A stretch of 64,000 nt of DNA, taken from positions 64,001 through 128,000 of the IMG/VR virus record IMGVR_UViG_3300025707_000003; one strand, written 5' to 3'. The translations under genes were made by a program, and so were the position numbers. The notes below the pieces were generated by a model. It made no database searches. It had not been told where the DNA came from and worked only from the letters and a program-made list of their open reading frames with translations. Shown here piece by piece: positions 1-64,000 of the stretch (within the stretch, counting starts at the first letter, position 1; the number at the start of each line of letters is the position of its first letter). This DNA is from a virus (lineage: Duplodnaviria > Caudoviricetes).

Positions 1-1589
1 TGGATACGGTCAAGTACGAGTTTAATTTCTGAAGCACTCTCTTGTGAAAGCTGATCTCGGTTAGTGCTGAGTGAACGCTGTGTTGACATAAGTTGTGCAA
101 CAGCCCTCTCATCAACGATACCGTCCTCGTTAAAAGATGTAATCGCCGCACGAATGACAGAGATAGTATCTGTGATCATACCCTGTGCGTAAGCGATGTC
201 TTGGTTCTGCCAAGGTCCAGGTGTTGAAGTAAGACCGATAGGGTATTTACCATAGAGAGGTCCACTTTTACGATGTTCACCACGCTGTGAGAACGCAGAG
301 ACATAACCCTTTTTGAGCTTAGACTTGAGTTGCTTTGCAAAAAACATCTCGGCATCATAAGAGTCCATAAATGATTTGTCAGAACTGCGACCAGTTGAAC
401 CGAGGCGACCATAAAGAATTTCTACTGTTGAACCATTGATGACCATCTCGTAGAACTTGCTCTTGTTCTCAGACTCACCGATGAGATAAAGCATACAAGA
501 GGTAGCGTCAGCGATTGAGCGACCATCGTGATAAGCAGTGCCTGAGCGAACTCCTTCAAGTTGTGGTTTACCTGCGGCTTCACGAGTCATGCGAGCTGTA
601 CGGTTGAGGTTTCCTTCAAGACGAGCAATCCTCATCTCAAGATTTCTGATTACTTCACTAGCTGATTTACGCATAGTGTTTCCTTTCTTTAGAAGCCTTC
701 TGACTTCATCTTTAGAATAAGAGTTGTTGAGCCTACGCTCATTTCTGTAGATGAGATGACGCAATCGCTTACGCTCCTCATCATTGAGTGAATCAATGCC
801 TCTACGCTGACCTTTATTGATAAGCATAAAGTCATCTCGTGATAGATTAACATTGGATTTAAGATCTGCAAGTAACTTAGACTCTGGAGAGGACTGACTA
901 GCAATGATCTCTTCAACTACATTCATTTGTCTTTCAGAGAGCTGAATACGATCTTCAGCTTTAGACTTGAGTTGAGCCAAGAAACGATTACGAGGGTCGA
1001 GTTCAAGTGCTTCTTCAATACGAACGAGCTGATTGTTAGGCTGATTTCCAACCATCTGTACAGCATCAAGCTTTTCGTCTATAACTTCAAGTTGTCTCTC
1101 GGAAAGCTCTCGCCCTCCCATAAGCTGGTCATAAAGGCTTCTGTAGAAACGATTTGTTGGTTGCATTGCGATTAACTCATTGAGTTTCATCAAGATTTCT
1201 TGGTCTGGGTCTTCAATACGCTCTTCAGTATCGATTAGGATCTCTTCTACTCGATACCCAAGAGGTTCTCCGTGTTCAAGATACTCAAGAATACCTTTCC
1301 ACCAATCGCTGTTTGGATTAAGTGCAAGTACTGCTTGCACACGATCAATACTCTCCATATCTCGAAATTTCCCTGGGAAGTCTACCTTTAACTGTATTAA
1401 ACCCTCCCGTATAGACATACCGTCAATGCTTCTCACAAGAGTCACAAGTACAGAGTCCCCTTTTTTATTCAACTTGACTTCAAACTCATCAAAGTTGATC
1501 AAGGCATTGTCTCTCCTAGACTCCATTTCAAGCATCTCTAGTGCTTCGCCTACTGTGGTATTGTAGAATATAATCTGGTTTTCTTTCAT
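1..1589 (-). CDS. Partial ORF (>529 aa, runs off left edge): N-terminal unknown region, internal leader peptide at 674, then WGR domain
   Basis: Hand-translated open frame from ATG 1589 to the edge, absent from the ORF track. Contains MRKSASEVIRNLEMRIARLE (ATG 674, RBS aaggaaa) and WGR-like NKSKFYEMVINGSTVEILYGRLGSTG...AKQLKSKLKKGYV. Class I motif upstream at 1622-1633. Confidence 0.8.
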   Translation of the reverse strand, partial: MKENQIIFYNTTVGEALEMLEMESRRDNALINFDEFEVKLNKKGDSVLVTLVRSIDGMSIREGLIQLKVDFPGKFRDMESIDRVQAVLALNPNSDWWKGILEYLEHGEPLGYRVEEILIDTEERIEDPDQEILMKLNELIAMQPTNRFYRSLYDQLMGGRELSERQLEVIDEKLDAVQMVGNQPNNQLVRIEEALELDPRNRFLAQLKSKAEDRIQLSERQMNVVEEIIASQSSPESKLLADLKSNVNLSRDDFMLINKGQRRGIDSLNDEERKRLRHLIYRNERRLNNSYSKDEVRRLLKKGNTMRKSASEVIRNLEMRIARLEGNLNRTARMTREAAGKPQLEGVRSGTAYHDGRSIADATSCMLYLIGESENKSKFYEMVINGSTVEILYGRLGSTGRSSDKSFMDSYDAEMFFAKQLKSKLKKGYVSAFSQRGEHRKSGPLYGKYPIGLTSTPGPWQNQDIAYAQGMITDTISVIRAAITSFNEDGIVDERAVAQLMSTQRSLSTNRDQLSQESASEIKLVLDRI

Positions 1590-1621
1590 TATAAGACCCC
1601 TTTGCTTTTAAAAGGGGGGTT

Positions 1622-1633
1622 ATAAATAAACTA
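1622..1633 (-). promoter_or_regulatory. Class I motif TAGTTTATTTAT
   Basis: Upstream of ORF at 1589. Confidence 0.7.
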
Positions 1634-1646
1634 CAAAAAGGAACAC

Positions 1647-2159
1647 ATGAAAATCTTAAAAGTCACAGCCGAAAAACAAGAGTCTATCAACAGGACACTC
1701 GAAAATATCTTAAGTGAACATCTAATGCTCACACAGATGTACTCTTTCGAGGGGTCAGATAAAGATTTACTACAAGTCGCGGAGTTTTCTTCTACTTGTC
1801 TTGAACACCTTAGTAATATCCTTATTAGCGATACAGACATTACATGGAATTGGAAAGCGTATCAAAAGGCTCGTAAAGACTTCTCCGAGAAGCCTACCCC
1901 TCAAACCAAAGAGAAGTTGATCCTTCATATTCAGTTCAATCTTGGTGTGCATGAGTCATCTCTCCACACAGGGGAAAAGTGGGAGTTAGTAGAGGACAAA
2001 AATGGGTACTTAAAGTTTAAGTCTGTTTACCCTAACAAGTTTCACATAAGTTTGGGTCAGTTAGAGGACTTAAAGAAATCATATCCGTTTGTTGATGATG
2101 TTATATACAATCAAGATGGACTCTACATTCAGTACAACGAGGTGCAAAATGACACATGA
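1647..2159 (+). CDS. Hypothetical protein
   Basis: 170-aa ORF with RBS aaggaa. Confidence 0.6.
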   Translation: MKILKVTAEKQESINRTLENILSEHLMLTQMYSFEGSDKDLLQVAEFSSTCLEHLSNILISDTDITWNWKAYQKARKDFSEKPTPQTKEKLILHIQFNLGVHESSLHTGEKWELVEDKNGYLKFKSVYPNKFHISLGQLEDLKKSYPFVDDVIYNQDGLYIQYNEVQNDT

Positions 2160-2433
2160 TGAGATAATAACCAAATGGCAGTCTTTGTTTACAGACGAGT
2201 ACGGAGAACCGACACTCACATACCTTGAAGTATCTGAGTCTTGGTATCTATTGATTGATACTTTATGTAGTCAGATCCAAAGTCACCTCATGCAAACACC
2301 CGATGTCAGCCCTGTGCAGGTCGTTCAAATCAAAGAGAAGTTTGGAGGGTTGAGGTTTTATACTAACAACCAGGATCTTTACATAGACGGACTAATTCAA
2401 ATGGCTGAGGCTTACAGTTACCATATTGTTTGA
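2149..2433 (+). CDS. Conserved phage hypothetical protein (QIKEKFGGLRFY motif)
   Basis: Start reassigned to ATG 2149 (RBS gagg); motif VVQIKEKFGGLRFY is familiar from phage hypothetical proteins. Confidence 0.65.
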   Translation: MTHDEIITKWQSLFTDEYGEPTLTYLEVSESWYLLIDTLCSQIQSHLMQTPDVSPVQVVQIKEKFGGLRFYTNNQDLYIDGLIQMAEAYSYHIV

Positions 2434-2445
2434 TAGTTATTTTAT
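2434..2445 (+). promoter_or_regulatory. Class I variant TAGTTATTTTAT
   Basis: Upstream of portal operon. Confidence 0.55.
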
Positions 2446-2473
2446 ACTCTCGCTTTCACAAAGGGAGTATATT

Positions 2474-2740
2474 ATGTCATTACCTAGAGAACGAAAAAGA
2501 GCAGATTATCGAGTGATCGCTCGTATCTTGCAACTGAGTCATGGACAGGGAAACCCAAAAGACTCTTTGCTTGAAAATACTTCTATTGTATTTACTCTAA
2601 AGGGGGGGTCATGGGTATTATTCTTTGAAGGACACCCAAAACACAGCAAACTACTTAAAATAGTGATAAAAGCTGTCGTAAAACATAAGAAGGATCAACA
2701 TGAGCGAAGAAATAGATGCAAAACCAGTCGGGAAGATTAA
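2474..2740 (+). CDS. Hypothetical protein
   Basis: ATG 2474 after aagggag RBS and class I-like motif at 2434. Confidence 0.5.
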   Translation: MSLPRERKRADYRVIARILQLSHGQGNPKDSLLENTSIVFTLKGGSWVLFFEGHPKHSKLLKIVIKAVVKHKKDQHERRNRCKTSRED

Positions 2741-4376
2741 ACCTCGATCTAAAGCAACCACTCGTAAGCTCAGTCCTGCTGAGATGAAATCGAGGGTGAA
2801 GATAGCGATGACTACAGGTGGCTCTATGATGGGGTCGGGTGGAAACTTCTATTCTCCAGAGCTATCGACAGACTTTCTTGAGCTACCTCAAAGTCAAGAC
2901 GAACAACGCAACTACTTTAGGTTCTTCTATCGCACTGACCCATTCGTTGGTCAGGCGATTGACCTACATACAGAGCTACCCCTCTCTAAGATCAGATTAG
3001 GATTACCTAAAGCTCGCAATAGAGATATGGCGTATGAAGCTCTAAGGTTTTGTGAAAAGTGGTCTAAGCGAGTAGGTCTTCTTCATCGGTTAATAGAAAT
3101 CTTACATGAGTTCAATCTACTTGGTGAGGCGTTTGTCTTTTGTGAAGACAATAACCCCGATGTGCCTCAAGAGATCACACATAGTGGTCGAAATGTCCTC
3201 AAAGAAGATGGCGAAGCGTTTACCGAGTGGACTGAGTATGAGGACGCAGATGAACGAGCTTTCAAATGGCTTAAAAGGAATTATAAAGGTTGGACTGGTC
3301 TTAGAATCCTTCCACCAGAGCAAGTTCACATGGAGAGTTTTCCTTTCACTAGTGAGAAGATCATCCAACTTATTCCCGATAGTAAAACTCGTGATGTAGT
3401 TGAACGAGCTTCGGTTAATGACCCCTCTGCTCTTCGTATCGTGGACTCTATGCCAGGTGATGTTGTTGAAGCTATCCGAGATGGTCGCAACATTGATCTC
3501 AACACCGATCCCGATCAAGGTTCATTCGTTTACTATATGGCTCGTAAGAAATCACAATATGAGCCTCGTGGACACTCTATGCTTGAGCGTTGTCTTCGTG
3601 TCCTCGTTTATCGAGATAAGTTAAGACAGGCACAAACCTCAATCGCTTCAAGACACATGACTCCTATCCGTCTTGTTTATGCAGAGGATATGGATGCGTC
3701 TGATGTCGAAGAGTTGAGAGATCAAGTGGATCTTGCATTACAAGACCCAGACTACTCGATCATCGCTAACTTTCAAGTATCTTGGGAAGAAATGGGTGCA
3801 GACTCTCGCTTATTAGAACTATCGGGTGAATATGACATGACCGACCGACAAATGTATGCTGGTCTAGGTGTTACTGAATCTCTGTTGTCGGGTGAGTCTA
3901 GTTATAGTGGCGACAGGATCAACCTAGAAGTCATCAACACACGCTATATGCTTATGCGTGAGGTTCTTCAAGAGATGGTTGAGGAGAACATCTTGAAGCC
4001 AATGTGTAGACGAATGGGTTTCGTTGAAGAAGATGAAGATGGGGATGAAATTGTCGTACACCCAACTCTTAGCTTCACTAGACTTGGATTGCGAGATAAC
4101 CAAGATACCTTTGATGCTCTCTTTAATCTGTATCAGAAGGGTTCATTGGACATTGATGTCATCTTAGAACTTCTTAATGTCGATCCTATGACCACTAAAG
4201 CTAAACTTGAGCGTGATATGTGGACACTCAACGATAGTCAGTTTAATGAGGTTCTTAGAGGGGTCTATGGTGAAGCTGGTCGTATGTTAGCCGAGAATAC
4301 CGAAGCGATTGAACTCATCGCTAAGAATCTTGGCTTAAAGTACAACCCACCAGAAGAAGAAGGTGGTCGTTTCTAA
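2700..4376 (+). CDS. Portal protein (probable)
   Basis: 558 aa; RFFYRTDPFVGQAIDLHTELPLSK N-terminal block resembles large-phage portals; head genes in same window. Confidence 0.7.
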   Translation: MSEEIDAKPVGKIKPRSKATTRKLSPAEMKSRVKIAMTTGGSMMGSGGNFYSPELSTDFLELPQSQDEQRNYFRFFYRTDPFVGQAIDLHTELPLSKIRLGLPKARNRDMAYEALRFCEKWSKRVGLLHRLIEILHEFNLLGEAFVFCEDNNPDVPQEITHSGRNVLKEDGEAFTEWTEYEDADERAFKWLKRNYKGWTGLRILPPEQVHMESFPFTSEKIIQLIPDSKTRDVVERASVNDPSALRIVDSMPGDVVEAIRDGRNIDLNTDPDQGSFVYYMARKKSQYEPRGHSMLERCLRVLVYRDKLRQAQTSIASRHMTPIRLVYAEDMDASDVEELRDQVDLALQDPDYSIIANFQVSWEEMGADSRLLELSGEYDMTDRQMYAGLGVTESLLSGESSYSGDRINLEVINTRYMLMREVLQEMVEENILKPMCRRMGFVEEDEDGDEIVVHPTLSFTRLGLRDNQDTFDALFNLYQKGSLDIDVILELLNVDPMTTKAKLERDMWTLNDSQFNEVLRGVYGEAGRMLAENTEAIELIAKNLGLKYNPPEEEGGRF

Positions 4377-4388
4377 TAGTTTATTTAT
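4377..4388 (+). promoter_or_regulatory. Class I motif plus cassette module
   Basis: Followed by GTGATCTTAAGTGATCTC...AATGGAGA. Confidence 0.75.
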
Positions 4389-4439
4389 GAGTGATCTTAA
4401 GTGATCTCTTTAACCACAAACTTGAATGGAGAAACCATT

Positions 4440-4769
4440 ATGAGAAGATCTGCAACCGAAGTTATTAATGACCTTGAGATGAGAATCGCAAGGCTTGAAA
4501 AAGAAGCAAAAGAAGCAAATGATCTTCTTTTTTCGATAAATGAGGATGAGTGGGCAATGCTTGCAGAACTGCACGAAAATTTATCGAGCCGCGGCCCTTT
4601 ACAAGATCTAAAGTCAGGTTTGCCAAGTCATGTTCAGAAAGATTTTTCTAAAGTCTTACAACGAGGTAAGAACGATTATGTTACAAAGGAACTTTTAAAT
4701 TACTCAAAGGCGGTACGAGCCGAGCAATCTAAGTTAAAAGATTCACTCGGCAATATTCTGGGTATCTAA
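4440..4769 (+). CDS. Leader-tagged hypothetical protein
   Basis: Begins MRRSATEVINDLEMRIARLE behind the conserved promoter-hairpin-RBS module. Confidence 0.8.
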   Translation: MRRSATEVINDLEMRIARLEKEAKEANDLLFSINEDEWAMLAELHENLSSRGPLQDLKSGLPSHVQKDFSKVLQRGKNDYVTKELLNYSKAVRAEQSKLKDSLGNILGI

Positions 4770-4782
4770 TAAGGTTTCTTCT

Positions 4783-5292
4783 TTAAGAGAGAGCCTTATA
4801 TAGCTTCTCCCATTGACGAACCTTTGAGTCCTCTATCGATGAGAGCATATTGAACACCTCCCAATAGCGTAAGGTGTCATCATAATCCTCTCTCCTAGAG
4901 GTTTTCTCGTTTAATAGACCCTCTACCCTACGCACAAGTATTTCTTTGCGTGTAGGGTCTTCATAGGTGTCCTCAAAGATGTCCTTCTTAGGTTCGTACT
5001 TCCACACCTCAAGCCCATACTTACGCTCTAAGGCTGTGCAAGCTCTACCAAAGTCGAGACCCTCTTTCTCCATAACCGTTGCGATGGAGTCTCGTACCTT
5101 ACCACAAGCGAAACAGAACCATGTGTTAGTCTCTGGGTAAACACGGGCAGAAGGTGCATTATCTGAACCATCTCCATGTAGATCACAACGGAACTGTTGT
5201 TGGTGATCTCGACCATGTACATCATAGTTGTAGGCACTCAAGACAGACAGGATGGGGATCTTTTCTTTAATCCTATCTGCTCTCTTGCTCAT
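4783..5292 (-). CDS. Stand-alone CHC2 zinc-finger (DnaG primase N-terminal-like) protein
   Basis: FRCDLHGD...SARVYPETNTWFCFACG...SIATVMEKEGLDF; no TOPRIM domain. Confidence 0.8.
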   Translation of the reverse strand: MSKRADRIKEKIPILSVLSAYNYDVHGRDHQQQFRCDLHGDGSDNAPSARVYPETNTWFCFACGKVRDSIATVMEKEGLDFGRACTALERKYGLEVWKYEPKKDIFEDTYEDPTRKEILVRRVEGLLNEKTSRREDYDDTLRYWEVFNMLSSIEDSKVRQWEKLYKALS

Positions 5293-5522
5293 TTCGCACC
5301 TTTTCTCATCACTCTTCTTAGTGTGCCGTAGCGTTCGTTACTCATACTTTTTATGATACAGTCACCCAACTTTAACTCGGTTGGTGGGGGTTTTTTATCT
5401 ACATAGATTGTGAGTTTATTTAACTCACAAATGTGAACCTCCACTATTCGTGTGGAGTTCAAAAAAATCATGTACCCCAATAACGCAATAAATGTGATTA
5501 GTCCTAGTGCGTCATAATTCAT
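5289..5522 (-). CDS. Small membrane-anchored hypothetical protein
   Basis: N-terminal hydrophobic stretch; RBS aggagaa; ATGA overlap with next gene. Confidence 0.6.
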   Translation of the reverse strand: MNYDALGLITFIALLGYMIFLNSTRIVEVHICELNKLTIYVDKKPPPTELKLGDCIIKSMSNERYGTLRRVMRKGAK

Positions 5523-5575
5523 CTCATTCTCCTTTTACTTCGTACTTCTTTAATCAGTTATATATTTTAGGTGAC

Positions 5576-5610
5576 AAAACACCCCGACTCTCCTAAGAGA
5601 AGCCGAAGTG
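5576..5610 (-). terminator. Rho-independent terminator-like hairpin
   Basis: cacttcggcttctc-ttag-gagagtcggggtg followed by TTTT on minus strand. Confidence 0.6.
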
Positions 5611-5815
5611 TCGGGCAAGTGAGCTGACCTCGCCAAGCATATCTGAGTCTGCGTAAAGCCCAATCGCGAGAAGAATCTCACATCCTGGCTCAACCCCCCC
5701 TTTTGGGATTGAACCTACGACATGAGGTCAGAATCACTCATATCGACCACTACCCAATCTAGGGAGGTTTACCTTTACAACAGCATAAAGGCTTTGTCGT
5801 GGGTTAGTGGTATCA
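5576..5815 (-). ncRNA. Candidate structured ncRNA with degenerate tRNA-like 5' domain (5693-5767)
   Basis: No ORF over 15 aa; class II motif upstream and terminator downstream; acceptor CCTCCCT/AGGGGGG, D-stem ATTG/CGAT, T-loop GGTTCAATCC; 10-nt anticodon loop, weak T-stem, no CCA. Confidence 0.4.
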
Positions 5816-5832
5816 CCCAACTGTATTATACA

Positions 5833-5848
5833 ATAAATAAGGGGTTAC
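5833..5848 (-). promoter_or_regulatory. Class II motif GTAACCCCTTATTTAT
   Basis: Followed by TG-TATAAT; upstream of ncRNA candidate. Confidence 0.65.
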
Positions 5849-5853
5849 AGTTA

Positions 5854-5865
5854 TAGTTTATTTAT
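5854..5865 (+). promoter_or_regulatory. Class I motif
   Basis: Exact consensus upstream of 5896. Confidence 0.7.
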
Positions 5866-5895
5866 CATCACACAAGGTAAAGTAAAGGGGTCATC

Positions 5896-8250
5896 GTGCA
5901 GAATAAAACAAGTAGGATAAGAGTACCTAAACCATTGGTACGAGAGATTGTATCACATATATTCAGCCAAGTAGGTGTCTATAATGACCTCAGTATAAGT
6001 GTCTCAGTACCATCTCCACCGAGAGTTCATAGGTATCTTGCAGACTTAGACTTGAGAGTGGAGATAATACCTCCGAGTGCGTCTAGGAAGTTAGAATTTG
6101 AGGCTAAATACGATCCGACTAACTCTGTCATTTATGTAAATCTACCTTATTTAGAGAGTCGCTACGAAGGTAGAGAACTTGAACAATCTCTCTACAAAGT
6201 AGTCGCTCACGAGCTTGTTCATGTATATCAAATCCTCTATACAAGATCACGAGATAGCGATCCCAATGCAGTAAACCCAACAGCAGGACTTCCTGGTCTT
6301 AGAGAGAGAACTCCACAATATAGGCAAGAAGAAGGCGACATACTTCACCATCGCCTAGACGATAATGAGTTTTACCCACGCTTAGAGGATACGATCAATG
6401 CTATTAAATTTGTACTAAAGAGGAATCCTGGAAAATTAGTTGAAATAGTCTCTTATGTCTTAGGTGAGTCAAGTCGCCCTGTATATAGGTCTAAGCATTT
6501 AAAAGAGCCTATAGAATGGCTCATAGCTTTAGATAGATACGCACCTAGAAAGTTCATCAAAGCTGTAAGGAAGATTAAGAATGAGTTCCCCGAAACAGCT
6601 AAACTTACCCGTCAAGCCGATTTCTTTAGACAGGTTAGCCCACCCGATGAACTGAGTACCTTTAGCAATGGCACACCCACGGGTAAAGGTACAGATCTTG
6701 AAGATAAGGGTGAGGGGTCACAACTGCCTAATGGAGATGGGGCTAGGGACATAGGTCGTCCTAGCCCCGACTCACCGAATCTCAAATCAAGAAATCTTGA
6801 TCGTTCTGAGTCATATGGCAGGAAACCCGCTGAAAAACAAGACTTTGGTTATGTTCATGATAGTGGTAGCGGTAGTGCTAGGGTTATCCCTTATGATAGT
6901 GGTTTTGCGAACAACTCATCTCCTCTGAGAAAAGCATCCTCCAAAGTTAAACCCATGTTTTTAGGGTCTGACGGGTCAGCGATGGCTTATGATTTCTACT
7001 TTATGCGAGTCGAAAAAGACTACTATTATCACTACACATACAGAGATCGTGCTGATGAGATCATTGAAGATGGACATCTAAGACCTAACTTCTACAAAGA
7101 CCAGCCTGGTGCTAAAGGTGTGTTCGCTATTTCTGGATCTTATGGGCAAGTGGTTACGAGTCTTCAAGTCAGTGGTTCTAGGAAAGAACACATGGATAAA
7201 ATCGTAGCTCTCAAGTTTAAGACTAGAACTGAGCCTAAGTATGGATATCCCGAAGAAGTCATTTGGGATAAGCCTGTGAAACTTATTCGACCAGAGATTG
7301 TGGGCGTTTCAAAAGCAGTATCCGATCTGAACCGAAATGAAGACTTGGGAGAGAACTTCAAGGTGTTTTACGACTTCAAGAAGGCAGTCGAGATCAAAAA
7401 AGAACATGGGAAACCTAACGCTAAGTCTAAAACAGCGTCTATTAGTAGGATAGCTCATCGCTATCTTCAAAGTGCCGCCCAACCAGCTCAAGACTTGGCA
7501 GGTGTCAAAACTTGGGTTGATAAAAACCGACAAGACCAAGTTCAAAACGATACCTCTTCTCCAGATAAATCAAGAGAAGATTATGAAGATGGTAAGCCAC
7601 AGAGAGATCGAGTTCTTCCTTTACCAAATGGACACCCCGAAGGTCGAGATGAACAGCGAGTCGGCCCAGGTCAAATAAACTCACCTCCCGATTCTAGTGG
7701 TCAAGGTGGAGCGAACCGTCCAAAGAAAGACCCTAGTGCATTAAATGACCACCCCGATGGAAAAGCGTTACATGAACGACCTAGATCAAGCGGTATGCCT
7801 GGAGATGAGTATGGACACCCTTATATAGACCAATCCACATCTACGGGATTAAAGCGTAGAGTCATGGCTTCCATTGAGAAAATCTCTTATGTGGGAGAAG
7901 ATGACTTTTATGCAGAAGAAGAAGATTTCTATTGGGATATAGAAGATGGTGTGATGGTAAAAAATGCCCTCTTCAGATACAACTTCCGACCCCCAAGAGG
8001 GAATAAGAGACAGCGTTCTCAAAAGGGTCAGGCGAAACGAAAATCTCTAAAGACTAAGCGTAAATATAGAGTAAAATATCGTAGAAACCTCATTAAGCAA
8101 AAGAGGTTATACAAGCGTAAGAAACACAATCCTACTTACAAAAAGTACAAGAAAAACTATGCTAAAAACCCTCAGAAGTACAAGCGTAGACCTGGTGGTG
8201 TCAGCACAGTTAAACAAAAATCTCAAAGAGCAGAAAAAAGGAGAAAGTAA
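5896..8250 (+). CDS. Multidomain probable virion protein: HEXXH metallopeptidase-like region, ART-like region, K/R-rich tail
   Basis: VVAHELVHVYQ (6208-6222); YHYT...IIEDGHLRP...GVFAIS...EEV (7021-7290); basic C-terminus; class I motif at 5854. Confidence 0.6.
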   Translation: MQNKTSRIRVPKPLVREIVSHIFSQVGVYNDLSISVSVPSPPRVHRYLADLDLRVEIIPPSASRKLEFEAKYDPTNSVIYVNLPYLESRYEGRELEQSLYKVVAHELVHVYQILYTRSRDSDPNAVNPTAGLPGLRERTPQYRQEEGDILHHRLDDNEFYPRLEDTINAIKFVLKRNPGKLVEIVSYVLGESSRPVYRSKHLKEPIEWLIALDRYAPRKFIKAVRKIKNEFPETAKLTRQADFFRQVSPPDELSTFSNGTPTGKGTDLEDKGEGSQLPNGDGARDIGRPSPDSPNLKSRNLDRSESYGRKPAEKQDFGYVHDSGSGSARVIPYDSGFANNSSPLRKASSKVKPMFLGSDGSAMAYDFYFMRVEKDYYYHYTYRDRADEIIEDGHLRPNFYKDQPGAKGVFAISGSYGQVVTSLQVSGSRKEHMDKIVALKFKTRTEPKYGYPEEVIWDKPVKLIRPEIVGVSKAVSDLNRNEDLGENFKVFYDFKKAVEIKKEHGKPNAKSKTASISRIAHRYLQSAAQPAQDLAGVKTWVDKNRQDQVQNDTSSPDKSREDYEDGKPQRDRVLPLPNGHPEGRDEQRVGPGQINSPPDSSGQGGANRPKKDPSALNDHPDGKALHERPRSSGMPGDEYGHPYIDQSTSTGLKRRVMASIEKISYVGEDDFYAEEEDFYWDIEDGVMVKNALFRYNFRPPRGNKRQRSQKGQAKRKSLKTKRKYRVKYRRNLIKQKRLYKRKKHNPTYKKYKKNYAKNPQKYKRRPGGVSTVKQKSQRAEKRRK

Positions 8251-8252
8251 CT

Positions 8253-9317
8253 ATGAGTGATTTCTTATCCGAAGAATTGTTTGCAGAGGAATTATCTGCC
8301 GAAGAGTTATTAGCTGGTCGAGCTAGACGAAAGACCAAGTATAAAATCAAACGCAGAAGGCGTATGAAAACTAGAACTAAGTCTTTACGCAAGAGAAACA
8401 CTAATGTGTCTCAAAAGCGTCAAAACAGAAAGAAGTATAAAAAGCGTATGAAGACGGACTCTAACTACAGGAAAAATCGTAAAGACTATCGTAAGCAGTA
8501 CTACAAGAAGAACAAGAGGGGTTCTATCGGGTATAGTTTGCCCTTTGGATTAGAATTCTTATATCAAGGAATACCTGCTTATCTTATGTCTCTTTCTGAG
8601 ATGTTTGATGCGGTCAATATCTATGTTGAAGGTGAAACTGCAATCTTAGTTGACCTCAATCATTTCTTAGATAACACTGAATGGTATGAAGAAGATGATG
8701 CTAACCTTTTCATCGATTTGATAGAGGAATCTTATGCTGTTTTAGAGGAAGATCCAGAGGATGCTTGGTCTGAGTATACCCTTGATGAGCGAGATCCCCC
8801 TGCCAAGTCTAATATAGATAAGAAATCTTCGAGGGCTACTGATATTTGTGATCGGACAGATAACCTTGCACTTCTTCAGATGCTCCTAGCTGTTCTTCGT
8901 GGTGCTCATTTTGCTCATTGGACTAGTCACTGGCAGGTTAAAGGCTCAAACTTCTATGGTGATCATGAAATGATGGATAACATTTACAGTACCCTCATTG
9001 AAGAAATCGACACCCTTGCAGAGAAGATTGTTGGTACATACGGTGGGGAAGCCGTTAATATGGTCGAACAGTCCCAACTAATGGCTAATCAGCTTTTACC
9101 TCTAGCCGAAGCACATAGCATGAATAACCCTATTCGTAGAGCCTTGCTGATTGAGGAGGGTTTACAGGTCATCTTTAGGAACACTTATGATATGCTCAAG
9201 GAACAAGGCGGTCTTACTTTAGGTATGGACGATTTTATTATGTCTATGGCTAACACACACGAGACTAACCTTTACCTTTTAAGACAGAGATGCGATACTC
9301 GACCAAAGATTAATTGA
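8253..9317 (+). CDS. K/R-rich N-terminus fused to Dps/ferritin-like domain
   Basis: HWTSHWQVKGSNFYGDHEMMDNIYSTLIEEIDTLAEKI matches the Dps ferroxidase helix pattern. Confidence 0.7.
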   Translation: MSDFLSEELFAEELSAEELLAGRARRKTKYKIKRRRRMKTRTKSLRKRNTNVSQKRQNRKKYKKRMKTDSNYRKNRKDYRKQYYKKNKRGSIGYSLPFGLEFLYQGIPAYLMSLSEMFDAVNIYVEGETAILVDLNHFLDNTEWYEEDDANLFIDLIEESYAVLEEDPEDAWSEYTLDERDPPAKSNIDKKSSRATDICDRTDNLALLQMLLAVLRGAHFAHWTSHWQVKGSNFYGDHEMMDNIYSTLIEEIDTLAEKIVGTYGGEAVNMVEQSQLMANQLLPLAEAHSMNNPIRRALLIEEGLQVIFRNTYDMLKEQGGLTLGMDDFIMSMANTHETNLYLLRQRCDTRPKIN

Positions 9318-9478
9318 TATTATTCATCAGATATTATCGACACTTGGGTGAATCTAAAAAATAAATAAGAAAAGTTGGGCGACTTCTTGTGTATATCGTA
9401 TAAGAGTATGTGAGCAACAGAGCCAATCACTTAGGATGACTCGCTAAAGCTCTTAACCATTTATACAGGAGATCACAC

Positions 9479-10198
9479 ATGAGTGGATTTTCAGATTTCA
9501 GTCTCGGTTCTCAGTCCCCAATCCTTTCAGGTGGCAAAGTACGATGGAAGCCTCAAAAGGGTAAATTTCGTGTCACTTTTGCCGCTCTTCCAGGTCTTGA
9601 GGAAGAGGATGTTAAGTTTGAGGATAGCAACGGAGATCCTACTAACCCTTCTTTTAAAGGTGGTCGTAGACTTTACGCAAAAGATGTTGGGTACTTCTTG
9701 GATCATGGGCCAGAGTATCAAAAAATCGCAGGCAACCCTTCAAAGACTTCGATTGCTACTACTTTAATCTTTTGGCCTACAGATGCTAACGGTTCATTAG
9801 ATAAGGCTCGTTTCTCCAATGGTGAGTTTGAGATCAAAACTTGGATCTTCTCACTCGACAAGTATCGTCAACTTGAGTCAATCAACACTGAGTTCCCTTT
9901 GAGTCAACATGACATTTCAATCACTGTGACTGACCCTCAGTTCCATAAGATGACCTTTGCACCCTGTAAAGAGTCTTTGTTCAAGACCTTACATGATAAG
10001 GGATCTGATATGTTCAAGACTTGTATGGAGGCTGTAAAGCCTATCCACGCAAACATCCAGAATGATATCGCTCAAGACCTCACCATTGATCAGATTCGTG
10101 AGAAGATGAGTGGCTCAGTCGGTTCTCCTACAGGCAAGAGTGGTGGTGGATTCAATTCTAGCTTTGACGCAGATGAGATTCTTGACGGTATGCTCTAA
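9479..10198 (+). CDS. Single-stranded DNA-binding protein (putative)
   Basis: Aromatic beta-rich core, Gly/Ser linker and acidic tail FDADEILDGML typical of phage SSBs. Confidence 0.45.
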   Translation: MSGFSDFSLGSQSPILSGGKVRWKPQKGKFRVTFAALPGLEEEDVKFEDSNGDPTNPSFKGGRRLYAKDVGYFLDHGPEYQKIAGNPSKTSIATTLIFWPTDANGSLDKARFSNGEFEIKTWIFSLDKYRQLESINTEFPLSQHDISITVTDPQFHKMTFAPCKESLFKTLHDKGSDMFKTCMEAVKPIHANIQNDIAQDLTIDQIREKMSGSVGSPTGKSGGGFNSSFDADEILDGML

Positions 10199-10200
10199 AG
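10165..10200 (+). repeat. 36-nt direct repeat, copy 1 (3' end of SSB-like gene)
   Basis: tgacgcagatgagattcttgacggtatgctctaaag, identical at 11187-11222. Confidence 0.95.
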
Positions 10201-10266
10201 TCCTTGACTTTTTGACTTCGGTCATGGTTGAATATGCTCAATAGCCTTTGATTCATCTAAAGGCTC

Positions 10267-10314
10267 AATGCCCCTTAGACCCCTCATCGCCACAGAGGGT
10301 GTTTAAGGGGCATT
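10267..10314 (+). terminator. Long hairpin, terminator or processing site
   Basis: aatgccccttaga...tttaaggggcatt outer stem plus ccctc/gaggg inner stem, followed by a T-run. Confidence 0.5.
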
Positions 10315-10322
10315 ACTTTTTG

Positions 10323-10334
10323 TAGTCCTTTTAT
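10323..10334 (+). promoter_or_regulatory. Class I variant TAGTCCTTTTAT
   Basis: Upstream of HAD gene, partial cassette module. Confidence 0.6.
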
Positions 10335-10382
10335 AGCCTCTCCTTTGGTGATCTCATTAACCCGAACCAATGGAGAAAAACC

Positions 10383-11147
10383 ATGAGAGCAGTACACATC
10401 TACGATTTTGACGGGACTTTATTTAGAACTCCACAAAGACCAAACTGGTATGACAATAACTTGGATGGGGTTTGGCATCAAAACCCATTGAGTTTTGCAG
10501 AACCTTGTCTACCTAAAGGTGAGCGTTGGGTTAAGTCTATTGTTTCAGAAGCTAAGAGAAGCATCGCCTCAAAGGATGTTTACACCATCGTCCTTACAGG
10601 GCGTAAGACACCTTTTCAAAGAGTAGTTGAGGATCTTTTAAGATCAAAAGGATTAAAGTTTGATGAGGTCATCTTGAAAGACAGAGGAGATACTGAGTCT
10701 TTTAAAAACAGAGTAATAGATCGCCTTATGGCACTGTTTCCTGATGCAGAGATCCACATCTGGGAAGATAGACATAATCATTTAAAAGTATTCATGGATC
10801 ACATCGAGATGAGAGGTGGCGTTGGAATCCCTCACGCAGTACCGCAAAACTACTCGGTGGCTGAATGTTCTGAAGAGGAGTTTAGGGATATGAGAAGATC
10901 AGCATCAGAAACTATTAGAAATCTTGAGCATCGCATTGCTCGACTTGAGGGGTCTAGGACAGCTTCAAGCGATGTTCGTAGAGCTGGCAAGAAAGTTATT
11001 GAAGCAATAGACAAGCTACAGGAAGAGCTTGAGAAGATGCCTTCCTTCAACAGTGATGAGTCTTACTATGAGGATTTAAGAGAGCGTTTTGAGGCACTTC
11101 ACCTTAGCGTCCATAAAGAGGTTCAGTTCATCACAGGTGCTTACTAA
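10383..11147 (+). CDS. HAD-superfamily phosphatase (Swiss-Army-Knife RNA-repair-like HAD) with C-terminal leader-tagged module
   Basis: IYDFDGTLFRTP, VLTGRK, IWEDR motifs; internal MRRSASETIRNLEHRIARLE at ATG 10890 with its own RBS. Confidence 0.8.
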   Translation: MRAVHIYDFDGTLFRTPQRPNWYDNNLDGVWHQNPLSFAEPCLPKGERWVKSIVSEAKRSIASKDVYTIVLTGRKTPFQRVVEDLLRSKGLKFDEVILKDRGDTESFKNRVIDRLMALFPDAEIHIWEDRHNHLKVFMDHIEMRGGVGIPHAVPQNYSVAECSEEEFRDMRRSASETIRNLEHRIARLEGSRTASSDVRRAGKKVIEAIDKLQEELEKMPSFNSDESYYEDLRERFEALHLSVHKEVQFITGAY

Positions 11148-11186
11148 GACTTAATCGTCTGAGACTCGAACACAGAGTTATACTGC

Positions 11187-11222
11187 TGACGCAGATGAGA
11201 TTCTTGACGGTATGCTCTAAAG
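11187..11222 (+). repeat. 36-nt direct repeat, copy 2 (non-coding)
   Basis: Exact copy of 10165-10200. Confidence 0.95.
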
Positions 11223-11247
11223 AAAAAGTGGGAGTGAAGGGTTACCT

Positions 11248-11910
11248 TCACTTTGAGGGTAAGATAACAGCGTATTTGCCACCCCATTGTGAAGAAGGTG
11301 GGATGTTAGGATCACCAGGAAAAGCTGTCAATAGGGAATAAGATTTACCCGCTTTGACATCTGAAAGGATAGCCTTTACACTCTTAGCATCATCGGGTAA
11401 AAACTTAGAGTTACTTGGTCGAATGACGAGGCTGATCTGATTGGTAGCGAAATCCCTTAGAGAAGCTGTAGTCTGAACAGCAGGTACAGTGATTTTCTTA
11501 CCCCTCTCTTCTTTTTGGACTGTTGTCTGAGTCGCACCAGGCAGTCTCATCGCTTCCTCAATCGGGAGGACAAGGTTATACCCTACATTGGAAGCCTTCA
11601 TGGTGTAGAGGCCACCTTGACCCTTAACAGGAGCTTTCTGAATGAGTTTGATAAGAGTACGCTCATCAATGCCTCTCGCAAAGACTGAACCTGTACCAAT
11701 GTCATTGTGTGCGGTAATGTGTTTAACAGCCCACTGAGATAAAAGAACATGACCTGCCCGTACTGGGATCTTCCATGTTCCTTTTTGAAGTTGACGAGGT
11801 TTGTCTCCTGTACCTGCTGACTTTAGATGTGCAAGTTTACGCTCAATGCCATTGATCCTTAGATCGAAGCTAACGATCTCTGCAAGTACCGATTGGATTT
11901 CTTTGTTCAT
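11248..11910 (-). CDS. Hypothetical late protein with degenerate leader
   Basis: N-terminus ...LRINGIERKLAHLKSA; class I motif at 11950-11961. Confidence 0.7.
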   Translation of the reverse strand: MNKEIQSVLAEIVSFDLRINGIERKLAHLKSAGTGDKPRQLQKGTWKIPVRAGHVLLSQWAVKHITAHNDIGTGSVFARGIDERTLIKLIQKAPVKGQGGLYTMKASNVGYNLVLPIEEAMRLPGATQTTVQKEERGKKITVPAVQTTASLRDFATNQISLVIRPSNSKFLPDDAKSVKAILSDVKAGKSYSLLTAFPGDPNIPPSSQWGGKYAVILPSK

Positions 11911-11949
11911 GTCTGTTCTCCATATTTAAGGTTTTGTATGAAGGACAGT

Positions 11950-11961
11950 ATAAAGAAACTA
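11950..11961 (-). promoter_or_regulatory. Class I variant TAGTTTCTTTAT
   Basis: Upstream of 11910. Confidence 0.65.
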
Positions 11962-12585
11962 TTAAAGTCTTGACTTTTTAATCGCTTCTTTGAGCTTCTT
12001 TTCGTCATACACTTTGATGTTACTCTCACTTTGAAAAAGGTTGTGAGCTGATTTAACTTGAGATTGATTGAGCTTCATATTACCAGTAACCGTAATATCA
12101 TGTGTGTCTTTATCTTCAAGCCTAGTTGTAAATCCTGTGACCGAGGGCATGAGTAGCTTAATCAGTTTGGGGTCAATGTACTTGAGGGCTATATCCCAAA
12201 CCATTTCAAGTTCGACCTCGTTGGAGATGTTAATGGGGGAGTTACCATAAGAGGTAGGCATCTTTTGCCTATAGAGACTAATACCAGATTGAGTCCGAAG
12301 ATCCATATCAAAGAAAGGTACAGGTTTACCTGGTGGTGGAGGTGCATTTTCAAATGAAATCTTAATGTGTGCATGAATGATTTTATCCCCAAATGTCACC
12401 TTTGGCAGTACCGTACCCCAACCATGAAACACGACCAAGATTTCTCCTTGTTCAACAAGGCGGGCGATGAACTCTTGCTCAATGTCAGACATCGGAATGT
12501 AAAGGGAGTTTTCATTACCACCTCCAAATGTGTTCTTCCCTTTTTTCCGATTGGGGTCGTTTTTAATACCATTGATGTTGGTCAT
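11962..12585 (-). CDS. Hypothetical protein
   Basis: ORF in track; start reassigned to MTNING with aggag RBS. Confidence 0.65.
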   Translation of the reverse strand: MTNINGIKNDPNRKKGKNTFGGGNENSLYIPMSDIEQEFIARLVEQGEILVVFHGWGTVLPKVTFGDKIIHAHIKISFENAPPPPGKPVPFFDMDLRTQSGISLYRQKMPTSYGNSPINISNEVELEMVWDIALKYIDPKLIKLLMPSVTGFTTRLEDKDTHDITVTGNMKLNQSQVKSAHNLFQSESNIKVYDEKKLKEAIKKSRL

Positions 12586-12612
12586 TGCTAGCAATCTCCT
12601 CATTTTAGGGTT

Positions 12613-14040
12613 TCAACCCTCTACTATACCACTCTCAAAAATGTGTTCTAGCATATCTACAATTGTTTCTATGCTCTCTAGTGTTCTCCCCGATGCAGTG
12701 AGCCTACGCATACTTGCTGTTCGAGTCGCCTCTCGAACAAACATCAGAGGGTCGAAGTGGAGCTTGGTCTTACCTGTGGTAATACTTTCTTTGAGCGTGT
12801 TTTGCATGGACGCAGTACTTAAGAATCTTAGCAAAACTTCTGGGTTGATATAAGATTTCTTAGTTGTACTGCCACTATCATGGCTTAATGCCACCTGTGC
12901 TCTTTCATGTGCTTTATTGATTGTGTCTGATACAATTTCAACAACCCGTTGGGTCAAGTCTTCAGTTTCTAGTTCTGCGACTTCTTTAATCTTTTCAAGC
13001 ATCGAGTCTCTTTCTTCTTGGAGTCCATCAAACACCTCTTGGGTCGCTCTTAACTTCCTAAAGTCAGTGATCTTAAAACCTTTGAAATTCTCTTTAAAGT
13101 ATTTCGCAAGATGTCTATAAGTGAACTTCTCTCCCTCACTAGTAACGAAGATATACTCAGAGCCAGATTCTAAGGCGTTGTCTACATAGTCCTTTAAAAC
13201 TTTGATGATAGATGAGTTGGATATGGAAGCTGTATTTACCGTTCCCATTTTCCCTCTGAAGACCAACTCGACAAAATTGTTTCGGACAAAGTTGACATGG
13301 GTGGCGTTCAAAGTGATTGCACCGAATGTTTCAACCTGCACTTCTTGTTCCTCCACAGTTTCTACAATCCCATTCCCTATTTGTCCTGGTCTTATTCCTG
13401 TTTCCATGATGATTGAAGTAATGATTGCAGATAACTTGGTTAGTTCATCTTTTGACTTGAGGTCTTTTTTAATCTTTTTTACGATGGTGTTGTACTTTTT
13501 GATGAGCTTCTTTTGAGACTTGATCTTCTCGGCTAAAGTATAAGTCTTGTTGCCGAACATATCGTTAATCGTCTTGATGTATCCCTCATCATCTACATCA
13601 ATCGTGATTGTGTCGGGCAGGTACGCCCTTAACTCCACAGGAATGGCAGATTTAAGAGGGGTTTGTTTTTTGTGGAGTTCTATCGCCTTAAAAGACCTAA
13701 CACTGTTTTTTTTGAATGTCTCGCTTACCTCTTTAAGAGGCTTTTGCCCAGCTAGGTAGTCTCGTATGAGGTACATCGTTGCATTTCTCCACGAATATGC
13801 TTTATCGCTTACCTCATCTGACCCCACAAACTTATTCATGAACCCTAAGACTTGAGACAAGTTTTTAATCGACTTAACTATATGTCTTTTCCTCTTACCT
13901 ATAACTGCTTTTCCCCTACCTTTGTGTTCAGATTTAGCTTGCACCCCATAGCTTTTAAGGTCTTTCAACAGGACTTTAAAGGCAGTAAGGGATTTGCGTT
14001 GAAACGCAGAGATTTTTTTTTCCTCTTGTGGTGTCGGCAT
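12613..14040 (-). CDS. DNA topoisomerase IB
   Basis: ETGIRPG, FGAITL, FRGKMG, DFRKLRA, LSH...TKKSYINP reproduce the type IB R-K-R-H-Y catalytic pattern; start at ATG 14040 after aaggag. Confidence 0.85.
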   Translation of the reverse strand: MPTPQEEKKISAFQRKSLTAFKVLLKDLKSYGVQAKSEHKGRGKAVIGKRKRHIVKSIKNLSQVLGFMNKFVGSDEVSDKAYSWRNATMYLIRDYLAGQKPLKEVSETFKKNSVRSFKAIELHKKQTPLKSAIPVELRAYLPDTITIDVDDEGYIKTINDMFGNKTYTLAEKIKSQKKLIKKYNTIVKKIKKDLKSKDELTKLSAIITSIIMETGIRPGQIGNGIVETVEEQEVQVETFGAITLNATHVNFVRNNFVELVFRGKMGTVNTASISNSSIIKVLKDYVDNALESGSEYIFVTSEGEKFTYRHLAKYFKENFKGFKITDFRKLRATQEVFDGLQEERDSMLEKIKEVAELETEDLTQRVVEIVSDTINKAHERAQVALSHDSGSTTKKSYINPEVLLRFLSTASMQNTLKESITTGKTKLHFDPLMFVREATRTASMRRLTASGRTLESIETIVDMLEHIFESGIVEG

Positions 14041-14072
14041 TTTAATTCTCCTTTTCTTTAGTGGTATCATAA

Positions 14073-14375
14073 ATGAAATACCATAAAAGAACTATAAGGA
14101 GGTATTCATTGAACCCTTTGCTGAGATACAGAATAGACATATCCAAGATAGATCACATCAACGCACAGATTGAAGCATACCAAAGGATGCTCGACTGGTA
14201 TGAAGGCTGGAAAGATAGAAATGACCCCTATGAATACATAGAGGAGCGTATTGAGGATCTTAACGGACAACTCGCTGAGTATCTTATTGCTCGTGAGTTC
14301 GCCATAGAAGGTGTTAGAACTTATGACGAGAAAGATGGGGGATCATATAAAGATGGGAAACAGGAGAAAAAATGA
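14073..14375 (+). CDS. Hypothetical protein
   Basis: ORF track; ATGA overlap with next gene. Confidence 0.5.
   Translation: MKYHKRTIRRYSLNPLLRYRIDISKIDHINAQIEAYQRMLDWYEGWKDRNDPYEYIEERIEDLNGQLAEYLIAREFAIEGVRTYDEKDGGSYKDGKQEKK
14083..14094 (-). promoter_or_regulatory. Class I variant TAGTTCTTTTAT
   Basis: Upstream of topoisomerase IB. Confidence 0.6.
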
Positions 14376-14581
14376 GTATCGACCAAATTATTGAAGCATA
14401 TACCTACGCCCGTGTCACAGGTTCTGCTAAACCTTTAGATCATCTTGATCTCCAAGCCGAGAGATATGTTAAAACAGCTTCCCCACACATAAAGAATAGG
14501 ATTGATTTCTTGTTCGCAAAGAGTGAGTACGAGGCAAAGTTGAGGTGCATCAGAAATGAAAACACTAACCGAGAAAGTTGA
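14372..14581 (+). CDS. Hypothetical protein
   Basis: RBS caggag. Confidence 0.55.
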   Translation: MSIDQIIEAYTYARVTGSAKPLDHLDLQAERYVKTASPHIKNRIDFLFAKSEYEAKLRCIRNENTNRES

Positions 14582-14864
14582 TGGTCGAAGAGAATGGTCT
14601 TCCTACGGCATTAAGGAACTTCAAAAAGTAATCTCACATAATGATGACAGTATGAAAGCCATCATACTAGCTAATGCCCTTAGTGAATGTAGTATTAAGA
14701 GCGTTGGACATAGATCCTTTAAAATAGGATCTAAAATGATCCTGTCTATCACCAAAGAGGGTGTTGTAGTGATCAAAGGACTACAAGGGAAGATTGAAGA
14801 AATAAAAGACCCTAGAACTCTTTTTGATCGTATTCGGGTCCTGTGGGGAAATCGCTACCCTTGA
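14556..14864 (+). CDS. Hypothetical protein
   Basis: RBS gaggtg. Confidence 0.55.
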   Translation: MKTLTEKVDGRREWSSYGIKELQKVISHNDDSMKAIILANALSECSIKSVGHRSFKIGSKMILSITKEGVVVIKGLQGKIEEIKDPRTLFDRIRVLWGNRYP

Positions 14865-15199
14865 TTTCTTTCTGACCATCTCTTTCTGATCTTATCCCAC
14901 AAGTAGATCAAGTCTCCAATATGACATTGATCCAAACCAATAACGACCAAACCACTATGTTCTACGGGAGTTATAAACTTAATGTAGCAACTCCAGTTCT
15001 CTATTTCTAAAGCCCAACCATTGAGTTGATCTTGGTTTATTGTTTCACTGAAACCTGCTTCTTTTAATGAATCGCTTAACAAAGATCTGATCGTGTAATG
15101 AACATAATCGAGGGGTCTATCATTGTGACAACAATCCAAAATCTTACCTATTGAATCTTTTGTCCATACCCTCTCTCCTTCTCGCATTTCAGTTCTCAT
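14855..15199 (-). CDS. Hypothetical protein, paralog of 15189-15539
   Basis: Shared W...SL.(A/E).GF...GW.L...W..Y...DL..LW pattern. Confidence 0.6.
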   Translation of the reverse strand: MRTEMREGERVWTKDSIGKILDCCHNDRPLDYVHYTIRSLLSDSLKEAGFSETINQDQLNGWALEIENWSCYIKFITPVEHSGLVVIGLDQCHIGDLIYLWDKIRKRWSERNQG

Positions 15200-15539
15200 A
15201 AAAGCTCTCCCTTAAAATGCCCCATAGAGGGAGAAGATCCCTTAAAGGACGCAACACCCCATTAATTGCGAATGTTATCTCATCATTATTTGTAATACCA
15301 TAGCCCAAATTAACATAAGCGACCCAACCTCCAGTGTTCAGAGACCAGCCACAATCCGAACTTCCTAACATATAGTTCTTTTCAAACCCTACTGCACAAA
15401 GACTTTCTTCTAAGACCCCTTTCAAGTCGATAAACTTTGCTCGACTATCCTCTTTTTCAAGTCTCTTTTGGATTAGGCTAATACCTTCCTCACTCCAACC
15501 CCTCTTACCATCCTTTATCCTAGATAATGAACTACTCAT
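15189..15539 (-). CDS. Hypothetical protein, paralog of 14855-15199
   Basis: Same shared pattern; RBS aagggg. Confidence 0.6.
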   Translation of the reverse strand: MSSSLSRIKDGKRGWSEEGISLIQKRLEKEDSRAKFIDLKGVLEESLCAVGFEKNYMLGSSDCGWSLNTGGWVAYVNLGYGITNNDEITFAINGVLRPLRDLLPLWGILRESFYEN

Positions 15540-15608
15540 AAAAGTCCCCCTTAAAATAGGGTCTCAGTCTTGTTAGGTAACAAGGGTGTTGAGGGATTGG
15601 TGATGCAT

Positions 15609-15779
15609 TTATAGTTGGACATCGGGATACCTCTTGATCTTCTCCCTAGACTCAAGCCAAGCCCTCTTGAGCAACCAAGACACCGTTCGGTCTTGACGCT
15701 TGGCTTCAGACTCAAGCTCCTCTGCTATCTGATCTGGTAAGTAGATTGATCTTTTGTTTTTTGATTTGTTAGTAGCCAT
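15609..15779 (-). CDS. Ribbon-helix-helix small protein resembling the Myxococcales MXAN_4361/TIGR04563 family
   Basis: Hand-translated: MATNKSKNKRSIYLPDQIAEELESEAKRQDRTVSWLLKRAWLESREKIKRYPDVQL. Confidence 0.65.
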   Translation of the reverse strand: MATNKSKNKRSIYLPDQIAEELESEAKRQDRTVSWLLKRAWLESREKIKRYPDVQL

Positions 15780-15927
15780 AGTAAAAAAGTCCTATTCGTA
15801 TTCCTAAGACATAAGAAGCAATACACGCATAAGTGAAGTACCTCGCTCTTGGGGTTGAATGAAACAACCCAACACCAAAAGAGAGGAGAAGCAAAATGAT
15901 GAGTGATAAATAGTAGGGTTCAGCCAT
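15769..15927 (-). CDS. Small two-TM membrane protein
   Basis: Hand-translated 52 aa, MAEPYYLSLIILLLLSFGVG...IGLFYYGY. Confidence 0.45.
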   Translation of the reverse strand: MAEPYYLSLIILLLLSFGVGLFHSTPRARYFTYACIASYVLGIRIGLFYYGY

Positions 15928-16087
15928 AGTAAGTTTTCAGACCTATCGACAAAGCCAACATATAAACCATGCAAAGCACGAACATTAGCTCAAACTTGTC
16001 TGTTTTATAGACCCTATAAAAGCATACCACCATGCCGACTAGATATGCTAAGACCCATGCACTGGGGATGGTGGTGATTTGACTCAT
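15920..16087 (-). CDS. Small two-TM membrane protein
   Basis: Hand-translated 55 aa, MSQITTIPSAWVLAYLVGMVV...IGLKTYYG; ATGA overlap with upstream gene. Confidence 0.45.
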   Translation of the reverse strand: MSQITTIPSAWVLAYLVGMVVCFYRVYKTDKFELMFVLCMVYMLALSIGLKTYYG

Positions 16088-16476
16088 TTTTCTTCACCCT
16101 CTTCTTTGTACCCTGCATGATAAACATACCCACCCCCGACCACTTTCATGTAGCTGTCGTCATCGCAGTGAGTCATACAAAATAAAACGATCTCAGATCG
16201 CTTTAGAATGTGTTTCTCGTTATCGTCTACCCACTGCCATGTGGCGATGTCAGCGTCCTCGTGAGCGACATCCTCAACCTCATAGAGAGGCATGGGGAAG
16301 CTCTGCGAGGGATTGAAGAACATCCCCATCACAGAGGGCAAAGACTTCCACCACTCGATGATGGAATCTGTGGTCATCTCATCTGGGATAACACCGATCC
16401 AATGTCGGTATCCATACTCCTCTTGGACAAAGAGGATTCGGGGATCAGTTTGTGTTGGGGTGGTTTGGTCTGTCAT
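16084..16476 (-). CDS. Hypothetical protein
   Basis: ORF behind class II motif 16521-16536. Confidence 0.7.
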   Translation of the reverse strand: MTDQTTPTQTDPRILFVQEEYGYRHWIGVIPDEMTTDSIIEWWKSLPSVMGMFFNPSQSFPMPLYEVEDVAHEDADIATWQWVDDNEKHILKRSEIVLFCMTHCDDDSYMKVVGGGYVYHAGYKEEGEEK

Positions 16477-16520
16477 GTTGTCTCTTTTCGAGTCGGTTGG
16501 GGGGTTGAATACATAAGGTT

Positions 16521-16536
16521 ATAGATAAGGGGTTAC
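16521..16536 (-). promoter_or_regulatory. Class II motif GTAACCCCTTATCTAT
   Basis: Upstream of 16476. Confidence 0.65.
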
Positions 16537-16552
16537 ACACCTTGAAGTTTAA

Positions 16553-16564
16553 TAGTTTGTTTAT
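16553..16564 (+). promoter_or_regulatory. Class I variant TAGTTTGTTTAT
   Basis: Upstream of the head operon. Confidence 0.7.
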
Positions 16565-16607
16565 ATTTTCCTCACTGTAGTTAGTGCATTAAAAAAAAGG
16601 TGTAGTT

Positions 16608-17249
16608 ATGAGTAGCGATCAAGGCTTATTGCCGATTATGAGTCCTTTATATAACTTACGAGAGATCTGTAAGCAGATCGTCCTACTCGAAGATCACCTT
16701 AACCAACCTCGCAAAAGATGCCCCGATTGTATCCGTAAACATTTCCTCACCATAGAAGCATTATTTGAGGAAGCGGTATCTCTTGATAAAGAGTTGAAAT
16801 ATACAGAGGTGCTAGACAATAAGGCTGAAGAGATTAGGAAGCTCCAATCTGTATGGTTAGACACTAGAGAGAGTGAACACGCACATAGGTTTTACCTCAT
16901 CCTCGCTCAAGCACTTAGAGTTCTCAGAAAGAGCTTTGCTGAACATTGCTTTGATGTTCGCAAGATGGCGAGCATGGAGCGTAAGGCTAGTTCTTATGTC
17001 TGCCCACACATGAGGGTAGCTACTAAAACCGAATCTGAAAAAGAGGATGAAGCAGTACAGAAGCTCATTCGTAGATCTCCGAAGAAAAAGCCACCACGCA
17101 AAGACCTTCGTAAGAACAGAGTAGAAATCAGCGATGACCCCGACCTACAAGGTGTTGGTCGTGGGGATCAAGGCGACCCAGACCTTTCTCGTAGAGATCA
17201 AAAGATGGCGAAGCGTATTGCTCTTAAGCATCTGAACTTAAGAGCGTAA
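16608..17249 (+). CDS. Hypothetical late protein (CxxC motif)
   Basis: RKRCPDCIRKH; class I motif at 16553. Confidence 0.7.
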   Translation: MSSDQGLLPIMSPLYNLREICKQIVLLEDHLNQPRKRCPDCIRKHFLTIEALFEEAVSLDKELKYTEVLDNKAEEIRKLQSVWLDTRESEHAHRFYLILAQALRVLRKSFAEHCFDVRKMASMERKASSYVCPHMRVATKTESEKEDEAVQKLIRRSPKKKPPRKDLRKNRVEISDDPDLQGVGRGDQGDPDLSRRDQKMAKRIALKHLNLRA

Positions 17250-17252
17250 TCT

Positions 17253-20200
17253 GTGATGTTAAATATACTTCTACTCGAACTGCAAAATGAGCTAGATAAA
17301 ACAGACAGACTCCTTTTAGAGGCATATCGAGTAGCCGCACCTCTAAAAAATGAGGACGGTTCTCGTAAACCCACAGTTAAAAAGAAGCGAAAGAAACAGA
17401 AACTCACACCAGAGCAGAAGAAGAAACAGAAAAAAGAACAAAAGATCGTTAAAAAGGTCAAAGAAAAACTCAAAAGCCGCACCTATAAGAGCAGGCAAAC
17501 TGGTGATGAGTTATCCTTCAACACAGCCTATAATCGCAAACACCCTAAAGCGGTCAAAGACTTCAACAAAGCGATGGAAAAGGCTAGGGGTTCTAAAGGG
17601 GAATCAAAGAAAGAGGTCAACTACTCGGTAAAAGCTAAACTTAATGATGAACAGTACGACCTACTATCAAGAATGAACAATGGTCGAGACATGAAAGATA
17701 TGTCTCTCGTTGAAGAACGCACCATGAGAGACATCATGTCACTTCTTATGGACATCCATGAAGAGGTTCGAGAAGAGGTGGGCGAGCCTCCCCCTAAGAA
17801 GACAAGAAGTACAAGATCAGATAAAGGTAAGAAGCGTGGGCCGTATAATAAGAAGGTCAAAGAAAAGCTCACAACCTCTCTTGAAGAAGAAGGTATTGAA
17901 GCTGTTGACCTAAATGTTCAAGAGACATCCGACATTCCAGAGGAAGAGGTAAAAGAAACTAAAGGAGTCTTAGACGAAAGAGCTAAAGAGAGATCTGAAC
18001 AAACAGGAGAGGAAGAACCTAAGAAACCCAAGAAACCCAAGAAACCCAAGAAACCCAAAGAGCCTATAGATGGTGCTCCTTTACTTGAACAGCCTAGCTA
18101 TGTCCAAAAGGCAGAAATCAAAGATCGTCTTGAGAAAGCGTTTAGAGATAATTTAAGTAAAGGCACTAGCGAGAAGATGGAAAAGCTCGAAGATAAACTC
18201 CAAGACCCCTCTTTAAGTGATAAAGAAAAGAGAGATCTCCAAGAGCAGATCAAGGAACTTGAAAAAAAGGATCTTGCCTCAACTAGAAAAAGCACAAGGA
18301 CTCTTGTTCAGAGGATAAGTGAAACTGTGGACGCTCTTGATGAACTCACTGAAGATCAAGTCGAACAAATGGCTGACGCTTACGGTTCTGGTGCAGTCAC
18401 AGTCGAAGATGTCATGAGAAATAATGGACTCGATGGACTACAGTCATACCTCGATGACGAAGTGAAGAATAAAGACTTCGGCCCTCCGAAGCCCCCTTCA
18501 GACAGAGAGGGTTTTGCAGAAGAGTTAGGGAAATACCTAGCAATTACCCACGCACAAAAGAGCATTGCAGAAGACCCAGAGTTTGGGTTGCGTGAGTTTC
18601 CTAGTGATGGGGATGATCATGATAAAGAGAAACACTTAGAGAATGTACGCAGAGTCCAATCAAGACGCTTTAAGAAGATGGACACAGATCAGCGTACTAA
18701 CATGGTTTCTAGGGTCAAAGAGGATATTGACGAGGCTATAGAAACCTTAAAAGATGAAGGACTGTCCGAAGATGAAAAGAAGTCCTTACAAGGTAAGATC
18801 GCAAACTTAAAATCATCAGAAACTGCCCTCAATACAGTACGCATGATAAAAGAGGAAGGTGTCATTGATGGGTATGCTGAAGTACCCGACAAATTGCTTG
18901 AGCTTGCAAGGCAAACAGGATCTGAAGCTTGGGAAGAAGGAATTAGTTTGCTCTCCCAACAAGGCACAAACCCTAGTAAGACACGAGATCTAATTGAGTC
19001 GGTCACTGAAAACCTTGACACAGAAGATTTTAAGGCTGTGGTAGGTGGAGAACAAGGGCCTTATGGTGAAATGCTTGACTTGTTGGATGACGACTATTGT
19101 CCAGGTGGTCCAACAAATAATTCTAAAGATCTTGGTGACAGGAAGCTCAAACCATCAGATGATCCTTGCCCTAATCCTTTATCTGATGACATGAAGAAGA
19201 TGTTAAGGGATTACATGAGTGGTGGGTTCGTTAATCTCTACACAGTCGAAAAAGAATCTAAAGGTGACGGTCACTACAAACCGAAAAAGGGTGATGAGGG
19301 GGCTTCCAAGCAAGTTAAGAAGCAGATGAAGGAATTTTGGAGAGATAACAAAGAGAAGTTTTTCGAGGTGTTTGTTGATGGGATTGATCTGTCAACAAAT
19401 AAACCCTATACCGATGAACAAAGAGAAGCGGCAGGGGAGGAATTCAGAACTAGATGGTTTGCTGAAGAAACTCGGAGTAGCATTGATGGTGTCCAACTCT
19501 ACAGTGGAAACGCCAAACGCTTTAGGTGGGAGCAGATACAGCAGGAATTAGAAAAAGTGAAAAATTTAGATGGTGCGATTAAGAGGCAGAAACTTAAAGA
19601 GATAAGAACTAGGCTTACAGAGCTGTTTGATGACACAGCAACTCAAGAATCAGAGTCAGCAACCTCAAAAAAACAAGCAAATAATTTTAATAGTTCATTT
19701 ATTGACACCTACTATAAGAGTGGAGGCACTAAAATCATGCAAAAAAGATCTACACAGTATGTTGATTATCAGCGTAGATCCCAAGCGTTTGAACTTGGGA
19801 TGCGTGTCTATCCCTTTCTTGGGGGTAATCCGTCAAGGTCTGGTCTGGTTATAGCTATCTTTCCTGCTATTGGTATGGTAGATGTGCAGTTTCCTCATGG
19901 TTCGCAACGCTATCCTGTAGAGGATCTTGTAGTAGATACTTCGGGTGATTACTTGAACATTTACGAAGATGACCAAGATACTATCCCTGGTGGCGTAGGT
20001 ACTGTTCCTGTTTCATCTCGTTCTGTTAAAAAGCAAGCTAGTCGTGTCGCCTCCAAGTACATGAAGCAAGCTATTTATTGGTACAAAAGGGATCGTACAT
20101 ATCGCCAATGTCGGCATGAGGTAAAACCTTGTTGTCCTAAGTGCAAAAACCCACTCGGCAATACTGTTTACAAAAGAAGAGGAGGTAAGAGTGAGAAACT

Positions 20201-20258
20201 GCTCGCTTGTTATACTTGTCTCTTCATCATCAAACCTTCCGACATCATTAAGGGGTAA
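17253..20258 (+). CDS. 1001-aa K/E-rich protein, with nested in-frame gene from ATG 19737 ending in a Zn ribbon
   Basis: KPK repeats; internal class I motif 19691-19702 and ggagg RBS; C-terminal CPKC...CYTC. Confidence 0.7.
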   Translation: MMLNILLLELQNELDKTDRLLLEAYRVAAPLKNEDGSRKPTVKKKRKKQKLTPEQKKKQKKEQKIVKKVKEKLKSRTYKSRQTGDELSFNTAYNRKHPKAVKDFNKAMEKARGSKGESKKEVNYSVKAKLNDEQYDLLSRMNNGRDMKDMSLVEERTMRDIMSLLMDIHEEVREEVGEPPPKKTRSTRSDKGKKRGPYNKKVKEKLTTSLEEEGIEAVDLNVQETSDIPEEEVKETKGVLDERAKERSEQTGEEEPKKPKKPKKPKKPKEPIDGAPLLEQPSYVQKAEIKDRLEKAFRDNLSKGTSEKMEKLEDKLQDPSLSDKEKRDLQEQIKELEKKDLASTRKSTRTLVQRISETVDALDELTEDQVEQMADAYGSGAVTVEDVMRNNGLDGLQSYLDDEVKNKDFGPPKPPSDREGFAEELGKYLAITHAQKSIAEDPEFGLREFPSDGDDHDKEKHLENVRRVQSRRFKKMDTDQRTNMVSRVKEDIDEAIETLKDEGLSEDEKKSLQGKIANLKSSETALNTVRMIKEEGVIDGYAEVPDKLLELARQTGSEAWEEGISLLSQQGTNPSKTRDLIESVTENLDTEDFKAVVGGEQGPYGEMLDLLDDDYCPGGPTNNSKDLGDRKLKPSDDPCPNPLSDDMKKMLRDYMSGGFVNLYTVEKESKGDGHYKPKKGDEGASKQVKKQMKEFWRDNKEKFFEVFVDGIDLSTNKPYTDEQREAAGEEFRTRWFAEETRSSIDGVQLYSGNAKRFRWEQIQQELEKVKNLDGAIKRQKLKEIRTRLTELFDDTATQESESATSKKQANNFNSSFIDTYYKSGGTKIMQKRSTQYVDYQRRSQAFELGMRVYPFLGGNPSRSGLVIAIFPAIGMVDVQFPHGSQRYPVEDLVVDTSGDYLNIYEDDQDTIPGGVGTVPVSSRSVKKQASRVASKYMKQAIYWYKRDRTYRQCRHEVKPCCPKCKNPLGNTVYKRRGGKSEKLLACYTCLFIIKPSDIIKG
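19691..19702 (+). promoter_or_regulatory. Class I variant TAGTTCATTTAT inside a CDS
   Basis: 35 nt upstream of in-frame ATG 19737 with ggagg RBS. Confidence 0.55.
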
Positions 20259-20261
20259 AGC

Positions 20262-21707
20262 ATGGCATTTTTAAGATATGCTAGGGCTAATGTAGTACAG
20301 CCCTCTATTCATGGTCTACAATGGGATAAAGTTAGAATCGCTTCTGGTGATAAAACCATCAATGCCTCGCTCAAAAAGCAAGCTGAGGATATTCTAGGCG
20401 AACCTTTCACTCCCGATAGATTTCTACTTACACACTCCACAATCGTTTGTTCTGTCGATGCTTTCACGCCTCCTAATACAAAGACAGGCTCGATCACTGA
20501 GGGTGGGCAAACCATTAACCGTAAATATGCTGACTATCGTATAAGTTCAGATACAGATAAGTTCATCAATAACAACCTCGACTCATGGTCAAGGGAAGTG
20601 ATCAAGAAGTCTTATCCGACTTTCATTGGTGCTCATAACTTTGTTGAGCATATCCAAGTAGAAGAACTCTCAAAAGGTCGCATTATAGATGCAGTCCTTA
20701 GAGACATAGGTGAATCTCTATATGTAGACATCCTTGTCGCCACTGATCGTAAGCATGAAGACTTAGTAAAACAGATCGAGTCGGGTCAAATGAACGCAAT
20801 GTCTATGGGATGTAGCGTAGACTTTACCATTTGTACTAAATGTGGTCATGTAGCCGCTGATGAAACAGAGATGTGTTCTCATGTTAAATATGAGAAGGGC
20901 AATGTTTTCTATGATGAGCAAGGAAATCAGCATAGAGTAGCAGAGCTTTGTGGGCATGAAGATATTGGTGGCACAGCAGGTGTTACCTTCATTGAGGCTT
21001 CTTGGGTCGCAACTCCTGCATTTACAGGAGCTGTTGCTCGAAACACATTAGAGATACCCTCTGCTGATATGGCAAAATCTGCTTCGGATGTGGAACTAAA
21101 TGAAGTCCCCGAAAAGTGGATCGCCAAAGCCTCTAGCTTACAAAGTTCTCCTTGGTATGACCCTCATGGTCAACTAACTAAAAAGGCTGGCCCTTTTGAT
21201 ATGGATGAGGATGAAGAAGAAGGTGGAGGCGATGACGCTTCAACCCCTTCAGAGTCTTTGCTCAAACAATTAGAATCTGTGTATGAGACTGCTATTGTAG
21301 ATCGTTTTCGTAAAAAACTAGAGAACGAGATCAAAGCAGAAAAAGCTCAAGAAGTTATGAACCCCCCAATAGATAAATCTGTCGTTGAGCAAAATGATAC
21401 GATTATCAAAGAGGGAGTTTCTGCTTCTAAATATATGAGTCTCTTAGATGCTTCTGTTAAAACAGCTAAAACTGTTGAAGAAGCTGTCTTGAACATTACT
21501 TTGGTAAACAACCATTGTAAAGTTCATGTCCCGACCCATGTTTATAAGTTGGCTAGTGTTCTAGGTACAACAACACAATATAATAGTGTTGTTGATTATC
21601 TTGAGCAAGCCAACTACTTAAACGGTAAAAAATTATCGAAGCAAGACACTCTTCGTCTTGTAAGATTAGCTAAACTGTTATCCCTTAACACTTACGGGCA
21701 GAAATAA
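20262..21707 (+). CDS. Prohead (head maturation) protease with Zn-binding insert
   Basis: HNFVEH, MSMGCSVDFTICTKCG...CSH, FIEASWVATPAF match the HK97/assemblin-type protease pattern; directly upstream of scaffold and capsid genes. Confidence 0.75.
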   Translation: MAFLRYARANVVQPSIHGLQWDKVRIASGDKTINASLKKQAEDILGEPFTPDRFLLTHSTIVCSVDAFTPPNTKTGSITEGGQTINRKYADYRISSDTDKFINNNLDSWSREVIKKSYPTFIGAHNFVEHIQVEELSKGRIIDAVLRDIGESLYVDILVATDRKHEDLVKQIESGQMNAMSMGCSVDFTICTKCGHVAADETEMCSHVKYEKGNVFYDEQGNQHRVAELCGHEDIGGTAGVTFIEASWVATPAFTGAVARNTLEIPSADMAKSASDVELNEVPEKWIAKASSLQSSPWYDPHGQLTKKAGPFDMDEDEEEGGGDDASTPSESLLKQLESVYETAIVDRFRKKLENEIKAEKAQEVMNPPIDKSVVEQNDTIIKEGVSASKYMSLLDASVKTAKTVEEAVLNITLVNNHCKVHVPTHVYKLASVLGTTTQYNSVVDYLEQANYLNGKKLSKQDTLRLVRLAKLLSLNTYGQK

Positions 21708-21743
21708 GTCTCGCCCTGTTTCACCCCAGAAAGGAATTGCCTT

Positions 21744-23321
21744 ATGTCTAGGTATTCTCGTTCTAAGAATATGTCACGCAGGGCAGAACTTGCTCGTAGA
21801 AGAAATCGCAGAGCAAACTCTGCCCTTCCAGGTTCTGATAACCTCGGTTGGGATCACTTCGGTCATCCTGCCTCCTCTGATCAACCCGATGTTGACGCTT
21901 ATGGACTCGATTCAGAGTTCGGTGAAGGAGTCCGTAAAGGACCCTATCGCTCAGGCCCAGCTCCTGCCTCTGTAGGTTGGACTCCTGAACACCCTGCTTC
22001 TTCTGATGAGACCGCTGAGGATTATGCTCTTACTGATGATCTTCGCCAAGAGAATCTTAAGAAAGCTATGGAGCGTAAAGCGGCAAAGTGTATTCAAATC
22101 GCTGAATCTCGTCTTGGTCGTAGAGCTTCTCAAGTTGAAGTTGAAGATCTTGCACTACGCATGATGGATCTCCCTAATCGTACTGTTAATGCTCGTGTTG
22201 CTCGTCTTGCAGACAATGCTGTACAAGTCGGTACTGACTATGATGATGGTCTTGACTTCACAGGTCCAGGTAATGCAAGTGATGAGATTGAAGCTGATGG
22301 TCACATGGGTCATGGTATGTTCGATGAATATGACATTGACGGTGATGAAATGATCGACATGAGCGAATGGGGTGGTTCAGACTCTGCATTCAACTCTATG
22401 GATACAAACGAAGACGGATTCCTTTCTCGTGATGAAGTCGCTATGGGTCTTGGTGAGTCATTCGCTGATGATATTGAAGCTGATGATGAACTCGCAAACA
22501 TCATGGCTGAACTTGAAGCTGATGACATGGGTATGAATTCAGCAGATCAACTAGCAGAAGAAATCGCTATGCTCAAAGCGGCAAACGCTCGTCTTGCTCG
22601 CAAGGTTCGTAAGCTCGCTGATAATGCTGTACAAGTTGGCACAGACAATCCAGTTGAAGACCCAGAACTACAGATCGACACTTCTCCAGAAAATGAGCCA
22701 TCTGAAGGTCAACCTACTCAGCGTCTTGCTAAGATTGAACGACTCGCAGAAGCTCTTTCTGCTTATATGTCTGATCGTCAAGCAGGAGATGACATGGCTT
22801 CTCTTCTTGCAGAGCTTGAGGCTGATGACTCTCGTGAAATGAACGATTCAAACTTTGGTTACACTGCCGAAGAAACTGTTGAAGCTCATGATATTGAAGC
22901 TCATGAACTTGAAGCTCATGAACTTGAAGCTGATGATATTGAAGCTGATGATATTGAAACTCATATGATGGGTGAAGATGTCATGGGGCTTGATATGAAC
23001 GCTGACGATCTGATGGCTATGGATCCTCGCCTCGCTTCAATCTTTACTGCATCTGATGAAGAAGATTCTGATGAAGAAGATTCTAGCGAAGAAGATTCTA
23101 GCGAAGAAGATTCTAGCGAAGAAGAAAAGACTGAAGAAGATTCTGAAGAAGAAAAGACTGAGGAAAAGGCTAAGAAGAAAGCTTCTTATCGCCCACGCAC
23201 CTCAGCTCGTAAATCGGCAGTTAAGACTCTTGGGAACATTTCTCGTGAGGCTTCAAGAGGTTCAGACGAACTTTCTAAACTTTGGGAATCTGCTCCCGAT
23301 GTAAGCAAGTTCTTCGGATAA
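21744..23321 (+). CDS. Scaffold protein (probable), acidic, with EF-hand pair and internal repeats
   Basis: Position between protease and capsid genes; D/E-rich; repeats LADNAVQVGTD x2, AH(D/E)(I/L)E, EEDSS; DIDGDEMIDMSE and DTNEDGFLSRDE loops. Confidence 0.7.
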   Translation: MSRYSRSKNMSRRAELARRRNRRANSALPGSDNLGWDHFGHPASSDQPDVDAYGLDSEFGEGVRKGPYRSGPAPASVGWTPEHPASSDETAEDYALTDDLRQENLKKAMERKAAKCIQIAESRLGRRASQVEVEDLALRMMDLPNRTVNARVARLADNAVQVGTDYDDGLDFTGPGNASDEIEADGHMGHGMFDEYDIDGDEMIDMSEWGGSDSAFNSMDTNEDGFLSRDEVAMGLGESFADDIEADDELANIMAELEADDMGMNSADQLAEEIAMLKAANARLARKVRKLADNAVQVGTDNPVEDPELQIDTSPENEPSEGQPTQRLAKIERLAEALSAYMSDRQAGDDMASLLAELEADDSREMNDSNFGYTAEETVEAHDIEAHELEAHELEADDIEADDIETHMMGEDVMGLDMNADDLMAMDPRLASIFTASDEEDSDEEDSSEEDSSEEDSSEEEKTEEDSEEEKTEEKAKKKASYRPRTSARKSAVKTLGNISREASRGSDELSKLWESAPDVSKFFG

Positions 23322-23339
23322 GATATAAATAAACTGTAA

Positions 23340-23351
23340 TAGTTTATTTAT
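23340..23351 (+). promoter_or_regulatory. Class I motif
   Basis: Upstream of decoration and MCP genes. Confidence 0.75.
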
Positions 23352-23463
23352 TAATGACGCTATTATATTGGAAAACTTTTGGGGGTCGGTTGTAAGACCA
23401 CCCTATTCTTAACTACACTACTCTCTTGAAAACAGAGAGTACGAGCTTAATAGGAGAAATCTC

Positions 23464-24051
23464 ATGGCTCTACTTGGACAAGCTAGTGGTGGTTTTACAG
23501 AGTCAAGCTCTGCGTTGCGTATACTTCATGTTGGTGTGCGTAATACTGTAGGTCAACTACACAGCAGTGCTTTCACTCAGTCAAACCCCGTTTTTGGTGC
23601 TAATGCTACATCAGCACCAGGTCTTTTAACAAATGTACTCGGAGTACTTAGCGGTTCTATCGCTTTTACTCGTGGTACTACTAACGAGCATGGTGGACCT
23701 TCAGTGGCAGCCGCTCCTGCTACTGAGCGTGTGCTTGGTGTTTTCATCAACAATGCTTCGGGCAATGCTTTTGAGAATCAACCAGGTGTTGCTTCTAACC
23801 GTGGCCCATATGTTTCTGCACAAGGTACTTTTGCGAACCTTCTGTATGAGACAGTAAATGTTGCTACCAATGCTGACATCACAGCAACTTATGTTCCTGG
23901 TGCTACATTGATTGCTTCTATCAATGGTTTCTTGACCACCGCTGTAAATAATGCAAATCACGATCATACTGATAGTGCTACTACCATCGGTATTCTTAAA
24001 ATCTCTCCCGACTCAACTTCTGATGAGTTGGTATACGACCAACGCATCTGA
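23464..24051 (+). CDS. Capsid decoration/cement protein (putative)
   Basis: Small Gly/Ala/Thr-rich beta protein immediately before MCP; highly biased codons. Confidence 0.55.
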   Translation: MALLGQASGGFTESSSALRILHVGVRNTVGQLHSSAFTQSNPVFGANATSAPGLLTNVLGVLSGSIAFTRGTTNEHGGPSVAAAPATERVLGVFINNASGNAFENQPGVASNRGPYVSAQGTFANLLYETVNVATNADITATYVPGATLIASINGFLTTAVNNANHDHTDSATTIGILKISPDSTSDELVYDQRI

Positions 24052-24073
24052 TAGAAAGGAAGAGTGATTTATT

Positions 24074-24952
24074 ATGAGTAATACAGTTGATAATGCCGTA
24101 AAACAGAAGATCATTTCTGACTACATTAAGACTCCTCAAGGTCGTGCGAAGCTCGCCGCTTCAATGACTCAACCTTTACGCCTTCGTAGAGATTACACCT
24201 CTGTTGGTCGCAAGACTTTCTTAGTCGAGCAACTTCCAGACGGTGCTTTACCTATCTACGACAAAGACCCAGATGTTACTGCATTTGTGGTTGGTGAAGA
24301 GGGTGAAAACATTCTTGCAATCACCAAACCTCGTAGGGTTATCTTCCCTCTTTTCGAGATTGCTTCAAATCCTGAGATTCCTTTGACTCAAATCAAAGAG
24401 CGTAGATTTGACCTTATCGAGAGGGCACAAGATTTAGCTCGTGCTCAAATCCAAGCGGCTGAAGACGAGCGTGTATTCGCTATTCTTGACGCAGTTGCGG
24501 CAAACGGATTTGATTCAGTTGCAGGTCAAACTAACGCTGACCTTCCTGTTATCGCTCCTCTTAATGGTGCTGTTCTTGCTGACGCATTTAGCCTCATTGA
24601 GCGTCACGACCTTCGTGTTGCCCGTATCTTCATGAATGCTCGTGATTATGCTGACATCCGTAAGTTCGGTAGAGATATCCTCGACATCGAGAGCCAAGCG
24701 GCACTTCTCAAGACTGGTCTTCAGGCTACTCTTTGGGGTGCTCAGATCATCACTAGCCGTCTTGTTCCTGTTGGAACTGTTTATGTCTGCTGTGAGCCAG
24801 AAATGTTCGGTCGTATCCCTGTTCGTACAGAATTGACCGTTCTCTCTGCTGACGATCCAAAAGCTCGTACAATTGGTTTTTCAGTGTTCGAGAATTTGGG
24901 TATTGGTGCCTACAACCCTCGTGGTCTTGCTCGTCTTACAGTACAGCGTTAA
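24074..24952 (+). CDS. Major capsid protein (HK97 fold)
   Basis: 292 aa, strong codon bias, IKERRFDLIERAQDLARAQIQAAEDERVF spine helix, followed by strong terminator. Confidence 0.8.
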   Translation: MSNTVDNAVKQKIISDYIKTPQGRAKLAASMTQPLRLRRDYTSVGRKTFLVEQLPDGALPIYDKDPDVTAFVVGEEGENILAITKPRRVIFPLFEIASNPEIPLTQIKERRFDLIERAQDLARAQIQAAEDERVFAILDAVAANGFDSVAGQTNADLPVIAPLNGAVLADAFSLIERHDLRVARIFMNARDYADIRKFGRDILDIESQAALLKTGLQATLWGAQIITSRLVPVGTVYVCCEPEMFGRIPVRTELTVLSADDPKARTIGFSVFENLGIGAYNPRGLARLTVQR

Positions 24953-25011
24953 TATCTAGTATATTCGCTTTACTTTCGCCTACTTAGGTAGGTGTAAGAG
25001 GTCATAGAAAG

Positions 25012-25043
25012 AACCTCATCTTCTTCGGAAGGTGGGGTTTTTT
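25012..25043 (+). terminator. Rho-independent terminator after MCP
   Basis: aacctcatcttc-TTCG-gaaggtggggtt-TTTT. Confidence 0.85.
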
Positions 25044-25093
25044 CGTATCTAGGGTTCTTTTCTTTGGCTTAACTCACTCTCCTATGGTACAAG

Positions 25094-25105
25094 TCTTACA
25101 CTCTT
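25094..25105 (+). promoter_or_regulatory. Anti-RBS arm (tcttacactctt)
   Basis: Perfect reverse complement of 25607-25618 and near-perfect of the RBS region of the 25136 gene. Confidence 0.5.
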
Positions 25106-25135
25106 AAACACTAAGAACCACATAAGGAGTGTAAG

Positions 25136-25621
25136 ATGAACAACAATTTTGTTCCAGTTCCCACAGTAATGGAAGCCATGACAGGTTTCCTCTGTAGTAA
25201 GGCTTTTCTTATCTATCTAATTATATTTGGTGTTCTATTTTTTATATGGCTTTTTATCAAAAAAGAGAGGAGAGAAGAAGCTGATCTCTATCGAGCATTA
25301 GTGAGAGAAGTGAGAGAAAACCAAAATCTTAAGCGAAGACTAGGACAGACACCAAATGAAGAGCAAGATGATATGTACTCCAACGAGGTACTCACCTCGT
25401 CATATGATTTATGCGAATCATATACCAAAGATATCAAATGGAGAAACGCAGGTCTCAGACATGATATAAAAATACTAAACATCGAGGATAAAGAGACACT
25501 ATTGAAAGCGAAGGCTCTACTTTTGTACTTAACTACCTCGGAGAAACAAACCCCACAATTTATTGAGGGTGTTCAGAAAACGCTCAAGGTTATTACGATC
25601 CTAGAAAAGAGTGTAAGATGA
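25136..25621 (+). CDS. Membrane-anchored hypothetical protein
   Basis: N-terminal TM FLIYLIIFGVLFFIWLFI. Confidence 0.65.
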   Translation: MNNNFVPVPTVMEAMTGFLCSKAFLIYLIIFGVLFFIWLFIKKERREEADLYRALVREVRENQNLKRRLGQTPNEEQDDMYSNEVLTSSYDLCESYTKDIKWRNAGLRHDIKILNIEDKETLLKAKALLLYLTTSEKQTPQFIEGVQKTLKVITILEKSVR

Positions 25622-26529
25622 GAGCGATACCATGCCCTATATCTAAAGAGCGTTTTGAAGACCTCTATACTAAACAATACTTAACAGAGAAGCAGATTAA
25701 CGAGTTGTTGATTTCTGAGGGTATTGACTCAAGCATGAAGCGTATTGGTAGTTGGAGACTACGCTATGGGATTGAAACGGTATCTAAGTTTGATCGTCTT
25801 GAGCTACCAAAGATTGAGGGGGAGTTAAGATCAATCCTTATTGGTTCTATGCTAGGTGACGGTCGTATTGTTTTTCGTACTAACGCTTCACACTATGAGG
25901 AACGACACGCACCCAATCAGAAAGAGTATCTTGAGTGGAAGCAAGAGAAGTGGGGCGTGTGGTCATCTGGAGATTTAGCAGTAGCGATGAGTAGGGAGTT
26001 CCCTAGTTATATCTTTCGCACCCACGCTCACCCTATGCTAAATGAGTATCGAGACTTGTTCTATGAGGAGAGGGATAAGGGGTGGAAAGTTGTTAAGTCT
26101 GATGTTATAGACCAAGTAGATGAGTTAGCTTTGGCTATGTGGTATCTCGATGATGGTCATGCAGGACATTGGCCTATGATTTGTTTTGGGGCAAAACAGG
26201 GGAGTCGAGCTAACGCTTACTTAATCTTTGAGAAGTTTGGTTTAGCCCCTAACTGGACACATAAAAAAGGGGAGACAGGAGAGTTCCACTTTAAGGGTGA
26301 GAACGCTTATCGTTTCATTGAGATCATTAAGCCTCATGTACCCGATTGTATGTCTTACAAGTTGGACTTTGGTTTTCAAGGTCGTAACAATGCTATCAAG
26401 AAAAAGATGGACAAAGGCATCTTAGAGGACTTAAGGAGTAAGGGGTGGGGTAAGCGTAGGATAGCTAGGTATCTTGATGTAGGGGCGAGTACAGTGGGTC
26501 GTTGGATGGTTAAGTTTGGAGTGGAGTGA
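25618..26529 (+). mobile_element. Free-standing LAGLIDADG homing endonuclease with terminal HTH
   Basis: ILIGSMLGDG and ALAMWYLDDG motifs. Confidence 0.85.
26474..26529 (+). repeat. Endonuclease 3'-end repeat, copy A
   Basis: 56 nt, 3 mismatches to 26942-26997; 34-nt core identical at 27583-27616. Confidence 0.95.
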
Positions 26530-26538
26530 GGACTTTGA

Positions 26539-26550
26539 TAGTTTATTTAT
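26539..26550 (+). promoter_or_regulatory. Class I motif plus cassette module
   Basis: Exact consensus. Confidence 0.75.
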
Positions 26551-26600
26551 AATAGATCTTAAGTGATCTCTTTAACCAAGAATCCAAATGGAGAAACATT

Positions 26601-26915
26601 ATGCGTAGATCAGCATCAGAAATCATCAATAACCTTGAGAATAGGGTTGCACGACTTGAATCAAGTTCTAACCCTCGTCAAGCTAAAGATGCTTATGATA
26701 TTTGGAGAAGGAAAGTAGATCAGTACATCATTAAGGAAATGCGGGTCACTTTTGAATACGAAACAAAAGACGGTGAACACTCCGAAGACTATATAAACAG
26801 TCTTTGGCAAGATGGAGTTAAGCCATCACGAGCCTCCAAAAATATCATGCAGAAATTTCAATGGTTAAAGTCAGCGGGTATGCTAAAGCATCATAAATAT
26901 TATGATGCTATTTGA
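26601..26915 (+). CDS. Leader-tagged hypothetical protein
   Basis: MRRSASEIINNLENRVARLE; full upstream module. Confidence 0.8.
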   Translation: MRRSASEIINNLENRVARLESSSNPRQAKDAYDIWRRKVDQYIIKEMRVTFEYETKDGEHSEDYINSLWQDGVKPSRASKNIMQKFQWLKSAGMLKHHKYYDAI

Positions 26916-26941
26916 ATGGTTATTGAAAGGGATCTAGGGAT

Positions 26942-26997
26942 TTGATGTAGGGGCGAGTACAGTGAGTCGTTGGATGGTTAAGTTTGGGGTGGATTGA
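26942..26997 (+). repeat. Endonuclease 3'-end repeat, copy B
   Basis: ttgatgtaggggcgagtacagtgagtcgttggatggttaagtttggggtggattga. Confidence 0.95.
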
Positions 26998-27001
26998 TTT
27001 G

Positions 27002-27013
27002 TAGTTTATTTAT
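27002..27013 (+). promoter_or_regulatory. Class I motif
   Basis: Exact consensus upstream of OMP-like gene. Confidence 0.75.
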
Positions 27014-27044
27014 TAGTGTCTATTATCCATAAAGGAGAGACACC

Positions 27045-27575
27045 ATGAGACTTACTATCGCTTTACTCTTATCTGTCTTGCTCACCTCTACGATTTCTCA
27101 CGCTGAAGAGAATAACTGGGAAGTGAGTCTAGGCACAACGCAAATGTTCATCGGTGGGTACGAAGAGGGTTCAATACCTGTACCTACGAACTCTGCCACA
27201 TTCATCTTATCTCGTAAGATGTATGAGAGCTTTGCATTATGGGTTGTGTTCAATCTACCTACCTCCTCTAACAAAAGGTTTACAGAGGAAGGTTTACTTG
27301 TAGAGTCTCAGACACCACCTAGTCTTATGCTAGGTGCGAGTTATGAGTTATTGGGCTATGAGATCTCCGACAAGAAATCTTTAGGTCTTGATGTTGGTGC
27401 TTCAGTCGGACACACGATTACGCTTAATGGTCAGTTCTTCCCTGTGGGTGCGTTTCGTTTGAAGTTCGTTAAAGACGAGGACAGCACTATGTATGCAGGG
27501 GTGACAACCTCACCATATAATCCAGATGGTGATTTGGTTTGGGGTTTGATCTATGGCATGGGGTATAGATTTTAA
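27045..27575 (+). CDS. Outer-membrane beta-barrel-like secreted protein
   Basis: Signal peptide ending SHA|EE, alternating beta strands, C-terminal beta-signal YGMGYRF. Confidence 0.6.
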   Translation: MRLTIALLLSVLLTSTISHAEENNWEVSLGTTQMFIGGYEEGSIPVPTNSATFILSRKMYESFALWVVFNLPTSSNKRFTEEGLLVESQTPPSLMLGASYELLGYEISDKKSLGLDVGASVGHTITLNGQFFPVGAFRLKFVKDEDSTMYAGVTTSPYNPDGDLVWGLIYGMGYRF

Positions 27576-27582
27576 TGTGAGT

Positions 27583-27616
27583 GCGAGTACAGTGGGTCGT
27601 TGGATGGTTAAGTTTG
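27583..27616 (+). repeat. Endonuclease 3'-end repeat, copy C
   Basis: gcgagtacagtgggtcgttggatggttaagtttg identical to 26485-26518. Confidence 0.95.
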
Positions 27617-27624
27617 AGGTTTTG

Positions 27625-27636
27625 TAGTTTCTTTAT
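27625..27636 (+). promoter_or_regulatory. Class I variant plus cassette module
   Basis: TAGTTTCTTTAT. Confidence 0.7.
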
Positions 27637-27684
27637 AATAGATCTTAAGTGATCTCTTTAACCTTAATCAAATGGAGAACCATT

Positions 27685-28164
27685 ATGAGAAGATCTGCAT
27701 CAGAAATCATTAATAACCTTGAGACTCGTATCGCAAGACTTGAAAGACAAGCATATCACCCTGATGACCCACGATCACAAGAGATGGGTGGTTATAGAGA
27801 GCCTGCGGGGGGAGAGTGGCATGAGCCTGAGATTCTTACTGGAAAAAAGTTTCTCAGGTGGTTACAAAATGATCGGGAGATCAAATCCCATTTAAATAAG
27901 AGCGTGTTTATAGATGTTTCTTCATCTACTATCACCTTTGACACATCTTGGTGGTCAAAATATACAAGAAATGGTAATACCTTGGATGGGATTCTATACA
28001 GCATTTGGGACAATCCTATGTTGGGGCGGGATTGGAAGATAAGAGGGAGAAATGTGACTATCAAGGGTTTGTGGGGAGACCTTGTGTACGGGGAGGGTGA
28101 TATTTATGCACAAGAAACCTTTACCATCAAGAAGAGTCGTGGTTCTATCGTTTTAAAGGCATAG
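27685..28164 (+). CDS. Leader-tagged hypothetical protein
   Basis: MRRSASEIINNLETRIARLE; full upstream module. Confidence 0.8.
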   Translation: MRRSASEIINNLETRIARLERQAYHPDDPRSQEMGGYREPAGGEWHEPEILTGKKFLRWLQNDREIKSHLNKSVFIDVSSSTITFDTSWWSKYTRNGNTLDGILYSIWDNPMLGRDWKIRGRNVTIKGLWGDLVYGEGDIYAQETFTIKKSRGSIVLKA

Positions 28165-28295
28165 TCTATCTGTGGCCTTAATTAAGTTATCATCTCTGAT
28201 GATGTTTTAAACAAAGATGAGAGACAAAAGGTTTACACTTAGCCACAAGTGGGGAGTTTTTGTTCCTAGTGGAAGATAGATTTGAATAAGTTTAA

Positions 28296-28307
28296 TAGTT
28301 TGTTTAT
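28296..28307 (+). promoter_or_regulatory. Class I variant
   Basis: TAGTTTGTTTAT upstream of lipoprotein. Confidence 0.7.
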
Positions 28308-28349
28308 ATACCTTTTCTTGAACACACTTAACAAAGAAGGATATTCATT

Positions 28350-28715
28350 ATGAGAAACTTACTCACAATCGCACTTATTGCTCTTACCTTTATTGCTTGC
28401 GACAAGGATAAAGAAGAAACCACACCTAACGATGGTGGTATGGAAGCTGGGGCTACCGCAGGATCAGAGGCAGGATCTGAAGCAGGAACTGAAGCAGGGT
28501 CTGATGCAGGAACTGAAGCAGGGACAGAAATGGACATGATGGTTATGGGTGGTTCTGAAGAGACTACAGACATGGAAATTACTGAAGGTGGTACTGAGTC
28601 TGATATGGGTATGGACGAAGCGGGTATGGAATCTACGGACATGGAAGTAGTTGAGGGTGGTTCAGATGAATCTACGGATATGGGATCTGATACCGAAGCT
28701 GGAACTGAGGGCTAG
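28350..28715 (+). CDS. Acidic low-complexity lipoprotein
   Basis: Lipobox FIA|C; AG(S/T)E repeats and TDM repeats. Confidence 0.7.
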   Translation: MRNLLTIALIALTFIACDKDKEETTPNDGGMEAGATAGSEAGSEAGTEAGSDAGTEAGTEMDMMVMGGSEETTDMEITEGGTESDMGMDEAGMESTDMEVVEGGSDESTDMGSDTEAGTEG

Positions 28716-28755
28716 TAGTCTTGCTCGTCTAAATGGTCTTTAAGATCTTAGAATG

Positions 28756-28787
28756 AACCTCATTTCCCTTTGGGATTTGGGGTTTTT
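28756..28787 (+). terminator. Terminator-like hairpin related to the MCP terminator
   Basis: aacctcatttccc-ttt-gggatttggggtt-ttt. Confidence 0.55.
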
Positions 28788-28794
28788 CCGTTTA

Positions 28795-28806
28795 TAGTTT
28801 GTTTAT
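28795..28806 (+). promoter_or_regulatory. Class I variant plus cassette module
   Basis: TAGTTTGTTTAT. Confidence 0.7.
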
Positions 28807-28856
28807 AAGTGATCTTAAGTGATCTCATTAACCTTAAACAAAATGGAGAAACCATT

Positions 28857-29291
28857 ATGAGAAGATCAGCATCAGAAATTATTAGAGGACTTGAGAATAG
28901 GGTTGCACGACTTGAAAGACAATCCTCAACCAACCGTAGGGCTAGAAAGTACGGGAAAGCGATCACAGACGCTGTTCGGATGCTTAAGAAAGAGGTGGGC
29001 GATGCAGATGCGTCTGAGATTGAAGTGGTGGTGGTAGAGCTAGTCCATTATAAATTTGAGGATCTGCTTAGAGAGATCGAGGACAGAGGTCCTAATGCTG
29101 AAGAGTACTATGAAAATGAAGTTGTAAATAAGTACCCAGCACTGGTCAAAGCAGGTATTCTATCCGCTGAAATATGGATACAACATCCCAAAATAATCCG
29201 AGACCGATACAGGTTGAAAAACTTAAAGGAAGTTAATCTCTTCGCTGAGTGCATTGGGTCAAGAAAATTGGCTGAGGGGCTCAGTTTCTGA
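28857..29291 (+). CDS. Leader-tagged hypothetical protein
   Basis: MRRSASEIIRGLENRVARLE; full upstream module. Confidence 0.8.
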   Translation: MRRSASEIIRGLENRVARLERQSSTNRRARKYGKAITDAVRMLKKEVGDADASEIEVVVVELVHYKFEDLLREIEDRGPNAEEYYENEVVNKYPALVKAGILSAEIWIQHPKIIRDRYRLKNLKEVNLFAECIGSRKLAEGLSF

Positions 29292-29358
29292 TCCCTATTT
29301 AATCTTACAAGATGGGGTCTAAGTTAAGGGATAAGATGCTGTTTGGGGTAGAGTGAGG

Positions 29359-30480
29359 TTAATGGTCGATCCCTTGTTCACATAAAGGACAAGTATCTCC
29401 AATCTCGCACCTAATAGTATCAAGCTCCTCTGTGAGCCTTTCTACCTCTTGTTCGGTGCAAGATATACGACTGAATAGATCAAAGCGTTCAGAAGCGATT
29501 CTGAGGTCTTTTTCGACTTGCGAATCTACATTAGGTAAGTCTACATTAAGTTGTGTGATTTGTAAGATGGTTTGATCTAATTGATTTCTTTTGTGCAAGA
29601 CCCGCTCAAGTGGTGCAGGGTCTTTCACCTCTACATCTGGGATAGGTGGGAATGAGGTTAAGCCAACCTCTACGATACCTTCCATGATCCTTAGTCTGTT
29701 CTTTTCTATACGAACACGCTCAAGGTCTTTAATCCCCATAAAGTCATGTGGGTTCACTTGTGGGAATTTTACATTTTGCAAGGTGGATACGAACTGTGTT
29801 TGAAACATAAAGATTTCTCTCTTTTCTTTGATTGCCCCTAGCTTTTTAACTCTTTCTTCAAGAGTCTTAATCGACCCCTCAAGTGTACTTATATGATTGA
29901 TCGTTTCCCCTACTTCGTCCAACTCGTTAAACTTAGGTAAACGATCCCGCTCAGATACTAAATCTTCATGCTTTACTTTAATGCGTTGATTAAGGTTCTT
30001 AGTTTCGTTCCTAGAGAGACTTGACGCTTTCTCTAGGGCTTCTATTGTCTTTACATCAGATAAAGCACTAGAGAGGACACTAGGTGGCATATCAAGCAAG
30101 AAGATTTGTTCAAACTGTCGAGCGATCTGAGGCCATACAGTTTTTCCATCGACATCTACCGAAACAATGTTCAAGTCATCAAGTTCATCGGGAGTTTTTG
30201 ACCCTACTTTATCTAACTTTTGTCCGTTGATCTCATATTTATTAACCCCTTTACCCTTTTCCCAAATTACCGAGTTGCCATCATCAAAGTTGATGGAGAC
30301 TTTTGATGACTTTTCACCTTGCCTTACATGAGAATATCCCCTTGCATTAGAGAAAGCACCTGCTATGGCTCTTGCACAAGCAGACTTACCTGTATTATTA
30401 GCCCCTGTAATAACAGTAAGACCTTTAACTTCAAAGTCAGCGTGTTTGATAGATTGGTAGTTTTCTATTTTGACTTGCAT
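29359..30480 (-). CDS. SbcC/Rad50 (gp46-like) ATPase, N-terminal half ending at the zinc hook
   Basis: IENYQS, GANNTGKS Walker A, Q-loop, coiled coil, terminal CPLC; no Walker B or signature motif. Confidence 0.8.
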   Translation of the reverse strand: MQVKIENYQSIKHADFEVKGLTVITGANNTGKSACARAIAGAFSNARGYSHVRQGEKSSKVSINFDDGNSVIWEKGKGVNKYEINGQKLDKVGSKTPDELDDLNIVSVDVDGKTVWPQIARQFEQIFLLDMPPSVLSSALSDVKTIEALEKASSLSRNETKNLNQRIKVKHEDLVSERDRLPKFNELDEVGETINHISTLEGSIKTLEERVKKLGAIKEKREIFMFQTQFVSTLQNVKFPQVNPHDFMGIKDLERVRIEKNRLRIMEGIVEVGLTSFPPIPDVEVKDPAPLERVLHKRNQLDQTILQITQLNVDLPNVDSQVEKDLRIASERFDLFSRISCTEQEVERLTEELDTIRCEIGDTCPLCEQGIDH

Positions 30481-30532
30481 GGTGTCTTGTCTCCCATTCC
30501 CTTTATATGAATGATACCGAGTTTAGGTTTTT

Positions 30533-30548
30533 GTAACCCCTTAAATAT
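30533..30548 (+). promoter_or_regulatory. Class II motif GTAACCCCTTAAATAT
   Basis: Upstream of 30582. Confidence 0.6.
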
Positions 30549-30581
30549 ACCCTTATGTAACTCTTGAAAGGAGACTAAGAC

Positions 30582-30806
30582 ATGACAGATCAAAAGGCAC
30601 AACAACTAAGGGATGCATACAATAAGTTCGTTGACCACCCCGATGGTCATTGGAAAGGTTCTGCCATTGCAGTGGTCAACCAAGCTCAGAGATCAATCGT
30701 TCGGGAAGCGATGGACTTTATGGGTTCAATCGTTGACCAAGAGTTAGAACTGAGTGATGGTAATATTGCTCTTTACAGTAAAGGATATTGGGCACATGGA
30801 TTTTGA
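30582..30806 (+). CDS. Hypothetical protein
   Basis: Behind class II motif 30533; RBS aaggag. Confidence 0.65.
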   Translation: MTDQKAQQLRDAYNKFVDHPDGHWKGSAIAVVNQAQRSIVREAMDFMGSIVDQELELSDGNIALYSKGYWAHGF

Positions 30807-31026
30807 GGTATATAAACTAACCGATGCTGAACTTGGGGCAGTAGACTTTTGTAGAGGTCGCTACCTATGGGCTGACATCGTAGCTCAAAACTTAGAGGGT
30901 GATACGCTTACCCTAGATAACATGACTCAACATGAGATGAATGAGGCTATTGAGGTAGAGGGCATTCCTCTCTTAGATGATCGCACTGATCTTTTTCGAG
31001 GACTTATCTCTCTTGAGCCTGTGTGA
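30796..31026 (+). CDS. Hypothetical protein
   Basis: Start reassigned to MDFEVY. Confidence 0.55.
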   Translation: MDFEVYKLTDAELGAVDFCRGRYLWADIVAQNLEGDTLTLDNMTQHEMNEAIEVEGIPLLDDRTDLFRGLISLEPV

Positions 31027-31033
31027 ACTTTAA

Positions 31034-31045
31034 TAGTTTATTTAT
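31034..31045 (+). promoter_or_regulatory. Class I motif plus variant cassette module
   Basis: Exact consensus. Confidence 0.75.
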
Positions 31046-31094
31046 AGATTCTCATAGGAGTCTCTTTAACCTTAACTTGAATGGAGAAACCATC

Positions 31095-31469
31095 ATGAGA
31101 AGATCAGCTAGTGAAATCATCCGTAACCTTGAGGGTCGTATTGCTCGTCTTGAAAAATCGGCTCGTCCGAATGACATAGGTATACATAAAGTAGTCAACA
31201 AATTGGCATATATACATCAATTTTCTTCGGGGTCCATGGTTCTATCTGTGCCTAGTAGAAATGCTGACGAAGTGGTAAGGGCAATCAAGGAGATTGGTGT
31301 GGGAGCAGAGAATCCATTTGAGGAAAACGATATCACTTATAAGAAAGATAATAAAGGACACATGGTTACATTCACTGTTTCATCACCCGAATGGTTAAGA
31401 ACACATGATGTGGTTCTAAGCCTAAAACTAGATGGTTTTTTCCTAGTGTCTCACGATGACTTTAGATGA
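31095..31469 (+). CDS. Leader-tagged hypothetical protein
   Basis: MRRSASEIIRNLEGRIARLE; variant upstream module. Confidence 0.8.
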   Translation: MRRSASEIIRNLEGRIARLEKSARPNDIGIHKVVNKLAYIHQFSSGSMVLSVPSRNADEVVRAIKEIGVGAENPFEENDITYKKDNKGHMVTFTVSSPEWLRTHDVVLSLKLDGFFLVSHDDFR

Positions 31470-31594
31470 GGGGATGTCTGAAACTCCAATTCAGAACCAG
31501 GAATCTCTTGTTGGTAGAGGTTATCTGATCTAAGAGTCTTAAACCTCCTCTAAATAGTATAAGGGTACATATACCCTATATGAGAGGAGAGAAG

Positions 31595-32788
31595 ATGTCA
31601 TTAGACACGAAGTATAGACCTAGAACATACAGCGATGTGCTAGGTCAAAAGGCTACCATCCAAACGCTCAAAGGCTTTATTAAGTCAGATGCAGGTTGGA
31701 GGCAGTCTTACCTATTCGCTGGCCCTTATGGTTCGGGCAAAACTACACTGGGTCGGATCATGGCTCGTGCTTTATTATGTGAGTCGCCTGTTGAGGGTGT
31801 GCCTTGTGATGAATGTCATTCATGTAAAGCTATGCTTGTTGGTAGCCATGACTCATTTATCGAAGTGGATGCGGCTACCAACAGTGGGAAAGCAGATGTA
31901 AAGAAGCTACTCGAAGAGCTAGGTTATTCTTCCTTTTCGGGTAATAAGAAGCTCTACCTCTTTGACGAAAGTCACCAGCTAAGTCGGGATGCACTGGATG
32001 CTCTCTTAAAACCGATGGAGGAGAATGATCGAGGTAGCTTTGATAAGAAGCTCGTCTGTATCTTCGCCACCACTGAACCAGAGAAGATGAGAAAGACGGT
32101 ATTAAGTCGGTGTGCTCCTGCTTTTATCATTCGTCATGTGGATTCAGAAGAAATCGCTGATCGTTTACAAAAGGTTTGTGAGTGTGAGGGATTCGAGTAT
32201 GAGCGTGAAGCATTGGTCTTAATAGCTGACTTTACAGAGGGGCATATTCGAGATGCTTTAAAAGCGATTGAGGGTGTTGCTTCCTCAAATGAAGGCAAGG
32301 TGGGTCTACTAGGTGTAAGGTCTTATCTTCATGTGGATCGCAATGATGTAATCTGTCAGCTATTATTGAGTGATAACTCTAAGTCCTTAAGCCTAGTAGA
32401 TGAGTTATTACAGTCTACCCCTGTGGGTATTGCTTATGACAGGTTGCAATCAGCGTGTATGTTTGCGATTTCTCTTGGGATGAAAGCGGGCGTACCTCCA
32501 CCATATTGGAACAGACCTCTTTTACAAGAGATATGGGATAGGTATGGTATGCCTTTGTTAAGCCTCGCAGACAGTTTAGCGAGTCGCCCGATCAGACCAA
32601 CAGGAGGTATGTTTAAGTGCGATTTATTGAAATGGAAGATTGGGGGTATCCAAACCATACAAGTGACTCAAACTTTAGTAGAGAAAAAATCCCTTGTTTC
32701 AGAGCCTCAAGTGAATAATACACGATTAAAGAGCCAACTTTCGTTGTCTGAGTTTAGTAAGATGGTAAAAAGAATGGTATCTATCTAA
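31595..32788 (+). CDS. dnaX: DNA polymerase III gamma/tau-like clamp-loader subunit
   Basis: KYRP, GPYGSGKTT, C-x8-PCDECHSC Zn site, EVDAATNSG, LFDESH, SRC, GHIRDAL. Confidence 0.9.
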   Translation: MSLDTKYRPRTYSDVLGQKATIQTLKGFIKSDAGWRQSYLFAGPYGSGKTTLGRIMARALLCESPVEGVPCDECHSCKAMLVGSHDSFIEVDAATNSGKADVKKLLEELGYSSFSGNKKLYLFDESHQLSRDALDALLKPMEENDRGSFDKKLVCIFATTEPEKMRKTVLSRCAPAFIIRHVDSEEIADRLQKVCECEGFEYEREALVLIADFTEGHIRDALKAIEGVASSNEGKVGLLGVRSYLHVDRNDVICQLLLSDNSKSLSLVDELLQSTPVGIAYDRLQSACMFAISLGMKAGVPPPYWNRPLLQEIWDRYGMPLLSLADSLASRPIRPTGGMFKCDLLKWKIGGIQTIQVTQTLVEKKSLVSEPQVNNTRLKSQLSLSEFSKMVKRMVSI

Positions 32789-32815
32789 AACCATTCTTTT
32801 TACTGTGAGTTGTAT

Positions 32816-33334
32816 ATGAGAGAAACTTCGTGGGTTGTCCTTGAGCTTTCAACTAAAGGCGAAGATGAAGCCCTCAAAGGGTCGCTCAAAGATCGAATTG
32901 TTTCAAATACTGCTTTTAATGTTGATGATGTCTACATACCTCTAATGGTTCAGAGGTATCATAAACCTATTTGGTTGATGGAGGGTTATATCTTCATTAA
33001 GAGCGGGTATGGAGCTGTAGAGTATTATAGCTTGAAGCAATCTGGTCTTGTAAGAGACATCATCTCACAGCTTGACACTCGTACAGGTCTTATGAGTATG
33101 GGAGTTGTTCCTGACTCAGACCTAAAGAAAATGGTAAAACAAGTTGATAACTTGGGTGGGTCTTTCAAACAAGGAGATTGGGTGCGATTAAAGTCAGGTC
33201 CTTTCAAGAGCTTTGAGGGTGAGGTAGTGATGACTTGGAGAGATGGTGATGTACGAATGTACGCTGTCCATCTCTCTTTTAGAAGTGTAGAAATCGTACA
33301 CACTATAGATTGCCTCTCAATAGAAGGAGCTTAA
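32816..33334 (+). CDS. nusG: NusG-like transcription elongation factor
   Basis: NGN-like N-domain (LMEGYIFI) and KOW FKQGDWVRLKSGPFKSFEGEV. Confidence 0.75.
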   Translation: MRETSWVVLELSTKGEDEALKGSLKDRIVSNTAFNVDDVYIPLMVQRYHKPIWLMEGYIFIKSGYGAVEYYSLKQSGLVRDIISQLDTRTGLMSMGVVPDSDLKKMVKQVDNLGGSFKQGDWVRLKSGPFKSFEGEVVMTWRDGDVRMYAVHLSFRSVEIVHTIDCLSIEGA

Positions 33335-33335
33335 A

Positions 33336-33902
33336 ATGGATCAAAAGCTAATGGAGCAGATTTTTTCTGACGCACATGGACTACAAAACTGTCCGACTCC
33401 AAGCTATGTCTCGGATGATCAGGTTGAAAAGATACATTCAATCTTAGAACATATGAGCAAAGTATCTCCAGTAGAAGCCGATATGGTTGAGTTGCATCTA
33501 TTACATGGATTGAGCCAAGCATATCTCGGAAGGATTTTTGGTTATACACAGCCAAATGTCCATTACAGGGTTAATCGAGGGTTAGATAGATTGAGAGTCT
33601 ATGCACAAATTACAATCTATGAGGAAGCTGAACTCAGAAGATTACTGTCTGGGTTCTTTATAGACAATAAAGACATCGAAGTTTTAGTTCTTTTATACAC
33701 CTACTCTAGCCAAAGCTATGTGGCTCGTCTGTTAGGCGACACACAAGGAAAGATCAGATACAGATATTTGAAGTGTTTAAAAGCGATGGAACAATCACCA
33801 AAATTAGATGAAGTGTATAATACCTTTAAAATCATCAGCGAAAATATCACTCTTCTTAGAGTTTTACCCGAAGATGTTGATCGGAAGAGGGTGATCTTAT
33901 GA
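33336..33902 (+). CDS. Protein with tandem sigma-70 region-4-like HTH domains
   Basis: GLSQAYLGRIFGYTQPNVHYRVNRGLDRLR and SQSYVARLLGDTQGKIRYRY; no region 2 seen. Confidence 0.6.
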   Translation: MDQKLMEQIFSDAHGLQNCPTPSYVSDDQVEKIHSILEHMSKVSPVEADMVELHLLHGLSQAYLGRIFGYTQPNVHYRVNRGLDRLRVYAQITIYEEAELRRLLSGFFIDNKDIEVLVLLYTYSSQSYVARLLGDTQGKIRYRYLKCLKAMEQSPKLDEVYNTFKIISENITLLRVLPEDVDRKRVIL

Positions 33903-34150
33903 CCGATAAGATCTTACCTAAAGACATCGTAAAAAGATGGGTCGCAGAAGTGATGACTCAAAAGTACGACATCACGATACACCCTCAAGAGTATCCTTTT
34001 GGAGAAAAGTTCATACGCAATCTACAACGAGAGGATTGGGATGTGAGTATAATTGAAGACCATAAAATTGTGATCACTTCTAATGACCCGATCAAGCTGG
34101 CACACTTAACAATCAAACTTAGGAATCAAGGATTCCTGATAGAGGATTGA
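33899..34150 (+). CDS. Hypothetical protein
   Basis: ATGA overlap, RBS gaggg. Confidence 0.55.
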   Translation: MTDKILPKDIVKRWVAEVMTQKYDITIHPQEYPFGEKFIRNLQREDWDVSIIEDHKIVITSNDPIKLAHLTIKLRNQGFLIED

Positions 34151-34154
34151 TTTG

Positions 34155-34166
34155 TAGTTTATCTAT
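34155..34166 (+). promoter_or_regulatory. Class I variant TAGTTTATCTAT
   Basis: Upstream of the 2191-aa gene. Confidence 0.7.
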
Positions 34167-34207
34167 TACTGTTAATACTTGTAGATTTAAACTCAAAGGA
34201 GAACACA

Positions 34208-37200
34208 ATGGCTGTAAGAAGAAATCGCATTGTAAAACCGTATAGAGGTAAACTCTATGACATGGTGGTCAAGAACTTTGCTTATGTACCTGTTCTTAAT
34301 GCAAAAGGACAACAAGTAGAAGAGACCGATAAAGACGGTGAACCAATAAAAGGCAAGATCGTCAAGATCAGACGCAAAGAGGTGACTGACTCCTTTGAAA
34401 TATATTACAATATTTGCCTTGTAGACGAATACTTTAAGATGCTTTACGAAAAGTGTCTTAAAGACAGCATCACCCCATCTCCTGGGGAAATACTTGAGGT
34501 TTCAACCCTTAAAAATGATTTCGCTAAGAGTTGGAGGTACTTACTGCAAAAGTACGCTATCAAAGCACCACGAGGTACAAGAGAGCTTGCAACTAAAGTC
34601 GAAGCCCGACTCGCTGTGATTGATGGCAACATCAATCAAGGTCTTACTGCTGTACTTTCAGGTACCGACATCAACATGGTCATAGGGCAACTCAAAGGTG
34701 CCGCAGGTAGTTCAGACTTCAAAAGAACAATCGCCTTTTATGCAGATTACATCAAACAAGCCTTTAATATGCTTGGTTTTAATGTGGTTACAGAAGTTAA
34801 AAGCAATCCTAAGTTTAACATTAGATATGTGCAGTTCTCTGTTGGTGATGAGATCAGCGATTTAATAGCGAACTCAAGTAAGATGGTCGCAGGTGAGATC
34901 GAAAAGGCCGCTAAGTTAAAGAAAATCAGAGATGTGAAGCTCAAATCTTCTTTAATTGAAGAAGGTTATCATGTCGAGACTAGACCTACCTATGTTGATG
35001 GTGGGGTAGCGTATCTCACAGTTGCCTACGATCAGCAAGCCACTAAGATCCCTAAGCCTCGAAGTAAACCTAAAGAACCTGTTTTCTCTAAAAAAGATAA
35101 AGAGGTCATTCTTGCTTTAGAGAGCTTAGTTGAAGAGGAGAGAGTCTACGACATAAGCACTGACCCCAACGATTTTTTCGTTGCCCCTAAGTGTTCAATC
35201 GAAAAGGATGAGAGTGGTAAACCTACTCTTTCTTATGAGCCTGGTGAAGAAGAGAAGAATAAAAGCATTATTCGGCAGATAAAAGAAGCTCAGATTCGTT
35301 CTAAAGAGTTCTCTGTACCTCGATTTAAAGATGGTTTTGGCAGACTCCCTACTGGTGAGCCAGAAGCGGGGTACGACTCAAGAGGTAGACCAAGATTTAA
35401 GTATGTTGTACCTAAATCTCGCCTCAAGTTTTACAACCGAGCAGTTAGACTGTTTGATAAACTCTTACAGTTCAGAGCAATCTGCGACAATAAAGCCGCT
35501 CATAGTAAGGAAGTGTTCAACTACCGACAAGCTATGAAACCTCTTATTAAAGGTGTATATAGCACTGATTTCACTGATAATCTTGGCAACACTTACAAAC
35601 GCTTTAATAACATGGAAGATTTAGCTAAAAAGGTTATTAATAAGCGTAAAAAAGAACAGAAGAAGAGGCTAATTCAGCCTGATATTTCTACCGAGATAAT
35701 CACAGTCGAAAACTACCCCGATTGGGATGGGAAAAAGATTGTCTATTCAGATCGTAAAGTTAAGATTGCTTGCTTCAAGTACCCATCGGGGAACACATTC
35801 AACCCAGTCCACCACAAAGATCTTTTGCAAGAAGCCTTGAACAGAATAAATCTAGGCAGAAATCCCGACCTCGACCCAACTCTCAAAGATAAGGTCTTGA
35901 CTCCTTCATTTAGAGAGATAAAGGGGTCAGAAGGTCTGTCCAAGACTTTCCAACTTACCACTTTGAAAGATTCTAAGGGTAAAGATAAAGAAATCATCAT
36001 AGCAGGTCGGTATGCAGGATATGAAATCGACACTATATTGAACATGGAAGGTCGCTTTATCGAAGGTGGCTATGTCAAAAAAGAGAATGGTCGTACTAAG
36101 AAAGTTGAAACAGATCGTATCGCTTTTGATAGTAAAGGAAATGTGTCCACTCTTGATAAGGTCAAAAAGGGAGACAAATGGGAGTATAAGCAAAGACTCA
36201 TTGAACCTTACATCACAGTCAACCCAAAGACTGGTGTTCTTACTCTAGGTATACCAGGTGAAAACGAGAGTAAGGCTGACCGAAACATTATGAAGGATCT
36301 TGCTGAGAAAGTGACTAGTATTAGTACACTTAATGACCCAAAACTCCCCGATGGGCATAAAGGTCGTAATCCATTCTTTACTTTTTCTCCCGAAGACTTT
36401 GAACTCATTCGTGAGTCTTTAGGTTCTGTAGCTTTAAGTGCTTCTGCTTCTAAGTTCATGGACGAGTATTATGCAAAACTTAGAGCTAAACAGAACGCTC
36501 TTACTGTTGAGAACACTGAGCGTTTCACTCCCGAAGCTCTTGGTGGATTCGTTGCAGAGACTCCTCGTGGTCAGTTCAAGTTAAACAACAAACAAAAAGA
36601 AGCGGCCGCTTGGCTTGAATCATCTGGTATGCAGGGTGTAGTAGCTCTTGATACTGGTGTTGGAAAGACTCTTACCTCTCTTGTTGCAATCAAAAAAGCA
36701 ATCAATGAGGAGATGGAGCAAGGTGGAGATGAACGAAGATTTCTTTATGTTTCACCTAAGAGCCTTGTCGGAAACTTGAAGAAAGAGGTTCTTAGGTTCA
36801 TGGTAGAAGGTGGAGATGACTTTGTTCGTGCAGACGGAGAGGTTGAAAAGACCCCTAATTGGCAAAAACTCGTGCTTGGTCGCATTGATGAAGTGTCTTA
36901 TGAGGACTTTGTTGTAGACTTTAGGGCCTCTGAGGGCATTGATGATATCCTCTTAGACATGGATAATGGCAAACAGATCATTGCGGATACAAGTCGTCTT
37001 GCTCGTGAGAATAAACATCATGGCAAAGAAGCAACCATCACCTATGAAGTTAAGTATAAGAATGGTCGAGAGGTTTCAAGAAAAGAAGTTGATTTTCAAA
37101 TCGGAAACTTGATTGACCCGACTATTGTTCGCACAGCTTCTAGTAGAAACGAGGTAAGGACTGTCCAAGAACTCGTTTCTTATCCTGCTCTTTCACCCTC

Positions 37201-40200
37201 TGAAAAGGATGCAAAGAAGAAAGAACTTGCTAAGTCTCGTAGGGTGTATAACAAACTCAAGAAGGAAGCTAAGGTTAAATCCTCTCCTGCTTTGAATAAA
37301 AAGTACCAAGAGAGATACTATGCTTGCTTCTTTGATGAGATCAATGAGATCTTTGAAAAAGGACAAGGAGGAAAAGATAAAAACTACGCAGTGTCTTCTC
37401 TTGGACATCCTCGTAAAGTTTTCTTAACTGCTTCAGCACTTGATCGTGATCCTGTTGACCTTTATAGGCTCGCTACTCTAGCTAAAGGTAAAGTACCTAC
37501 TAAAAAGAGTGAGAAAGCCTTTGCAGAGAAATACGGTAAGGTTCTTGCAGGTCGTATGGTTGCCCTTAACCCAGACCCCAAACTAAGAGAACAGTTCTAT
37601 AATTGGGTCAAAGAGAACTCTTATTTTGCACCTAAGACAGACATTGCTTATGACAAGATGGGTGTTAACTATCAAGAGGTTTCTCTACCACAACTTCAGA
37701 AACTTAAGTCTCGTACTCTTACTACTCGTATGCCACAAGCCATACAGGAAAAGTACAAAAAGCAGGCTAAATCCATTTCGGGTGAGCTGAAAGCAATGGT
37801 GTCTAAGTATCGTGATCTTAGGCATAAACTTAATGAGTTAAAGGAAAACTCAGGCGACTTATATGATCGGACAAAGAGTAAGCCATACCAAGATCTCACT
37901 AAAGCTACAGCTAAAGTGAAAACAGCTTTAGACCGTCTTATTAAGACATCCTCTGAGGGGATGTTTAAGGCAGATGTAGGGTCTAAAATCTTTAGAGACA
38001 ATAATGAAGAGAAATGCCTCTATTTCAGTTCGAGTAAAAAACTTGCTGAGTCTCTCATTAAAAAGAACAGTAAGATCCGTAGAGATAAGGTCCATGCTCT
38101 TCTTTGGGCTAAAGAAATCATCTTCTATCAAAACGGTAAAGTTGTTGCTGGGGTGGAAGAAGAAGACAACATGGGCTTTGAAGCTTTCGATGCGAAGTAT
38201 ATCGACTCAGGTATCTACAGCAAGGTGGCATCTGAAGAGGAAGACACTGAAACCGAGTCTACTTGGGCTATGGACATCTCAGAGAAGTATGTCGCAGAGA
38301 ACGATAGCCTCGCAACTGCTGTATGTTCTGATAACTACGCTCGTGGTTTTAACTTCCAAACCTTCACTAAAGTCATCCACCTTGATCGTGGTAAAGGGTT
38401 TGATTCTGAACTATTAAAGCAAAGAACTGCTCGTGCTTATCGTGGTGGTCAATCTGAACAAGTAGAAGAAATCTACATTGACGCTACCTTTGCACCAGAC
38501 TCGGAGTCTGAAGGTACTGTCAGCGACAATGCTCGTAGACTCAAAGTGGACCTTAAAAACGCTCTCTCTCTTGAGCGTAGGGAGCTTGAAGAGGGTAAGG
38601 CTTATGTTGTCTATATTTGGTTCAAAGACCCTTCAGACGAGTTAGGTGACGAGTGGTTAAAGACAGACGAGTTTGTATTCAATGCCACAGATGAAACTCT
38701 TGAAGTCAAGCTCAACCAACTCTTCAACAGCATGGGTTATGTTAAGCCTCTTACTGTTGGGGATGAGGGTTATGTTGAAGAAGGGGCTAACGAACCTGTT
38801 AAGCGTTTAGTTCTCCTTGAGGGTACAGACATTAAAGAGAGAGCTACTGTTAAAGATGACTTTGATATGCTATCCATTGATCAGATTAAATCTCTGGTCA
38901 ATGAAGCAGATCAAGATTTCTTCCAAGACATTATTGTTAATGGTTTGAAATCTGACCTCACTAAGCGACTTGATGCTCGTGTTTCTGATACAGGTATTGC
39001 TATTAAAACCCCTGCTATGCTTAGATCTGTTCTTAACCCGACAGAAGAAAATCTATCAAGAGCTGAAAAAGAACTTGAAGAGTATGATGCAAACCCACTC
39101 AGCCATATCACTTTCGACCCAAGTCGTTATGATGACGCTGATATATGGTTGGCTAGCAGATTTAACAGAGATGGTACTAGTCTTACTGAGATGCAGAAGC
39201 AACGCATAGACCTAATGGGGGGTCCTGCTGTTGCAGACTATATTCTGGGAGACACTCAAGCATCAGCTACGACAGGTACATTAAGACTAACGGAGAACAG
39301 ATACATCGAGAGTGGTAACATCGATATTTCTTCTACTGTTATTAATAATAACTATGTTATGGCTAAACCTTGTGCTCCTAGAGGTTTTTCTCCGAGGTTC
39401 TTATTCGCTGAGATTGCCACTGCGAAACGCATGGGGATAAAAGAAATTAAATGTATGGCCGCAGGCAGTCCTGGAAGTGGAAGATATAGTGGTTATGCTG
39501 TATGGCCTAAGTATGGGTTTACATTTTCCATCGATCTTACGGGTCTACTAGGAAATGTACCATTTAGCTCACCTGACCAAGTGTATGTACAAGCTGTAAA
39601 ACAGATAATGGGTGAATATCCAGGTACTGTTGATCTTCAAAAGCTGTTGGTGATCTGTGCTGACATCGTGACTAACAAAGTCAAAGCAAATGATAAAAGA
39701 GCTTATGTAGAAGCGATGCGAGTATGGAAAGAAGCTAAGGCAAATGCTCTCGGTAACCGACCTGTACTCCCTACCAACGAAAAGTGGCAAGTAGGTGATC
39801 GTTTCGTGCTTGATAGCGAGTTTGTAAGAAATAGCTATCCACAGTTGTATAACGAACAGGGGGAGGTTACCGATGTAACTTCCAGTCAAATTAAGGTTCG
39901 ACTTGATAGAGGGACAACTCAGTCAATAAATAAAGACACCGATTGGATCACACAACTTAATCCTCGTCCTGCTGTTGATTTAAGTGCTTCACAGGAAGAG
40001 ATTGAGGCTTATGACAGAAGATCTGCTGAGTACGAGGCAAACATATCTAAACCACCACCACCTAAATCAAAGCGATCCGTTGAGTACACTGTTGCGGTAG
40101 GTGAGAAACTGTGGGGTTTGTACGGTGGTGGTGGGTCGATGACCTTGCATCTTAAAGACGGATCTATTTCCATGAAGATTGCTAACGCTTATCTTAAGAA

Positions 40201-40783
40201 AAAAGCACTTGAAGCGAACCTCGATGTAAACGATTTCCTTAACACCCCATTGGATCTCTTTAATATAGAAGACCCTTGGTGTTGGGAGCAGGAGATTGAC
40301 AAAGTTAAAGTTAAAGGTCAGCCTCTTGATTGGAAAAAGGTCATCGCTCAGTACCCAGAAGCGTTTAAGACTGCATGGTATGCAAATAAGGGGCTTCGTG
40401 ATAGAGTTACTCGTCTTGTAGGTTCTGTTGATGCTTTGGGTGCTTTCATGAAGAAGTATGACTTGATTGACCCTCAAACTGATTACAGAACTCCCCGTCC
40501 AGGTCAAAGATCACTACAAAGTAGGTCTGTTGGTCAAGAGCGTTCTGATAACAGTCAGTACAGTGCTGAAAATGTGCATCAGAGAGTTAAACTTGGTTCA
40601 GAGTTGACCTCTGAACAGGTGTCAGATCGCAAACTTTGGGAAGACTCTCAAGATCCTTGTTTACTTGCTGTTTGGGAACAGTTAAGACTTGAAAACTACG
40701 CAGGGCAAATTGTTGCCGAGTTGATCGAAGGCGAAGAAGATCCCGATCTCATTGAAGCTCAAAGAGCAAGAAAGGATAAATAA
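34208..40783 (+). CDS. 2191-aa polyvalent protein with SF2 (SNF2-like) helicase core and C-terminal GNAT-like region
   Basis: Q-motif KQKEA, DTGVGKT, FFDEINE, TASA, RGFNFQ, QRTARAYR; AAG...GYAVWPKYGF near 39458-39520; class I motif at 34155. Confidence 0.75.
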   Translation: MAVRRNRIVKPYRGKLYDMVVKNFAYVPVLNAKGQQVEETDKDGEPIKGKIVKIRRKEVTDSFEIYYNICLVDEYFKMLYEKCLKDSITPSPGEILEVSTLKNDFAKSWRYLLQKYAIKAPRGTRELATKVEARLAVIDGNINQGLTAVLSGTDINMVIGQLKGAAGSSDFKRTIAFYADYIKQAFNMLGFNVVTEVKSNPKFNIRYVQFSVGDEISDLIANSSKMVAGEIEKAAKLKKIRDVKLKSSLIEEGYHVETRPTYVDGGVAYLTVAYDQQATKIPKPRSKPKEPVFSKKDKEVILALESLVEEERVYDISTDPNDFFVAPKCSIEKDESGKPTLSYEPGEEEKNKSIIRQIKEAQIRSKEFSVPRFKDGFGRLPTGEPEAGYDSRGRPRFKYVVPKSRLKFYNRAVRLFDKLLQFRAICDNKAAHSKEVFNYRQAMKPLIKGVYSTDFTDNLGNTYKRFNNMEDLAKKVINKRKKEQKKRLIQPDISTEIITVENYPDWDGKKIVYSDRKVKIACFKYPSGNTFNPVHHKDLLQEALNRINLGRNPDLDPTLKDKVLTPSFREIKGSEGLSKTFQLTTLKDSKGKDKEIIIAGRYAGYEIDTILNMEGRFIEGGYVKKENGRTKKVETDRIAFDSKGNVSTLDKVKKGDKWEYKQRLIEPYITVNPKTGVLTLGIPGENESKADRNIMKDLAEKVTSISTLNDPKLPDGHKGRNPFFTFSPEDFELIRESLGSVALSASASKFMDEYYAKLRAKQNALTVENTERFTPEALGGFVAETPRGQFKLNNKQKEAAAWLESSGMQGVVALDTGVGKTLTSLVAIKKAINEEMEQGGDERRFLYVSPKSLVGNLKKEVLRFMVEGGDDFVRADGEVEKTPNWQKLVLGRIDEVSYEDFVVDFRASEGIDDILLDMDNGKQIIADTSRLARENKHHGKEATITYEVKYKNGREVSRKEVDFQIGNLIDPTIVRTASSRNEVRTVQELVSYPALSPSEKDAKKKELAKSRRVYNKLKKEAKVKSSPALNKKYQERYYACFFDEINEIFEKGQGGKDKNYAVSSLGHPRKVFLTASALDRDPVDLYRLATLAKGKVPTKKSEKAFAEKYGKVLAGRMVALNPDPKLREQFYNWVKENSYFAPKTDIAYDKMGVNYQEVSLPQLQKLKSRTLTTRMPQAIQEKYKKQAKSISGELKAMVSKYRDLRHKLNELKENSGDLYDRTKSKPYQDLTKATAKVKTALDRLIKTSSEGMFKADVGSKIFRDNNEEKCLYFSSSKKLAESLIKKNSKIRRDKVHALLWAKEIIFYQNGKVVAGVEEEDNMGFEAFDAKYIDSGIYSKVASEEEDTETESTWAMDISEKYVAENDSLATAVCSDNYARGFNFQTFTKVIHLDRGKGFDSELLKQRTARAYRGGQSEQVEEIYIDATFAPDSESEGTVSDNARRLKVDLKNALSLERRELEEGKAYVVYIWFKDPSDELGDEWLKTDEFVFNATDETLEVKLNQLFNSMGYVKPLTVGDEGYVEEGANEPVKRLVLLEGTDIKERATVKDDFDMLSIDQIKSLVNEADQDFFQDIIVNGLKSDLTKRLDARVSDTGIAIKTPAMLRSVLNPTEENLSRAEKELEEYDANPLSHITFDPSRYDDADIWLASRFNRDGTSLTEMQKQRIDLMGGPAVADYILGDTQASATTGTLRLTENRYIESGNIDISSTVINNNYVMAKPCAPRGFSPRFLFAEIATAKRMGIKEIKCMAAGSPGSGRYSGYAVWPKYGFTFSIDLTGLLGNVPFSSPDQVYVQAVKQIMGEYPGTVDLQKLLVICADIVTNKVKANDKRAYVEAMRVWKEAKANALGNRPVLPTNEKWQVGDRFVLDSEFVRNSYPQLYNEQGEVTDVTSSQIKVRLDRGTTQSINKDTDWITQLNPRPAVDLSASQEEIEAYDRRSAEYEANISKPPPPKSKRSVEYTVAVGEKLWGLYGGGGSMTLHLKDGSISMKIANAYLKKKALEANLDVNDFLNTPLDLFNIEDPWCWEQEIDKVKVKGQPLDWKKVIAQYPEAFKTAWYANKGLRDRVTRLVGSVDALGAFMKKYDLIDPQTDYRTPRPGQRSLQSRSVGQERSDNSQYSAENVHQRVKLGSELTSEQVSDRKLWEDSQDPCLLAVWEQLRLENYAGQIVAELIEGEEDPDLIEAQRARKDK

Positions 40784-40784
40784 T

Positions 40785-41048
40785 ATGGAAGATCTAGCTA
40801 CAATCGAAGAATGGATTGATTACATCAACCAAATCCCCATGATGGAAATGATTAGCCATGCTAAGGTCATCGGATCTGTCTCTTTCGAGGAAAATAGAGG
40901 GGATGAAGGGTACGATGACGAGGACATTATGGTCATCTATCAAGCACTCGCTAAAAGGTTCTTAGAACTCGAAATGCGTGTCCCAGATATGATGGACAAT
41001 GCGTGTGTTAGCTTCAGATCCATTGCAACAGGCATCTTCACTCTGTAA
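40785..41048 (+). CDS. Hypothetical protein
   Basis: Start reassigned to MEDLAT after aagga RBS. Confidence 0.6.
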   Translation: MEDLATIEEWIDYINQIPMMEMISHAKVIGSVSFEENRGDEGYDDEDIMVIYQALAKRFLELEMRVPDMMDNACVSFRSIATGIFTL

Positions 41049-41115
41049 TGATTGATAATCTCCTTGAGGTGGTATAAATAATCATTACGATGCAACCACA
41101 TCAAGGAGATTACCT

Positions 41116-41313
41116 ATGAACGAGTCCGTCTATCAAGCTCTGAAAATGGCTGAAGAGTATCACTCTCGCAAATATGCCTCAAACCAAGAGCAAGCATACC
41201 CTACGATTACCGACATCTTGGCAACAGCAAGAGATATCTTTGAGTTCATCACTACTCTAAGTGAGGAGGATCTCAATGAAGAGTTTCCATTGGAGGTCGA
41301 TGATATAGTGTAG
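41116..41313 (+). CDS. Hypothetical protein
   Basis: RBS aaggag. Confidence 0.6.
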   Translation: MNESVYQALKMAEEYHSRKYASNQEQAYPTITDILATARDIFEFITTLSEEDLNEEFPLEVDDIV

Positions 41314-41322
41314 TCTTTTTAT
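41311..41322 (+). promoter_or_regulatory. Class I variant TAGTCTTTTTAT
   Basis: Overlaps TAG stop of 41116 gene. Confidence 0.55.
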
Positions 41323-41353
41323 TACTACCCCTTACTAATAGAGGGTATTGATA

Positions 41354-41689
41354 ATGAACAAGTCGTACACACAGAAGCAAGGTGAGATTAGGGTTTGCTT
41401 AGAAGCAAACTTCAAAGGTTTATCCTACCCTAAGTACATCTTTACTGTCCTGTCTGAGTGTGGCTTCTCATACGATAGAAATCATGACGGTATTGTGTTT
41501 GTTCACAATCAAGATACAAATCTAACTATCTTGATTACTTTAGACCGAAGACAAAAGTGGCATCACCTCATAGCGTATAAACACTCTAAATGGACGCTAA
41601 CCTATGAGGGTGATGTAAAATATCATGTCTTTGGGAATGATGTATTAAAGACAATACGCAGAGCTTATCTGCACTGGTATGGTCTTTAG
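41354..41689 (+). CDS. Hypothetical protein
   Basis: Class I variant at 41311; RBS gaggg. Confidence 0.55.
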   Translation: MNKSYTQKQGEIRVCLEANFKGLSYPKYIFTVLSECGFSYDRNHDGIVFVHNQDTNLTILITLDRRQKWHHLIAYKHSKWTLTYEGDVKYHVFGNDVLKTIRRAYLHWYGL

Positions 41690-41717
41690 AACTTATGCTA
41701 AATCTAATGACTTCTGA

Positions 41718-42107
41718 TTACTTGTTGAAGTCAGTGCGAACACTACGAGGAATTAAAAGTACTTTGCGAAGAAGCAACTCAAGCTGACGAACTTCACCCC
41801 TACCTTCTCCTTCTACACAAAACAGCTCAAGCTCTGTTAGCCCATTAGAAGCAGTGAAACCAATGAAGTGCTTATAGTCATACTTTATCTCCCAATCGCC
41901 CTCTTCTGCAATTAAGATTTTATTAGACCAACTTTCGATGTAACTAGTGATGTCCTTAAAGTCTCCTCGCTTACGAACATAATAATCACCCTCTGAACCT
42001 TCGTGGATGTGACCCTCAAGCTCAAAAACAAGAGAGGAAGATTGTTTCTCAAGACGAGCGATTCTTAGCTCAAGTTCATTAATTATTTCTGATGCTGATC
42101 TTTTCAT
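41718..42107 (-). CDS. Leader-tagged hypothetical protein
   Basis: MKRSASEIINELELRIARLE; second gene of a leader-tagged pair. Confidence 0.8.
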   Translation of the reverse strand: MKRSASEIINELELRIARLEKQSSSLVFELEGHIHEGSEGDYYVRKRGDFKDITSYIESWSNKILIAEEGDWEIKYDYKHFIGFTASNGLTELELFCVEGEGRGEVRQLELLLRKVLLIPRSVRTDFNK

Positions 42108-42109
42108 GG

Positions 42110-42793
42110 TTACTTTAACCGTTCTGCTTCTAGGTTGTGATATTGAATAGCCTCTTCAAGAGCGTAAGCGACCCTAGACATTGAACCACTACTCGTTCTG
42201 AGCTTAGATTGTGAACCTCTACCCTCTAAGATTGGCTCTAAAATGTCAGATAACTTATTATAACCCACCGCTAAAACATAAGTAATGATAGAGAAAATAA
42301 CAGTAACACTCGCATATAAAAGCACACCACTCAGCAGGGGAGTCACTACAAAATAAATTTGTTGCAGTATCGCCACCAAAACTAATATCGCAGGAACTCC
42401 CTGAGTAAACTTTCTCAAAGCAACTTCAGAAGGGGACTGATCTCTAGCTAGTTTAAGTTCGGCAGTCGAAACTAGCATATCTAAAGCCAACCCAATACGA
42501 CCTTTCAAAGTCCTCTCCGTTTTCATGATATGATCTTCTAAGATTTGATACTCAGGATCATAATCGTAAATATACACTAGTTGCTTTGCAAGAGTGCTCG
42601 CCCCCTTCATGCTTCTAGTATTAGATACCTTTTTGAGTAAAGCAATAATCTCTCTCATGTAAGGTATCTTATCAAATAACTTTACGAGATTTCTCTTAAC
42701 TGAATCTAGGGAGTCACCCAAAAAAGCTTCTCTTTCAAGATGGGCGATTCTTATCTCAAGTTCATTAATGATTTCTGATGCTCTTCTTCTCAT
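42110..42793 (-). CDS. Leader-tagged protein with predicted TM segments
   Basis: MRRRASEIINELEIRIAHLE; long hydrophobic stretch GVPAILVLVAIL...YVLAVG. Confidence 0.8.
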   Translation of the reverse strand: MRRRASEIINELEIRIAHLEREAFLGDSLDSVKRNLVKLFDKIPYMREIIALLKKVSNTRSMKGASTLAKQLVYIYDYDPEYQILEDHIMKTERTLKGRIGLALDMLVSTAELKLARDQSPSEVALRKFTQGVPAILVLVAILQQIYFVVTPLLSGVLLYASVTVIFSIITYVLAVGYNKLSDILEPILEGRGSQSKLRTSSGSMSRVAYALEEAIQYHNLEAERLK

Positions 42794-42842
42794 TCTTTGT
42801 CTCCATTTTGGTTAAGGTTAAACAGGTCACTTATGACCAATT

Positions 42843-42854
42843 ATAAATAAACTA
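42843..42854 (-). promoter_or_regulatory. Class I motif plus variant cassette module
   Basis: Exact consensus; followed by GGTCA-TAAG-TGACC hairpin. Confidence 0.75.
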
Positions 42855-42945
42855 TCTATAAAGATCTCATTTGAGTTCCTTTCAAAGTTAGAGAGAACAC
42901 GACATTTGCTAGGTATAAATAAACACATCAAAGGAGGTAGCTCAC

Positions 42946-43515
42946 ATGAGAATAATCGTAGAGGGTCTTATCGGTGTCGGTAAGTCCACATTCACAAAAG
43001 AAGCCAGTAAACACTTTAACCTTACTCCCATGTATGAATCGGTAGGAGATAATCCGTTCCTTGAAAAGTTCTATTCTGACGATCCAAGCCGATGGGCTTA
43101 TACGCTTCAAATGCACTTTCTCTATGACAGGTTCTCAAAACATCTACCAGAAAATACCTTGCTTGATCGTTCAATCTTCGGAGACTCCTGCTTTGCCAAC
43201 CTCTTAAGAGATGATGGAGTCCTTACCGAAGATGAACACAGCTCGTACATGAAGCACTTTGAAATGCTTAAGCCTTATATCCCCCCTGTTGATATTTGTA
43301 TCCACCTCCATGTTAGCGTAGAGCAAGCTATGGATAGGATTTCTAAACGAGGCAGAGAATTTGAGTCGGGTATTGAGGAGTCTTATCTGCACAAGTTACA
43401 GGTTCAAGTCATGCAGATTCCAGATAGACTCCCTAAAGAGACTAAATACATCAAGCTCGATTGGTACGACATGGATGAGGGTCAGAGGCTAGATGTCATA
43501 AGAGGATTGCTTTAA
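42946..43515 (+). CDS. Deoxynucleoside kinase
   Basis: VEGLIGVGKST, FY.D..RWAY.LQ, LDRSIFGD, RISKRGREFE. Confidence 0.9.
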   Translation: MRIIVEGLIGVGKSTFTKEASKHFNLTPMYESVGDNPFLEKFYSDDPSRWAYTLQMHFLYDRFSKHLPENTLLDRSIFGDSCFANLLRDDGVLTEDEHSSYMKHFEMLKPYIPPVDICIHLHVSVEQAMDRISKRGREFESGIEESYLHKLQVQVMQIPDRLPKETKYIKLDWYDMDEGQRLDVIRGLL

Positions 43516-44303
43516 TCCTCAACCGTCAGTTGTTGCACTAAGTTTGGTAGGTAGTCCTCTGCCCTCTCAGTGGTGTAGTTAAAGCTCTTGGACTCTTGGG
43601 ACGGATTAGGGTCGATGATATACATCGGTTTCCTCATCTGCCTACCTGCTTGAACCACCATATTAGTGATCCCTACAGAGAAGCTAGTGCCGATAAAGAC
43701 CACCATATCTGCTTCCTCTATAGCTTCCATAGCGTCATCTAAGCGATAGTCCTCATGAGAACCATAAAACTCATCGAACCACAGTGCGTGTGCTCTTAAA
43801 GGGATCTCGCATTTAGGACAACAAGGTAAGTCATTCGGGTCTTTGGTCTGCCCAAACTTTTGATAGTCCTCCCAAACCTCGCTCATCGGGATTGAACCTC
43901 TCGGTGAACCATGATCACACCCATGATTGGGACAACGCACTGCGTTGGTTGTGCCATGTATCTCGATGACATTTTGTGAACCCGCCTTGTTATGAAGGTG
44001 ATCCACATTCTGTGTGATGATGTCAAAGGTCTTGCCCTCAGACTCACACCACTCCCCAATCTCCGCTAGGGCTTTATGAGCGTCATTCGGTTCAAGTTCA
44101 AAGACACCTTTGAACTTTTCTAAATACCATTCCCATGCCTTCGCTGGGTTCTTATTGAAGTAGCGTTGTGTGCCTTTCTCAAGGACATCATTAGCCCACA
44201 CAGCATCCTCTCCTGTTCTCCATGCTTGGATTCCCGATGCTGTGCTGATCCCTGCACCTGTGACAACAAGGATGTTGTCCGCTGATTTGATTGCGTTTAG
44301 CAT
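43512..44303 (-). CDS. Sirtuin (SIR2-family NAD-dependent deacylase)
   Basis: TGAGISTASGI, ITQNVDHLH, EIHG, two CxxC-like Zn sites, IGTS. Confidence 0.9.
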   Translation of the reverse strand: MLNAIKSADNILVVTGAGISTASGIQAWRTGEDAVWANDVLEKGTQRYFNKNPAKAWEWYLEKFKGVFELEPNDAHKALAEIGEWCESEGKTFDIITQNVDHLHNKAGSQNVIEIHGTTNAVRCPNHGCDHGSPRGSIPMSEVWEDYQKFGQTKDPNDLPCCPKCEIPLRAHALWFDEFYGSHEDYRLDDAMEAIEEADMVVFIGTSFSVGITNMVVQAGRQMRKPMYIIDPNPSQESKSFNYTTERAEDYLPNLVQQLTVED

Positions 44304-44542
44304 GATAGTGTCATTTCCTTTACTGTGTAGCCCTTCTTGAGCTTTTGTGGTGCTTTTTTCTCGAAGTAAGCCCGATCTTTATTGATAGCTTGCCCCCAGT
44401 CGCCAATGCGACCATAACGGACGACCACATCTCCATTTGGGCGACCTGTGGCTTCCCAAAACTTGTAGTGACCATCCTTATGCTCCAGTCGGATTCTGAA
44501 GGTTGGGGATAGGTTGCATTGTGTTATAGCGTCAATAGCCAT
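44297..44542 (-). CDS. Stand-alone WGR-domain protein
   Basis: HYKFWE...VVVRYGRIG...KLKKGY; start reassigned to ATG 44542 after aaggag. Confidence 0.75.
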   Translation of the reverse strand: MAIDAITQCNLSPTFRIRLEHKDGHYKFWEATGRPNGDVVVRYGRIGDWGQAINKDRAYFEKKAPQKLKKGYTVKEMTLSC

Positions 44543-44552
44543 GTGTTCTCCT

Positions 44553-44876
44553 TTAGTGAGTGATTCGTAGTGTGAGTGCATCGAGCTTTGCGTTCTGCTC
44601 GGCTCGATATGACTCCATGAAAGTAACAAGCAGAGTGGGGTCGCTGAACAGCTTGCGAAGGTGTGACTCTGCGTCCTTCGTGTAGGTGAACTCACCCACA
44701 GGGATTTGTTGTGACCACGCTCCTCGGGCTCCGAGAAAGAGGTTTGCGGTACACCCAAAGATAGTCTGATGGATGACACCAAGCTCGGTGTCAGTGTCAG
44801 ATCCTTTGGCGTAGAAGAACTTACAGCCGTTCTCAAAGTTATCGAAGGTGAGGGTGGTCTTGGTCTTGGTAGCCAT
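44553..44876 (-). CDS. Hypothetical protein
   Basis: First gene behind class II motif 44934-44949. Confidence 0.65.
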   Translation of the reverse strand: MATKTKTTLTFDNFENGCKFFYAKGSDTDTELGVIHQTIFGCTANLFLGARGAWSQQIPVGEFTYTKDAESHLRKLFSDPTLLVTFMESYRAEQNAKLDALTLRITH

Positions 44877-44933
44877 GTCGTTCTCCGTTCGGGGAGTGTT
44901 GGTTGGTGAGGATTGTCCCCCTTACATTATGAT

Positions 44934-44949
44934 ATAAATAAGGGGTTAC
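44934..44949 (-). promoter_or_regulatory. Class II motif
   Basis: GTAACCCCTTATTTAT upstream of the WGR-sirtuin operon. Confidence 0.65.
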
Positions 44950-45001
44950 GATTCTAACTTTCCTTTACTTTGCAGGTGTTTATGGTTTTTGTGCGTGTAG
45001 C

Positions 45002-45017
45002 GTAACCCCTTGTTTAT
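45002..45017 (+). promoter_or_regulatory. Class II motif
   Basis: GTAACCCCTTGTTTAT upstream of CNNM gene; divergent partner of 44934-44949. Confidence 0.65.
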
Positions 45018-45067
45018 ACCCTTACATGAGGATCGAACCTCGCCACCAACTCTTAATGGAGAACCAC

Positions 45068-45997
45068 ATGGTCAGCACACTATCTGCTTTTTTCATCACT
45101 ATCATCGCCTCAGCTATCCACAGTGCGTGGGAAATGGCTGTCGCTTCCTTGTCTAAGGCTGAGGTTAAGTCAGCCTGTAAAAACAAGGTCTTCGGATCTT
45201 GTGCGTTGAGCAAGGTGATGAATGATAAAGAGTCTTTTATTAGCACCAATACCATCTGTAATAACATCGCCAACATCATGGGTAGTGGTGTTGTCGGTAC
45301 GAACGCAGGTATGTGGCTTGGTAGCGAGTATGTTGGTTTGGTGATGGGTATCCTCACTTTCACTATCATCATCTGCTCAGAGATCATCCCTAAAGCGTAT
45401 GGTACGAATAACCCTCTCTTTGTGGGTCGTGTCTTCGCTCCTATGATGGTTTTACTGTCATGGGTACTCACACCTATCAACTGGGTCATAGGAAAGCTCA
45501 CAGCTCGTTTTAAGGGTGCAGAGCCTTCTGCTATCGTAGAGAAGATCTACGAGGGTACTTATAACCTTTCACTCACGACTGTTGAGCAGGTTGGTACTCC
45601 ACGAGTCAACATGACCACTGTCCGAGCAGATGAGCGACTAGAGGACATCAAGCCCTCTCTCTTTGAGAGTCAGCACTCACGACTTGTCGTACTTGGTAAG
45701 AGCCGAGATGATGTAAAGGGTATCATGCTTCTCAAAGACGCTTTCCAAGCTCTTGCTAAGGACGAGAACCCTACTGTCGAAGAGCTTACAAGACCTGTCC
45801 TCAAGGTTGAATCGAACATCTCTTGTGAAGAGATGTTCAAACAGTTCACCACGAACAAGTCTCACCTCGCTGTCATGGTAGATGACTTTGGAGGAACAGA
45901 TGGTGTCGTGAGTCTTGAGGACATCATGGAACTGATGACCCAAACCGAGATCACCGATGAAACAGACGAGCAAGTCTGTATGCGTGAGGTAGGGTAA
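45068..45997 (+). CDS. CNNM/DUF21 plus CBS-pair membrane protein (CorB/TlyC-like)
   Basis: SAWEMA, NNIANI, SEIIPKAYG, TPRVNM, HSRL, VDDFGGTDGVVSLEDIME. Confidence 0.85.
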   Translation: MVSTLSAFFITIIASAIHSAWEMAVASLSKAEVKSACKNKVFGSCALSKVMNDKESFISTNTICNNIANIMGSGVVGTNAGMWLGSEYVGLVMGILTFTIIICSEIIPKAYGTNNPLFVGRVFAPMMVLLSWVLTPINWVIGKLTARFKGAEPSAIVEKIYEGTYNLSLTTVEQVGTPRVNMTTVRADERLEDIKPSLFESQHSRLVVLGKSRDDVKGIMLLKDAFQALAKDENPTVEELTRPVLKVESNISCEEMFKQFTTNKSHLAVMVDDFGGTDGVVSLEDIMELMTQTEITDETDEQVCMREVG

Positions 45998-46091
45998 TCA
46001 TATAATGAAGTTTATAATCACAATTTTCCTGTGGGTGCTAATCACACTCCCTTTAACCCTCTTACTTTACTCAATCTTTTAAGGAGACATT

Positions 46092-46379
46092 ATGTCATTC
46101 CCTCTAACAAAAGAATCTATCAATAAAATCTCTGACTATGGAACAGCGAAAGCGTTCATATCGGCTTTTTCTACACCGAGCCTAATCACAACACCTTCTG
46201 GAATGAGTAACTTTGACTTTATCAAAGTATGGTTTACTTTCTTAGAAAATGCCCCAAAGTCTACTGGTTGGAGAGACATGAAAGAACTGTTTATGAAAAT
46301 ATACAACCACAAAGAACTGTTTATGGAAATATACAACCACAATGCAGATGCTATCGAGGAGGCACTTGGAAATGAATAA
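46092..46379 (+). CDS. Hypothetical protein with 30-nt tandem duplication
   Basis: KELFMKIYNH-KELFMEIYNH at 46281-46340. Confidence 0.6.
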   Translation: MSFPLTKESINKISDYGTAKAFISAFSTPSLITTPSGMSNFDFIKVWFTFLENAPKSTGWRDMKELFMKIYNHKELFMEIYNHNADAIEEALGNE

Positions 46380-46824
46380 GCAACAAATCGCAGAGAGCCT
46401 ATGTCGTATCAAGGCACTAAAAGACGCTCTCGATGCAGAGATCAAATCCTTGCGTCAGCATATCCCTGTAGGAGAAAAGATCGAGACACCTCTTGGTGAT
46501 GTTCACCATGTGGATTCATCTCGCACATCATATGATGAAGCAGGTCTACTAGCCGAGCTTAACCGACAGGGCATCGACCCCACAACTATCGGTGAGGTTG
46601 TGGTCAAGGTAGACCGTAAAAAGTTCGCCAAAGCTATCACCAAAGGAGCAATCCCCTCAAACCTTATTGAGGACTACTCTGAGACTAAGCCTGTACCACA
46701 GCTTAAAATCAAGCCTAAGCTAGACGCTCAAAACTTAGGGCGGGATACTCAGAGCCGTGTTGCTTCTTTAACAGGAGGGGCGAACTATGACGAGAGGGTT
46801 CTCGAAAAAAACCTTCAAAGATAG
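46372..46824 (+). CDS. Hypothetical protein (Gam/Gp157-like architecture possible)
   Basis: Start reassigned to ATG 46372; N-terminal coiled coil. Confidence 0.55.
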   Translation: MNKQQIAESLCRIKALKDALDAEIKSLRQHIPVGEKIETPLGDVHHVDSSRTSYDEAGLLAELNRQGIDPTTIGEVVVKVDRKKFAKAITKGAIPSNLIEDYSETKPVPQLKIKPKLDAQNLGRDTQSRVASLTGGANYDERVLEKNLQR

Positions 46825-46922
46825 TCCTTATAGGGCTGTAGGGTGTGTTGTGGATTAAAAAATTGGGTAAAAGCTCAACCTGTGTTTACAATTTAAATTA
46901 ATGACCTTGAAAGGAGCTTGGT

Positions 46923-47087
46923 ATGCTTGATATAGATGCCTTCATCATTGAACGCCTCAAGAAACAGCAAAGACAAAGAGAACTTGAGGATGAGAGTCGT
47001 AGGATTTGGTTGCCCATACCTCAACCAGAGCTAAAACCAAAAGAAGAGCAAAGAGAACCCAAGAGGGTCATTGAAATACAACTTTAG
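46923..47087 (+). CDS. Small hypothetical protein
   Basis: Hand-translated MLDIDAFIIERLKKQQRQRELEDESRRIWLPIPQPE...; RBS aaggag. Confidence 0.6.
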   Translation: MLDIDAFIIERLKKQQRQRELEDESRRIWLPIPQPELKPKEEQREPKRVIEIQL

Positions 47088-47097
47088 GAGTGATTGA

Positions 47098-47613
47098 GTG
47101 AAGCAACTAATTTTAGTCCGTGGTCTAAGTGGTTCGGGGAAAACAACACTGGCAGAGACAATATGTGGCGAAATTGAAGACCGATTCAAAGTGTCTGCTG
47201 ACGAATTCTTTGTAGACGATAGTGGTGTTTACACATTCAACCATGAAGCACTTAAAGAAGCTCATGGTTGGTGTCAAAAAAAGTGTCTTGAAGCGATGGA
47301 AGACGGTTTTCAAGTCATCGTTGTCCATAACACATTAACTCGTAAATGGGAGTGTGATCCTTACATGGAAATGGCTACAAAGAATGACTACTTGGTACAG
47401 GTTATTAACCTGTACGATGGTGGTCTTTCTGATCGTCAACTGTATGAAAGAGGAACACATAATGTCCCCACTCATGTGATCCAAAGCCAACGCTTTAGGT
47501 GGGAAAATGATGTGTTTCGTGAAAAGCGTCAGAATAATTATAATCAACCTCATTACGAGAAGGGCAGGAATAATCAGCGTGGTTCTTTCCGTAGAAAAGA
47601 CTCACGCTGGTAG
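47098..47613 (+). CDS. P-loop kinase (AAA_33 / N4BP2-like)
   Basis: RGLSGSGKTT, SADEFF, VHNT, WE..PY. Confidence 0.8.
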   Translation: MKQLILVRGLSGSGKTTLAETICGEIEDRFKVSADEFFVDDSGVYTFNHEALKEAHGWCQKKCLEAMEDGFQVIVVHNTLTRKWECDPYMEMATKNDYLVQVINLYDGGLSDRQLYERGTHNVPTHVIQSQRFRWENDVFREKRQNNYNQPHYEKGRNNQRGSFRRKDSRW

Positions 47614-47619
47614 GCAAAT

Positions 47620-47635
47620 GTAACCCCTAATTTAT
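47620..47635 (+). promoter_or_regulatory. Class II motif
   Basis: GTAACCCCTAATTTAT with TATAAT at 47635-47640. Confidence 0.6.
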
Positions 47636-47687
47636 ATAATAATATAAGATTAGATGAAACTAAAAACTAAAAACAAGGGGGGACATT

Positions 47688-48116
47688 ATGAATGACTTTC
47701 GGGTAGGGCATCAACTGTTAGTAGGAAAAACAACGCTGAAGAGCTTGGAGGTCATAGATGTGATCGAGAGGAATAAAGTCTTCAGCGTTGTTGACGAAGA
47801 AAAAAATATAAAAAATGTTCATGTTGATGACGCTTCTCTTTTCTCTTACTTTTCCAACAATATAACTCAACCTGAGACCCAAGACACAGAGGGTCGATTT
47901 ACAGTCGAAGGTGATAAGGACAATAGTCATTATCCAAAATGGGATTGTGGTCAAAAGGTTGAGTTTGAGGTCGAGTTAAAAGGTGCTTCTCTAAAAGTTT
48001 TGGGGTACATAACTCGCAACTTTTGGTCTGGCTACTACCTTTTATCAGAGGTAGGTGTTTCAGTACCTAACAGGTATTGGAAAGTCGCCCACTCTAAGTG
48101 TACTAAAATTGGTTAA
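47688..48116 (+). CDS. Hypothetical protein
   Basis: Behind class II motif 47620. Confidence 0.6.
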   Translation: MNDFRVGHQLLVGKTTLKSLEVIDVIERNKVFSVVDEEKNIKNVHVDDASLFSYFSNNITQPETQDTEGRFTVEGDKDNSHYPKWDCGQKVEFEVELKGASLKVLGYITRNFWSGYYLLSEVGVSVPNRYWKVAHSKCTKIG

Positions 48117-48219
48117 TACCACTCATCACTCTTTAACATCTCTTCCACTTCTTCGGGAGACATTTCGGAGTTGATTATTCCATGTATAGTCATGGAAATA
48201 ACGATTAAAATAAGTAAGG

Positions 48220-48651
48220 CTAACATATACTGTCCTTATAGTTTTTAATGGCACGATAGCAGTTTGAACGATTTTCGTATCCAAGCATTTTAGATATCTT
48301 CTTATAGGTATAACCCAGTTGTCGAAGATTGTAGGCTACTTGCCCTTTGTGGTGGGATTTGTTCGTAGATATTCCATTCATTTCAGAATATCTACGAATG
48401 TAATTTGTGACTGTCGATGGACAGACACCAAAGTATCGAGCGATGTCTCTTATGCTCATTGTGTTGTAGTATAAGTTAAAAGCCAGTTTATAGTCAGGTT
48501 TGAGTCTTGGGTAGATTAAACTATTAGCGTAAGCATATCTCTTGATGTAGTGTCGTATTGTGCTTTGCTTAACCCCAAAGTGTTCTTCAAGCTGAGGGTA
48601 GCTTATGCCTTGTATGTACATCTGATATGCTTCATAAGCCCAAGATTTCAT
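48220..48651 (-). CDS. Triple-HTH DNA-binding protein
   Basis: Three repeats of the G.SY..IA..FGV...T pattern. Confidence 0.75.
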   Translation of the reverse strand: MKSWAYEAYQMYIQGISYPQLEEHFGVKQSTIRHYIKRYAYANSLIYPRLKPDYKLAFNLYYNTMSIRDIARYFGVCPSTVTNYIRRYSEMNGISTNKSHHKGQVAYNLRQLGYTYKKISKMLGYENRSNCYRAIKNYKDSIC

Positions 48652-48947
48652 TTTTTGATTACCTCAATACCTAACATCTTCCCATTTAGCTGAGACTGCA
48701 TCTTCTGTAAAAATTGAATGTCCTCATCACTAAGCGTATCCTTTTGTCTCGAAAGATCGCTATGTGAGACTACACAAACACCCTCTCTAATACAGAGGTC
48801 TGTTGCTCTAGTGAGTACTTCAATCCAGACAAGAGTAGTCGTAAACTCCCCGCAATCTTTTTCTATGATGAAGTGAATATGAGGACAGCCTAATCGGGAT
48901 TTTATCTCTAAAGCCCTATTGAGATCAGACACTAGATGCAAGATCAT
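48648..48947 (-). CDS. Hypothetical protein
   Basis: Start reassigned to MILHLV, overlapping the amidase stop. Confidence 0.45.
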   Translation of the reverse strand: MILHLVSDLNRALEIKSRLGCPHIHFIIEKDCGEFTTTLVWIEVLTRATDLCIREGVCVVSHSDLSRQKDTLSDEDIQFLQKMQSQLNGKMLGIEVIKK

Positions 48948-49894
48948 TACCCAAATAAAGTATCCCACCAACACGCACAATCCCACTTCTTTTGTGTGAT
49001 GTGGTGGTGTCCGATTACGCCAGTAAAGTTTCTTGTAAGATAACCCTTATCCACCACCCCATGATAGAAATCTCCATCATAAGACTGACCTTCAGACCCA
49101 CAAGGGAACTGATATGGAATGTCCAAAGCAGTACAGAGACTCTTAACTGCTTCCCGAACAGCTATAGCTACATTCGGATCTAAGGAGATAATACGCTTAT
49201 CTCCACGACCAGTGTCATTGGTTGTCTCTTGTACATCATACCCTTTCTTTACATAGTGGTTCTTCCACTTCAAAGAAGGTTGCTGACAAATGTCGATACC
49301 CACCGAGTAAGAGTTAGCCCATCCTCCATGCCAACTCTTGTGGTTGAGGTCGAGATATTGATAAATGGTAGGATTGCCTTCTGGACTCAACCCAATCCCT
49401 GCGTGTGAACTGACTTCTCTATCGGGGCTAGAGAAGATCCTGTGGCAATGATGAGGGTCAAGACCCCCCCAATGCACAACTATGATCGTTGGTTTTCTAC
49501 CCTTACGAGATGAAAAATGCCCAAATCTGTGGAGATCGAGTCCACCTCTTTGGTCGAAGTTGACGATTTCTACTGTAGGGTCGATGTCCACACCAACCCT
49601 ACGATCATTTACCGTCCAATATGCTTGACCGTCTTCAATACGATCAAACTTTTTTAACATCGCAGACCATGTTCCTCGACCCATTTTCCCATCGACTCCA
49701 GAGCCTGCTCCAAAGTTGTCTTCTTGGAACGCTTCGACAGCAAGTGCGAAATCTGTAGAATCGACAGACTTAGCTAAGTTAGGGTATGCTTCGATTGCCG
49801 ACTGAGGGATATTATCCAACCAACCGACAGAGACACTTGCTTTCTTATTATATGAGCAAGCATTGGATCTAGTTTGTATAACTATGGAGGACAT
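48947..49894 (-). CDS. N-acetylmuramoyl-L-alanine amidase with PG-binding domain (endolysin-like)
   Basis: AVEAFQ...VDGKMGRGTW; IVVHW, SSHAGI, SVGIDI, IGHH. Confidence 0.8.
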   Translation of the reverse strand: MSSIVIQTRSNACSYNKKASVSVGWLDNIPQSAIEAYPNLAKSVDSTDFALAVEAFQEDNFGAGSGVDGKMGRGTWSAMLKKFDRIEDGQAYWTVNDRRVGVDIDPTVEIVNFDQRGGLDLHRFGHFSSRKGRKPTIIVVHWGGLDPHHCHRIFSSPDREVSSHAGIGLSPEGNPTIYQYLDLNHKSWHGGWANSYSVGIDICQQPSLKWKNHYVKKGYDVQETTNDTGRGDKRIISLDPNVAIAVREAVKSLCTALDIPYQFPCGSEGQSYDGDFYHGVVDKGYLTRNFTGVIGHHHITQKKWDCACWWDTLFG

Positions 49895-49923
49895 TGTTCA
49901 CCTTTCTATTGTGAGTTTCTTTC

Positions 49924-51303
49924 ATGTCGTTATCTTTATTTATACCTACAATAAATGAACTATCATCACTTTTAGTTTTAAGCCATGCGAGTAATGGGGG
50001 TACTGTTCTACTCTCTCGCAACAATAAGATATGGAATAATCTATCTGCAAAGTCGATTATCAATGCTTACCACCCAGAACTACACGCTAGAATCATTCAA
50101 ACTTCATTGTTAGAGTTATGTAAGTCGGGAGATGGGTGTAAACTCGGTGCGTTTATCACTATTTCTCTACTAAGATCTTTTCATCGCCATTACGGTGAAG
50201 TCCACCCTAAGATTACGGATCAAGTTAAGAAGGCAGTTAATCTCGCTGTAAATGCCGTACCTAGATACGAATCCAACCAAGATATATTAAAAGAAATCGG
50301 ACTCCAGAGTGAGCTTGATGGGGAATCCATAGATAAGATCTCCGAAGCTATTTATCTCGCAGGCTCTTTATCTTCTCATGTCTCTCTTGAGAAATGGGAA
50401 GGGAATGGTTGTGAAGTTGTTGAAACCGAATCTTTCCATGCTTCACTAAGAGTACACCATGATAATGAAGCATATCTCAATGGCCCAATGTTCGCTTTAT
50501 TTAGTCGGCCAGTTTTTGAAGTGGATCACATACTAAATGCGATGGAACTCATGGGGTCATTTGAAGGTAGACCACTAGTCATTATAGCCCCTATGGTAGG
50601 TGGTAAAGCCCTACAAGCAATCAAGATGAACAACCATAAAGGAACACTTGAAGTATATGCGTGTGATGCACCGAGAGTGATTTGGGGCAAGGGTTGGTTA
50701 GATGACTTTGCTTCGTTTACTGGAGCTACTGTTGTTGATCAGAAGTATGAAAAGTTTGTACCTGAGTTCTATGGTTCAGCTATTAACTCCGTCCTTAACT
50801 ACACAGAAATGATTACAGACCCTTATGATGACCATGTAGATAAAACAGCAGACCGAGTAGATGAACTCCTTAGAGAAGCTGAAAGTTCACCTCACCCTCA
50901 CACACAAGATCAGTTGAGAAAAAGAGCCAACGCCCTTAATGGTACGCTCGTTCGCTTGAGAGTTGGTGGTCCTACCGAAGCTGAGGCAAGATGGCGTAGA
51001 GGATTAGCCGAAAAAGCCTTGATTTCTATGATGGATGCTAAAGTAAATGGGTATGTCAAAGGAGCAATCCCTACCCTCTATAACATAACCACAGGAAACC
51101 CATATCTTGATCGAGCATTGAAAGCACCTTTTAAAGTCGTATGTCATAACTTAGGTAAGGCTGAGAATGACTCTAGCGTATGGGATATAAAAGAACTCTA
51201 TGAGCCTTTCCCTGTTGGTAGATTGATTGAGTTATTAGACAAATCCATATCAATAGCCACAACTTTAGGTTCTGTGGGTTATATAGTCAGGAGCAAAAAA
51301 TGA
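49924..51303 (+). CDS. Degenerate Cpn60/GroEL-like chaperonin
   Basis: KSGDG, LVRLRVGGPTEAEA, ALKAPFKVVCHNLG; GDGTTT replaced by GDGCKL. Confidence 0.7.
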   Translation: MSLSLFIPTINELSSLLVLSHASNGGTVLLSRNNKIWNNLSAKSIINAYHPELHARIIQTSLLELCKSGDGCKLGAFITISLLRSFHRHYGEVHPKITDQVKKAVNLAVNAVPRYESNQDILKEIGLQSELDGESIDKISEAIYLAGSLSSHVSLEKWEGNGCEVVETESFHASLRVHHDNEAYLNGPMFALFSRPVFEVDHILNAMELMGSFEGRPLVIIAPMVGGKALQAIKMNNHKGTLEVYACDAPRVIWGKGWLDDFASFTGATVVDQKYEKFVPEFYGSAINSVLNYTEMITDPYDDHVDKTADRVDELLREAESSPHPHTQDQLRKRANALNGTLVRLRVGGPTEAEARWRRGLAEKALISMMDAKVNGYVKGAIPTLYNITTGNPYLDRALKAPFKVVCHNLGKAENDSSVWDIKELYEPFPVGRLIELLDKSISIATTLGSVGYIVRSKK

Positions 51304-51509
51304 AATGGTATTACTTTTCCCGAAGTGAGGATACTTTGACTTTAGTTCCAAGAAATAAAATGGGTGTAAGACCCAATGACGCACAAAAAGGAGATGAGTA
51401 CACTCCTTGGTATAAGAAGTCTGAACACCATGATGATTCTCATGTTCATGTAAAAGGGATAAATGAACAGGATGCTGAAAGAAGAGCAAAAGAGAGGATC
51501 AAAAAATGA
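51300..51509 (+). CDS. Hypothetical protein
   Basis: ATGA overlaps on both sides; RBS aggag. Confidence 0.55.
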   Translation: MKWYYFSRSEDTLTLVPRNKMGVRPNDAQKGDEYTPWYKKSEHHDDSHVHVKGINEQDAERRAKERIKK

Positions 51510-52069
51510 TTGAAATAAAGATAGGTGATTGCACCCAAAGACTTAAAGACCTAGAAGATAACTCTGTTGATGCTGTTATCTGCGATCCTCCTTATGGACT
51601 AAAGTTTATGTCAAAAGGTTGGGATGACATAGGAAACGGAAGTCAGCAAAGGGAATGGCATAGAAAGTGGCTTACAGAAGTTCATCGAATCTTAAAACCA
51701 AATGGAGTCCTTAAGGCTTTCAGTGGTTCAAGGACTTTCCATCACTTAATAGCGATGATGGAAGAAATAGGTTTCTCAGATTTGAGTGTTGAAGCCTGGA
51801 GTTACGGAAGTGGATTCCCGAAATCTCATAATGTGAGTAAATCCATAGATAAACACTTAGGTGTAGTGCGAGAGGAGGTGGGTGTTGTTAAAGGAATGGG
51901 CAAACAGAACCCTGAGTGGAATGGTACTGCACAGGGTAGATCTGAAAACTATTTCAAGCCAGAGTATATTCTGACAGCCCCTACATCCCAACTTGCAAAG
52001 CAGTATGAGGGATGGGGTACGGCTCTTAAACCCGCATGGGAAAGTATATGTATTGGGGTTAAAAAATGA
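51506..52069 (+). CDS. DNA N6/N4 methyltransferase, part 1 (motif IV)
   Basis: GDC..RLKDL..NSVDAVICDPPYGL, GFPKS, GWGTALKPAWE. Confidence 0.85.
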   Translation: MIEIKIGDCTQRLKDLEDNSVDAVICDPPYGLKFMSKGWDDIGNGSQQREWHRKWLTEVHRILKPNGVLKAFSGSRTFHHLIAMMEEIGFSDLSVEAWSYGSGFPKSHNVSKSIDKHLGVVREEVGVVKGMGKQNPEWNGTAQGRSENYFKPEYILTAPTSQLAKQYEGWGTALKPAWESICIGVKK

Positions 52070-52722
52070 TCATCACTATCTTGAGGAAACCCCTTGAGGG
52101 TACAGTAGCTGAGAATACTCTGAAACATGGTTGTGGGGCTTTGAATATTGATGCCACTCGCATTGGGAGTTTAGTCCAAGACACCTCTAAAAATGGACGC
52201 TCCCATGAAAGACAAAAAAGCACAGTCTTTCAATCTAACTTTAAAGAAGAATTTGAAGGGAAGACCACCACAGGAAGATGGCCAGCTAACTTTATTCTGA
52301 CCCATAAAGAAGATTGTGAGTTAAGAGGAACTAAAAAAGTTAAAGGGCATAAAGGCTATCCAAATGGTCCAGGTGGTATTTGGTCTAAAGAGTACCAAGA
52401 CAAACACCAAAAAGATCGTAGCCTTACAGATGTGAAAACTGTCAAAGACAATGAAGCGTGGGTGGGTCATGCAGATAAAGATGGGAAAGAAACTATATCT
52501 GATTGGGCTTGTGTAGAGGGTTGCCCTGTTCAAGAGTTAGACGAACTTTCTCTTGCTAATGGTATGCACAGTGCAGGGTACTCAAAGTCACACAACACTA
52601 AACGAATTGAGGGAATGGTGAACTTTGGTGGTGGTGATCTTTTGACCAATGGGGGTCGTTATGGAGATAGTGGAGGAGCTTCTAGGTTTTTTAAACAATT
52701 TAAGAAAGAGAATGACCAATGA
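52066..52722 (+). CDS. DNA methyltransferase, part 2
   Basis: RKPLEGTVAEN, GALNIDATRI, GRWPAN, GGASRFF. Confidence 0.75.
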   Translation: MIITILRKPLEGTVAENTLKHGCGALNIDATRIGSLVQDTSKNGRSHERQKSTVFQSNFKEEFEGKTTTGRWPANFILTHKEDCELRGTKKVKGHKGYPNGPGGIWSKEYQDKHQKDRSLTDVKTVKDNEAWVGHADKDGKETISDWACVEGCPVQELDELSLANGMHSAGYSKSHNTKRIEGMVNFGGGDLLTNGGRYGDSGGASRFFKQFKKENDQ

Positions 52723-53435
52723 AAGACATGATTGAATACTTTAAGACAATGATCACACCTCCAGTAGAAGATGCCTGTATTATTGTTGCACACCCACAAG
52801 AAATAGATTTCACAAAATATCTAAAAGTGGAGAAACAAGGAGCAGGTTCAGGGGCAATTATTGATATGAAAGAACCTCTTGCTCATGGAGTGATCTTACT
52901 GTCAGAACCTACGGATGAACAAAGTAAAGAAATATTTAAAATCTTAAAACCTGGTGGTCATGTGATCCTCATCCCCGAAGACATTGGATATAAGGGAGTT
53001 ATTTCCCTTGAAGATACAGGGTTTGAAGTAAGAGATGCGATCTTTGTAGGAGATGGGGAGAGCGATTTCTATTACTGCTCGAAAGCAAGTAGGTCTGAAA
53101 GAGAAGAGGGGCTACCTCCAAAAGACGAAGGTAGATCCAACACACACCCTACTGTCAAGCCTATAGAAATCATGGGGTGGTGTGCTAGAGATATAAAACC
53201 TAACTCTAAAGTAGTAGACCCATTCTTAGGGTCTGGAACTACTGGGATTGCGATGTCTCGTTTAGGGCATGACTTTGTAGGGATTGAATTACAGAAAGAA
53301 TATGCAAAGATCTGTGAGGCTCGGATTAGACATTGGATGCCTATTGGGACTGAGATAGAGTCTGAAGCTCAAGTAGGTAAAGCAGAACCTAAAAAGGGTG
53401 AGCAAGTATCTATATTTGACATCTTTGATTCATAG
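52719..53435 (+). CDS. DNA methyltransferase, part 3 (SAM-binding motif I)
   Basis: KASRSER, HPTVKP, VVDPFLGSGTTG, GIEL. Confidence 0.85.
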   Translation: MKDMIEYFKTMITPPVEDACIIVAHPQEIDFTKYLKVEKQGAGSGAIIDMKEPLAHGVILLSEPTDEQSKEIFKILKPGGHVILIPEDIGYKGVISLEDTGFEVRDAIFVGDGESDFYYCSKASRSEREEGLPPKDEGRSNTHPTVKPIEIMGWCARDIKPNSKVVDPFLGSGTTGIAMSRLGHDFVGIELQKEYAKICEARIRHWMPIGTEIESEAQVGKAEPKKGEQVSIFDIFDS

Positions 53436-53444
53436 TTTATTTAT
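53433..53444 (+). promoter_or_regulatory. Class I motif
   Basis: Overlaps MTase TAG stop; upstream of glnII. Confidence 0.75.
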
Positions 53445-53479
53445 TGTGCCTCATTTTTATTTGAGAAAGGAGAGCGTTA

Positions 53480-54502
53480 ATGCTCGCGGAATACATTTGG
53501 ATAGATGGTGGAAACCCAACAGCTAGAGTTAGATCTAAGACCAAGTACATACACGACACGACACCAACCACCGTTGAGAGATTGCCTCTGTGGAACTTTG
53601 ATGGTTCATCTACAATGCAAGCGATCGGCAAATCCTCGGACTGTGTATTAAGACCAGTACGAATTGTCAATGACCCCATTAGAGGAGGGGACAATATCTT
53701 AGTTCTTTGTGAGGTAGAGACTGTTGATGGCGATAAGCACCCCTCTAATACAAGGTCTAAACTTGTTAAATCTCTTGAGTCTTTTAAAGGTCAAGGAGAA
53801 TGGGTTGCTTTTGAACAAGAGTATACTCTGTATAAAGGATCAAGACCTCTAGGATTCCCAAGTGAAAGAAGATTCCCAGCAGACCAAGGCCCATATTATT
53901 GTGGTGTTGGTGCAGATGAAGTATCTGGTAGACCTCTTGTAGAAAAGCACTTAGATATTTGTCTGCAAGCAGGATTGCCTATTACGGGTATTAATGCAGA
54001 AGTCATGCCTGGTCAATGGGAATACCAACTTGGCGGGCCGAACATAGACGCTTTAACAGCGAGTGATCATCTATGGATTTCTAGGTGGCTCTTGTATCGC
54101 ATTGGTGAGGACTTTGACATCACAGCAACTCTTGACCCTAAGCCTGTCGCTGGAGATTGGAATGGGGCGGGTATGCACACCAACTTCTCAACCAAAACCA
54201 TGAGACAAGAAGGTGGCATCGAGGAGATCAACCAAGCTGTTGAAAAGATGTCTCACAGGATTCAAGAACACCTTGATCGCTATGGGGCAGGTTATGAGAT
54301 CAGACTAACAGGTCACCACGAGACTTGTCGTTATGATGAGTTCAAGTGGGGTGTTTCAGATCGTACAGCTTCTGTTCGTATCCCTGTCGAAACGGATAAA
54401 AATGGTTGTGGCTATTTTGAAGACCGAAGACCTAACGCTAACGCAGATCCTTATCTTGTATGTGAAGCATTGATAAGAACGATCTCTGAAACTTGGGAGT
54501 AA
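53480..54502 (+). CDS. glnII: Glutamine synthetase type II
   Basis: AEYIWIDG, WNFDGSST, QGPYYCGVG, NAEVMPGQWEYQ, DWNGAGMHTNFST, RLTGHHET, YFEDRRP. Confidence 0.92.
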   Translation: MLAEYIWIDGGNPTARVRSKTKYIHDTTPTTVERLPLWNFDGSSTMQAIGKSSDCVLRPVRIVNDPIRGGDNILVLCEVETVDGDKHPSNTRSKLVKSLESFKGQGEWVAFEQEYTLYKGSRPLGFPSERRFPADQGPYYCGVGADEVSGRPLVEKHLDICLQAGLPITGINAEVMPGQWEYQLGGPNIDALTASDHLWISRWLLYRIGEDFDITATLDPKPVAGDWNGAGMHTNFSTKTMRQEGGIEEINQAVEKMSHRIQEHLDRYGAGYEIRLTGHHETCRYDEFKWGVSDRTASVRIPVETDKNGCGYFEDRRPNANADPYLVCEALIRTISETWE

Positions 54503-54505
54503 ACC

Positions 54506-54700
54506 ATGAAAGTTCGTGTGGAATGGGATTTCTCTCAAACAGAGCTAGAAGATACAGAATACGACAAAGCAGTTGAGCAAGCAGGGCTTCCCCATATCGT
54601 CCTTATACCCATAGATGTGGCTTATGAGGATGAAGGTGGGATCTCCGATTGGATCAGTGACAAGTTTGGGTTTACAATCTATGAGTGGTGGGAAGTGTAA
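54506..54700 (+). CDS. Hypothetical protein
   Basis: 64-aa acidic ORF, RBS ggag. Confidence 0.55.
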   Translation: MKVRVEWDFSQTELEDTEYDKAVEQAGLPHIVLIPIDVAYEDEGGISDWISDKFGFTIYEWWEV

Positions 54701-54712
54701 CCCCTTATTTAT
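54697..54712 (+). promoter_or_regulatory. Class II motif
   Basis: GTAACCCCTTATTTAT upstream of HD hydrolase. Confidence 0.65.
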
Positions 54713-54770
54713 GTCATAGTGTAAGGGGCTGAAAACCAACCCCTCAAACTCCCCAAAGGAGAACGCCAAG

Positions 54771-55313
54771 ATGAACCACCTAACCCTCCTCAACACAGTG
54801 AGCTACGCAACCGAAGCTCACAAAAATCAGCAACGCAAGAGTGGCGGAGCCTACATCTGCCACCCAATCAGAATGTCGGCCGCACTTGCAAGTGCAGGGG
54901 TCAACGACCTACTTCCGCTCCAAATCGCCCTCCTCCACGACACCATCGAGGACACTACGGTGACCTACAACGACCTCCTCACAGAGTTTGGACAGGAGGT
55001 CGCAGACGGAGTGGTCGAACTGAGTGATGACAAAGCACTCGACAAAGCCACACGCAAGGCTCTCACCATCACCCACGCCCCACACCTCAGCCGAGCATCC
55101 GCTCTAGTGAAGATCGCAGACAACTGCGACAACTGTAACGGGATCATGGGCGACCACCCTCCCAAAGGGTGGAATCAAGAGAGGATCACAGCCTACGGAG
55201 AGTGGGCAAGGAAGGTAGCAGAGGGAGCTTACAAAGCTCTTAAGAGCGAGGGGGACAGAGAGATCGCCCGAAACCTCGCACGAGGAAGCAAACTCCCAAC
55301 CAACCTCGGCTAA
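54771..55313 (+). CDS. Mesh1/SAH-like HD-domain (p)ppGpp hydrolase
   Basis: AH..Q.RKSG..YICHP, ALLHDTIEDT, VKIADNCDN; behind class II motif. Confidence 0.85.
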   Translation: MNHLTLLNTVSYATEAHKNQQRKSGGAYICHPIRMSAALASAGVNDLLPLQIALLHDTIEDTTVTYNDLLTEFGQEVADGVVELSDDKALDKATRKALTITHAPHLSRASALVKIADNCDNCNGIMGDHPPKGWNQERITAYGEWARKVAEGAYKALKSEGDREIARNLARGSKLPTNLG

Positions 55314-55942
55314 AGAGGAGGGGAGAGAAGGTCAAAGCGATAAAACGCAGACTTGACCCCCACCTCTAAGACCCCACCACTACGCACCAACAACTGAGAG
55401 AAGTTGTTGGGATCATTTACTACATCATAAGTAGCCAACCCACAGATGTAGAATTCGTACCTTGACTCTCTTATCACGATAATCTGAGGTGTGTTTGAGG
55501 AGCTAGGTGTAGGCTTTCTTAACAGTGGGAAATCTCCCATGTTTACTGTCTTGACTCCCACCTCATATCCCGCTGACCTCAAGTCGGGAACATAGTAGTC
55601 ATTAGAGTTCCCTACAGAAAAGTCAACGAACAACTTACCTATGTGTTGTTCCACAGCACACTCACCACCCCAACCAGTCAGGTATCTTTTAGCCAACGAC
55701 TTTGGGTCTTTAAAGTATTGACCCCCCTCTTGTCTTTTCTTCTCGATCACTTTCTTAACGAACGACCTTATTTGAGCCTCTTTATCGGTGCTTAGAGAGA
55801 CTTTTGGGTATGAGTCTAGGTGTTGCCCTACAAAGTGATTGAAGGACGGTTCTATACCCTCTAAGATCTTTGACCTCAATCTTCTTTCACCTTGCAGTTG
55901 AGCAGGTATTCTCGCACATAATGTTGAATAGCCCTCACCCAA
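55310..55942 (-). CDS. Hypothetical protein (possible PD-(D/E)xK-like fold; start uncertain)
   Basis: GWGGECAV, VPDL, VGVKT pattern. Confidence 0.55.
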   Translation of the reverse strand: MGEGYSTLCARIPAQLQGERRLRSKILEGIEPSFNHFVGQHLDSYPKVSLSTDKEAQIRSFVKKVIEKKRQEGGQYFKDPKSLAKRYLTGWGGECAVEQHIGKLFVDFSVGNSNDYYVPDLRSAGYEVGVKTVNMGDFPLLRKPTPSSSNTPQIIVIRESRYEFYICGLATYDVVNDPNNFSQLLVRSGGVLEVGVKSAFYRFDLLSPPL

Positions 55943-56238
55943 GACTTAGGTGTCTCTATCTTGTAGTTTGCCCTCATGTATTCATCAACACCTTTAGCTG
56001 TCGTAGGCAAACTAAGATCAATAAAACTTGAGTTCATGTGAGGCATCTCTAAAACAAATCGCCTCAAGTTTTGATATTCAAGCCTCAGCATATCCAAACG
56101 GTATTCCTCACTTGAAGCACAGGAAAAGTGTGTCGGACACTTTATCATCCCTCCTTTTTTGAGAAAAATGTATCCGTCACCTTTACATTTACAGTCTAAC
56201 ATACTGTTCGTGATTTTCATTACTGTCTTTCGTTTCAC
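55876..56238 (-). CDS. Hypothetical protein with Cys cluster
   Basis: GTG start after aggagg; CKCKGDG...KCPTH. Confidence 0.55.
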   Translation of the reverse strand: MKRKTVMKITNSMLDCKCKGDGYIFLKKGGMIKCPTHFSCASSEEYRLDMLRLEYQNLRRFVLEMPHMNSSFIDLSLPTTAKGVDEYMRANYKIETPKSWVRAIQHYVREYLLNCKVKED

Positions 56239-56255
56239 AAGAAACCTCCTTTTAA

Positions 56256-56267
56256 TAGTTTCTTTAT
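56256..56267 (+). promoter_or_regulatory. Class I variant
   Basis: TAGTTTCTTTAT. Confidence 0.65.
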
Positions 56268-56299
56268 ACAACCACTACTTAAAAAGAGAGGAGATTGTT

Positions 56300-56650
56300 A
56301 TGGGAAACTTCTGGGTGAGACCCGATGGGCAGAACACTCTAAAGGGTGTAGAAGATGACCCTACCAATAAACCTGTACTACCTGCGTATCTGATTTTAGA
56401 GTTCTTGTCGAACGATAATCAGAAAGCGAGAGATGACTTTTTGAAACTACTTCCAGGAATGGGTGAAGAAGAACAGTATAGGCTACAAGAAATCTATGCT
56501 TTCAGCACTAAGCCAAAAGACTATCCTCAGATTATTGAGGACAAGTTTCAAAAGGCTATGACTCCTAGAGTCAACATGGGGAACAATCATCTCCCTAAAA
56601 CAGTAAACACATCATCTAACCAACGCACTAAACTTAGAGTGAACCAATAG
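56300..56650 (+). CDS. Hypothetical late protein
   Basis: ATG 56300 after gaggag; class I motif 56256. Confidence 0.6.
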   Translation: MGNFWVRPDGQNTLKGVEDDPTNKPVLPAYLILEFLSNDNQKARDDFLKLLPGMGEEEQYRLQEIYAFSTKPKDYPQIIEDKFQKAMTPRVNMGNNHLPKTVNTSSNQRTKLRVNQ

Positions 56651-56689
56651 CTACGACCTCTTTTAAAGAGACCGCAATGGAGAATAAAA

Positions 56690-57601
56690 ATGAGAAGACT
56701 AGCTTCGGAAATACTTAAAGATTTAGAACTAAGGGTAGCTCACCTTGAAAGTGGCTTTCAAGGTGAGTTGAGGAAATCTATTGAGGTTGTCATCGAAAAT
56801 ACTCCCTCAAATATAAGAATTGATCGAGTAGAGTTTCCCAGAACACAGGAAGAGTTTTTAGAGATAGAGGCAAATAATGTGCCCGTTATTTTTTACAACT
56901 GCCCACTTGGAACAAACATGGTCAACCGATTGGAACTGTTCAAGTCTGATTTTAATCCTATGGTAGAGTCTAGGCTTGCAGATAGGAATAAGAAAGACAT
57001 TGGTGGTTTGCTAGAGATTAGTCTCCAAGACCTCTTAAGATCAAACTTTGAGAGGGGTTCTCGATATGTAGGGAAGCACCGTCTGAATACGAGGGCTTTG
57101 AAAAAACTGCTAGGGGTTAATCTTTATGGTAAGGGTCAGATTTTAGAGGGTATGGGAATAAACTCTGCAAATATGTGGTGTGGACCTAAAGGGTGCGTCA
57201 CCCCCCTCCACCTTGATACAATCAACAACTTAGCATGGAATGTGTACGGGCAAAAGACATGGTTCTTGGTAAGTCCAGAGGATATGTACCACAAGGCTTA
57301 CTTAGAATCATTCAAAGAGCCTTATGAAGAGGACTATAAGGGTGATTGGACTAGGAACGATAATGGTCGATCTCCTACCTTTTCAAAGATGACAGAGAAC
57401 CCATTAAAGAGCTTTAATCATTTCCCTATGTCTAGGGGTATAAAGTTCCATAAGGTCGTGTTCAGAGAAAATGAAATGCTGTATCTTCCCGCTTATTGGG
57501 GACACTATGTTAATACTGACTCCGACTCTTTAATGATTAACCATTGGTACGATGAGGTGCCTATAATCCTTAGCTCAACAAGAGTGAAAGGCAATTTGTA
57601 G
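56690..57601 (+). CDS. Leader-tagged JmjC/cupin-8 2OG-Fe(II) oxygenase
   Basis: MRRLASEILKDLELRVAHLE; MWCGPKGCVTPLHLD...GQKTW...LYLPAYWGHYV (HxD...H intact). Confidence 0.85.
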   Translation: MRRLASEILKDLELRVAHLESGFQGELRKSIEVVIENTPSNIRIDRVEFPRTQEEFLEIEANNVPVIFYNCPLGTNMVNRLELFKSDFNPMVESRLADRNKKDIGGLLEISLQDLLRSNFERGSRYVGKHRLNTRALKKLLGVNLYGKGQILEGMGINSANMWCGPKGCVTPLHLDTINNLAWNVYGQKTWFLVSPEDMYHKAYLESFKEPYEEDYKGDWTRNDNGRSPTFSKMTENPLKSFNHFPMSRGIKFHKVVFRENEMLYLPAYWGHYVNTDSDSLMINHWYDEVPIILSSTRVKGNL

Positions 57602-57610
57602 TTCGTTTAT
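57599..57610 (+). promoter_or_regulatory. Class I variant
   Basis: TAGTTCGTTTAT overlapping JmjC TAG stop. Confidence 0.6.
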
Positions 57611-57649
57611 CGCTTCTCCATAGATGATCTACACAATGGAGAATAAAAA

Positions 57650-58000
57650 ATGGCTACAGAGAAATCACAAGACCCAACACAGCTTGATAAACTACCACTT
57701 AAGAGCAAGAAGTTCCTTGCTTATCTGATCGCAGACATCGGGTGGAAAATCCTTATGTTCTATGTGATTTGGGAGTATCAAACTAAGATTGAGCATTATG
57801 CGTTTATGGTTCTCGTCACTATGATCGTAACAAGCGGTTTTATACAGATCGGGTATATCTTAGGTCAAGCCGCTCTTGATAAGTACACTACAGTGGCTGT
57901 CTCGGCTCTTGAGAGAGATGGGGATAAACCTACCCCACCTAAACCAAAGGCTAAAGAAGAACCCGACCCTAATAGCACAGACCCTAACGAGTTCATGTAA
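57650..58000 (+). CDS. Two-TM membrane protein, holin-like
   Basis: Two hydrophobic segments and charged Pro-rich tail; class I motif 57599. Confidence 0.5.
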   Translation: MATEKSQDPTQLDKLPLKSKKFLAYLIADIGWKILMFYVIWEYQTKIEHYAFMVLVTMIVTSGFIQIGYILGQAALDKYTTVAVSALERDGDKPTPPKPKAKEEPDPNSTDPNEFM

Positions 58001-58012
58001 TAGTTTATTTAT
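58001..58012 (+). promoter_or_regulatory. Class I motif plus cassette module
   Basis: Exact consensus. Confidence 0.75.
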
Positions 58013-58059
58013 GAGTGATCTTAAGTGATCTCATTAACCTTAACAAAATGGAGAAAACC

Positions 58060-58728
58060 ATGAGAAGATCAGCAACCGAAGTTATTAAAAACCTTGAGCG
58101 TAGAATCGCAAGGCTCGAAGGAAATATAAACACTCGAAAGACCGCAAGGGGAGATGTCGCTATCGAGACCGCTTCCGAGCGAGACATACAGAAGGCTTGG
58201 CCTAGAGTCACCTATAAAGGCAAAAGCATCCACGCAGACTACAGCAAATGGACTAACTCGGTCGAGAGTTCAGAACTTAGCGAGTATACTGATATTGGTT
58301 TGACGGATGATCTGGGTAATTCTCTGGAAGTTGCAGAAGGTGGACAAGAGGTTTATCTTGGATACAACCAAGAAAAAGATTTCTTTGTGATGGGCTTTGA
58401 TATGAGTTTCTATTCACAAGTAACAGAAGATGAGTGGGATGCTCATGCTGATGCCATGTCCAAATATGAGGACGCAAAGTTTGAAGCGGAGGAATGGAAT
58501 GAGGATGAGCCTGAGCCTTGGGACTTTGAAGGATATAATGAGGACTTTGAGAATGTCGAAGATCCTCGTCATAATGGTCACAGAGGTTGGGCGGCAGTAC
58601 TTTTTAGGGTTGAGAATGGTCGGATTAAGACAGAAGACCCTAAGTTCGGTACTAGTCTTTTTTATGAGATGGATGTACACAAGGGACTTAAGCGTAAGTT
58701 TAATCTCGTTGACCTTCGATTGGGATAA
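58060..58728 (+). CDS. Leader-tagged acidic hypothetical protein
   Basis: MRRSATEVIKNLERRIARLE; full upstream module. Confidence 0.8.
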   Translation: MRRSATEVIKNLERRIARLEGNINTRKTARGDVAIETASERDIQKAWPRVTYKGKSIHADYSKWTNSVESSELSEYTDIGLTDDLGNSLEVAEGGQEVYLGYNQEKDFFVMGFDMSFYSQVTEDEWDAHADAMSKYEDAKFEAEEWNEDEPEPWDFEGYNEDFENVEDPRHNGHRGWAAVLFRVENGRIKTEDPKFGTSLFYEMDVHKGLKRKFNLVDLRLG

Positions 58729-58837
58729 ACCTACCCTCAAACTCTAATAATGTTAGTTATACTCGTTATTAAGTCATCTATTAAAGGTTAAATGACTTAC
58801 TCCTATATGAGTGAACCTCATATCTAGGAGTAAGAAC

Positions 58838-59044
58838 ATGAGTGCTAAATCCTTTGAAGAAGCCGTAAGAACAACTCAACCTGTCATTTATGTAGGAGTT
58901 GAGCGTCAAGAGGCTAAGGGCTTCAATAAAGTAGTCCTCATACAAGAGAATAAAGAAGGGCTACAGACAACCGAACACCACATGACAGGTGATGTCTCTG
59001 TTCAAATGGTGAATGGTGTCTTAAAGGTTTATGTGAAAAGCTAA
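58838..59044 (+). CDS. Hypothetical protein
   Basis: Start reassigned after aggag. Confidence 0.55.
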   Translation: MSAKSFEEAVRTTQPVIYVGVERQEAKGFNKVVLIQENKEGLQTTEHHMTGDVSVQMVNGVLKVYVKS

Positions 59045-59081
59045 AGCAGATCTGCCGCTATGTCAGATGTGTGTAAACTCA
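59041..59081 (-). repeat. Non-coding remnant of a phoH 3' end
   Basis: Reads SLH-T-SDIAADLL* vs phoH SLHKSERSTL-SDIAADLL*; five nt differences in the last 27 nt, all synonymous. Confidence 0.85.
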
Positions 59082-59516
59082 GATGTGTTCCTCAAGCATT
59101 GCAGGGAGACTCCAGATCTCGTCAGAGATTTTGCCTAACTTACGATCACGAAAGCAGAGTCTTTCCAACTTACTTGCGTCTGCGTGATCCATATCCTCAA
59201 GATCAGTTGTGTACACCCGATAAGAGACCTCAGAGACACCCTCATCATCACAGATGCTAAGATCATTATCGTCACAGATCTGTTTGACCCTAGACTCAAA
59301 CTCATTTTGTAGTTCATCCGCTTCCATAAAATAACGGTGTATGAGAGCATGACTCTCTTCCTCTGACCAAACATCATAAATCCACTCATCAGCATCGAAG
59401 TGTCTGTAAGCGTTGCGACTGAGACCAGCCTTCTTACCAGAGGATTTCGTCTTCTTTTCAAGTCTTGCAATTCTCATTTCAAGGTTATTAATGATTTCTG
59501 TTGCTGATTTTCTCAT
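59079..59516 (-). CDS. Leader-tagged hypothetical protein
   Basis: MRKSATEIINNLEMRIARLE; variant upstream module. Confidence 0.8.
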   Translation of the reverse strand: MRKSATEIINNLEMRIARLEKKTKSSGKKAGLSRNAYRHFDADEWIYDVWSEEESHALIHRYFMEADELQNEFESRVKQICDDNDLSICDDEGVSEVSYRVYTTDLEDMDHADASKLERLCFRDRKLGKISDEIWSLPAMLEEHI

Positions 59517-59564
59517 AAAGGTACTCCATAGGTTTGAGGTTAATAAGATCACTTAATAACGAGA

Positions 59565-59576
59565 ATAGATAAACTA
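59565..59576 (-). promoter_or_regulatory. Class I variant plus variant cassette module
   Basis: TAGTTTATCTAT overlapping phoH TAG stop. Confidence 0.7.
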
Positions 59577-60863
59577 CAAAAGATCTGCGGCAATGTCAGA
59601 TAGCGTAGATCTCTCTGACTTATGTAAACTCACACACGCAAATAAAGGTTGACCCAACATACGCTCAATCACATACACAAGACCATTAGATTGCTTTGTG
59701 AGGTAAGGGTGATCAATCTGATAGGGATCACCTAAGAGAACTACTTTAGTTCCCTCAGCCGCTCTTGTGATGATTGATTTGATTTCATGCTTGGTGAGAT
59801 TCTGAGCTTCGTCAATAATCATAAAGGCTTGTTTAAGTGAGCGACCCCTAATGGAGTGGATTGGTTGGATCTCTATCTGATTCTTTTCAAGGAAACCTTC
59901 TTTAGTACCCATCTCTGCACCCATCGGACCAGCGTCCCACATTGGGTTGATCTGATCTAGGTTGTCAAAAAAGCTCTGCATCCAAGGCTCTAGTTTCTCG
60001 GAGAGAGAACCAGGCAAGAACCCGATGCCTTGACCGACATCAACTACAGGTTTAGAGAGTAGGATACGCTGATATGTATGAGCTTGCTCAAGAGCGGCAG
60101 CTAATGCAAGGAAGGTTTTGCCAGTACCTGCTTTACCTAAGAGACACACCAACTCAATGTCGGGATCTAAAAGAGCATCAAGAGAGGCTCTTTGTTCAAG
60201 ATTTCTAGGTTTGGCTTTTTCGGTACGCACTTTGTCTACATTAAAGAGAGATCCCTCTTTGTGTTGGAAAAGATGTTTTTTCTCACCTGGTGCAACAAAC
60301 CAAACATACTGATTTTCATGGAAATCTTCATCAAACTCATGTGGAAGTCTTACAGCACCTTGCCAATATGACTTAACCAATTGATTCATAAACTTTACAT
60401 CAGGTACAAAACCTTTTAACCCTATACCAGAGAGGGTGTCCAGACTTGTGTCCGAAGTGTAGTCAGAAGAATTAACCCCCACAGATTCACATATGATGCG
60501 TAGGTTGATATCTCTTGAAACGAGAGTCAGATCGTATTCGTCTTTGAGGTGAATAGCAGTTTGTAGAATAAGTAAATCTACATACCTAATCTGATTAGCT
60601 CGGTCTAAAGAACTTATGCTGAGTCCTCCTTCGTGTGATACAACTTTAACCTTATCTTCTGTTTGAAGTTTAAGGATAAGATTAGAGGCTTGACGAGCGA
60701 GATGTGCTACATGAGATTTCTCTCGTTTGGGTGTGTCTTTGAGAACATCAAGCTCCATGATTACATAGATTGGGATGAGGACTTCGGTATCATCTTCAAA
60801 AGAGGTCATAGAGGTAGGATCGTGTATTAACACACTAGTATCTAGCAAAACAGCCTTTGTCAT
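59574..60863 (-). CDS. phoH: PhoH-like ATPase with N-terminal PIN domain
   Basis: VLLDTSVLIHDP, GKAGTGKT, RGRSL, IIDEAQN, GDPYQID. Confidence 0.9.
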   Translation of the reverse strand: MTKAVLLDTSVLIHDPTSMTSFEDDTEVLIPIYVIMELDVLKDTPKREKSHVAHLARQASNLILKLQTEDKVKVVSHEGGLSISSLDRANQIRYVDLLILQTAIHLKDEYDLTLVSRDINLRIICESVGVNSSDYTSDTSLDTLSGIGLKGFVPDVKFMNQLVKSYWQGAVRLPHEFDEDFHENQYVWFVAPGEKKHLFQHKEGSLFNVDKVRTEKAKPRNLEQRASLDALLDPDIELVCLLGKAGTGKTFLALAAALEQAHTYQRILLSKPVVDVGQGIGFLPGSLSEKLEPWMQSFFDNLDQINPMWDAGPMGAEMGTKEGFLEKNQIEIQPIHSIRGRSLKQAFMIIDEAQNLTKHEIKSIITRAAEGTKVVLLGDPYQIDHPYLTKQSNGLVYVIERMLGQPLFACVSLHKSERSTLSDIAADLL

Positions 60864-60922
60864 GTGGACTCCATTCTGAGGGTAATTCTCCTCACCCTAT
60901 AAGCGAAAGGTATCTAAAGAAT

Positions 60923-61372
60923 ATGAAGCAGAAACATATCGAAATCCGAAAACAACAATGCTCTCTAATCGCCTCTGCAAGCACCTGTTGTCGGAGAAAA
61001 GTAGGTTCTGTGATCGTAGACCCACATTCTAATGTTGTTGTTAGTGAAGGATATAATGGACCACCAAGAGGAAGTAGTGGTGCCTTATGTGGTGGGTCTG
61101 ACTGTTTGCGTGATCGGTACAAAGTCAAAAGTGGAACTCAAAATGATGTTGGATGCCATCATGCAGAAATCAACGCAATCTTAAATGCCACTCGAAATGG
61201 TATGTCTACTATGGGTAAGTGGCTCTTCACCTCATGCGATCCATGTCTTATGTGTGCAAAGGCAATTCATCATGCAGGGATTATAAAGGTATATGCTCCT
61301 TTACAAACAGAGGTTCATCAAGAGGGGTTGATGTATTTTAAAAATAATCATGTAGAGACAGAGAGTCTTTAA
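60923..61372 (+). CDS. dCMP deaminase
   Basis: RRKVGSVIV, GYNG.PRG, HAEINA, PCLMC. Confidence 0.9.
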   Translation: MKQKHIEIRKQQCSLIASASTCCRRKVGSVIVDPHSNVVVSEGYNGPPRGSSGALCGGSDCLRDRYKVKSGTQNDVGCHHAEINAILNATRNGMSTMGKWLFTSCDPCLMCAKAIHHAGIIKVYAPLQTEVHQEGLMYFKNNHVETESL

Positions 61373-61384
61373 TAGTTTGTTTAT
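61373..61384 (+). promoter_or_regulatory. Class I variant
   Basis: TAGTTTGTTTAT. Confidence 0.7.
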
Positions 61385-61430
61385 GATACTCGATATGTAG
61401 TGTCAGCTTTTCATTCAAAGGAGATCCTAC

Positions 61431-62492
61431 ATGGACAAAACACAAAGAGAACAACTACTCAAACTCGCTCAGAAAGATCCATCTTTCAAAGCGAAGCTCG
61501 TCAACATTCTTAAAACAGAGAAAATCGCTACTGCACTCAACACTGAAGATGCGGCTGCTTTTGCGGCTTGGGCTAAAATGTCAAACCCACAAGGTATGAG
61601 TGTAAATGAAGTCATTTCATACCTTACTAGAGCAGGTGTTAAAGTACGCCCTCAAGGTGAGTCAAGAGCACCAAATAAAAAAGGGCCTCTTGAGGTAGGT
61701 GAACTTGTAAAAGTTGATCCTTCAAAGTGCATCCACCCCGACAATAAGCGTAATTGTGGTGTGCTTGAGCATACACCAGATAATGAGCAGTATTGTTATG
61801 TCGTTGCTCGAATGGAACCAGCAGACCTTCGTGAACTTTGCACTTACCAAATCTCACCAATCGACACTAAGACTGGAAAAGTTGGAAGTAAGAAATTCGA
61901 GTTCAAAGCAGTTATGCCAGCAAGAGGTATTGCGGGTCTTACCAAGAAACTTGAAAAATCCGAAGCTAAAGGAGATACCACAGCAGTTGATCGTGTGCTT
62001 GGTGAGATGCGTGAAAAAGCTCTTGCACCCCATAATGGACATGGACTTTATCGTGCTTCTTTCAAGGATCTCGCTCACTACAAAAAAGTCATCAGCCAAC
62101 CAAAAGTAGGTGACTTTGTGATGGTATATGAGCGTGGTGGTAAACTCCCTGTGCCTTCTATTCGTAAACAATACGCAGAGAAATCAAATGTTGATCGTAC
62201 ACGCCAAACTCTCCTTAGTGGAGAATTTGATGATCTTGTAGAAGGTGGTCTTTCAGACTACGCTAAGATTTACTATGAGGGTCAAATGAAAGGTGCTGGA
62301 TACAGTCAAAAGGAGGAGTTCTACTTCCTTATGGACACTGTATCTCAAGGATTCACTAATGCTAATCCGACTGTAGGTACTGTGTACTACATCGCTAAAG
62401 CGTCCGATATGCCTTCTGAGAGGGAATGGAAAGATGATCTTCGTGCCCGTCTTAAAGCAGTCGTTGAGGAACACCTCAAAGGAAGCCTCTAA
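61431..62492 (+). CDS. Hypothetical late (probable virion) protein
   Basis: Class I motif 61373; biased codons. Confidence 0.7.
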   Translation: MDKTQREQLLKLAQKDPSFKAKLVNILKTEKIATALNTEDAAAFAAWAKMSNPQGMSVNEVISYLTRAGVKVRPQGESRAPNKKGPLEVGELVKVDPSKCIHPDNKRNCGVLEHTPDNEQYCYVVARMEPADLRELCTYQISPIDTKTGKVGSKKFEFKAVMPARGIAGLTKKLEKSEAKGDTTAVDRVLGEMREKALAPHNGHGLYRASFKDLAHYKKVISQPKVGDFVMVYERGGKLPVPSIRKQYAEKSNVDRTRQTLLSGEFDDLVEGGLSDYAKIYYEGQMKGAGYSQKEEFYFLMDTVSQGFTNANPTVGTVYYIAKASDMPSEREWKDDLRARLKAVVEEHLKGSL

Positions 62493-62559
62493 GACTAGCT
62501 AGTTTTTAATAATCTATTTATACTCTCTCTTTGTATGATTATTAGAAAGAGAGAGTATT

Positions 62560-63177
62560 ATGACAAAGGCGAACCCTAGAGCAGTAGCTGAACGCTATCT
62601 GCTTATAAAGCAAGCTCGTAGGATCACTGCCAGATCAAAGACAGCAGGTAGGGTTAAAACTGCTGGTGAAGTTCGCTTCATTAAAGATCATGGTGATGAT
62701 TCAAATGCGTGGGCTTGGGGACAACACCCACCTAGCCAACGCATTATGGACTCAAACCATATCTTCAATAAAAAGAGCACGAAGAACATAGCTAAAGTTC
62801 TTCGATCTACTTTATCTTCTCTTGGTCATGCGATGAGTGCATACACTACATTCGCTAAGATCAAGTCGAGGGATATTAGCCCCGATGGTAATCTTGGTGG
62901 TCGTGGGTATATCATGGAGATTAAAGCGATTCGTAGACAATATATGAATGTTGTAGAAGCTCTCTCTGCTATGTCTGATACACTCTATGATGAGATTACT
63001 GCTGACCATTGGAAAGTAGAACAGAGTAAAATGCTCAATCAAGTTATGGAAGAGGTTGAGGATATTAAAGATGACCCAGAAGCATGGGCTGTCGAAGTAG
63101 AAGAAGCACCAAAAGACCCAAAAAATGAGGAACTAACTAGAGACTTTAGTTCGCCTCGACCTCGAAAGGATACCTAA
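62560..63177 (+). CDS. Hypothetical late protein rich in K/R-x-A motifs
   Basis: RAVAERYLLIKQARRITARSKTAGRVKTAG. Confidence 0.7.
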   Translation: MTKANPRAVAERYLLIKQARRITARSKTAGRVKTAGEVRFIKDHGDDSNAWAWGQHPPSQRIMDSNHIFNKKSTKNIAKVLRSTLSSLGHAMSAYTTFAKIKSRDISPDGNLGGRGYIMEIKAIRRQYMNVVEALSAMSDTLYDEITADHWKVEQSKMLNQVMEEVEDIKDDPEAWAVEVEEAPKDPKNEELTRDFSSPRPRKDT

Positions 63178-63178
63178 A

Positions 63179-64000
63179 ATGAGTAAGAATAAAAGTCATA
63201 TGCCTAATGGTGGATACACCCTTACTCATGGGTCGAACTATATGATGGATGGATTCCACTTCGACACTGAATATGGTGGAGGACCCCAAGAAAAAGCTCG
63301 GCTACCCGAAGCAAAAGGGTTAGCTGATCTTCCAAGTGGAATGATCCCACTTGACAGTTCTGGTGTCTCGATGATTCCCGATGGAGTAGAACATCAAGCA
63401 GATCTTAATATGGACGAGATCACTCGTGAAGCAACTCAAGATGTGTCTTTAGTAGATCACTCATGGCTCGCTTCACAGCCAGAACCCGACCTAAGTGGTA
63501 TGAACGAGATGGAACAGGTTTATAAAGACCTCGCTGACGGACACATGAATAATGAATCTAATAATCAGCTCAAAGTACTTGAAAAGTCATGGGGTCAAAC
63601 AAGCACTACAGGTCTTGACATTATCCCCAATGAGAATAGACGACACGCTCCATATAGGAATACCTATAGTGATGAGCAATCTAATTTACCTGGTGATGAC
63701 TATCGTGAAGAGATGGAGCGTAACATCCGTAAGCTCGCTTATGGACACCCTATGAATGTCGTACTCTCTGAGGTAGATGAGTCTCAAGTCCTAGAGGTTA
63801 AAATCAAGCTCGCTTCTGAGTACGGTCTACATGGTCGTGTTTATGTTAAAGAAGAACACTTTCCTGGTCTTTTCAATGGTCGGTGGGACGAAGTTATCAA
63901 CAAGCGTTGTGCTACTGCAATGTATATCATCCCTAAAAACAAAGACTGTGCCTTTGATCGCTTCTTAGGTATGCAAGTCGTTAATGAGATCCCTTGGAAA
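63179..64000 (+). CDS. Partial hypothetical protein (runs off right edge)
   Basis: Hand-translated open frame MSKNKSHMPNGGY...VNEIPWK; absent from ORF track. Confidence 0.75.
   Translation, partial: MSKNKSHMPNGGYTLTHGSNYMMDGFHFDTEYGGGPQEKARLPEAKGLADLPSGMIPLDSSGVSMIPDGVEHQADLNMDEITREATQDVSLVDHSWLASQPEPDLSGMNEMEQVYKDLADGHMNNESNNQLKVLEKSWGQTSTTGLDIIPNENRRHAPYRNTYSDEQSNLPGDDYREEMERNIRKLAYGHPMNVVLSEVDESQVLEVKIKLASEYGLHGRVYVKEEHFPGLFNGRWDEVINKRCATAMYIIPKNKDCAFDRFLGMQVVNEIPWK

What the first reader, a model, noticed from the sequence alone, without database searches (positions are those of the whole stretch)
26474..28164. Tandem cassette array, each unit preceded by a copy of the homing-endonuclease 3' end
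The last 56 nt of the LAGLIDADG gene recur at 26942-26997 (3 mismatches), and a 34-nt core recurs at 27583-27616 (identical). Each copy sits a few nt upstream of a class I motif and a new gene (leader-tagged 26601, OMP-like 27045, leader-tagged 27685). This repeat-promoter-gene periodicity is what successive single-crossover integration of small circles, or double-strand-break repair at one hotspot, would leave. It resembles an integron-like array, but no integrase is visible and it lies right beside a nuclease.
Basis: partly seen in the sequence, partly recalled or inferred. Interest (0 to 1): 0.8.

Follow-up and report, generated by a model that had tools for sequence, protein, structure and literature searches.

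The report
Orphan homing-endonuclease gene ends between phage cassettes
In a huge marine phage, a fast-changing row of small accessory genes beside the capsid gene carries leftover copies of a homing-endonuclease gene's tail, which mark and probably help the ordinary recombination that adds, removes and reorders these genes; it is not an integron.

Summary
The last 56 nt of an intact LAGLIDADG gene (25618-26529) recur at 26942-26997 (53/56) and 27572-27627 (34-nt core identical), each just upstream of the genome-wide promoter-like motif TAGTTTNTTTAT and a new gene.

Comparison with over 100 related loci shows that the locus between the capsid gene and the ATPase gene is hypervariable.
- The closest relative, L002, equals the window minus one unit [promoter-A104-repeat]. 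About 80 nt is present once there and twice here.
- The copies are non-coding orphans of the endonuclease gene's end. They do not fold and they decay in relatives that lack the endonuclease.
- Orphans occur only in the closest sublineage. They travel as the 3' flank of a cassette (A104-repeat, B176-repeat).
- One orphan (L099) arose by a 1.24-kb deletion between two ATCTTGA heptamers.
- Another contig (L107) has the same cassettes in permuted order, with the crossover in a 27-nt identical run inside the shared leader codons.

Best reading: general homologous and microhomology recombination between repeated intergenic modules, as with T4-type PeSL shuffling, with endonuclease-gene fragments as extra portable homology. 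A role for the nuclease itself is untested. No integrase or attC-like feature was found. The scan had flagged this stretch, and a similar array elsewhere in this genome, before. Interest is moderate.

The parts
24074..24952 (+). Major capsid protein gene; conserved left anchor of the variable locus
   Evidence: PHROG major head protein E 1.4e-51. 562 relatives in IMG/VR, the 80 kept at 91-100% identity. 39% identity to Bacillus phage G capsid, 89% to uncultured 485-kb phage LR745208.1.
24990..25060 (+). Capsid-gene terminator hairpin plus spacer (T module)
   Evidence: Fold -28 kcal/mol, z -4.85. The same module recurs before promoters in relatives.
25136..25621 (+). 161-aa membrane-protein gene, overlapping the endonuclease start (ATGA)
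   Evidence: ORF list. Relatives carry either this gene or an unrelated ~105-aa membrane protein in the same coupled position.
25618..26529 (+). Intact free-standing LAGLIDADG homing endonuclease gene with a C-terminal helix-turn-helix; its sequence is a mosaic of two alleles
   Evidence: Pfam LAGLIDADG_2 E 1.1e-19, weak HTH_23/HTH_38 at residues 269-296. Present in 18 of 58 related loci, always 131-660 nt after the capsid gene. Mosaic of L002-like and L011-like segments.
26474..26529 (+). r1: resident copy of the repeat, the last 18 codons plus stop of the endonuclease gene
26535..26660 (+). P_L module 1: promoter-like motif, 5'UTR and first 20 leader codons of A104
   Evidence: 126-nt direct-repeat family with copies at 27619, 28791 and 31029.
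26601..26915 (+). Cassette gene A104 (leader-tagged, no known family)
   Evidence: Absent from L002. Found with the same 3' repeat in L107 and L108.
26916..26941 (+). Junction j between the A104 stop and r2; resembles a worn terminator spacer
   Evidence: Conserved together with A104 and r in L107 and L108. Compared with the L099 junction.
26942..26997 (+). r2: non-coding orphan copy (53/56); differs by 1 nt from the endonuclease gene end of L002
   Evidence: Stop codon upstream in the endonuclease frame and no start codon (read).
27045..27575 (+). Cassette gene B176: signal peptide plus small outer-membrane beta-barrel (Ail/OmpX/OmpA-TM-like)
   Evidence: AlphaFold model pLDDT 76.6. Foldseek hits to Ail, OmpA TM domain and OmpX, E 2.6e-6 to 1.8e-5.
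27572..27627 (+). r3: older orphan copy; 34-nt core identical to r1, about 10 nt of its tail deleted
   Evidence: Full-length in L002, L101 and L107; reduced to about 20 nt in L005 and L009.
27619..27744 (+). P_L module 2 (before C159)
27685..28164 (+). Cassette gene C159 (leader-tagged, unknown)
28350..28715 (+). Cassette gene D121: lipoprotein-type signal, then an acidic 12-nt-repeat region
   Evidence: A 12-nt insertion variant is seen in run X10.
28735..28800 (+). Terminator hairpin plus promoter motif (T-P module) before E144
   Evidence: Fold -20.2 kcal/mol, z -2.34.
28791..28916 (+). P_L module 3 (before E144); crossover partner in L107
28857..29291 (+). Cassette gene E144 (leader-tagged, unknown)
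29341..29358 (+). Possible fourth, decayed copy of the repeat's last 18 nt (ambiguous)
   Evidence: 16/18 match to the end of r1; 1 of 500 shuffles reached that score. A Logan contig continues this stretch differently.
29359..30480 (-). SMC/Rad50-like AAA ATPase gene; conserved right anchor of the variable locus
   Evidence: Pfam AAA_21/AAA_15/AAA_23. 82-86% identical in relatives, where homology resumes at 29352-29359.

Best explanation
The window comes from a marine, phage-G-related huge phage. Between the capsid gene and an SMC-like ATPase gene lies a hyperplastic locus built of self-contained cassettes: promoter-like motif, 5'UTR, small gene, and often a terminator. A mobile free-standing LAGLIDADG endonuclease gene sits at its left edge. 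The two extra copies of the endonuclease gene's last ~56 nt are dead, non-coding fragments (orphans). Such orphans arise when the endonuclease module is lost by deletion between short direct repeats; this is shown for L099, where the repeats are two ATCTTGA heptamers 1.24 kb apart. Once present, an orphan stays attached to the 3' side of a neighbouring cassette. Inference: being about 60-80 nt of near-identity with the resident endonuclease gene end plus promoter, it then serves as a substrate for the phage's general homologous recombination during co-infection, alongside the promoter-UTR-leader modules and terminators. Unequal exchanges at these repeats add, delete and reorder cassettes. The window itself is an L002-like genome that received [endonuclease 3' half - r1 - promoter - A104 - r2] from another lineage. 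Its left crossover lies inside the endonuclease gene and its right crossover in the repeat. No site-specific recombinase is needed. Breaks made by the endonuclease in genomes that lack it may raise the exchange rate here, but that step is inferred, not shown.
For: 1. Hypervariability: among 80 capsid-anchored loci the content between the capsid and ATPase genes differs widely, and the endonuclease is present in 18 of 58.
2. One-cassette difference: window 25618-26550 and 26934-27722 both align to contiguous L002 4701-6345 at 97-98%. The 81 nt L002 5548-5628 matches both 26470-26550 and 26934-27013, so A104 (26551-26933) is an insertion bracketed by an ~80-nt duplication.
3. The window's endonuclease gene is a mosaic: no mismatch to L002 over the first ~400 columns and only 1 in the first 550, then 17 mismatches in columns 550-700, where it has 1 mismatch to L011.
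4. Orphans travel with cassettes: A104-j-r occurs behind D121 in L107 and before a different gene in L108. B176-r3 occurs in the window, L002, L101 and L107.
5. L107 has the same cassettes in permuted order, with the crossover inside a 27-nt run shared by the A104 and E144 leader codons.
6. Origin by microhomology deletion: L099 equals an L006/L011-type arrangement minus 1240-1249 nt between two ATCTTGA heptamers.
7. The copies look neutral: r3 is eroded to about 20 nt in the endonuclease-less L005 and L009, and has a 10-nt deletion in the window. There is no significant fold (z 0.66, -1.73, -0.61), no ORF, and no extra conservation of this part among endonuclease alleles.
8. Variant bases are shared patchily between r1, r3 and resident gene ends, which indicates gene conversion among copies.
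9. The same signature occurs without a nuclease: a perfect 36-nt copy of the end of ORF 9479-10198 lies behind the next cassette (10165-10200 and 11187-11222), and relatives have one copy.
10. Precedent: PeSL-mediated shuffling in T4-type phages (PMC2839356).
Against: Four orphan types with different left neighbours all begin within about 10 nt of the same point in the endonuclease gene. The microhomology account explains L099 exactly and r2 only after two further small deletions; for r3 and the L003-type orphan it is weak. A specific break point there is not excluded. Recombination was never observed directly, only inferred from end products in metagenome assemblies. L107 could in principle be a chimeric assembly at the 27-nt shared run. 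Orphans were found only in the sublineage with capsid identity of 98.6% or more, so few independent events underlie the picture.
Confidence: 0.65

Rival explanations
1. Nuclease-driven cassette capture. The LAGLIDADG enzyme cuts genomes that lack it near the capsid gene or the promoter spacer. Repair from a co-infecting donor starts at the repeat or promoter modules and stacks new cassettes directly beside the endonuclease gene, newest first, like an integron without an integrase.
For: The array abuts the endonuclease gene. The most recent insertion (A104, absent from L002) is the one nearest to it, and repeat decay increases with distance: r2 95%, r3 80%, a possible r4 remnant. All orphans begin at nearly the same coordinate. 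Homing endonuclease genes are known to lie at boundaries of genetic exchange between phages (PMC10055350).
Against: No cleavage data exist. No sequence position near the capsid gene end separates loci with and without the endonuclease (best discriminator 0.67). Most lineages carrying the endonuclease have no orphan at all. The same duplication signature occurs at 10165/11187 with no nuclease nearby. Cassette permutation in L107 used the leader module, not the repeat.
Confidence: 0.15
2. Repeated homing and decay. Each orphan marks a separate past insertion of the endonuclease module into that intergenic spacer, followed by deletion of most of the gene.
For: L099 shows exactly this kind of decay at the canonical site. 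The orphans resemble different endonuclease alleles: r2 is L002-type, and the L003 remnant is L004-type.
Against: In all 18 related loci where both the capsid gene and the endonuclease gene lie on the fetched stretch, the endonuclease gene sits directly after the capsid gene and never between cassettes. In the other endonuclease-bearing loci it is never seen between cassettes either. A104-j-r moves as a unit between contexts, so copies spread by recombination rather than by new insertions.
Confidence: 0.12
3. The repeat is a functional site in its own right, for example a binding site, an RNA element, or an attC-like recombination site recognised by an unidentified recombinase.
For: Three copies in 1.2 kb, each at a fixed short distance from a promoter-like motif.
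Against: No significant secondary structure. The copies decay by deletion in relatives. The repeat is absent from most cassette junctions and most related genomes. Pattern scans of IMG/VR and JGI metagenomes found it only in this phage lineage, apart from what look like 2 chance hits. No recombinase gene lies in the locus.
Confidence: 0.05
4. Assembly artefact: the repeats or their order were created by the metagenome assembler.
For: r1 and r3 share a 34-nt identical core, which k=31 graphs cannot resolve. Logan contigs break exactly there.
Against: Each copy has its own flanking variants. The same junctions appear in independent assemblies from other samples (L002, L101, L107, L108). Unitigs 26485-26577 and 27583-27663 bridge the copies. 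Depth is flat across the array (10.5, 10.9, 10.9, 10.2 in X1).
Confidence: 0.03

Closest known systems
PeSL (promoter-early stem-loop) regulatory cassettes of T4-type phages (Arbiol et al. 2010, PMC2839356; Comeau et al. 2014, PMC4122927)
   Same: Both have about 100-nt repeated intergenic modules that combine a promoter with a terminator stem-loop and are concentrated in hyperplastic regions full of small orphan genes. In both, close relatives differ by single cassettes bracketed by two modules where the shorter genome has one. In both, homologous recombination between modules is the proposed mechanism.
   Different: The promoter motif here (TAGTTTNTTTAT) is not the sigma-70 consensus. The module often extends into the first 20 codons, a shared N-terminal leader, so crossovers can swap the protein body behind a constant leader. 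Three junctions additionally carry a fragment of a homing endonuclease gene. Mini-circles have not been shown here.
Free-standing homing endonuclease genes of phages and the homing cycle of invasion, decay and loss (T4 seg/mob genes, PMC2988022; HEGs at boundaries of genetic exchange, PMC10055350)
   Same: An intact LAGLIDADG gene sits in an intergenic site next to a highly conserved essential gene. It is sporadically present among close relatives (18 of 58). Its sequence is mosaic, and decayed remnants exist in genomes that lost it.
   Different: Here the remnants of the gene's 3' end have been multiplied within one genome and sit between accessory cassettes, apparently re-used as recombination homology. 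Neither the target site nor activity is known.
Integron cassette arrays (IntI, attI, attC)
   Same: Both are tandem arrays of small, unrelated, single-gene units separated by a recurring sequence. The newest unit appears to lie nearest a fixed element.
   Different: There is no tyrosine recombinase in the locus. The repeat has no attC-like hairpin. Every cassette has its own promoter-like motif. The repeat is missing from most junctions and decays.
T4 internal-protein locus with its capsid targeting sequence
   Same: Unrelated small proteins share a conserved N-terminal peptide, and the locus is polymorphic between relatives. A head maturation protease gene lies nearby (20262-21707).
   Different: The leader sequence is unrelated. 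Packaging or cleavage has not been shown. The tag is spread over at least 8 genes in this window alone.

Membership tests
Integron | Adjacent IntI-type tyrosine recombinase gene | tested here: not met
   Pfam scan of the locus genes and both anchors finds capsid, LAGLIDADG and AAA/SMC families only, with no integrase. The rest of the huge genome was not scanned.
Integron | attC-type imperfect inverted repeat that folds as a hairpin at each cassette end | tested here: not met
   The three repeat copies fold no better than shuffles (z 0.66, -1.73, -0.61). No inverted repeat lies within them.
Integron | Promoterless cassettes read from one common promoter | tested here: not met
   Every cassette is preceded by its own TAGTTTNTTTAT motif (26539, 27002, 27625, 28296, 28795). 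Promoter activity itself was not tested.
Integron | The recombination site is present at every cassette boundary | tested here: not met
   There is no copy at the C159/D121 or D121/E144 junctions, and none in most related arrays.
PeSL-type modular shuffling | Repeated intergenic promoter plus stem-loop modules enriched in the variable region | tested here: met
   The motif occurs 28 times in the window against 2.9 expected. There is a 126-nt module family with 4 copies. Strong hairpins lie directly upstream at 24990-25060 and 28735-28800.
PeSL-type modular shuffling | Insertions and deletions between close relatives are bounded by modules, with one chimeric module in the shorter genome | tested here: met
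   Window versus L002: about 80 nt present twice versus once around A104. L107: crossover inside the module.
PeSL-type modular shuffling | The promoter is a sigma-70-type early promoter | tested here: not met
   The sigma-70 consensus scan finds none at the module positions; only 6 sites in the region against 15.8 expected.
PeSL-type modular shuffling | Excised mini-circles are physically detectable | not testable with these tools
   Only k=31 contigs of public runs were available. No chimeric repeat variant was seen in 4 runs, but contigs drop rare forms.
Free-standing LAGLIDADG homing endonuclease gene | LAGLIDADG endonuclease domain in an intact ORF outside any intron or intein | tested here: met
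   Pfam PF03161 E 1.1e-19 over residues 71-203. PHROG 11023 E 5.6e-19. Two motif-like segments with acidic residues are read from the translation. No solved structure matches by sequence.
Free-standing LAGLIDADG homing endonuclease gene | Sporadic presence at one fixed site among close relatives | tested here: met
   Present in 18 of 58 loci, always 131-660 nt after the capsid gene, scattered across capsid identity classes.
Free-standing LAGLIDADG homing endonuclease gene | Site-specific cleavage of the allele that lacks the gene | not testable with these tools
   A search for positions near the capsid gene end that separate loci with and without the gene gave no clear site.

The most novel reading that the evidence does not exclude
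The endonuclease gene and its orphan ends form a nuclease-anchored gene-capture hotspot. Breaks made by the LAGLIDADG enzyme in co-infecting relatives are repaired from the repeat and promoter modules, so new cargo cassettes are stacked next to the endonuclease gene, newest first. That would be an integron-like acquisition system that needs no integrase.
Probability: 0.12. Interest if true: 0.8.

Novelty: new variant of a known kind. Interest (0 to 1): 0.45.

Why it matters
Huge marine phages carry many small, fast-changing accessory genes, and how these are gained and lost is largely unknown. This locus gives a worked example at near-nucleotide resolution: one cassette gained relative to the closest relative, one block permuted in another sample, one crossover inside a shared leader that swaps the protein body behind a constant tag, and one endonuclease module lost by a 7-nt microhomology deletion. 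It extends the T4-type idea of shuffling by repeated regulatory modules to a phage-G-like lineage. It also shows that dead pieces of a selfish nuclease gene can become extra recombination homology. If the nuclease itself drives the exchanges, this would be a new kind of gene-capture device. The data here do not show that.

Tried and rejected
- blastn of 25000-29400 against the INPHARED phage collection found no match.
- No whole genome is held for this window.
- Exact 34-nt pattern in IMG/VR: 0 hits, because relatives differ by one base. A degenerate pattern found 5 IMG/VR contigs and 9 metagenome loci. L098 and L103 (the same sequence) look like chance hits: no locus gene and no flanking similarity.
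- Searching for A104 in IMG/VR by back-translated peptides found nothing. The protein collection gave 3 short ENA contigs.
- Inferring the endonuclease target: I compared the last 400 nt of the capsid gene plus 110 nt downstream between loci with and without the endonuclease. No discriminating cluster appeared (best 0.67), and the comparison is confounded by relatedness.
- The repeat as a structured RNA or DNA element is rejected: no fold signal.
- The repeat as a coding extension of A104 or B176 is rejected: it is in a different frame with an intervening stop (read).
- Circle or deletion junctions in public runs: only Logan k=31 contigs were available. Joints with short sides (21-41 nt) between promoter modules are uninformative, because about 30 such modules exist per genome. 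No chimeric repeat variant was listed.
- A fourth repeat copy at 29341-29358 stays ambiguous.
- Sequence search of the endonuclease against the PDB gave no hit.
- The protein atlas gave nothing for C159.
- A look-up of look-alike stretches in other genomes of this scan found none.
Full report
**What is there**

The window is phage DNA. ORF 24074-24952 is a major head protein (PHROG E 1.4e-51). It is 89% identical to that of an uncultured 485-kb phage, 47% to Tunturiibacter phage Tunturi_5 and 39% to Bacillus phage G. IMG/VR holds 562 relatives of it; the 80 kept are 91-100% identical and lie on contigs of up to 375 kb. No whole genome is held for the window.

Downstream of the capsid gene, in order:
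- a strong terminator hairpin (24990-25060, z -4.85);
- a 161-aa membrane-protein gene (25136-25621);
- an intact 303-aa LAGLIDADG endonuclease gene, ATGA-coupled to it (25618-26529; Pfam E 1.1e-19);
- five small same-strand genes: A104 (26601), B176 (27045), C159 (27685), D121 (28350) and E144 (28857);
- a convergent SMC-like ATPase gene (29359-30480).

**Check of the observation**

The last 56 nt of the endonuclease gene (r1, 26474-26529) recur at 26942-26997 (r2, 53/56) and 27572-27627 (r3, 80% ungapped, 34-nt core identical). No match occurred in 100 shuffles. Each copy lies 0-9 nt before a TAGTTTNTTTAT motif and a new gene. That motif is genome-wide (28 sites against 2.9 expected), so it is not special to this array.

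A104, C159 and E144 start with the same ~20-residue leader. The leader also heads at least five other genes in the window, on both strands. Earlier notes of this scan describe the same leader across the genome. Promoter motif, 5'UTR and leader codons together form a 126-nt repeated module (P_L) with copies at 26535, 27619, 28791 and 31029.

B176 is a signal-peptide protein that models as a small outer-membrane beta-barrel (pLDDT 76.6) resembling Ail, OmpX and the OmpA transmembrane domain (Foldseek E 2.6e-6 to 1.8e-5). D121 has a lipoprotein-type signal.

**The copies are dead fragments of the endonuclease gene**

The repeat encodes the recognition helix of the enzyme's C-terminal helix-turn-helix. 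That part is retained in alleles only 57-60% identical (full-length tblastn), so the gene is the source of the copies.
- r2 and r3 are non-coding: there is a stop upstream in that frame, no start codon, and the frame differs from the preceding gene.
- They do not fold (z 0.66, -1.73, -0.61), whereas real terminators in the locus do.
- This part of the gene is no better conserved at the DNA level than the rest.

**Comparative evidence**

- The content between the capsid and ATPase genes varies widely among relatives. The endonuclease gene is present in 18 of 58 loci with enough flank, always 131-660 nt after the capsid gene and scattered over capsid identity classes. This is the usual pattern of a mobile homing endonuclease gene with one home site. 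A 28%-identical LAGLIDADG gene also follows the capsid gene in LR745208.1.
- The closest relative, L002 (capsid 100% by tblastn), is endonuclease-r-promoter-B176-r3-promoter-leader gene. Window 25618-26550 and 26934-27722 both align to contiguous L002 sequence at 97-98%. About 80 nt (repeat plus promoter start) occurs once in L002 and twice in the window, around A104.
- The window's endonuclease gene is itself a mosaic. It is identical to L002 over its first ~400 columns. In columns 550-700 it has 1 mismatch to L011, where L002 differs at 17 sites. The simplest history is a single patch from another lineage, with the left crossover inside the endonuclease gene and the right crossover in the repeat.
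- A104 occurs on three ENA contigs. In L107 the order is C159-D121-terminator-P_L-A104-j-r2-promoter-B176-r3, a permutation of the window's order. The crossover lies inside a 27-nt run shared by the E144 and A104 leader codons, so A104's body sits behind E144's leader. In L108, A104-j-r follows a different gene and precedes a different leader gene. The repeat therefore travels as the 3' flank of A104. Likewise, r3 travels with B176 (window, L002, L101, L107).
- In the endonuclease-less L005 and L009, B176 is preceded by a terminator and promoter with no repeat. It is followed by only about 20 nt of r3. In the window, r3 has lost about 10 nt that L002 keeps. The copies erode, as unselected DNA does.
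- L099 has no endonuclease gene but carries a 59-nt orphan right after the capsid terminator. It equals the L006/L011 arrangement minus 1240-1249 nt lying between two ATCTTGA heptamers. One heptamer is in the TTGACC-type promoter that precedes the membrane-protein gene; the other lies 60 nt before the endonuclease stop. This shows how an orphan is born.
- Orphans occur only in the sublineage closest to the window (capsid identity 98.6% or more). None is seen in the lineages with 83% or 57-60% endonuclease alleles.
- Variant bases are shared patchily among r1, r3 and resident gene ends, which indicates conversion between copies.

**Public reads**

Twenty marine or seawater runs hold the stretch, but only as k=31 contigs.
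- In X1 and X7 the contigs break exactly at the 34-nt core and at the P_L modules. Short unitigs bridge them, and depth is flat (10.5, 10.9, 10.9, 10.2 in X1). There is no coverage step.
- X10 also holds a variant that joins the capsid terminator (25056) directly to the B176 promoter (27002).
- X13 holds an L002-like replacement of C159.
- So several arrangements coexist in nature. Circles and rare junctions cannot be judged from contigs.

**Mechanism**

The best-supported account is general homologous and microhomology recombination between repeated intergenic modules during co-infection, as proposed for PeSL cassettes in T4-type phages (PMC2839356). The endonuclease-gene orphans act as an additional 60-80-nt homology.

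A second, nuclease-free example supports this. A perfect 36-nt copy of the end of ORF 9479-10198 lies behind the next cassette (10165-10200 and 11187-11222), while relatives have a single copy.

- Shown: the end products, the crossover intervals and the microhomology deletion.
- Inferred: that the exchanges are catalysed by the phage's general recombination system, and that the orphans actually promote exchange rather than merely mark it.

**What remains odd**

Four orphan types with different left neighbours (r2, r3, L003-type, L099) all begin within about 10 nt of the same point in the endonuclease gene. ATCTTGA microhomology explains L099 exactly. It explains r2 if two small later deletions are allowed. 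It explains r3 and the L003 type only loosely.

There are two further hints. The newest insertion is the one nearest the endonuclease gene, and repeat decay increases with distance from it. Together these facts keep alive a nuclease-stimulated hotspot reading (about 0.12-0.15). My attempt to locate a target site by comparing alleles with and without the gene gave nothing.

**Comparison and verdict**

The array is not an integron: it has no integrase in the locus, no attC-like fold, a promoter motif for every cassette, and the repeat is missing from most junctions.

It works like PeSL shuffling but differs in three ways:
- the promoter is not of sigma-70 type;
- the module reaches into a shared leader, so crossovers can swap the protein body behind a constant leader;
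- selfish-gene fragments have been recruited as homology.

The endonuclease gene meets the sequence and distribution criteria of a free-standing LAGLIDADG homing gene, but its activity is untested.

Overall this is a new variant of a known kind and of moderate interest.

Noticed in passing
window 10165-10200 and 11187-11222: A perfect 36-nt direct repeat. The first copy is the 3' end plus stop of ORF 9479-10198; the second lies 40 nt behind the next cassette gene (10383-11147). Relatives L110 and L111 have one copy. This is the same signature as in the endonuclease array (upstream gene end duplicated behind an inserted cassette), but with no nuclease gene nearby.
   Followed up: partly
window 674(-), 26601, 27685, 28857, 31095, 42107(-), 42793(-), 56690: At least eight otherwise unrelated proteins start with the same ~20-residue leader (consensus M-R/K-R-x-A-S-E-I-I-x-x-L-E-x-R-I/V-A-R-L-E). 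A head maturation protease gene lies at 20262-21707. In L107 a crossover inside the leader codons put A104's body behind E144's leader.
   Followed up: partly
window 25618-26529: The endonuclease gene is a mosaic of two alleles: L002-like in its 5' part and L011-like in alignment columns 550-700. In all relatives, homology begins exactly at its ATG. The upstream coupled membrane-protein gene comes in two unrelated versions (161 aa here and in L042; about 105 aa elsewhere).
   Followed up: partly
window 27045-27575: B176 is a phage-encoded small outer-membrane beta-barrel (Ail/OmpX/OmpA-TM-like fold), conserved at 51-100% identity in many relatives. This implies a Gram-negative host and possibly surface remodelling or superinfection exclusion.
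   Followed up: partly
window 28443-28526: D121 contains 12-nt tandem repeats encoding an acidic Gly/Ser/Thr-rich stretch. Run X10 shows a 12-nt insertion variant at 28500.
   Followed up: no
window 29301-29359: In contigs of two runs (X1, X10) this spacer behind E144 continues with 10 other letters and then a P_L module, instead of the ATPase gene. It also holds an 18-nt match (16/18) to the end of the repeat. Its origin is unresolved.
   Followed up: partly
window 22258-23177: ORF 21744-23321 (525 aa, no family hit), between the protease and capsid genes, carries two arrays of 15-nt tandem repeats encoding highly acidic segments. It may be a scaffold-like protein.
   Followed up: no
L006 12290-12330; L099 150-185: In L006 and L099 the endonuclease module is followed by a second copy of the 3' half of the capsid terminator plus spacer (about 21 nt). 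The module is thus bracketed by a short direct repeat of its insertion site.
   Followed up: no

Follow-up and report, generated by a model that had tools for sequence, protein, structure and literature searches.

Probable gain of a leader-tagged cassette gene behind phoH in an uncultured marine giant phage by recombination within a nine-base core of the phoH 3′ end

The ancestor of an uncultured marine phage, represented here by a 64,000-nucleotide stretch of DNA (the window), very probably gained a 533-bp module behind its conserved phoH gene by recombination with a relative, in such a way that a non-coding remnant of phoH downstream of the module is native and the tail that phoH uses today is imported. 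Entry by recombination is indicated by the points at which similarity to relatives breaks, all of which lie in a nine-base core of the phoH end. The features concerned are these:

58838..59044, + strand: small convergent gene, 68 aa, which adjoins phoH in the empty-site relatives (region 97% identical to positions 7263-7548 of the relative L001)
59041..59067, − strand: remnant (right repeat), the probable old phoH 3′ end of the resident phage, non-coding today (26/27 identical to the L001 phoH end)
59063..59088, − strand: probable older junction within the module, a 10-base direct repeat ACACATCTGA (59063-59072 and 59079-59088) around GTTTAC, which includes tgagtttaca and is the same in the contigs L027-L029
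59079..59516, − strand: leader-tagged cassette gene A, 145 aa, with leader MRKSATEIINNLEMRIARLE at about 59457-59516 (open reading frame; homologues P0001-P0006)
59069..59601, strandless: 533-bp segment present in the window and missing from the empty-site relatives, its edges sliding within the nine-base core (L001 alignment and a contig of run X17)
59517..59573, − strand: cassette promoter and 5′ UTR module, 57 bases, TAG TTTATCTAT ... TAAGTGATCT ... TTAACC ... ATGGAG
59574..59600, − strand: working phoH 3′ end (left repeat), its last 18 bases being the probably imported allele ATT GCC ... CTT TTG TAG
59593..59601, − strand: left copy of the nine-base core ATCTGACAT, which probably holds the crossover, with copy-specific sequence on either side
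59574..60863, − strand: PIN-PhoH fusion gene, 429 aa, the conserved anchor gene (Pfam PhoH 3e-48, PIN_4 5e-23; phrog_2765 5e-90)

The remnant lies 533 bases downstream of the working phoH end on the same strand, 11 bases past the 145-aa open reading frame, and its TAG shares bases with the TAA stop of the convergent 68-aa gene. As a preliminary description of this DNA had pointed out, the remnant duplicates the last 27 bases of phoH with five differences (positions 9, 12, 21, 22 and 24) that are all synonymous and keep the stop, both copies being translated as SDIAADLL*. The sole stretch identical between the two repeats is ATCTGACAT, and the bracketing direct repeat as a whole is 27-34 bases long. 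Upstream of the remnant its reading frame is open for 8 codons and a start is absent. A match of at least 22/27 has a chance probability of ∼1e-5 within 1 kb and of ∼1e-3 when both strands of the whole window are considered. The pattern of differences, for which the preliminary description had suggested an estimate under neutrality, can be given a number by exact count: the probability that five random substitutions would all be synonymous with the stop kept is 4e-4 without transition bias and 1.6e-3 at a kappa of 4. Three of the five differences sit in the last two Leu codons, which overlap the promoter motif (TAG TTTAT...), and promoter selection may shape these differences in addition to coding history.

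A PhoH search in IMG/VR yielded 26 relatives or loci, many of them on contigs of 170-375 kb and therefore from giant phages; the window also encodes a portal, a head maturation protease (20262..21707), a major head protein and a clamp loader. PhoH is at least 92% identical in seven of these loci, six of which (L001 and L003-L007) are empty in that phoH directly adjoins the small convergent gene; in L002 this gene is inverted. The closest of them is L001: its PhoH protein is 99% identical to that of the window, its phoH ends, as a true gene end, in the remnant codons (26/27), and the sequence past its phoH stop is the sequence past the remnant in the window, so that L001 7263-7548 aligns with window 58782-59068 and L001 up to 7283 aligns with the window from 59581. 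The exact remnant 27-mer has no match in IMG/VR; a 21-mer over all five variable sites has one exact occurrence there, in the L001 contig. Because the L001 end matches the remnant and the same small gene follows it, we take the remnant to be the former genuine phoH end of the resident. The allele that the preliminary description had proposed to look for is therefore found, along with the gene that follows it, and its suggestion that one copy was once coding in a diverged relative is borne out. If each tail was still part of a functional gene in its own lineage when the event took place, differences that are only synonymous are what would result. The polarity, which that description had left open, is supported as remnant native and working end imported. 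The small gene itself has only a weak, sub-threshold match to DUF7922 in Pfam and PHROG searches. A hairpin at 58796-58834 (−19.7 kcal/mol, z −5.1) lies immediately upstream of its ATG, carries an AGGAG ribosome-binding site in the 3′ arm and is conserved in L001, L002 and L005. INPHARED phage records gave no DNA match for window 58700-60900.

The foreign character of the working tail emerges from the comparison with L001, in which there is one mismatch in the ∼260 bases before the core and then six in the last 21 bases of phoH. All seven relatives with a phoH identity of at least 92% carry ATA GCG, and the window-type ATT GCC ... CTT TTG is otherwise present only in L009, L010/L011 and L016, in which phoH is 65-71% identical; L010/L011 also share with the window the nine bases past the phoH stop. 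On the side of the cassette, the contigs L027-L029 follow the window at ∼99% identity across phoH and the cassette as far as ...ACACATCTGA and then diverge. Past the break they carry a different, decayed phoH-end copy with two non-synonymous changes and two indels, which resembles the L002-type allele and precedes an L002-type promoter and a further leader gene. The similarity between the window and L001 and that between the window and L027-L029 both break at the same core ATCTGACAT, around which each repeat copy is a resident/donor hybrid. These break points fit the earlier proposal that cassettes are transferred by short homology in the phoH end and leave a hybrid scar. L027-L029 are contigs of 0.8-1.2 kb, and the right-hand homology in their scar comprises only 6 perfect bases (16/18), so a right crossover with such a donor would have been near illegitimate. 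The cassette right junction was not found in JGI metagenome contigs, nor the imported phoH end plus promoter in IMG/VR. Beyond the core, window 59602-63999 is a mosaic relative to L001, with patches of 0-3 mismatches per 100 bases alternating with patches of 20-37 per 100 (e.g. 61302-61501 and 60002-60101), which points to frequent homologous exchange among these phages.

The scar also preserves what seems to be an earlier event. The tgagtttaca match noted in the preliminary description is present at 59072-59081 and 59623-59632, and its TGAGTT part is the 3′ end of the cassette family itself. Distant cassette homologues end natively in ACATCTGAGTT, and tgagtttaca is for that reason best read as an earlier microhomology join (TGAGTT) of the cassette end with phoH that was afterwards shortened by 18 bases. 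The junction made of GTTTAC and ACACATCTGA is common to the window and L027-L029 and is therefore older than the event considered here.

The module consists of the new phoH end, a promoter and a gene with a shared 20-residue leader. About ten open reading frames of the window, and others in the loci of relatives, start with this leader (M-R-R/K-x-A-S/T-E-I/V-...-R-I/V-A-x-L-E), and the motif TAG TTTAT.TAT ... TAAGTGATCT ... TTAACC ... ATGGAG precedes nearly all leader-tagged genes; it is found upstream of eight leader genes in the window and of those in L002, L003 and L027. At its 5′ edge this motif overlaps the final codons of phoH and the TAG, so the foreign tail and the promoter would have come in as a single piece. 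Pfam and PHROG searches with the cassette gene A protein gave no family and an IMG/VR search gave no close relative. The gene is missing in L001 and L003-L007, and a homologue whose protein is 97% identical is present on the three independent ENA contigs L027-L029. Weak snoRNA-like Rfam matches at 59228-59279 were far below the gathering score and were discarded. The homologues P0002-P0005, at ∼250 aa, have an extra ∼105-aa domain that follows the leader and precedes a second leader-like helix (LELIHETEE..ELE); the 145-aa form of the window has the appearance of a deletion from one leader-like segment to the other, or else the long forms look like insertions. The contig of P0002, an 86%-identical long homologue (JGI 3300072015), has a partial gene, the cassette and a convergent 70-aa gene, an order that resembles the window, with 47 bases between genes behind the cassette. 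The L016 phage, whose phoH identity is 65%, encodes at 8188-8919 a 243-aa leader protein in which the cassette-A C-terminal domain (RRFDADEW ... ICxDEGVSE) stands behind a different N-terminal insert, which argues that the cargo domains are themselves shuffled.

Metagenomes from marine and seawater samples contain the stretch in 20 runs, which belong to 13 studies, and in one of these runs, X17, both alleles are assembled. The filled allele is represented by contig record 12, which covers 59005-59625 with 0 differences, and the empty allele by a contig in which the small gene and the remnant position, up to 59068, are followed directly by window 59602-59625. In addition, an X16 contig spans 58757-59236, and the junction of phoH with the module is present in three separate ENA assemblies. 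Some contigs depart from the window at 59479 (loose ends), the same phoH end, promoter and leader being followed there by other cargo, and in further variants cassette A stands behind other upstream sequences (59516 and 59529). A neighbouring site is variable as well:

58001..58781, + strand: second cassette (222-aa leader gene 58060..58728 plus promoter), missing in L001 (gap in the L001 alignment)

X17 and X19 include contigs that lack this cassette, with the 8 bases ATCAGAGA linking 58000 and 58782 as they do in L001. In an X19 contig, the 222-aa cassette and cassette A are connected through their 5′ UTRs (58056 and 59518) on opposite strands, as expected if the 1.46-kb segment between the inverted promoter copies were inverted in some genomes. 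A leader-tagged JmjC/cupin-8 protein (56690-57601, Pfam 3e-20) is encoded in L001 and missing in L002-L004, L006 and L007, with collinearity on both sides.

The following sequence of steps would account for these observations. The ancestor, like present-day L001, would have had a phoH that ended in the remnant codons, tail to tail with the small convergent gene. A co-infecting relative would have donated the module with its foreign phoH 3′ end, conserved promoter and leader gene, the left exchange taking place in phoH and the right exchange in a short phoH-derived scar already present behind the cargo gene of the module. With exchange confined to the core ATCTGACAT, the product would combine the resident phoH body with the imported tail, and its scar would combine the old junction of the module with the resident tail. 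A single reciprocal exchange in the core between a unit (old junction-core-foreign tail-promoter-cassette) and the resident phoH end would likewise give the structure that we see. The route may have been either a linear double crossover in which the donor was L027-like or, as in PeSL shuffling, the single crossover of a small circle, both of which would lead to the same product, and the recombination machinery of the phage itself would probably do the work. The predicted circular or tandem junction was not found in IMG/VR, which contains assembled contigs only and says nothing against circles.

The choice between insertion and deletion rests on the distribution of the two states among relatives, which is unrooted. 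In the reverse polarity the filled state would be ancestral and the L001-type empty sites would have arisen by deletion between the repeats; recombination within the nine-base core would restore precisely a phoH end of the L001 type, PeSL shuffling is modelled as a reversible process and X17 contains filled and empty alleles side by side. We nevertheless consider it unlikely, given that the six empty contigs belong to two sub-lineages (99% and 92% phoH identity) and all have remnant-type codons, whereas the working end of the window matches only relatives at 65-71% phoH identity; moreover, a duplication in the supposed ancestor would still require the same insertion as its explanation. It is very unlikely that the pattern of differences reflects a separate constraint on the remnant, which would then serve the convergent genes as a terminator or RNA element; the preliminary description had itself named a functional RNA as an alternative. 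There is a weak terminator-like hairpin at 59059-59045 on the − strand, with a 5-pair stem and a T-rich tail, and GCAGATCTGC is a 10-base palindrome. The number of terminator-like sites (1 observed versus 1.1 expected from shuffles) is at chance level, however, the fold z-scores are about +0.5 (+0.45 and +0.60), no Rfam family matches the remnant and the scar of L027-L029 has decayed with indels; the 26/27 identity to the L001 coding allele makes such a constraint unnecessary.

Direct repeats bracket the insert and the two known contexts of the module (the window, and L027-L029 taken together) share the nine-base core, features that might also recall a transposition-type target-site duplication, or a site-specific insertion by an integrase, followed by drift. 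This explanation is highly improbable: target-duplication copies begin identical, and the probability that the non-coding copy would then drift only synonymously is ∼1e-3. The left copy here matches a foreign allele. The repeat has no attC-like fold, and Pfam and PHROG searches show no transposase or integrase in or beside the module. Those searches revealed no site-specific recombinase among the module gene and its neighbours in window 56690-62492, where the genes are the 68-aa gene, PhoH, a dCMP deaminase, the JmjC protein and three open reading frames without a family. Two strains might have been joined during assembly at the repeated phoH end, given the metagenomic origin of the window and the presence of several strain variants within single samples; we regard the chance of such a chimera as negligible, since independent contigs, from runs that are not marked as the source of the window, bridge both junctions (X17 across 59005-59625 and X16 across 58757-59236) and the junction of phoH with the module recurs in the three ENA assemblies. 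Gain of the module by recombination with a relative is the reading that we retain.

A comparable footprint is found elsewhere in the window, just downstream of the major head protein region:

26474..27627, + strand: end of a LAGLIDADG endonuclease gene, its last 56 bases repeated at 26942-26997 (95%) and 27572-27627 (80%) (repeat scan)

The gene (25618..26529) encodes 303 aa with a Pfam LAGLIDADG_2 match of 1e-19, and one repeat stands after each of the next two, inserted, genes; the differences between these repeats are not purely synonymous. Each of the three copies of the 56-base end (26474, 26942 and 27572) is followed by a promoter and another gene, and the locus gives the impression that cassettes have been stacked after an endonuclease gene that is itself mobile. 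Two leader genes of L016 are preceded by a repeat unit that extends ∼17 bases into the end of the preceding open reading frame. A pattern scan that included the distant homologue loci L030-L035 from JGI metagenome contigs yielded no phoH-end remnant in them, the matches in L031, L032 and L035 being full-length phoH ends, and L037 and L038, whose cassette homologues follow a RecD2-like helicase gene and a different gene, have no duplicate of the upstream-gene end. We are doubtful that duplicated gene ends serve as working portable homology arms of a cassette-exchange system, with ATCTGACAT as its exchange core. If they did, a unit made of the last codons of the anchor, promoter, leader and cargo could re-enter behind the anchor in phages with a phoH ∼70% identical, and the preferred core ATCTGACAT might indicate a dedicated short-homology or site-specific activity, or mini-circle intermediates.

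The locus offers a natural before/after comparison of gene gain for an uncultured marine giant phage, with both the empty and the filled site known. The crossover is mapped to nine bases, one allele is recognized as donor-type and the other as resident-type, and a single seawater sample contains both site alleles. Its outcome resembles that of the integration of e14 and phage 21 in the 3′ end of E. coli icd, which leaves icd and an icdC pseudogene: in both cases the incoming DNA supplies a new gene end, and the displaced native end stays downstream, non-coding, with mostly synonymous differences. Whereas e14 and phage 21 are whole prophages that use a tyrosine integrase and an att site, the insert here is a single gene, with no integrase and a homology of 9-27 bases. 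Integron cassettes differ in that the remnant lacks an attC-type structure and that window 56690-62492 encodes no integrase.

A further parallel may be found in the Ip loci of T4-type phages. Repoila and colleagues are said to have described in 1994 that hypervariable, unrelated small genes at these loci share an N-terminal leader, the capsid-targeting sequence, and an upstream region. The shared leader and upstream region provide the homology for swapping in T4. Here too, unrelated cargo proteins share an N-terminal leader, other cargo is found behind the same leader (59479) and the window encodes a homologue of the head maturation protease (20262..21707). The leader is, however, unrelated to the T4 capsid-targeting sequence and the cassettes are scattered over many loci; packaging or cleavage of their products would be hypothetical, by analogy with T4.

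The PeSL shuffling of T4-type phages concerns single ORFan genes that vary in presence among close relatives; short repeated motifs bracket them, and the motif left where they join is chimeric (Arbiol et al. 2010, PMC2839356; Comeau et al. 2014, PMC4122927). It proceeds by homologous recombination without a dedicated recombinase, a circular intermediate having been proposed, and its repeat consists of an early promoter and a stem-loop (PMC2839356; PMC4122927). The phoH locus shares with it a cassette that is present or absent among close relatives with an otherwise collinear backbone (L001 and L003-L007; X17), direct repeats on both flanks that are chimeric where the sequences join, and a conserved promoter module before every cassette. 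The bracketing repeat differs, being the coding 3′ end of phoH without a significant fold rather than a promoter and stem-loop; a strong hairpin (z −5.1) precedes only the small convergent gene. The hosts of the two systems differ too, uncultured marine giant phages here and T4-type coliphages there, and mini-circles are hypothetical here. Judged by these analogies, the event is of a known kind that works like PeSL shuffling and T4 Ip swapping and reveals no new mechanism. On this reading, the accessory cassettes of these phages spread via very short homology, the last codons of a conserved gene can act as a homology arm, and the picture drawn from PeSL and the Ip loci is supported and extended past T4-type coliphages.
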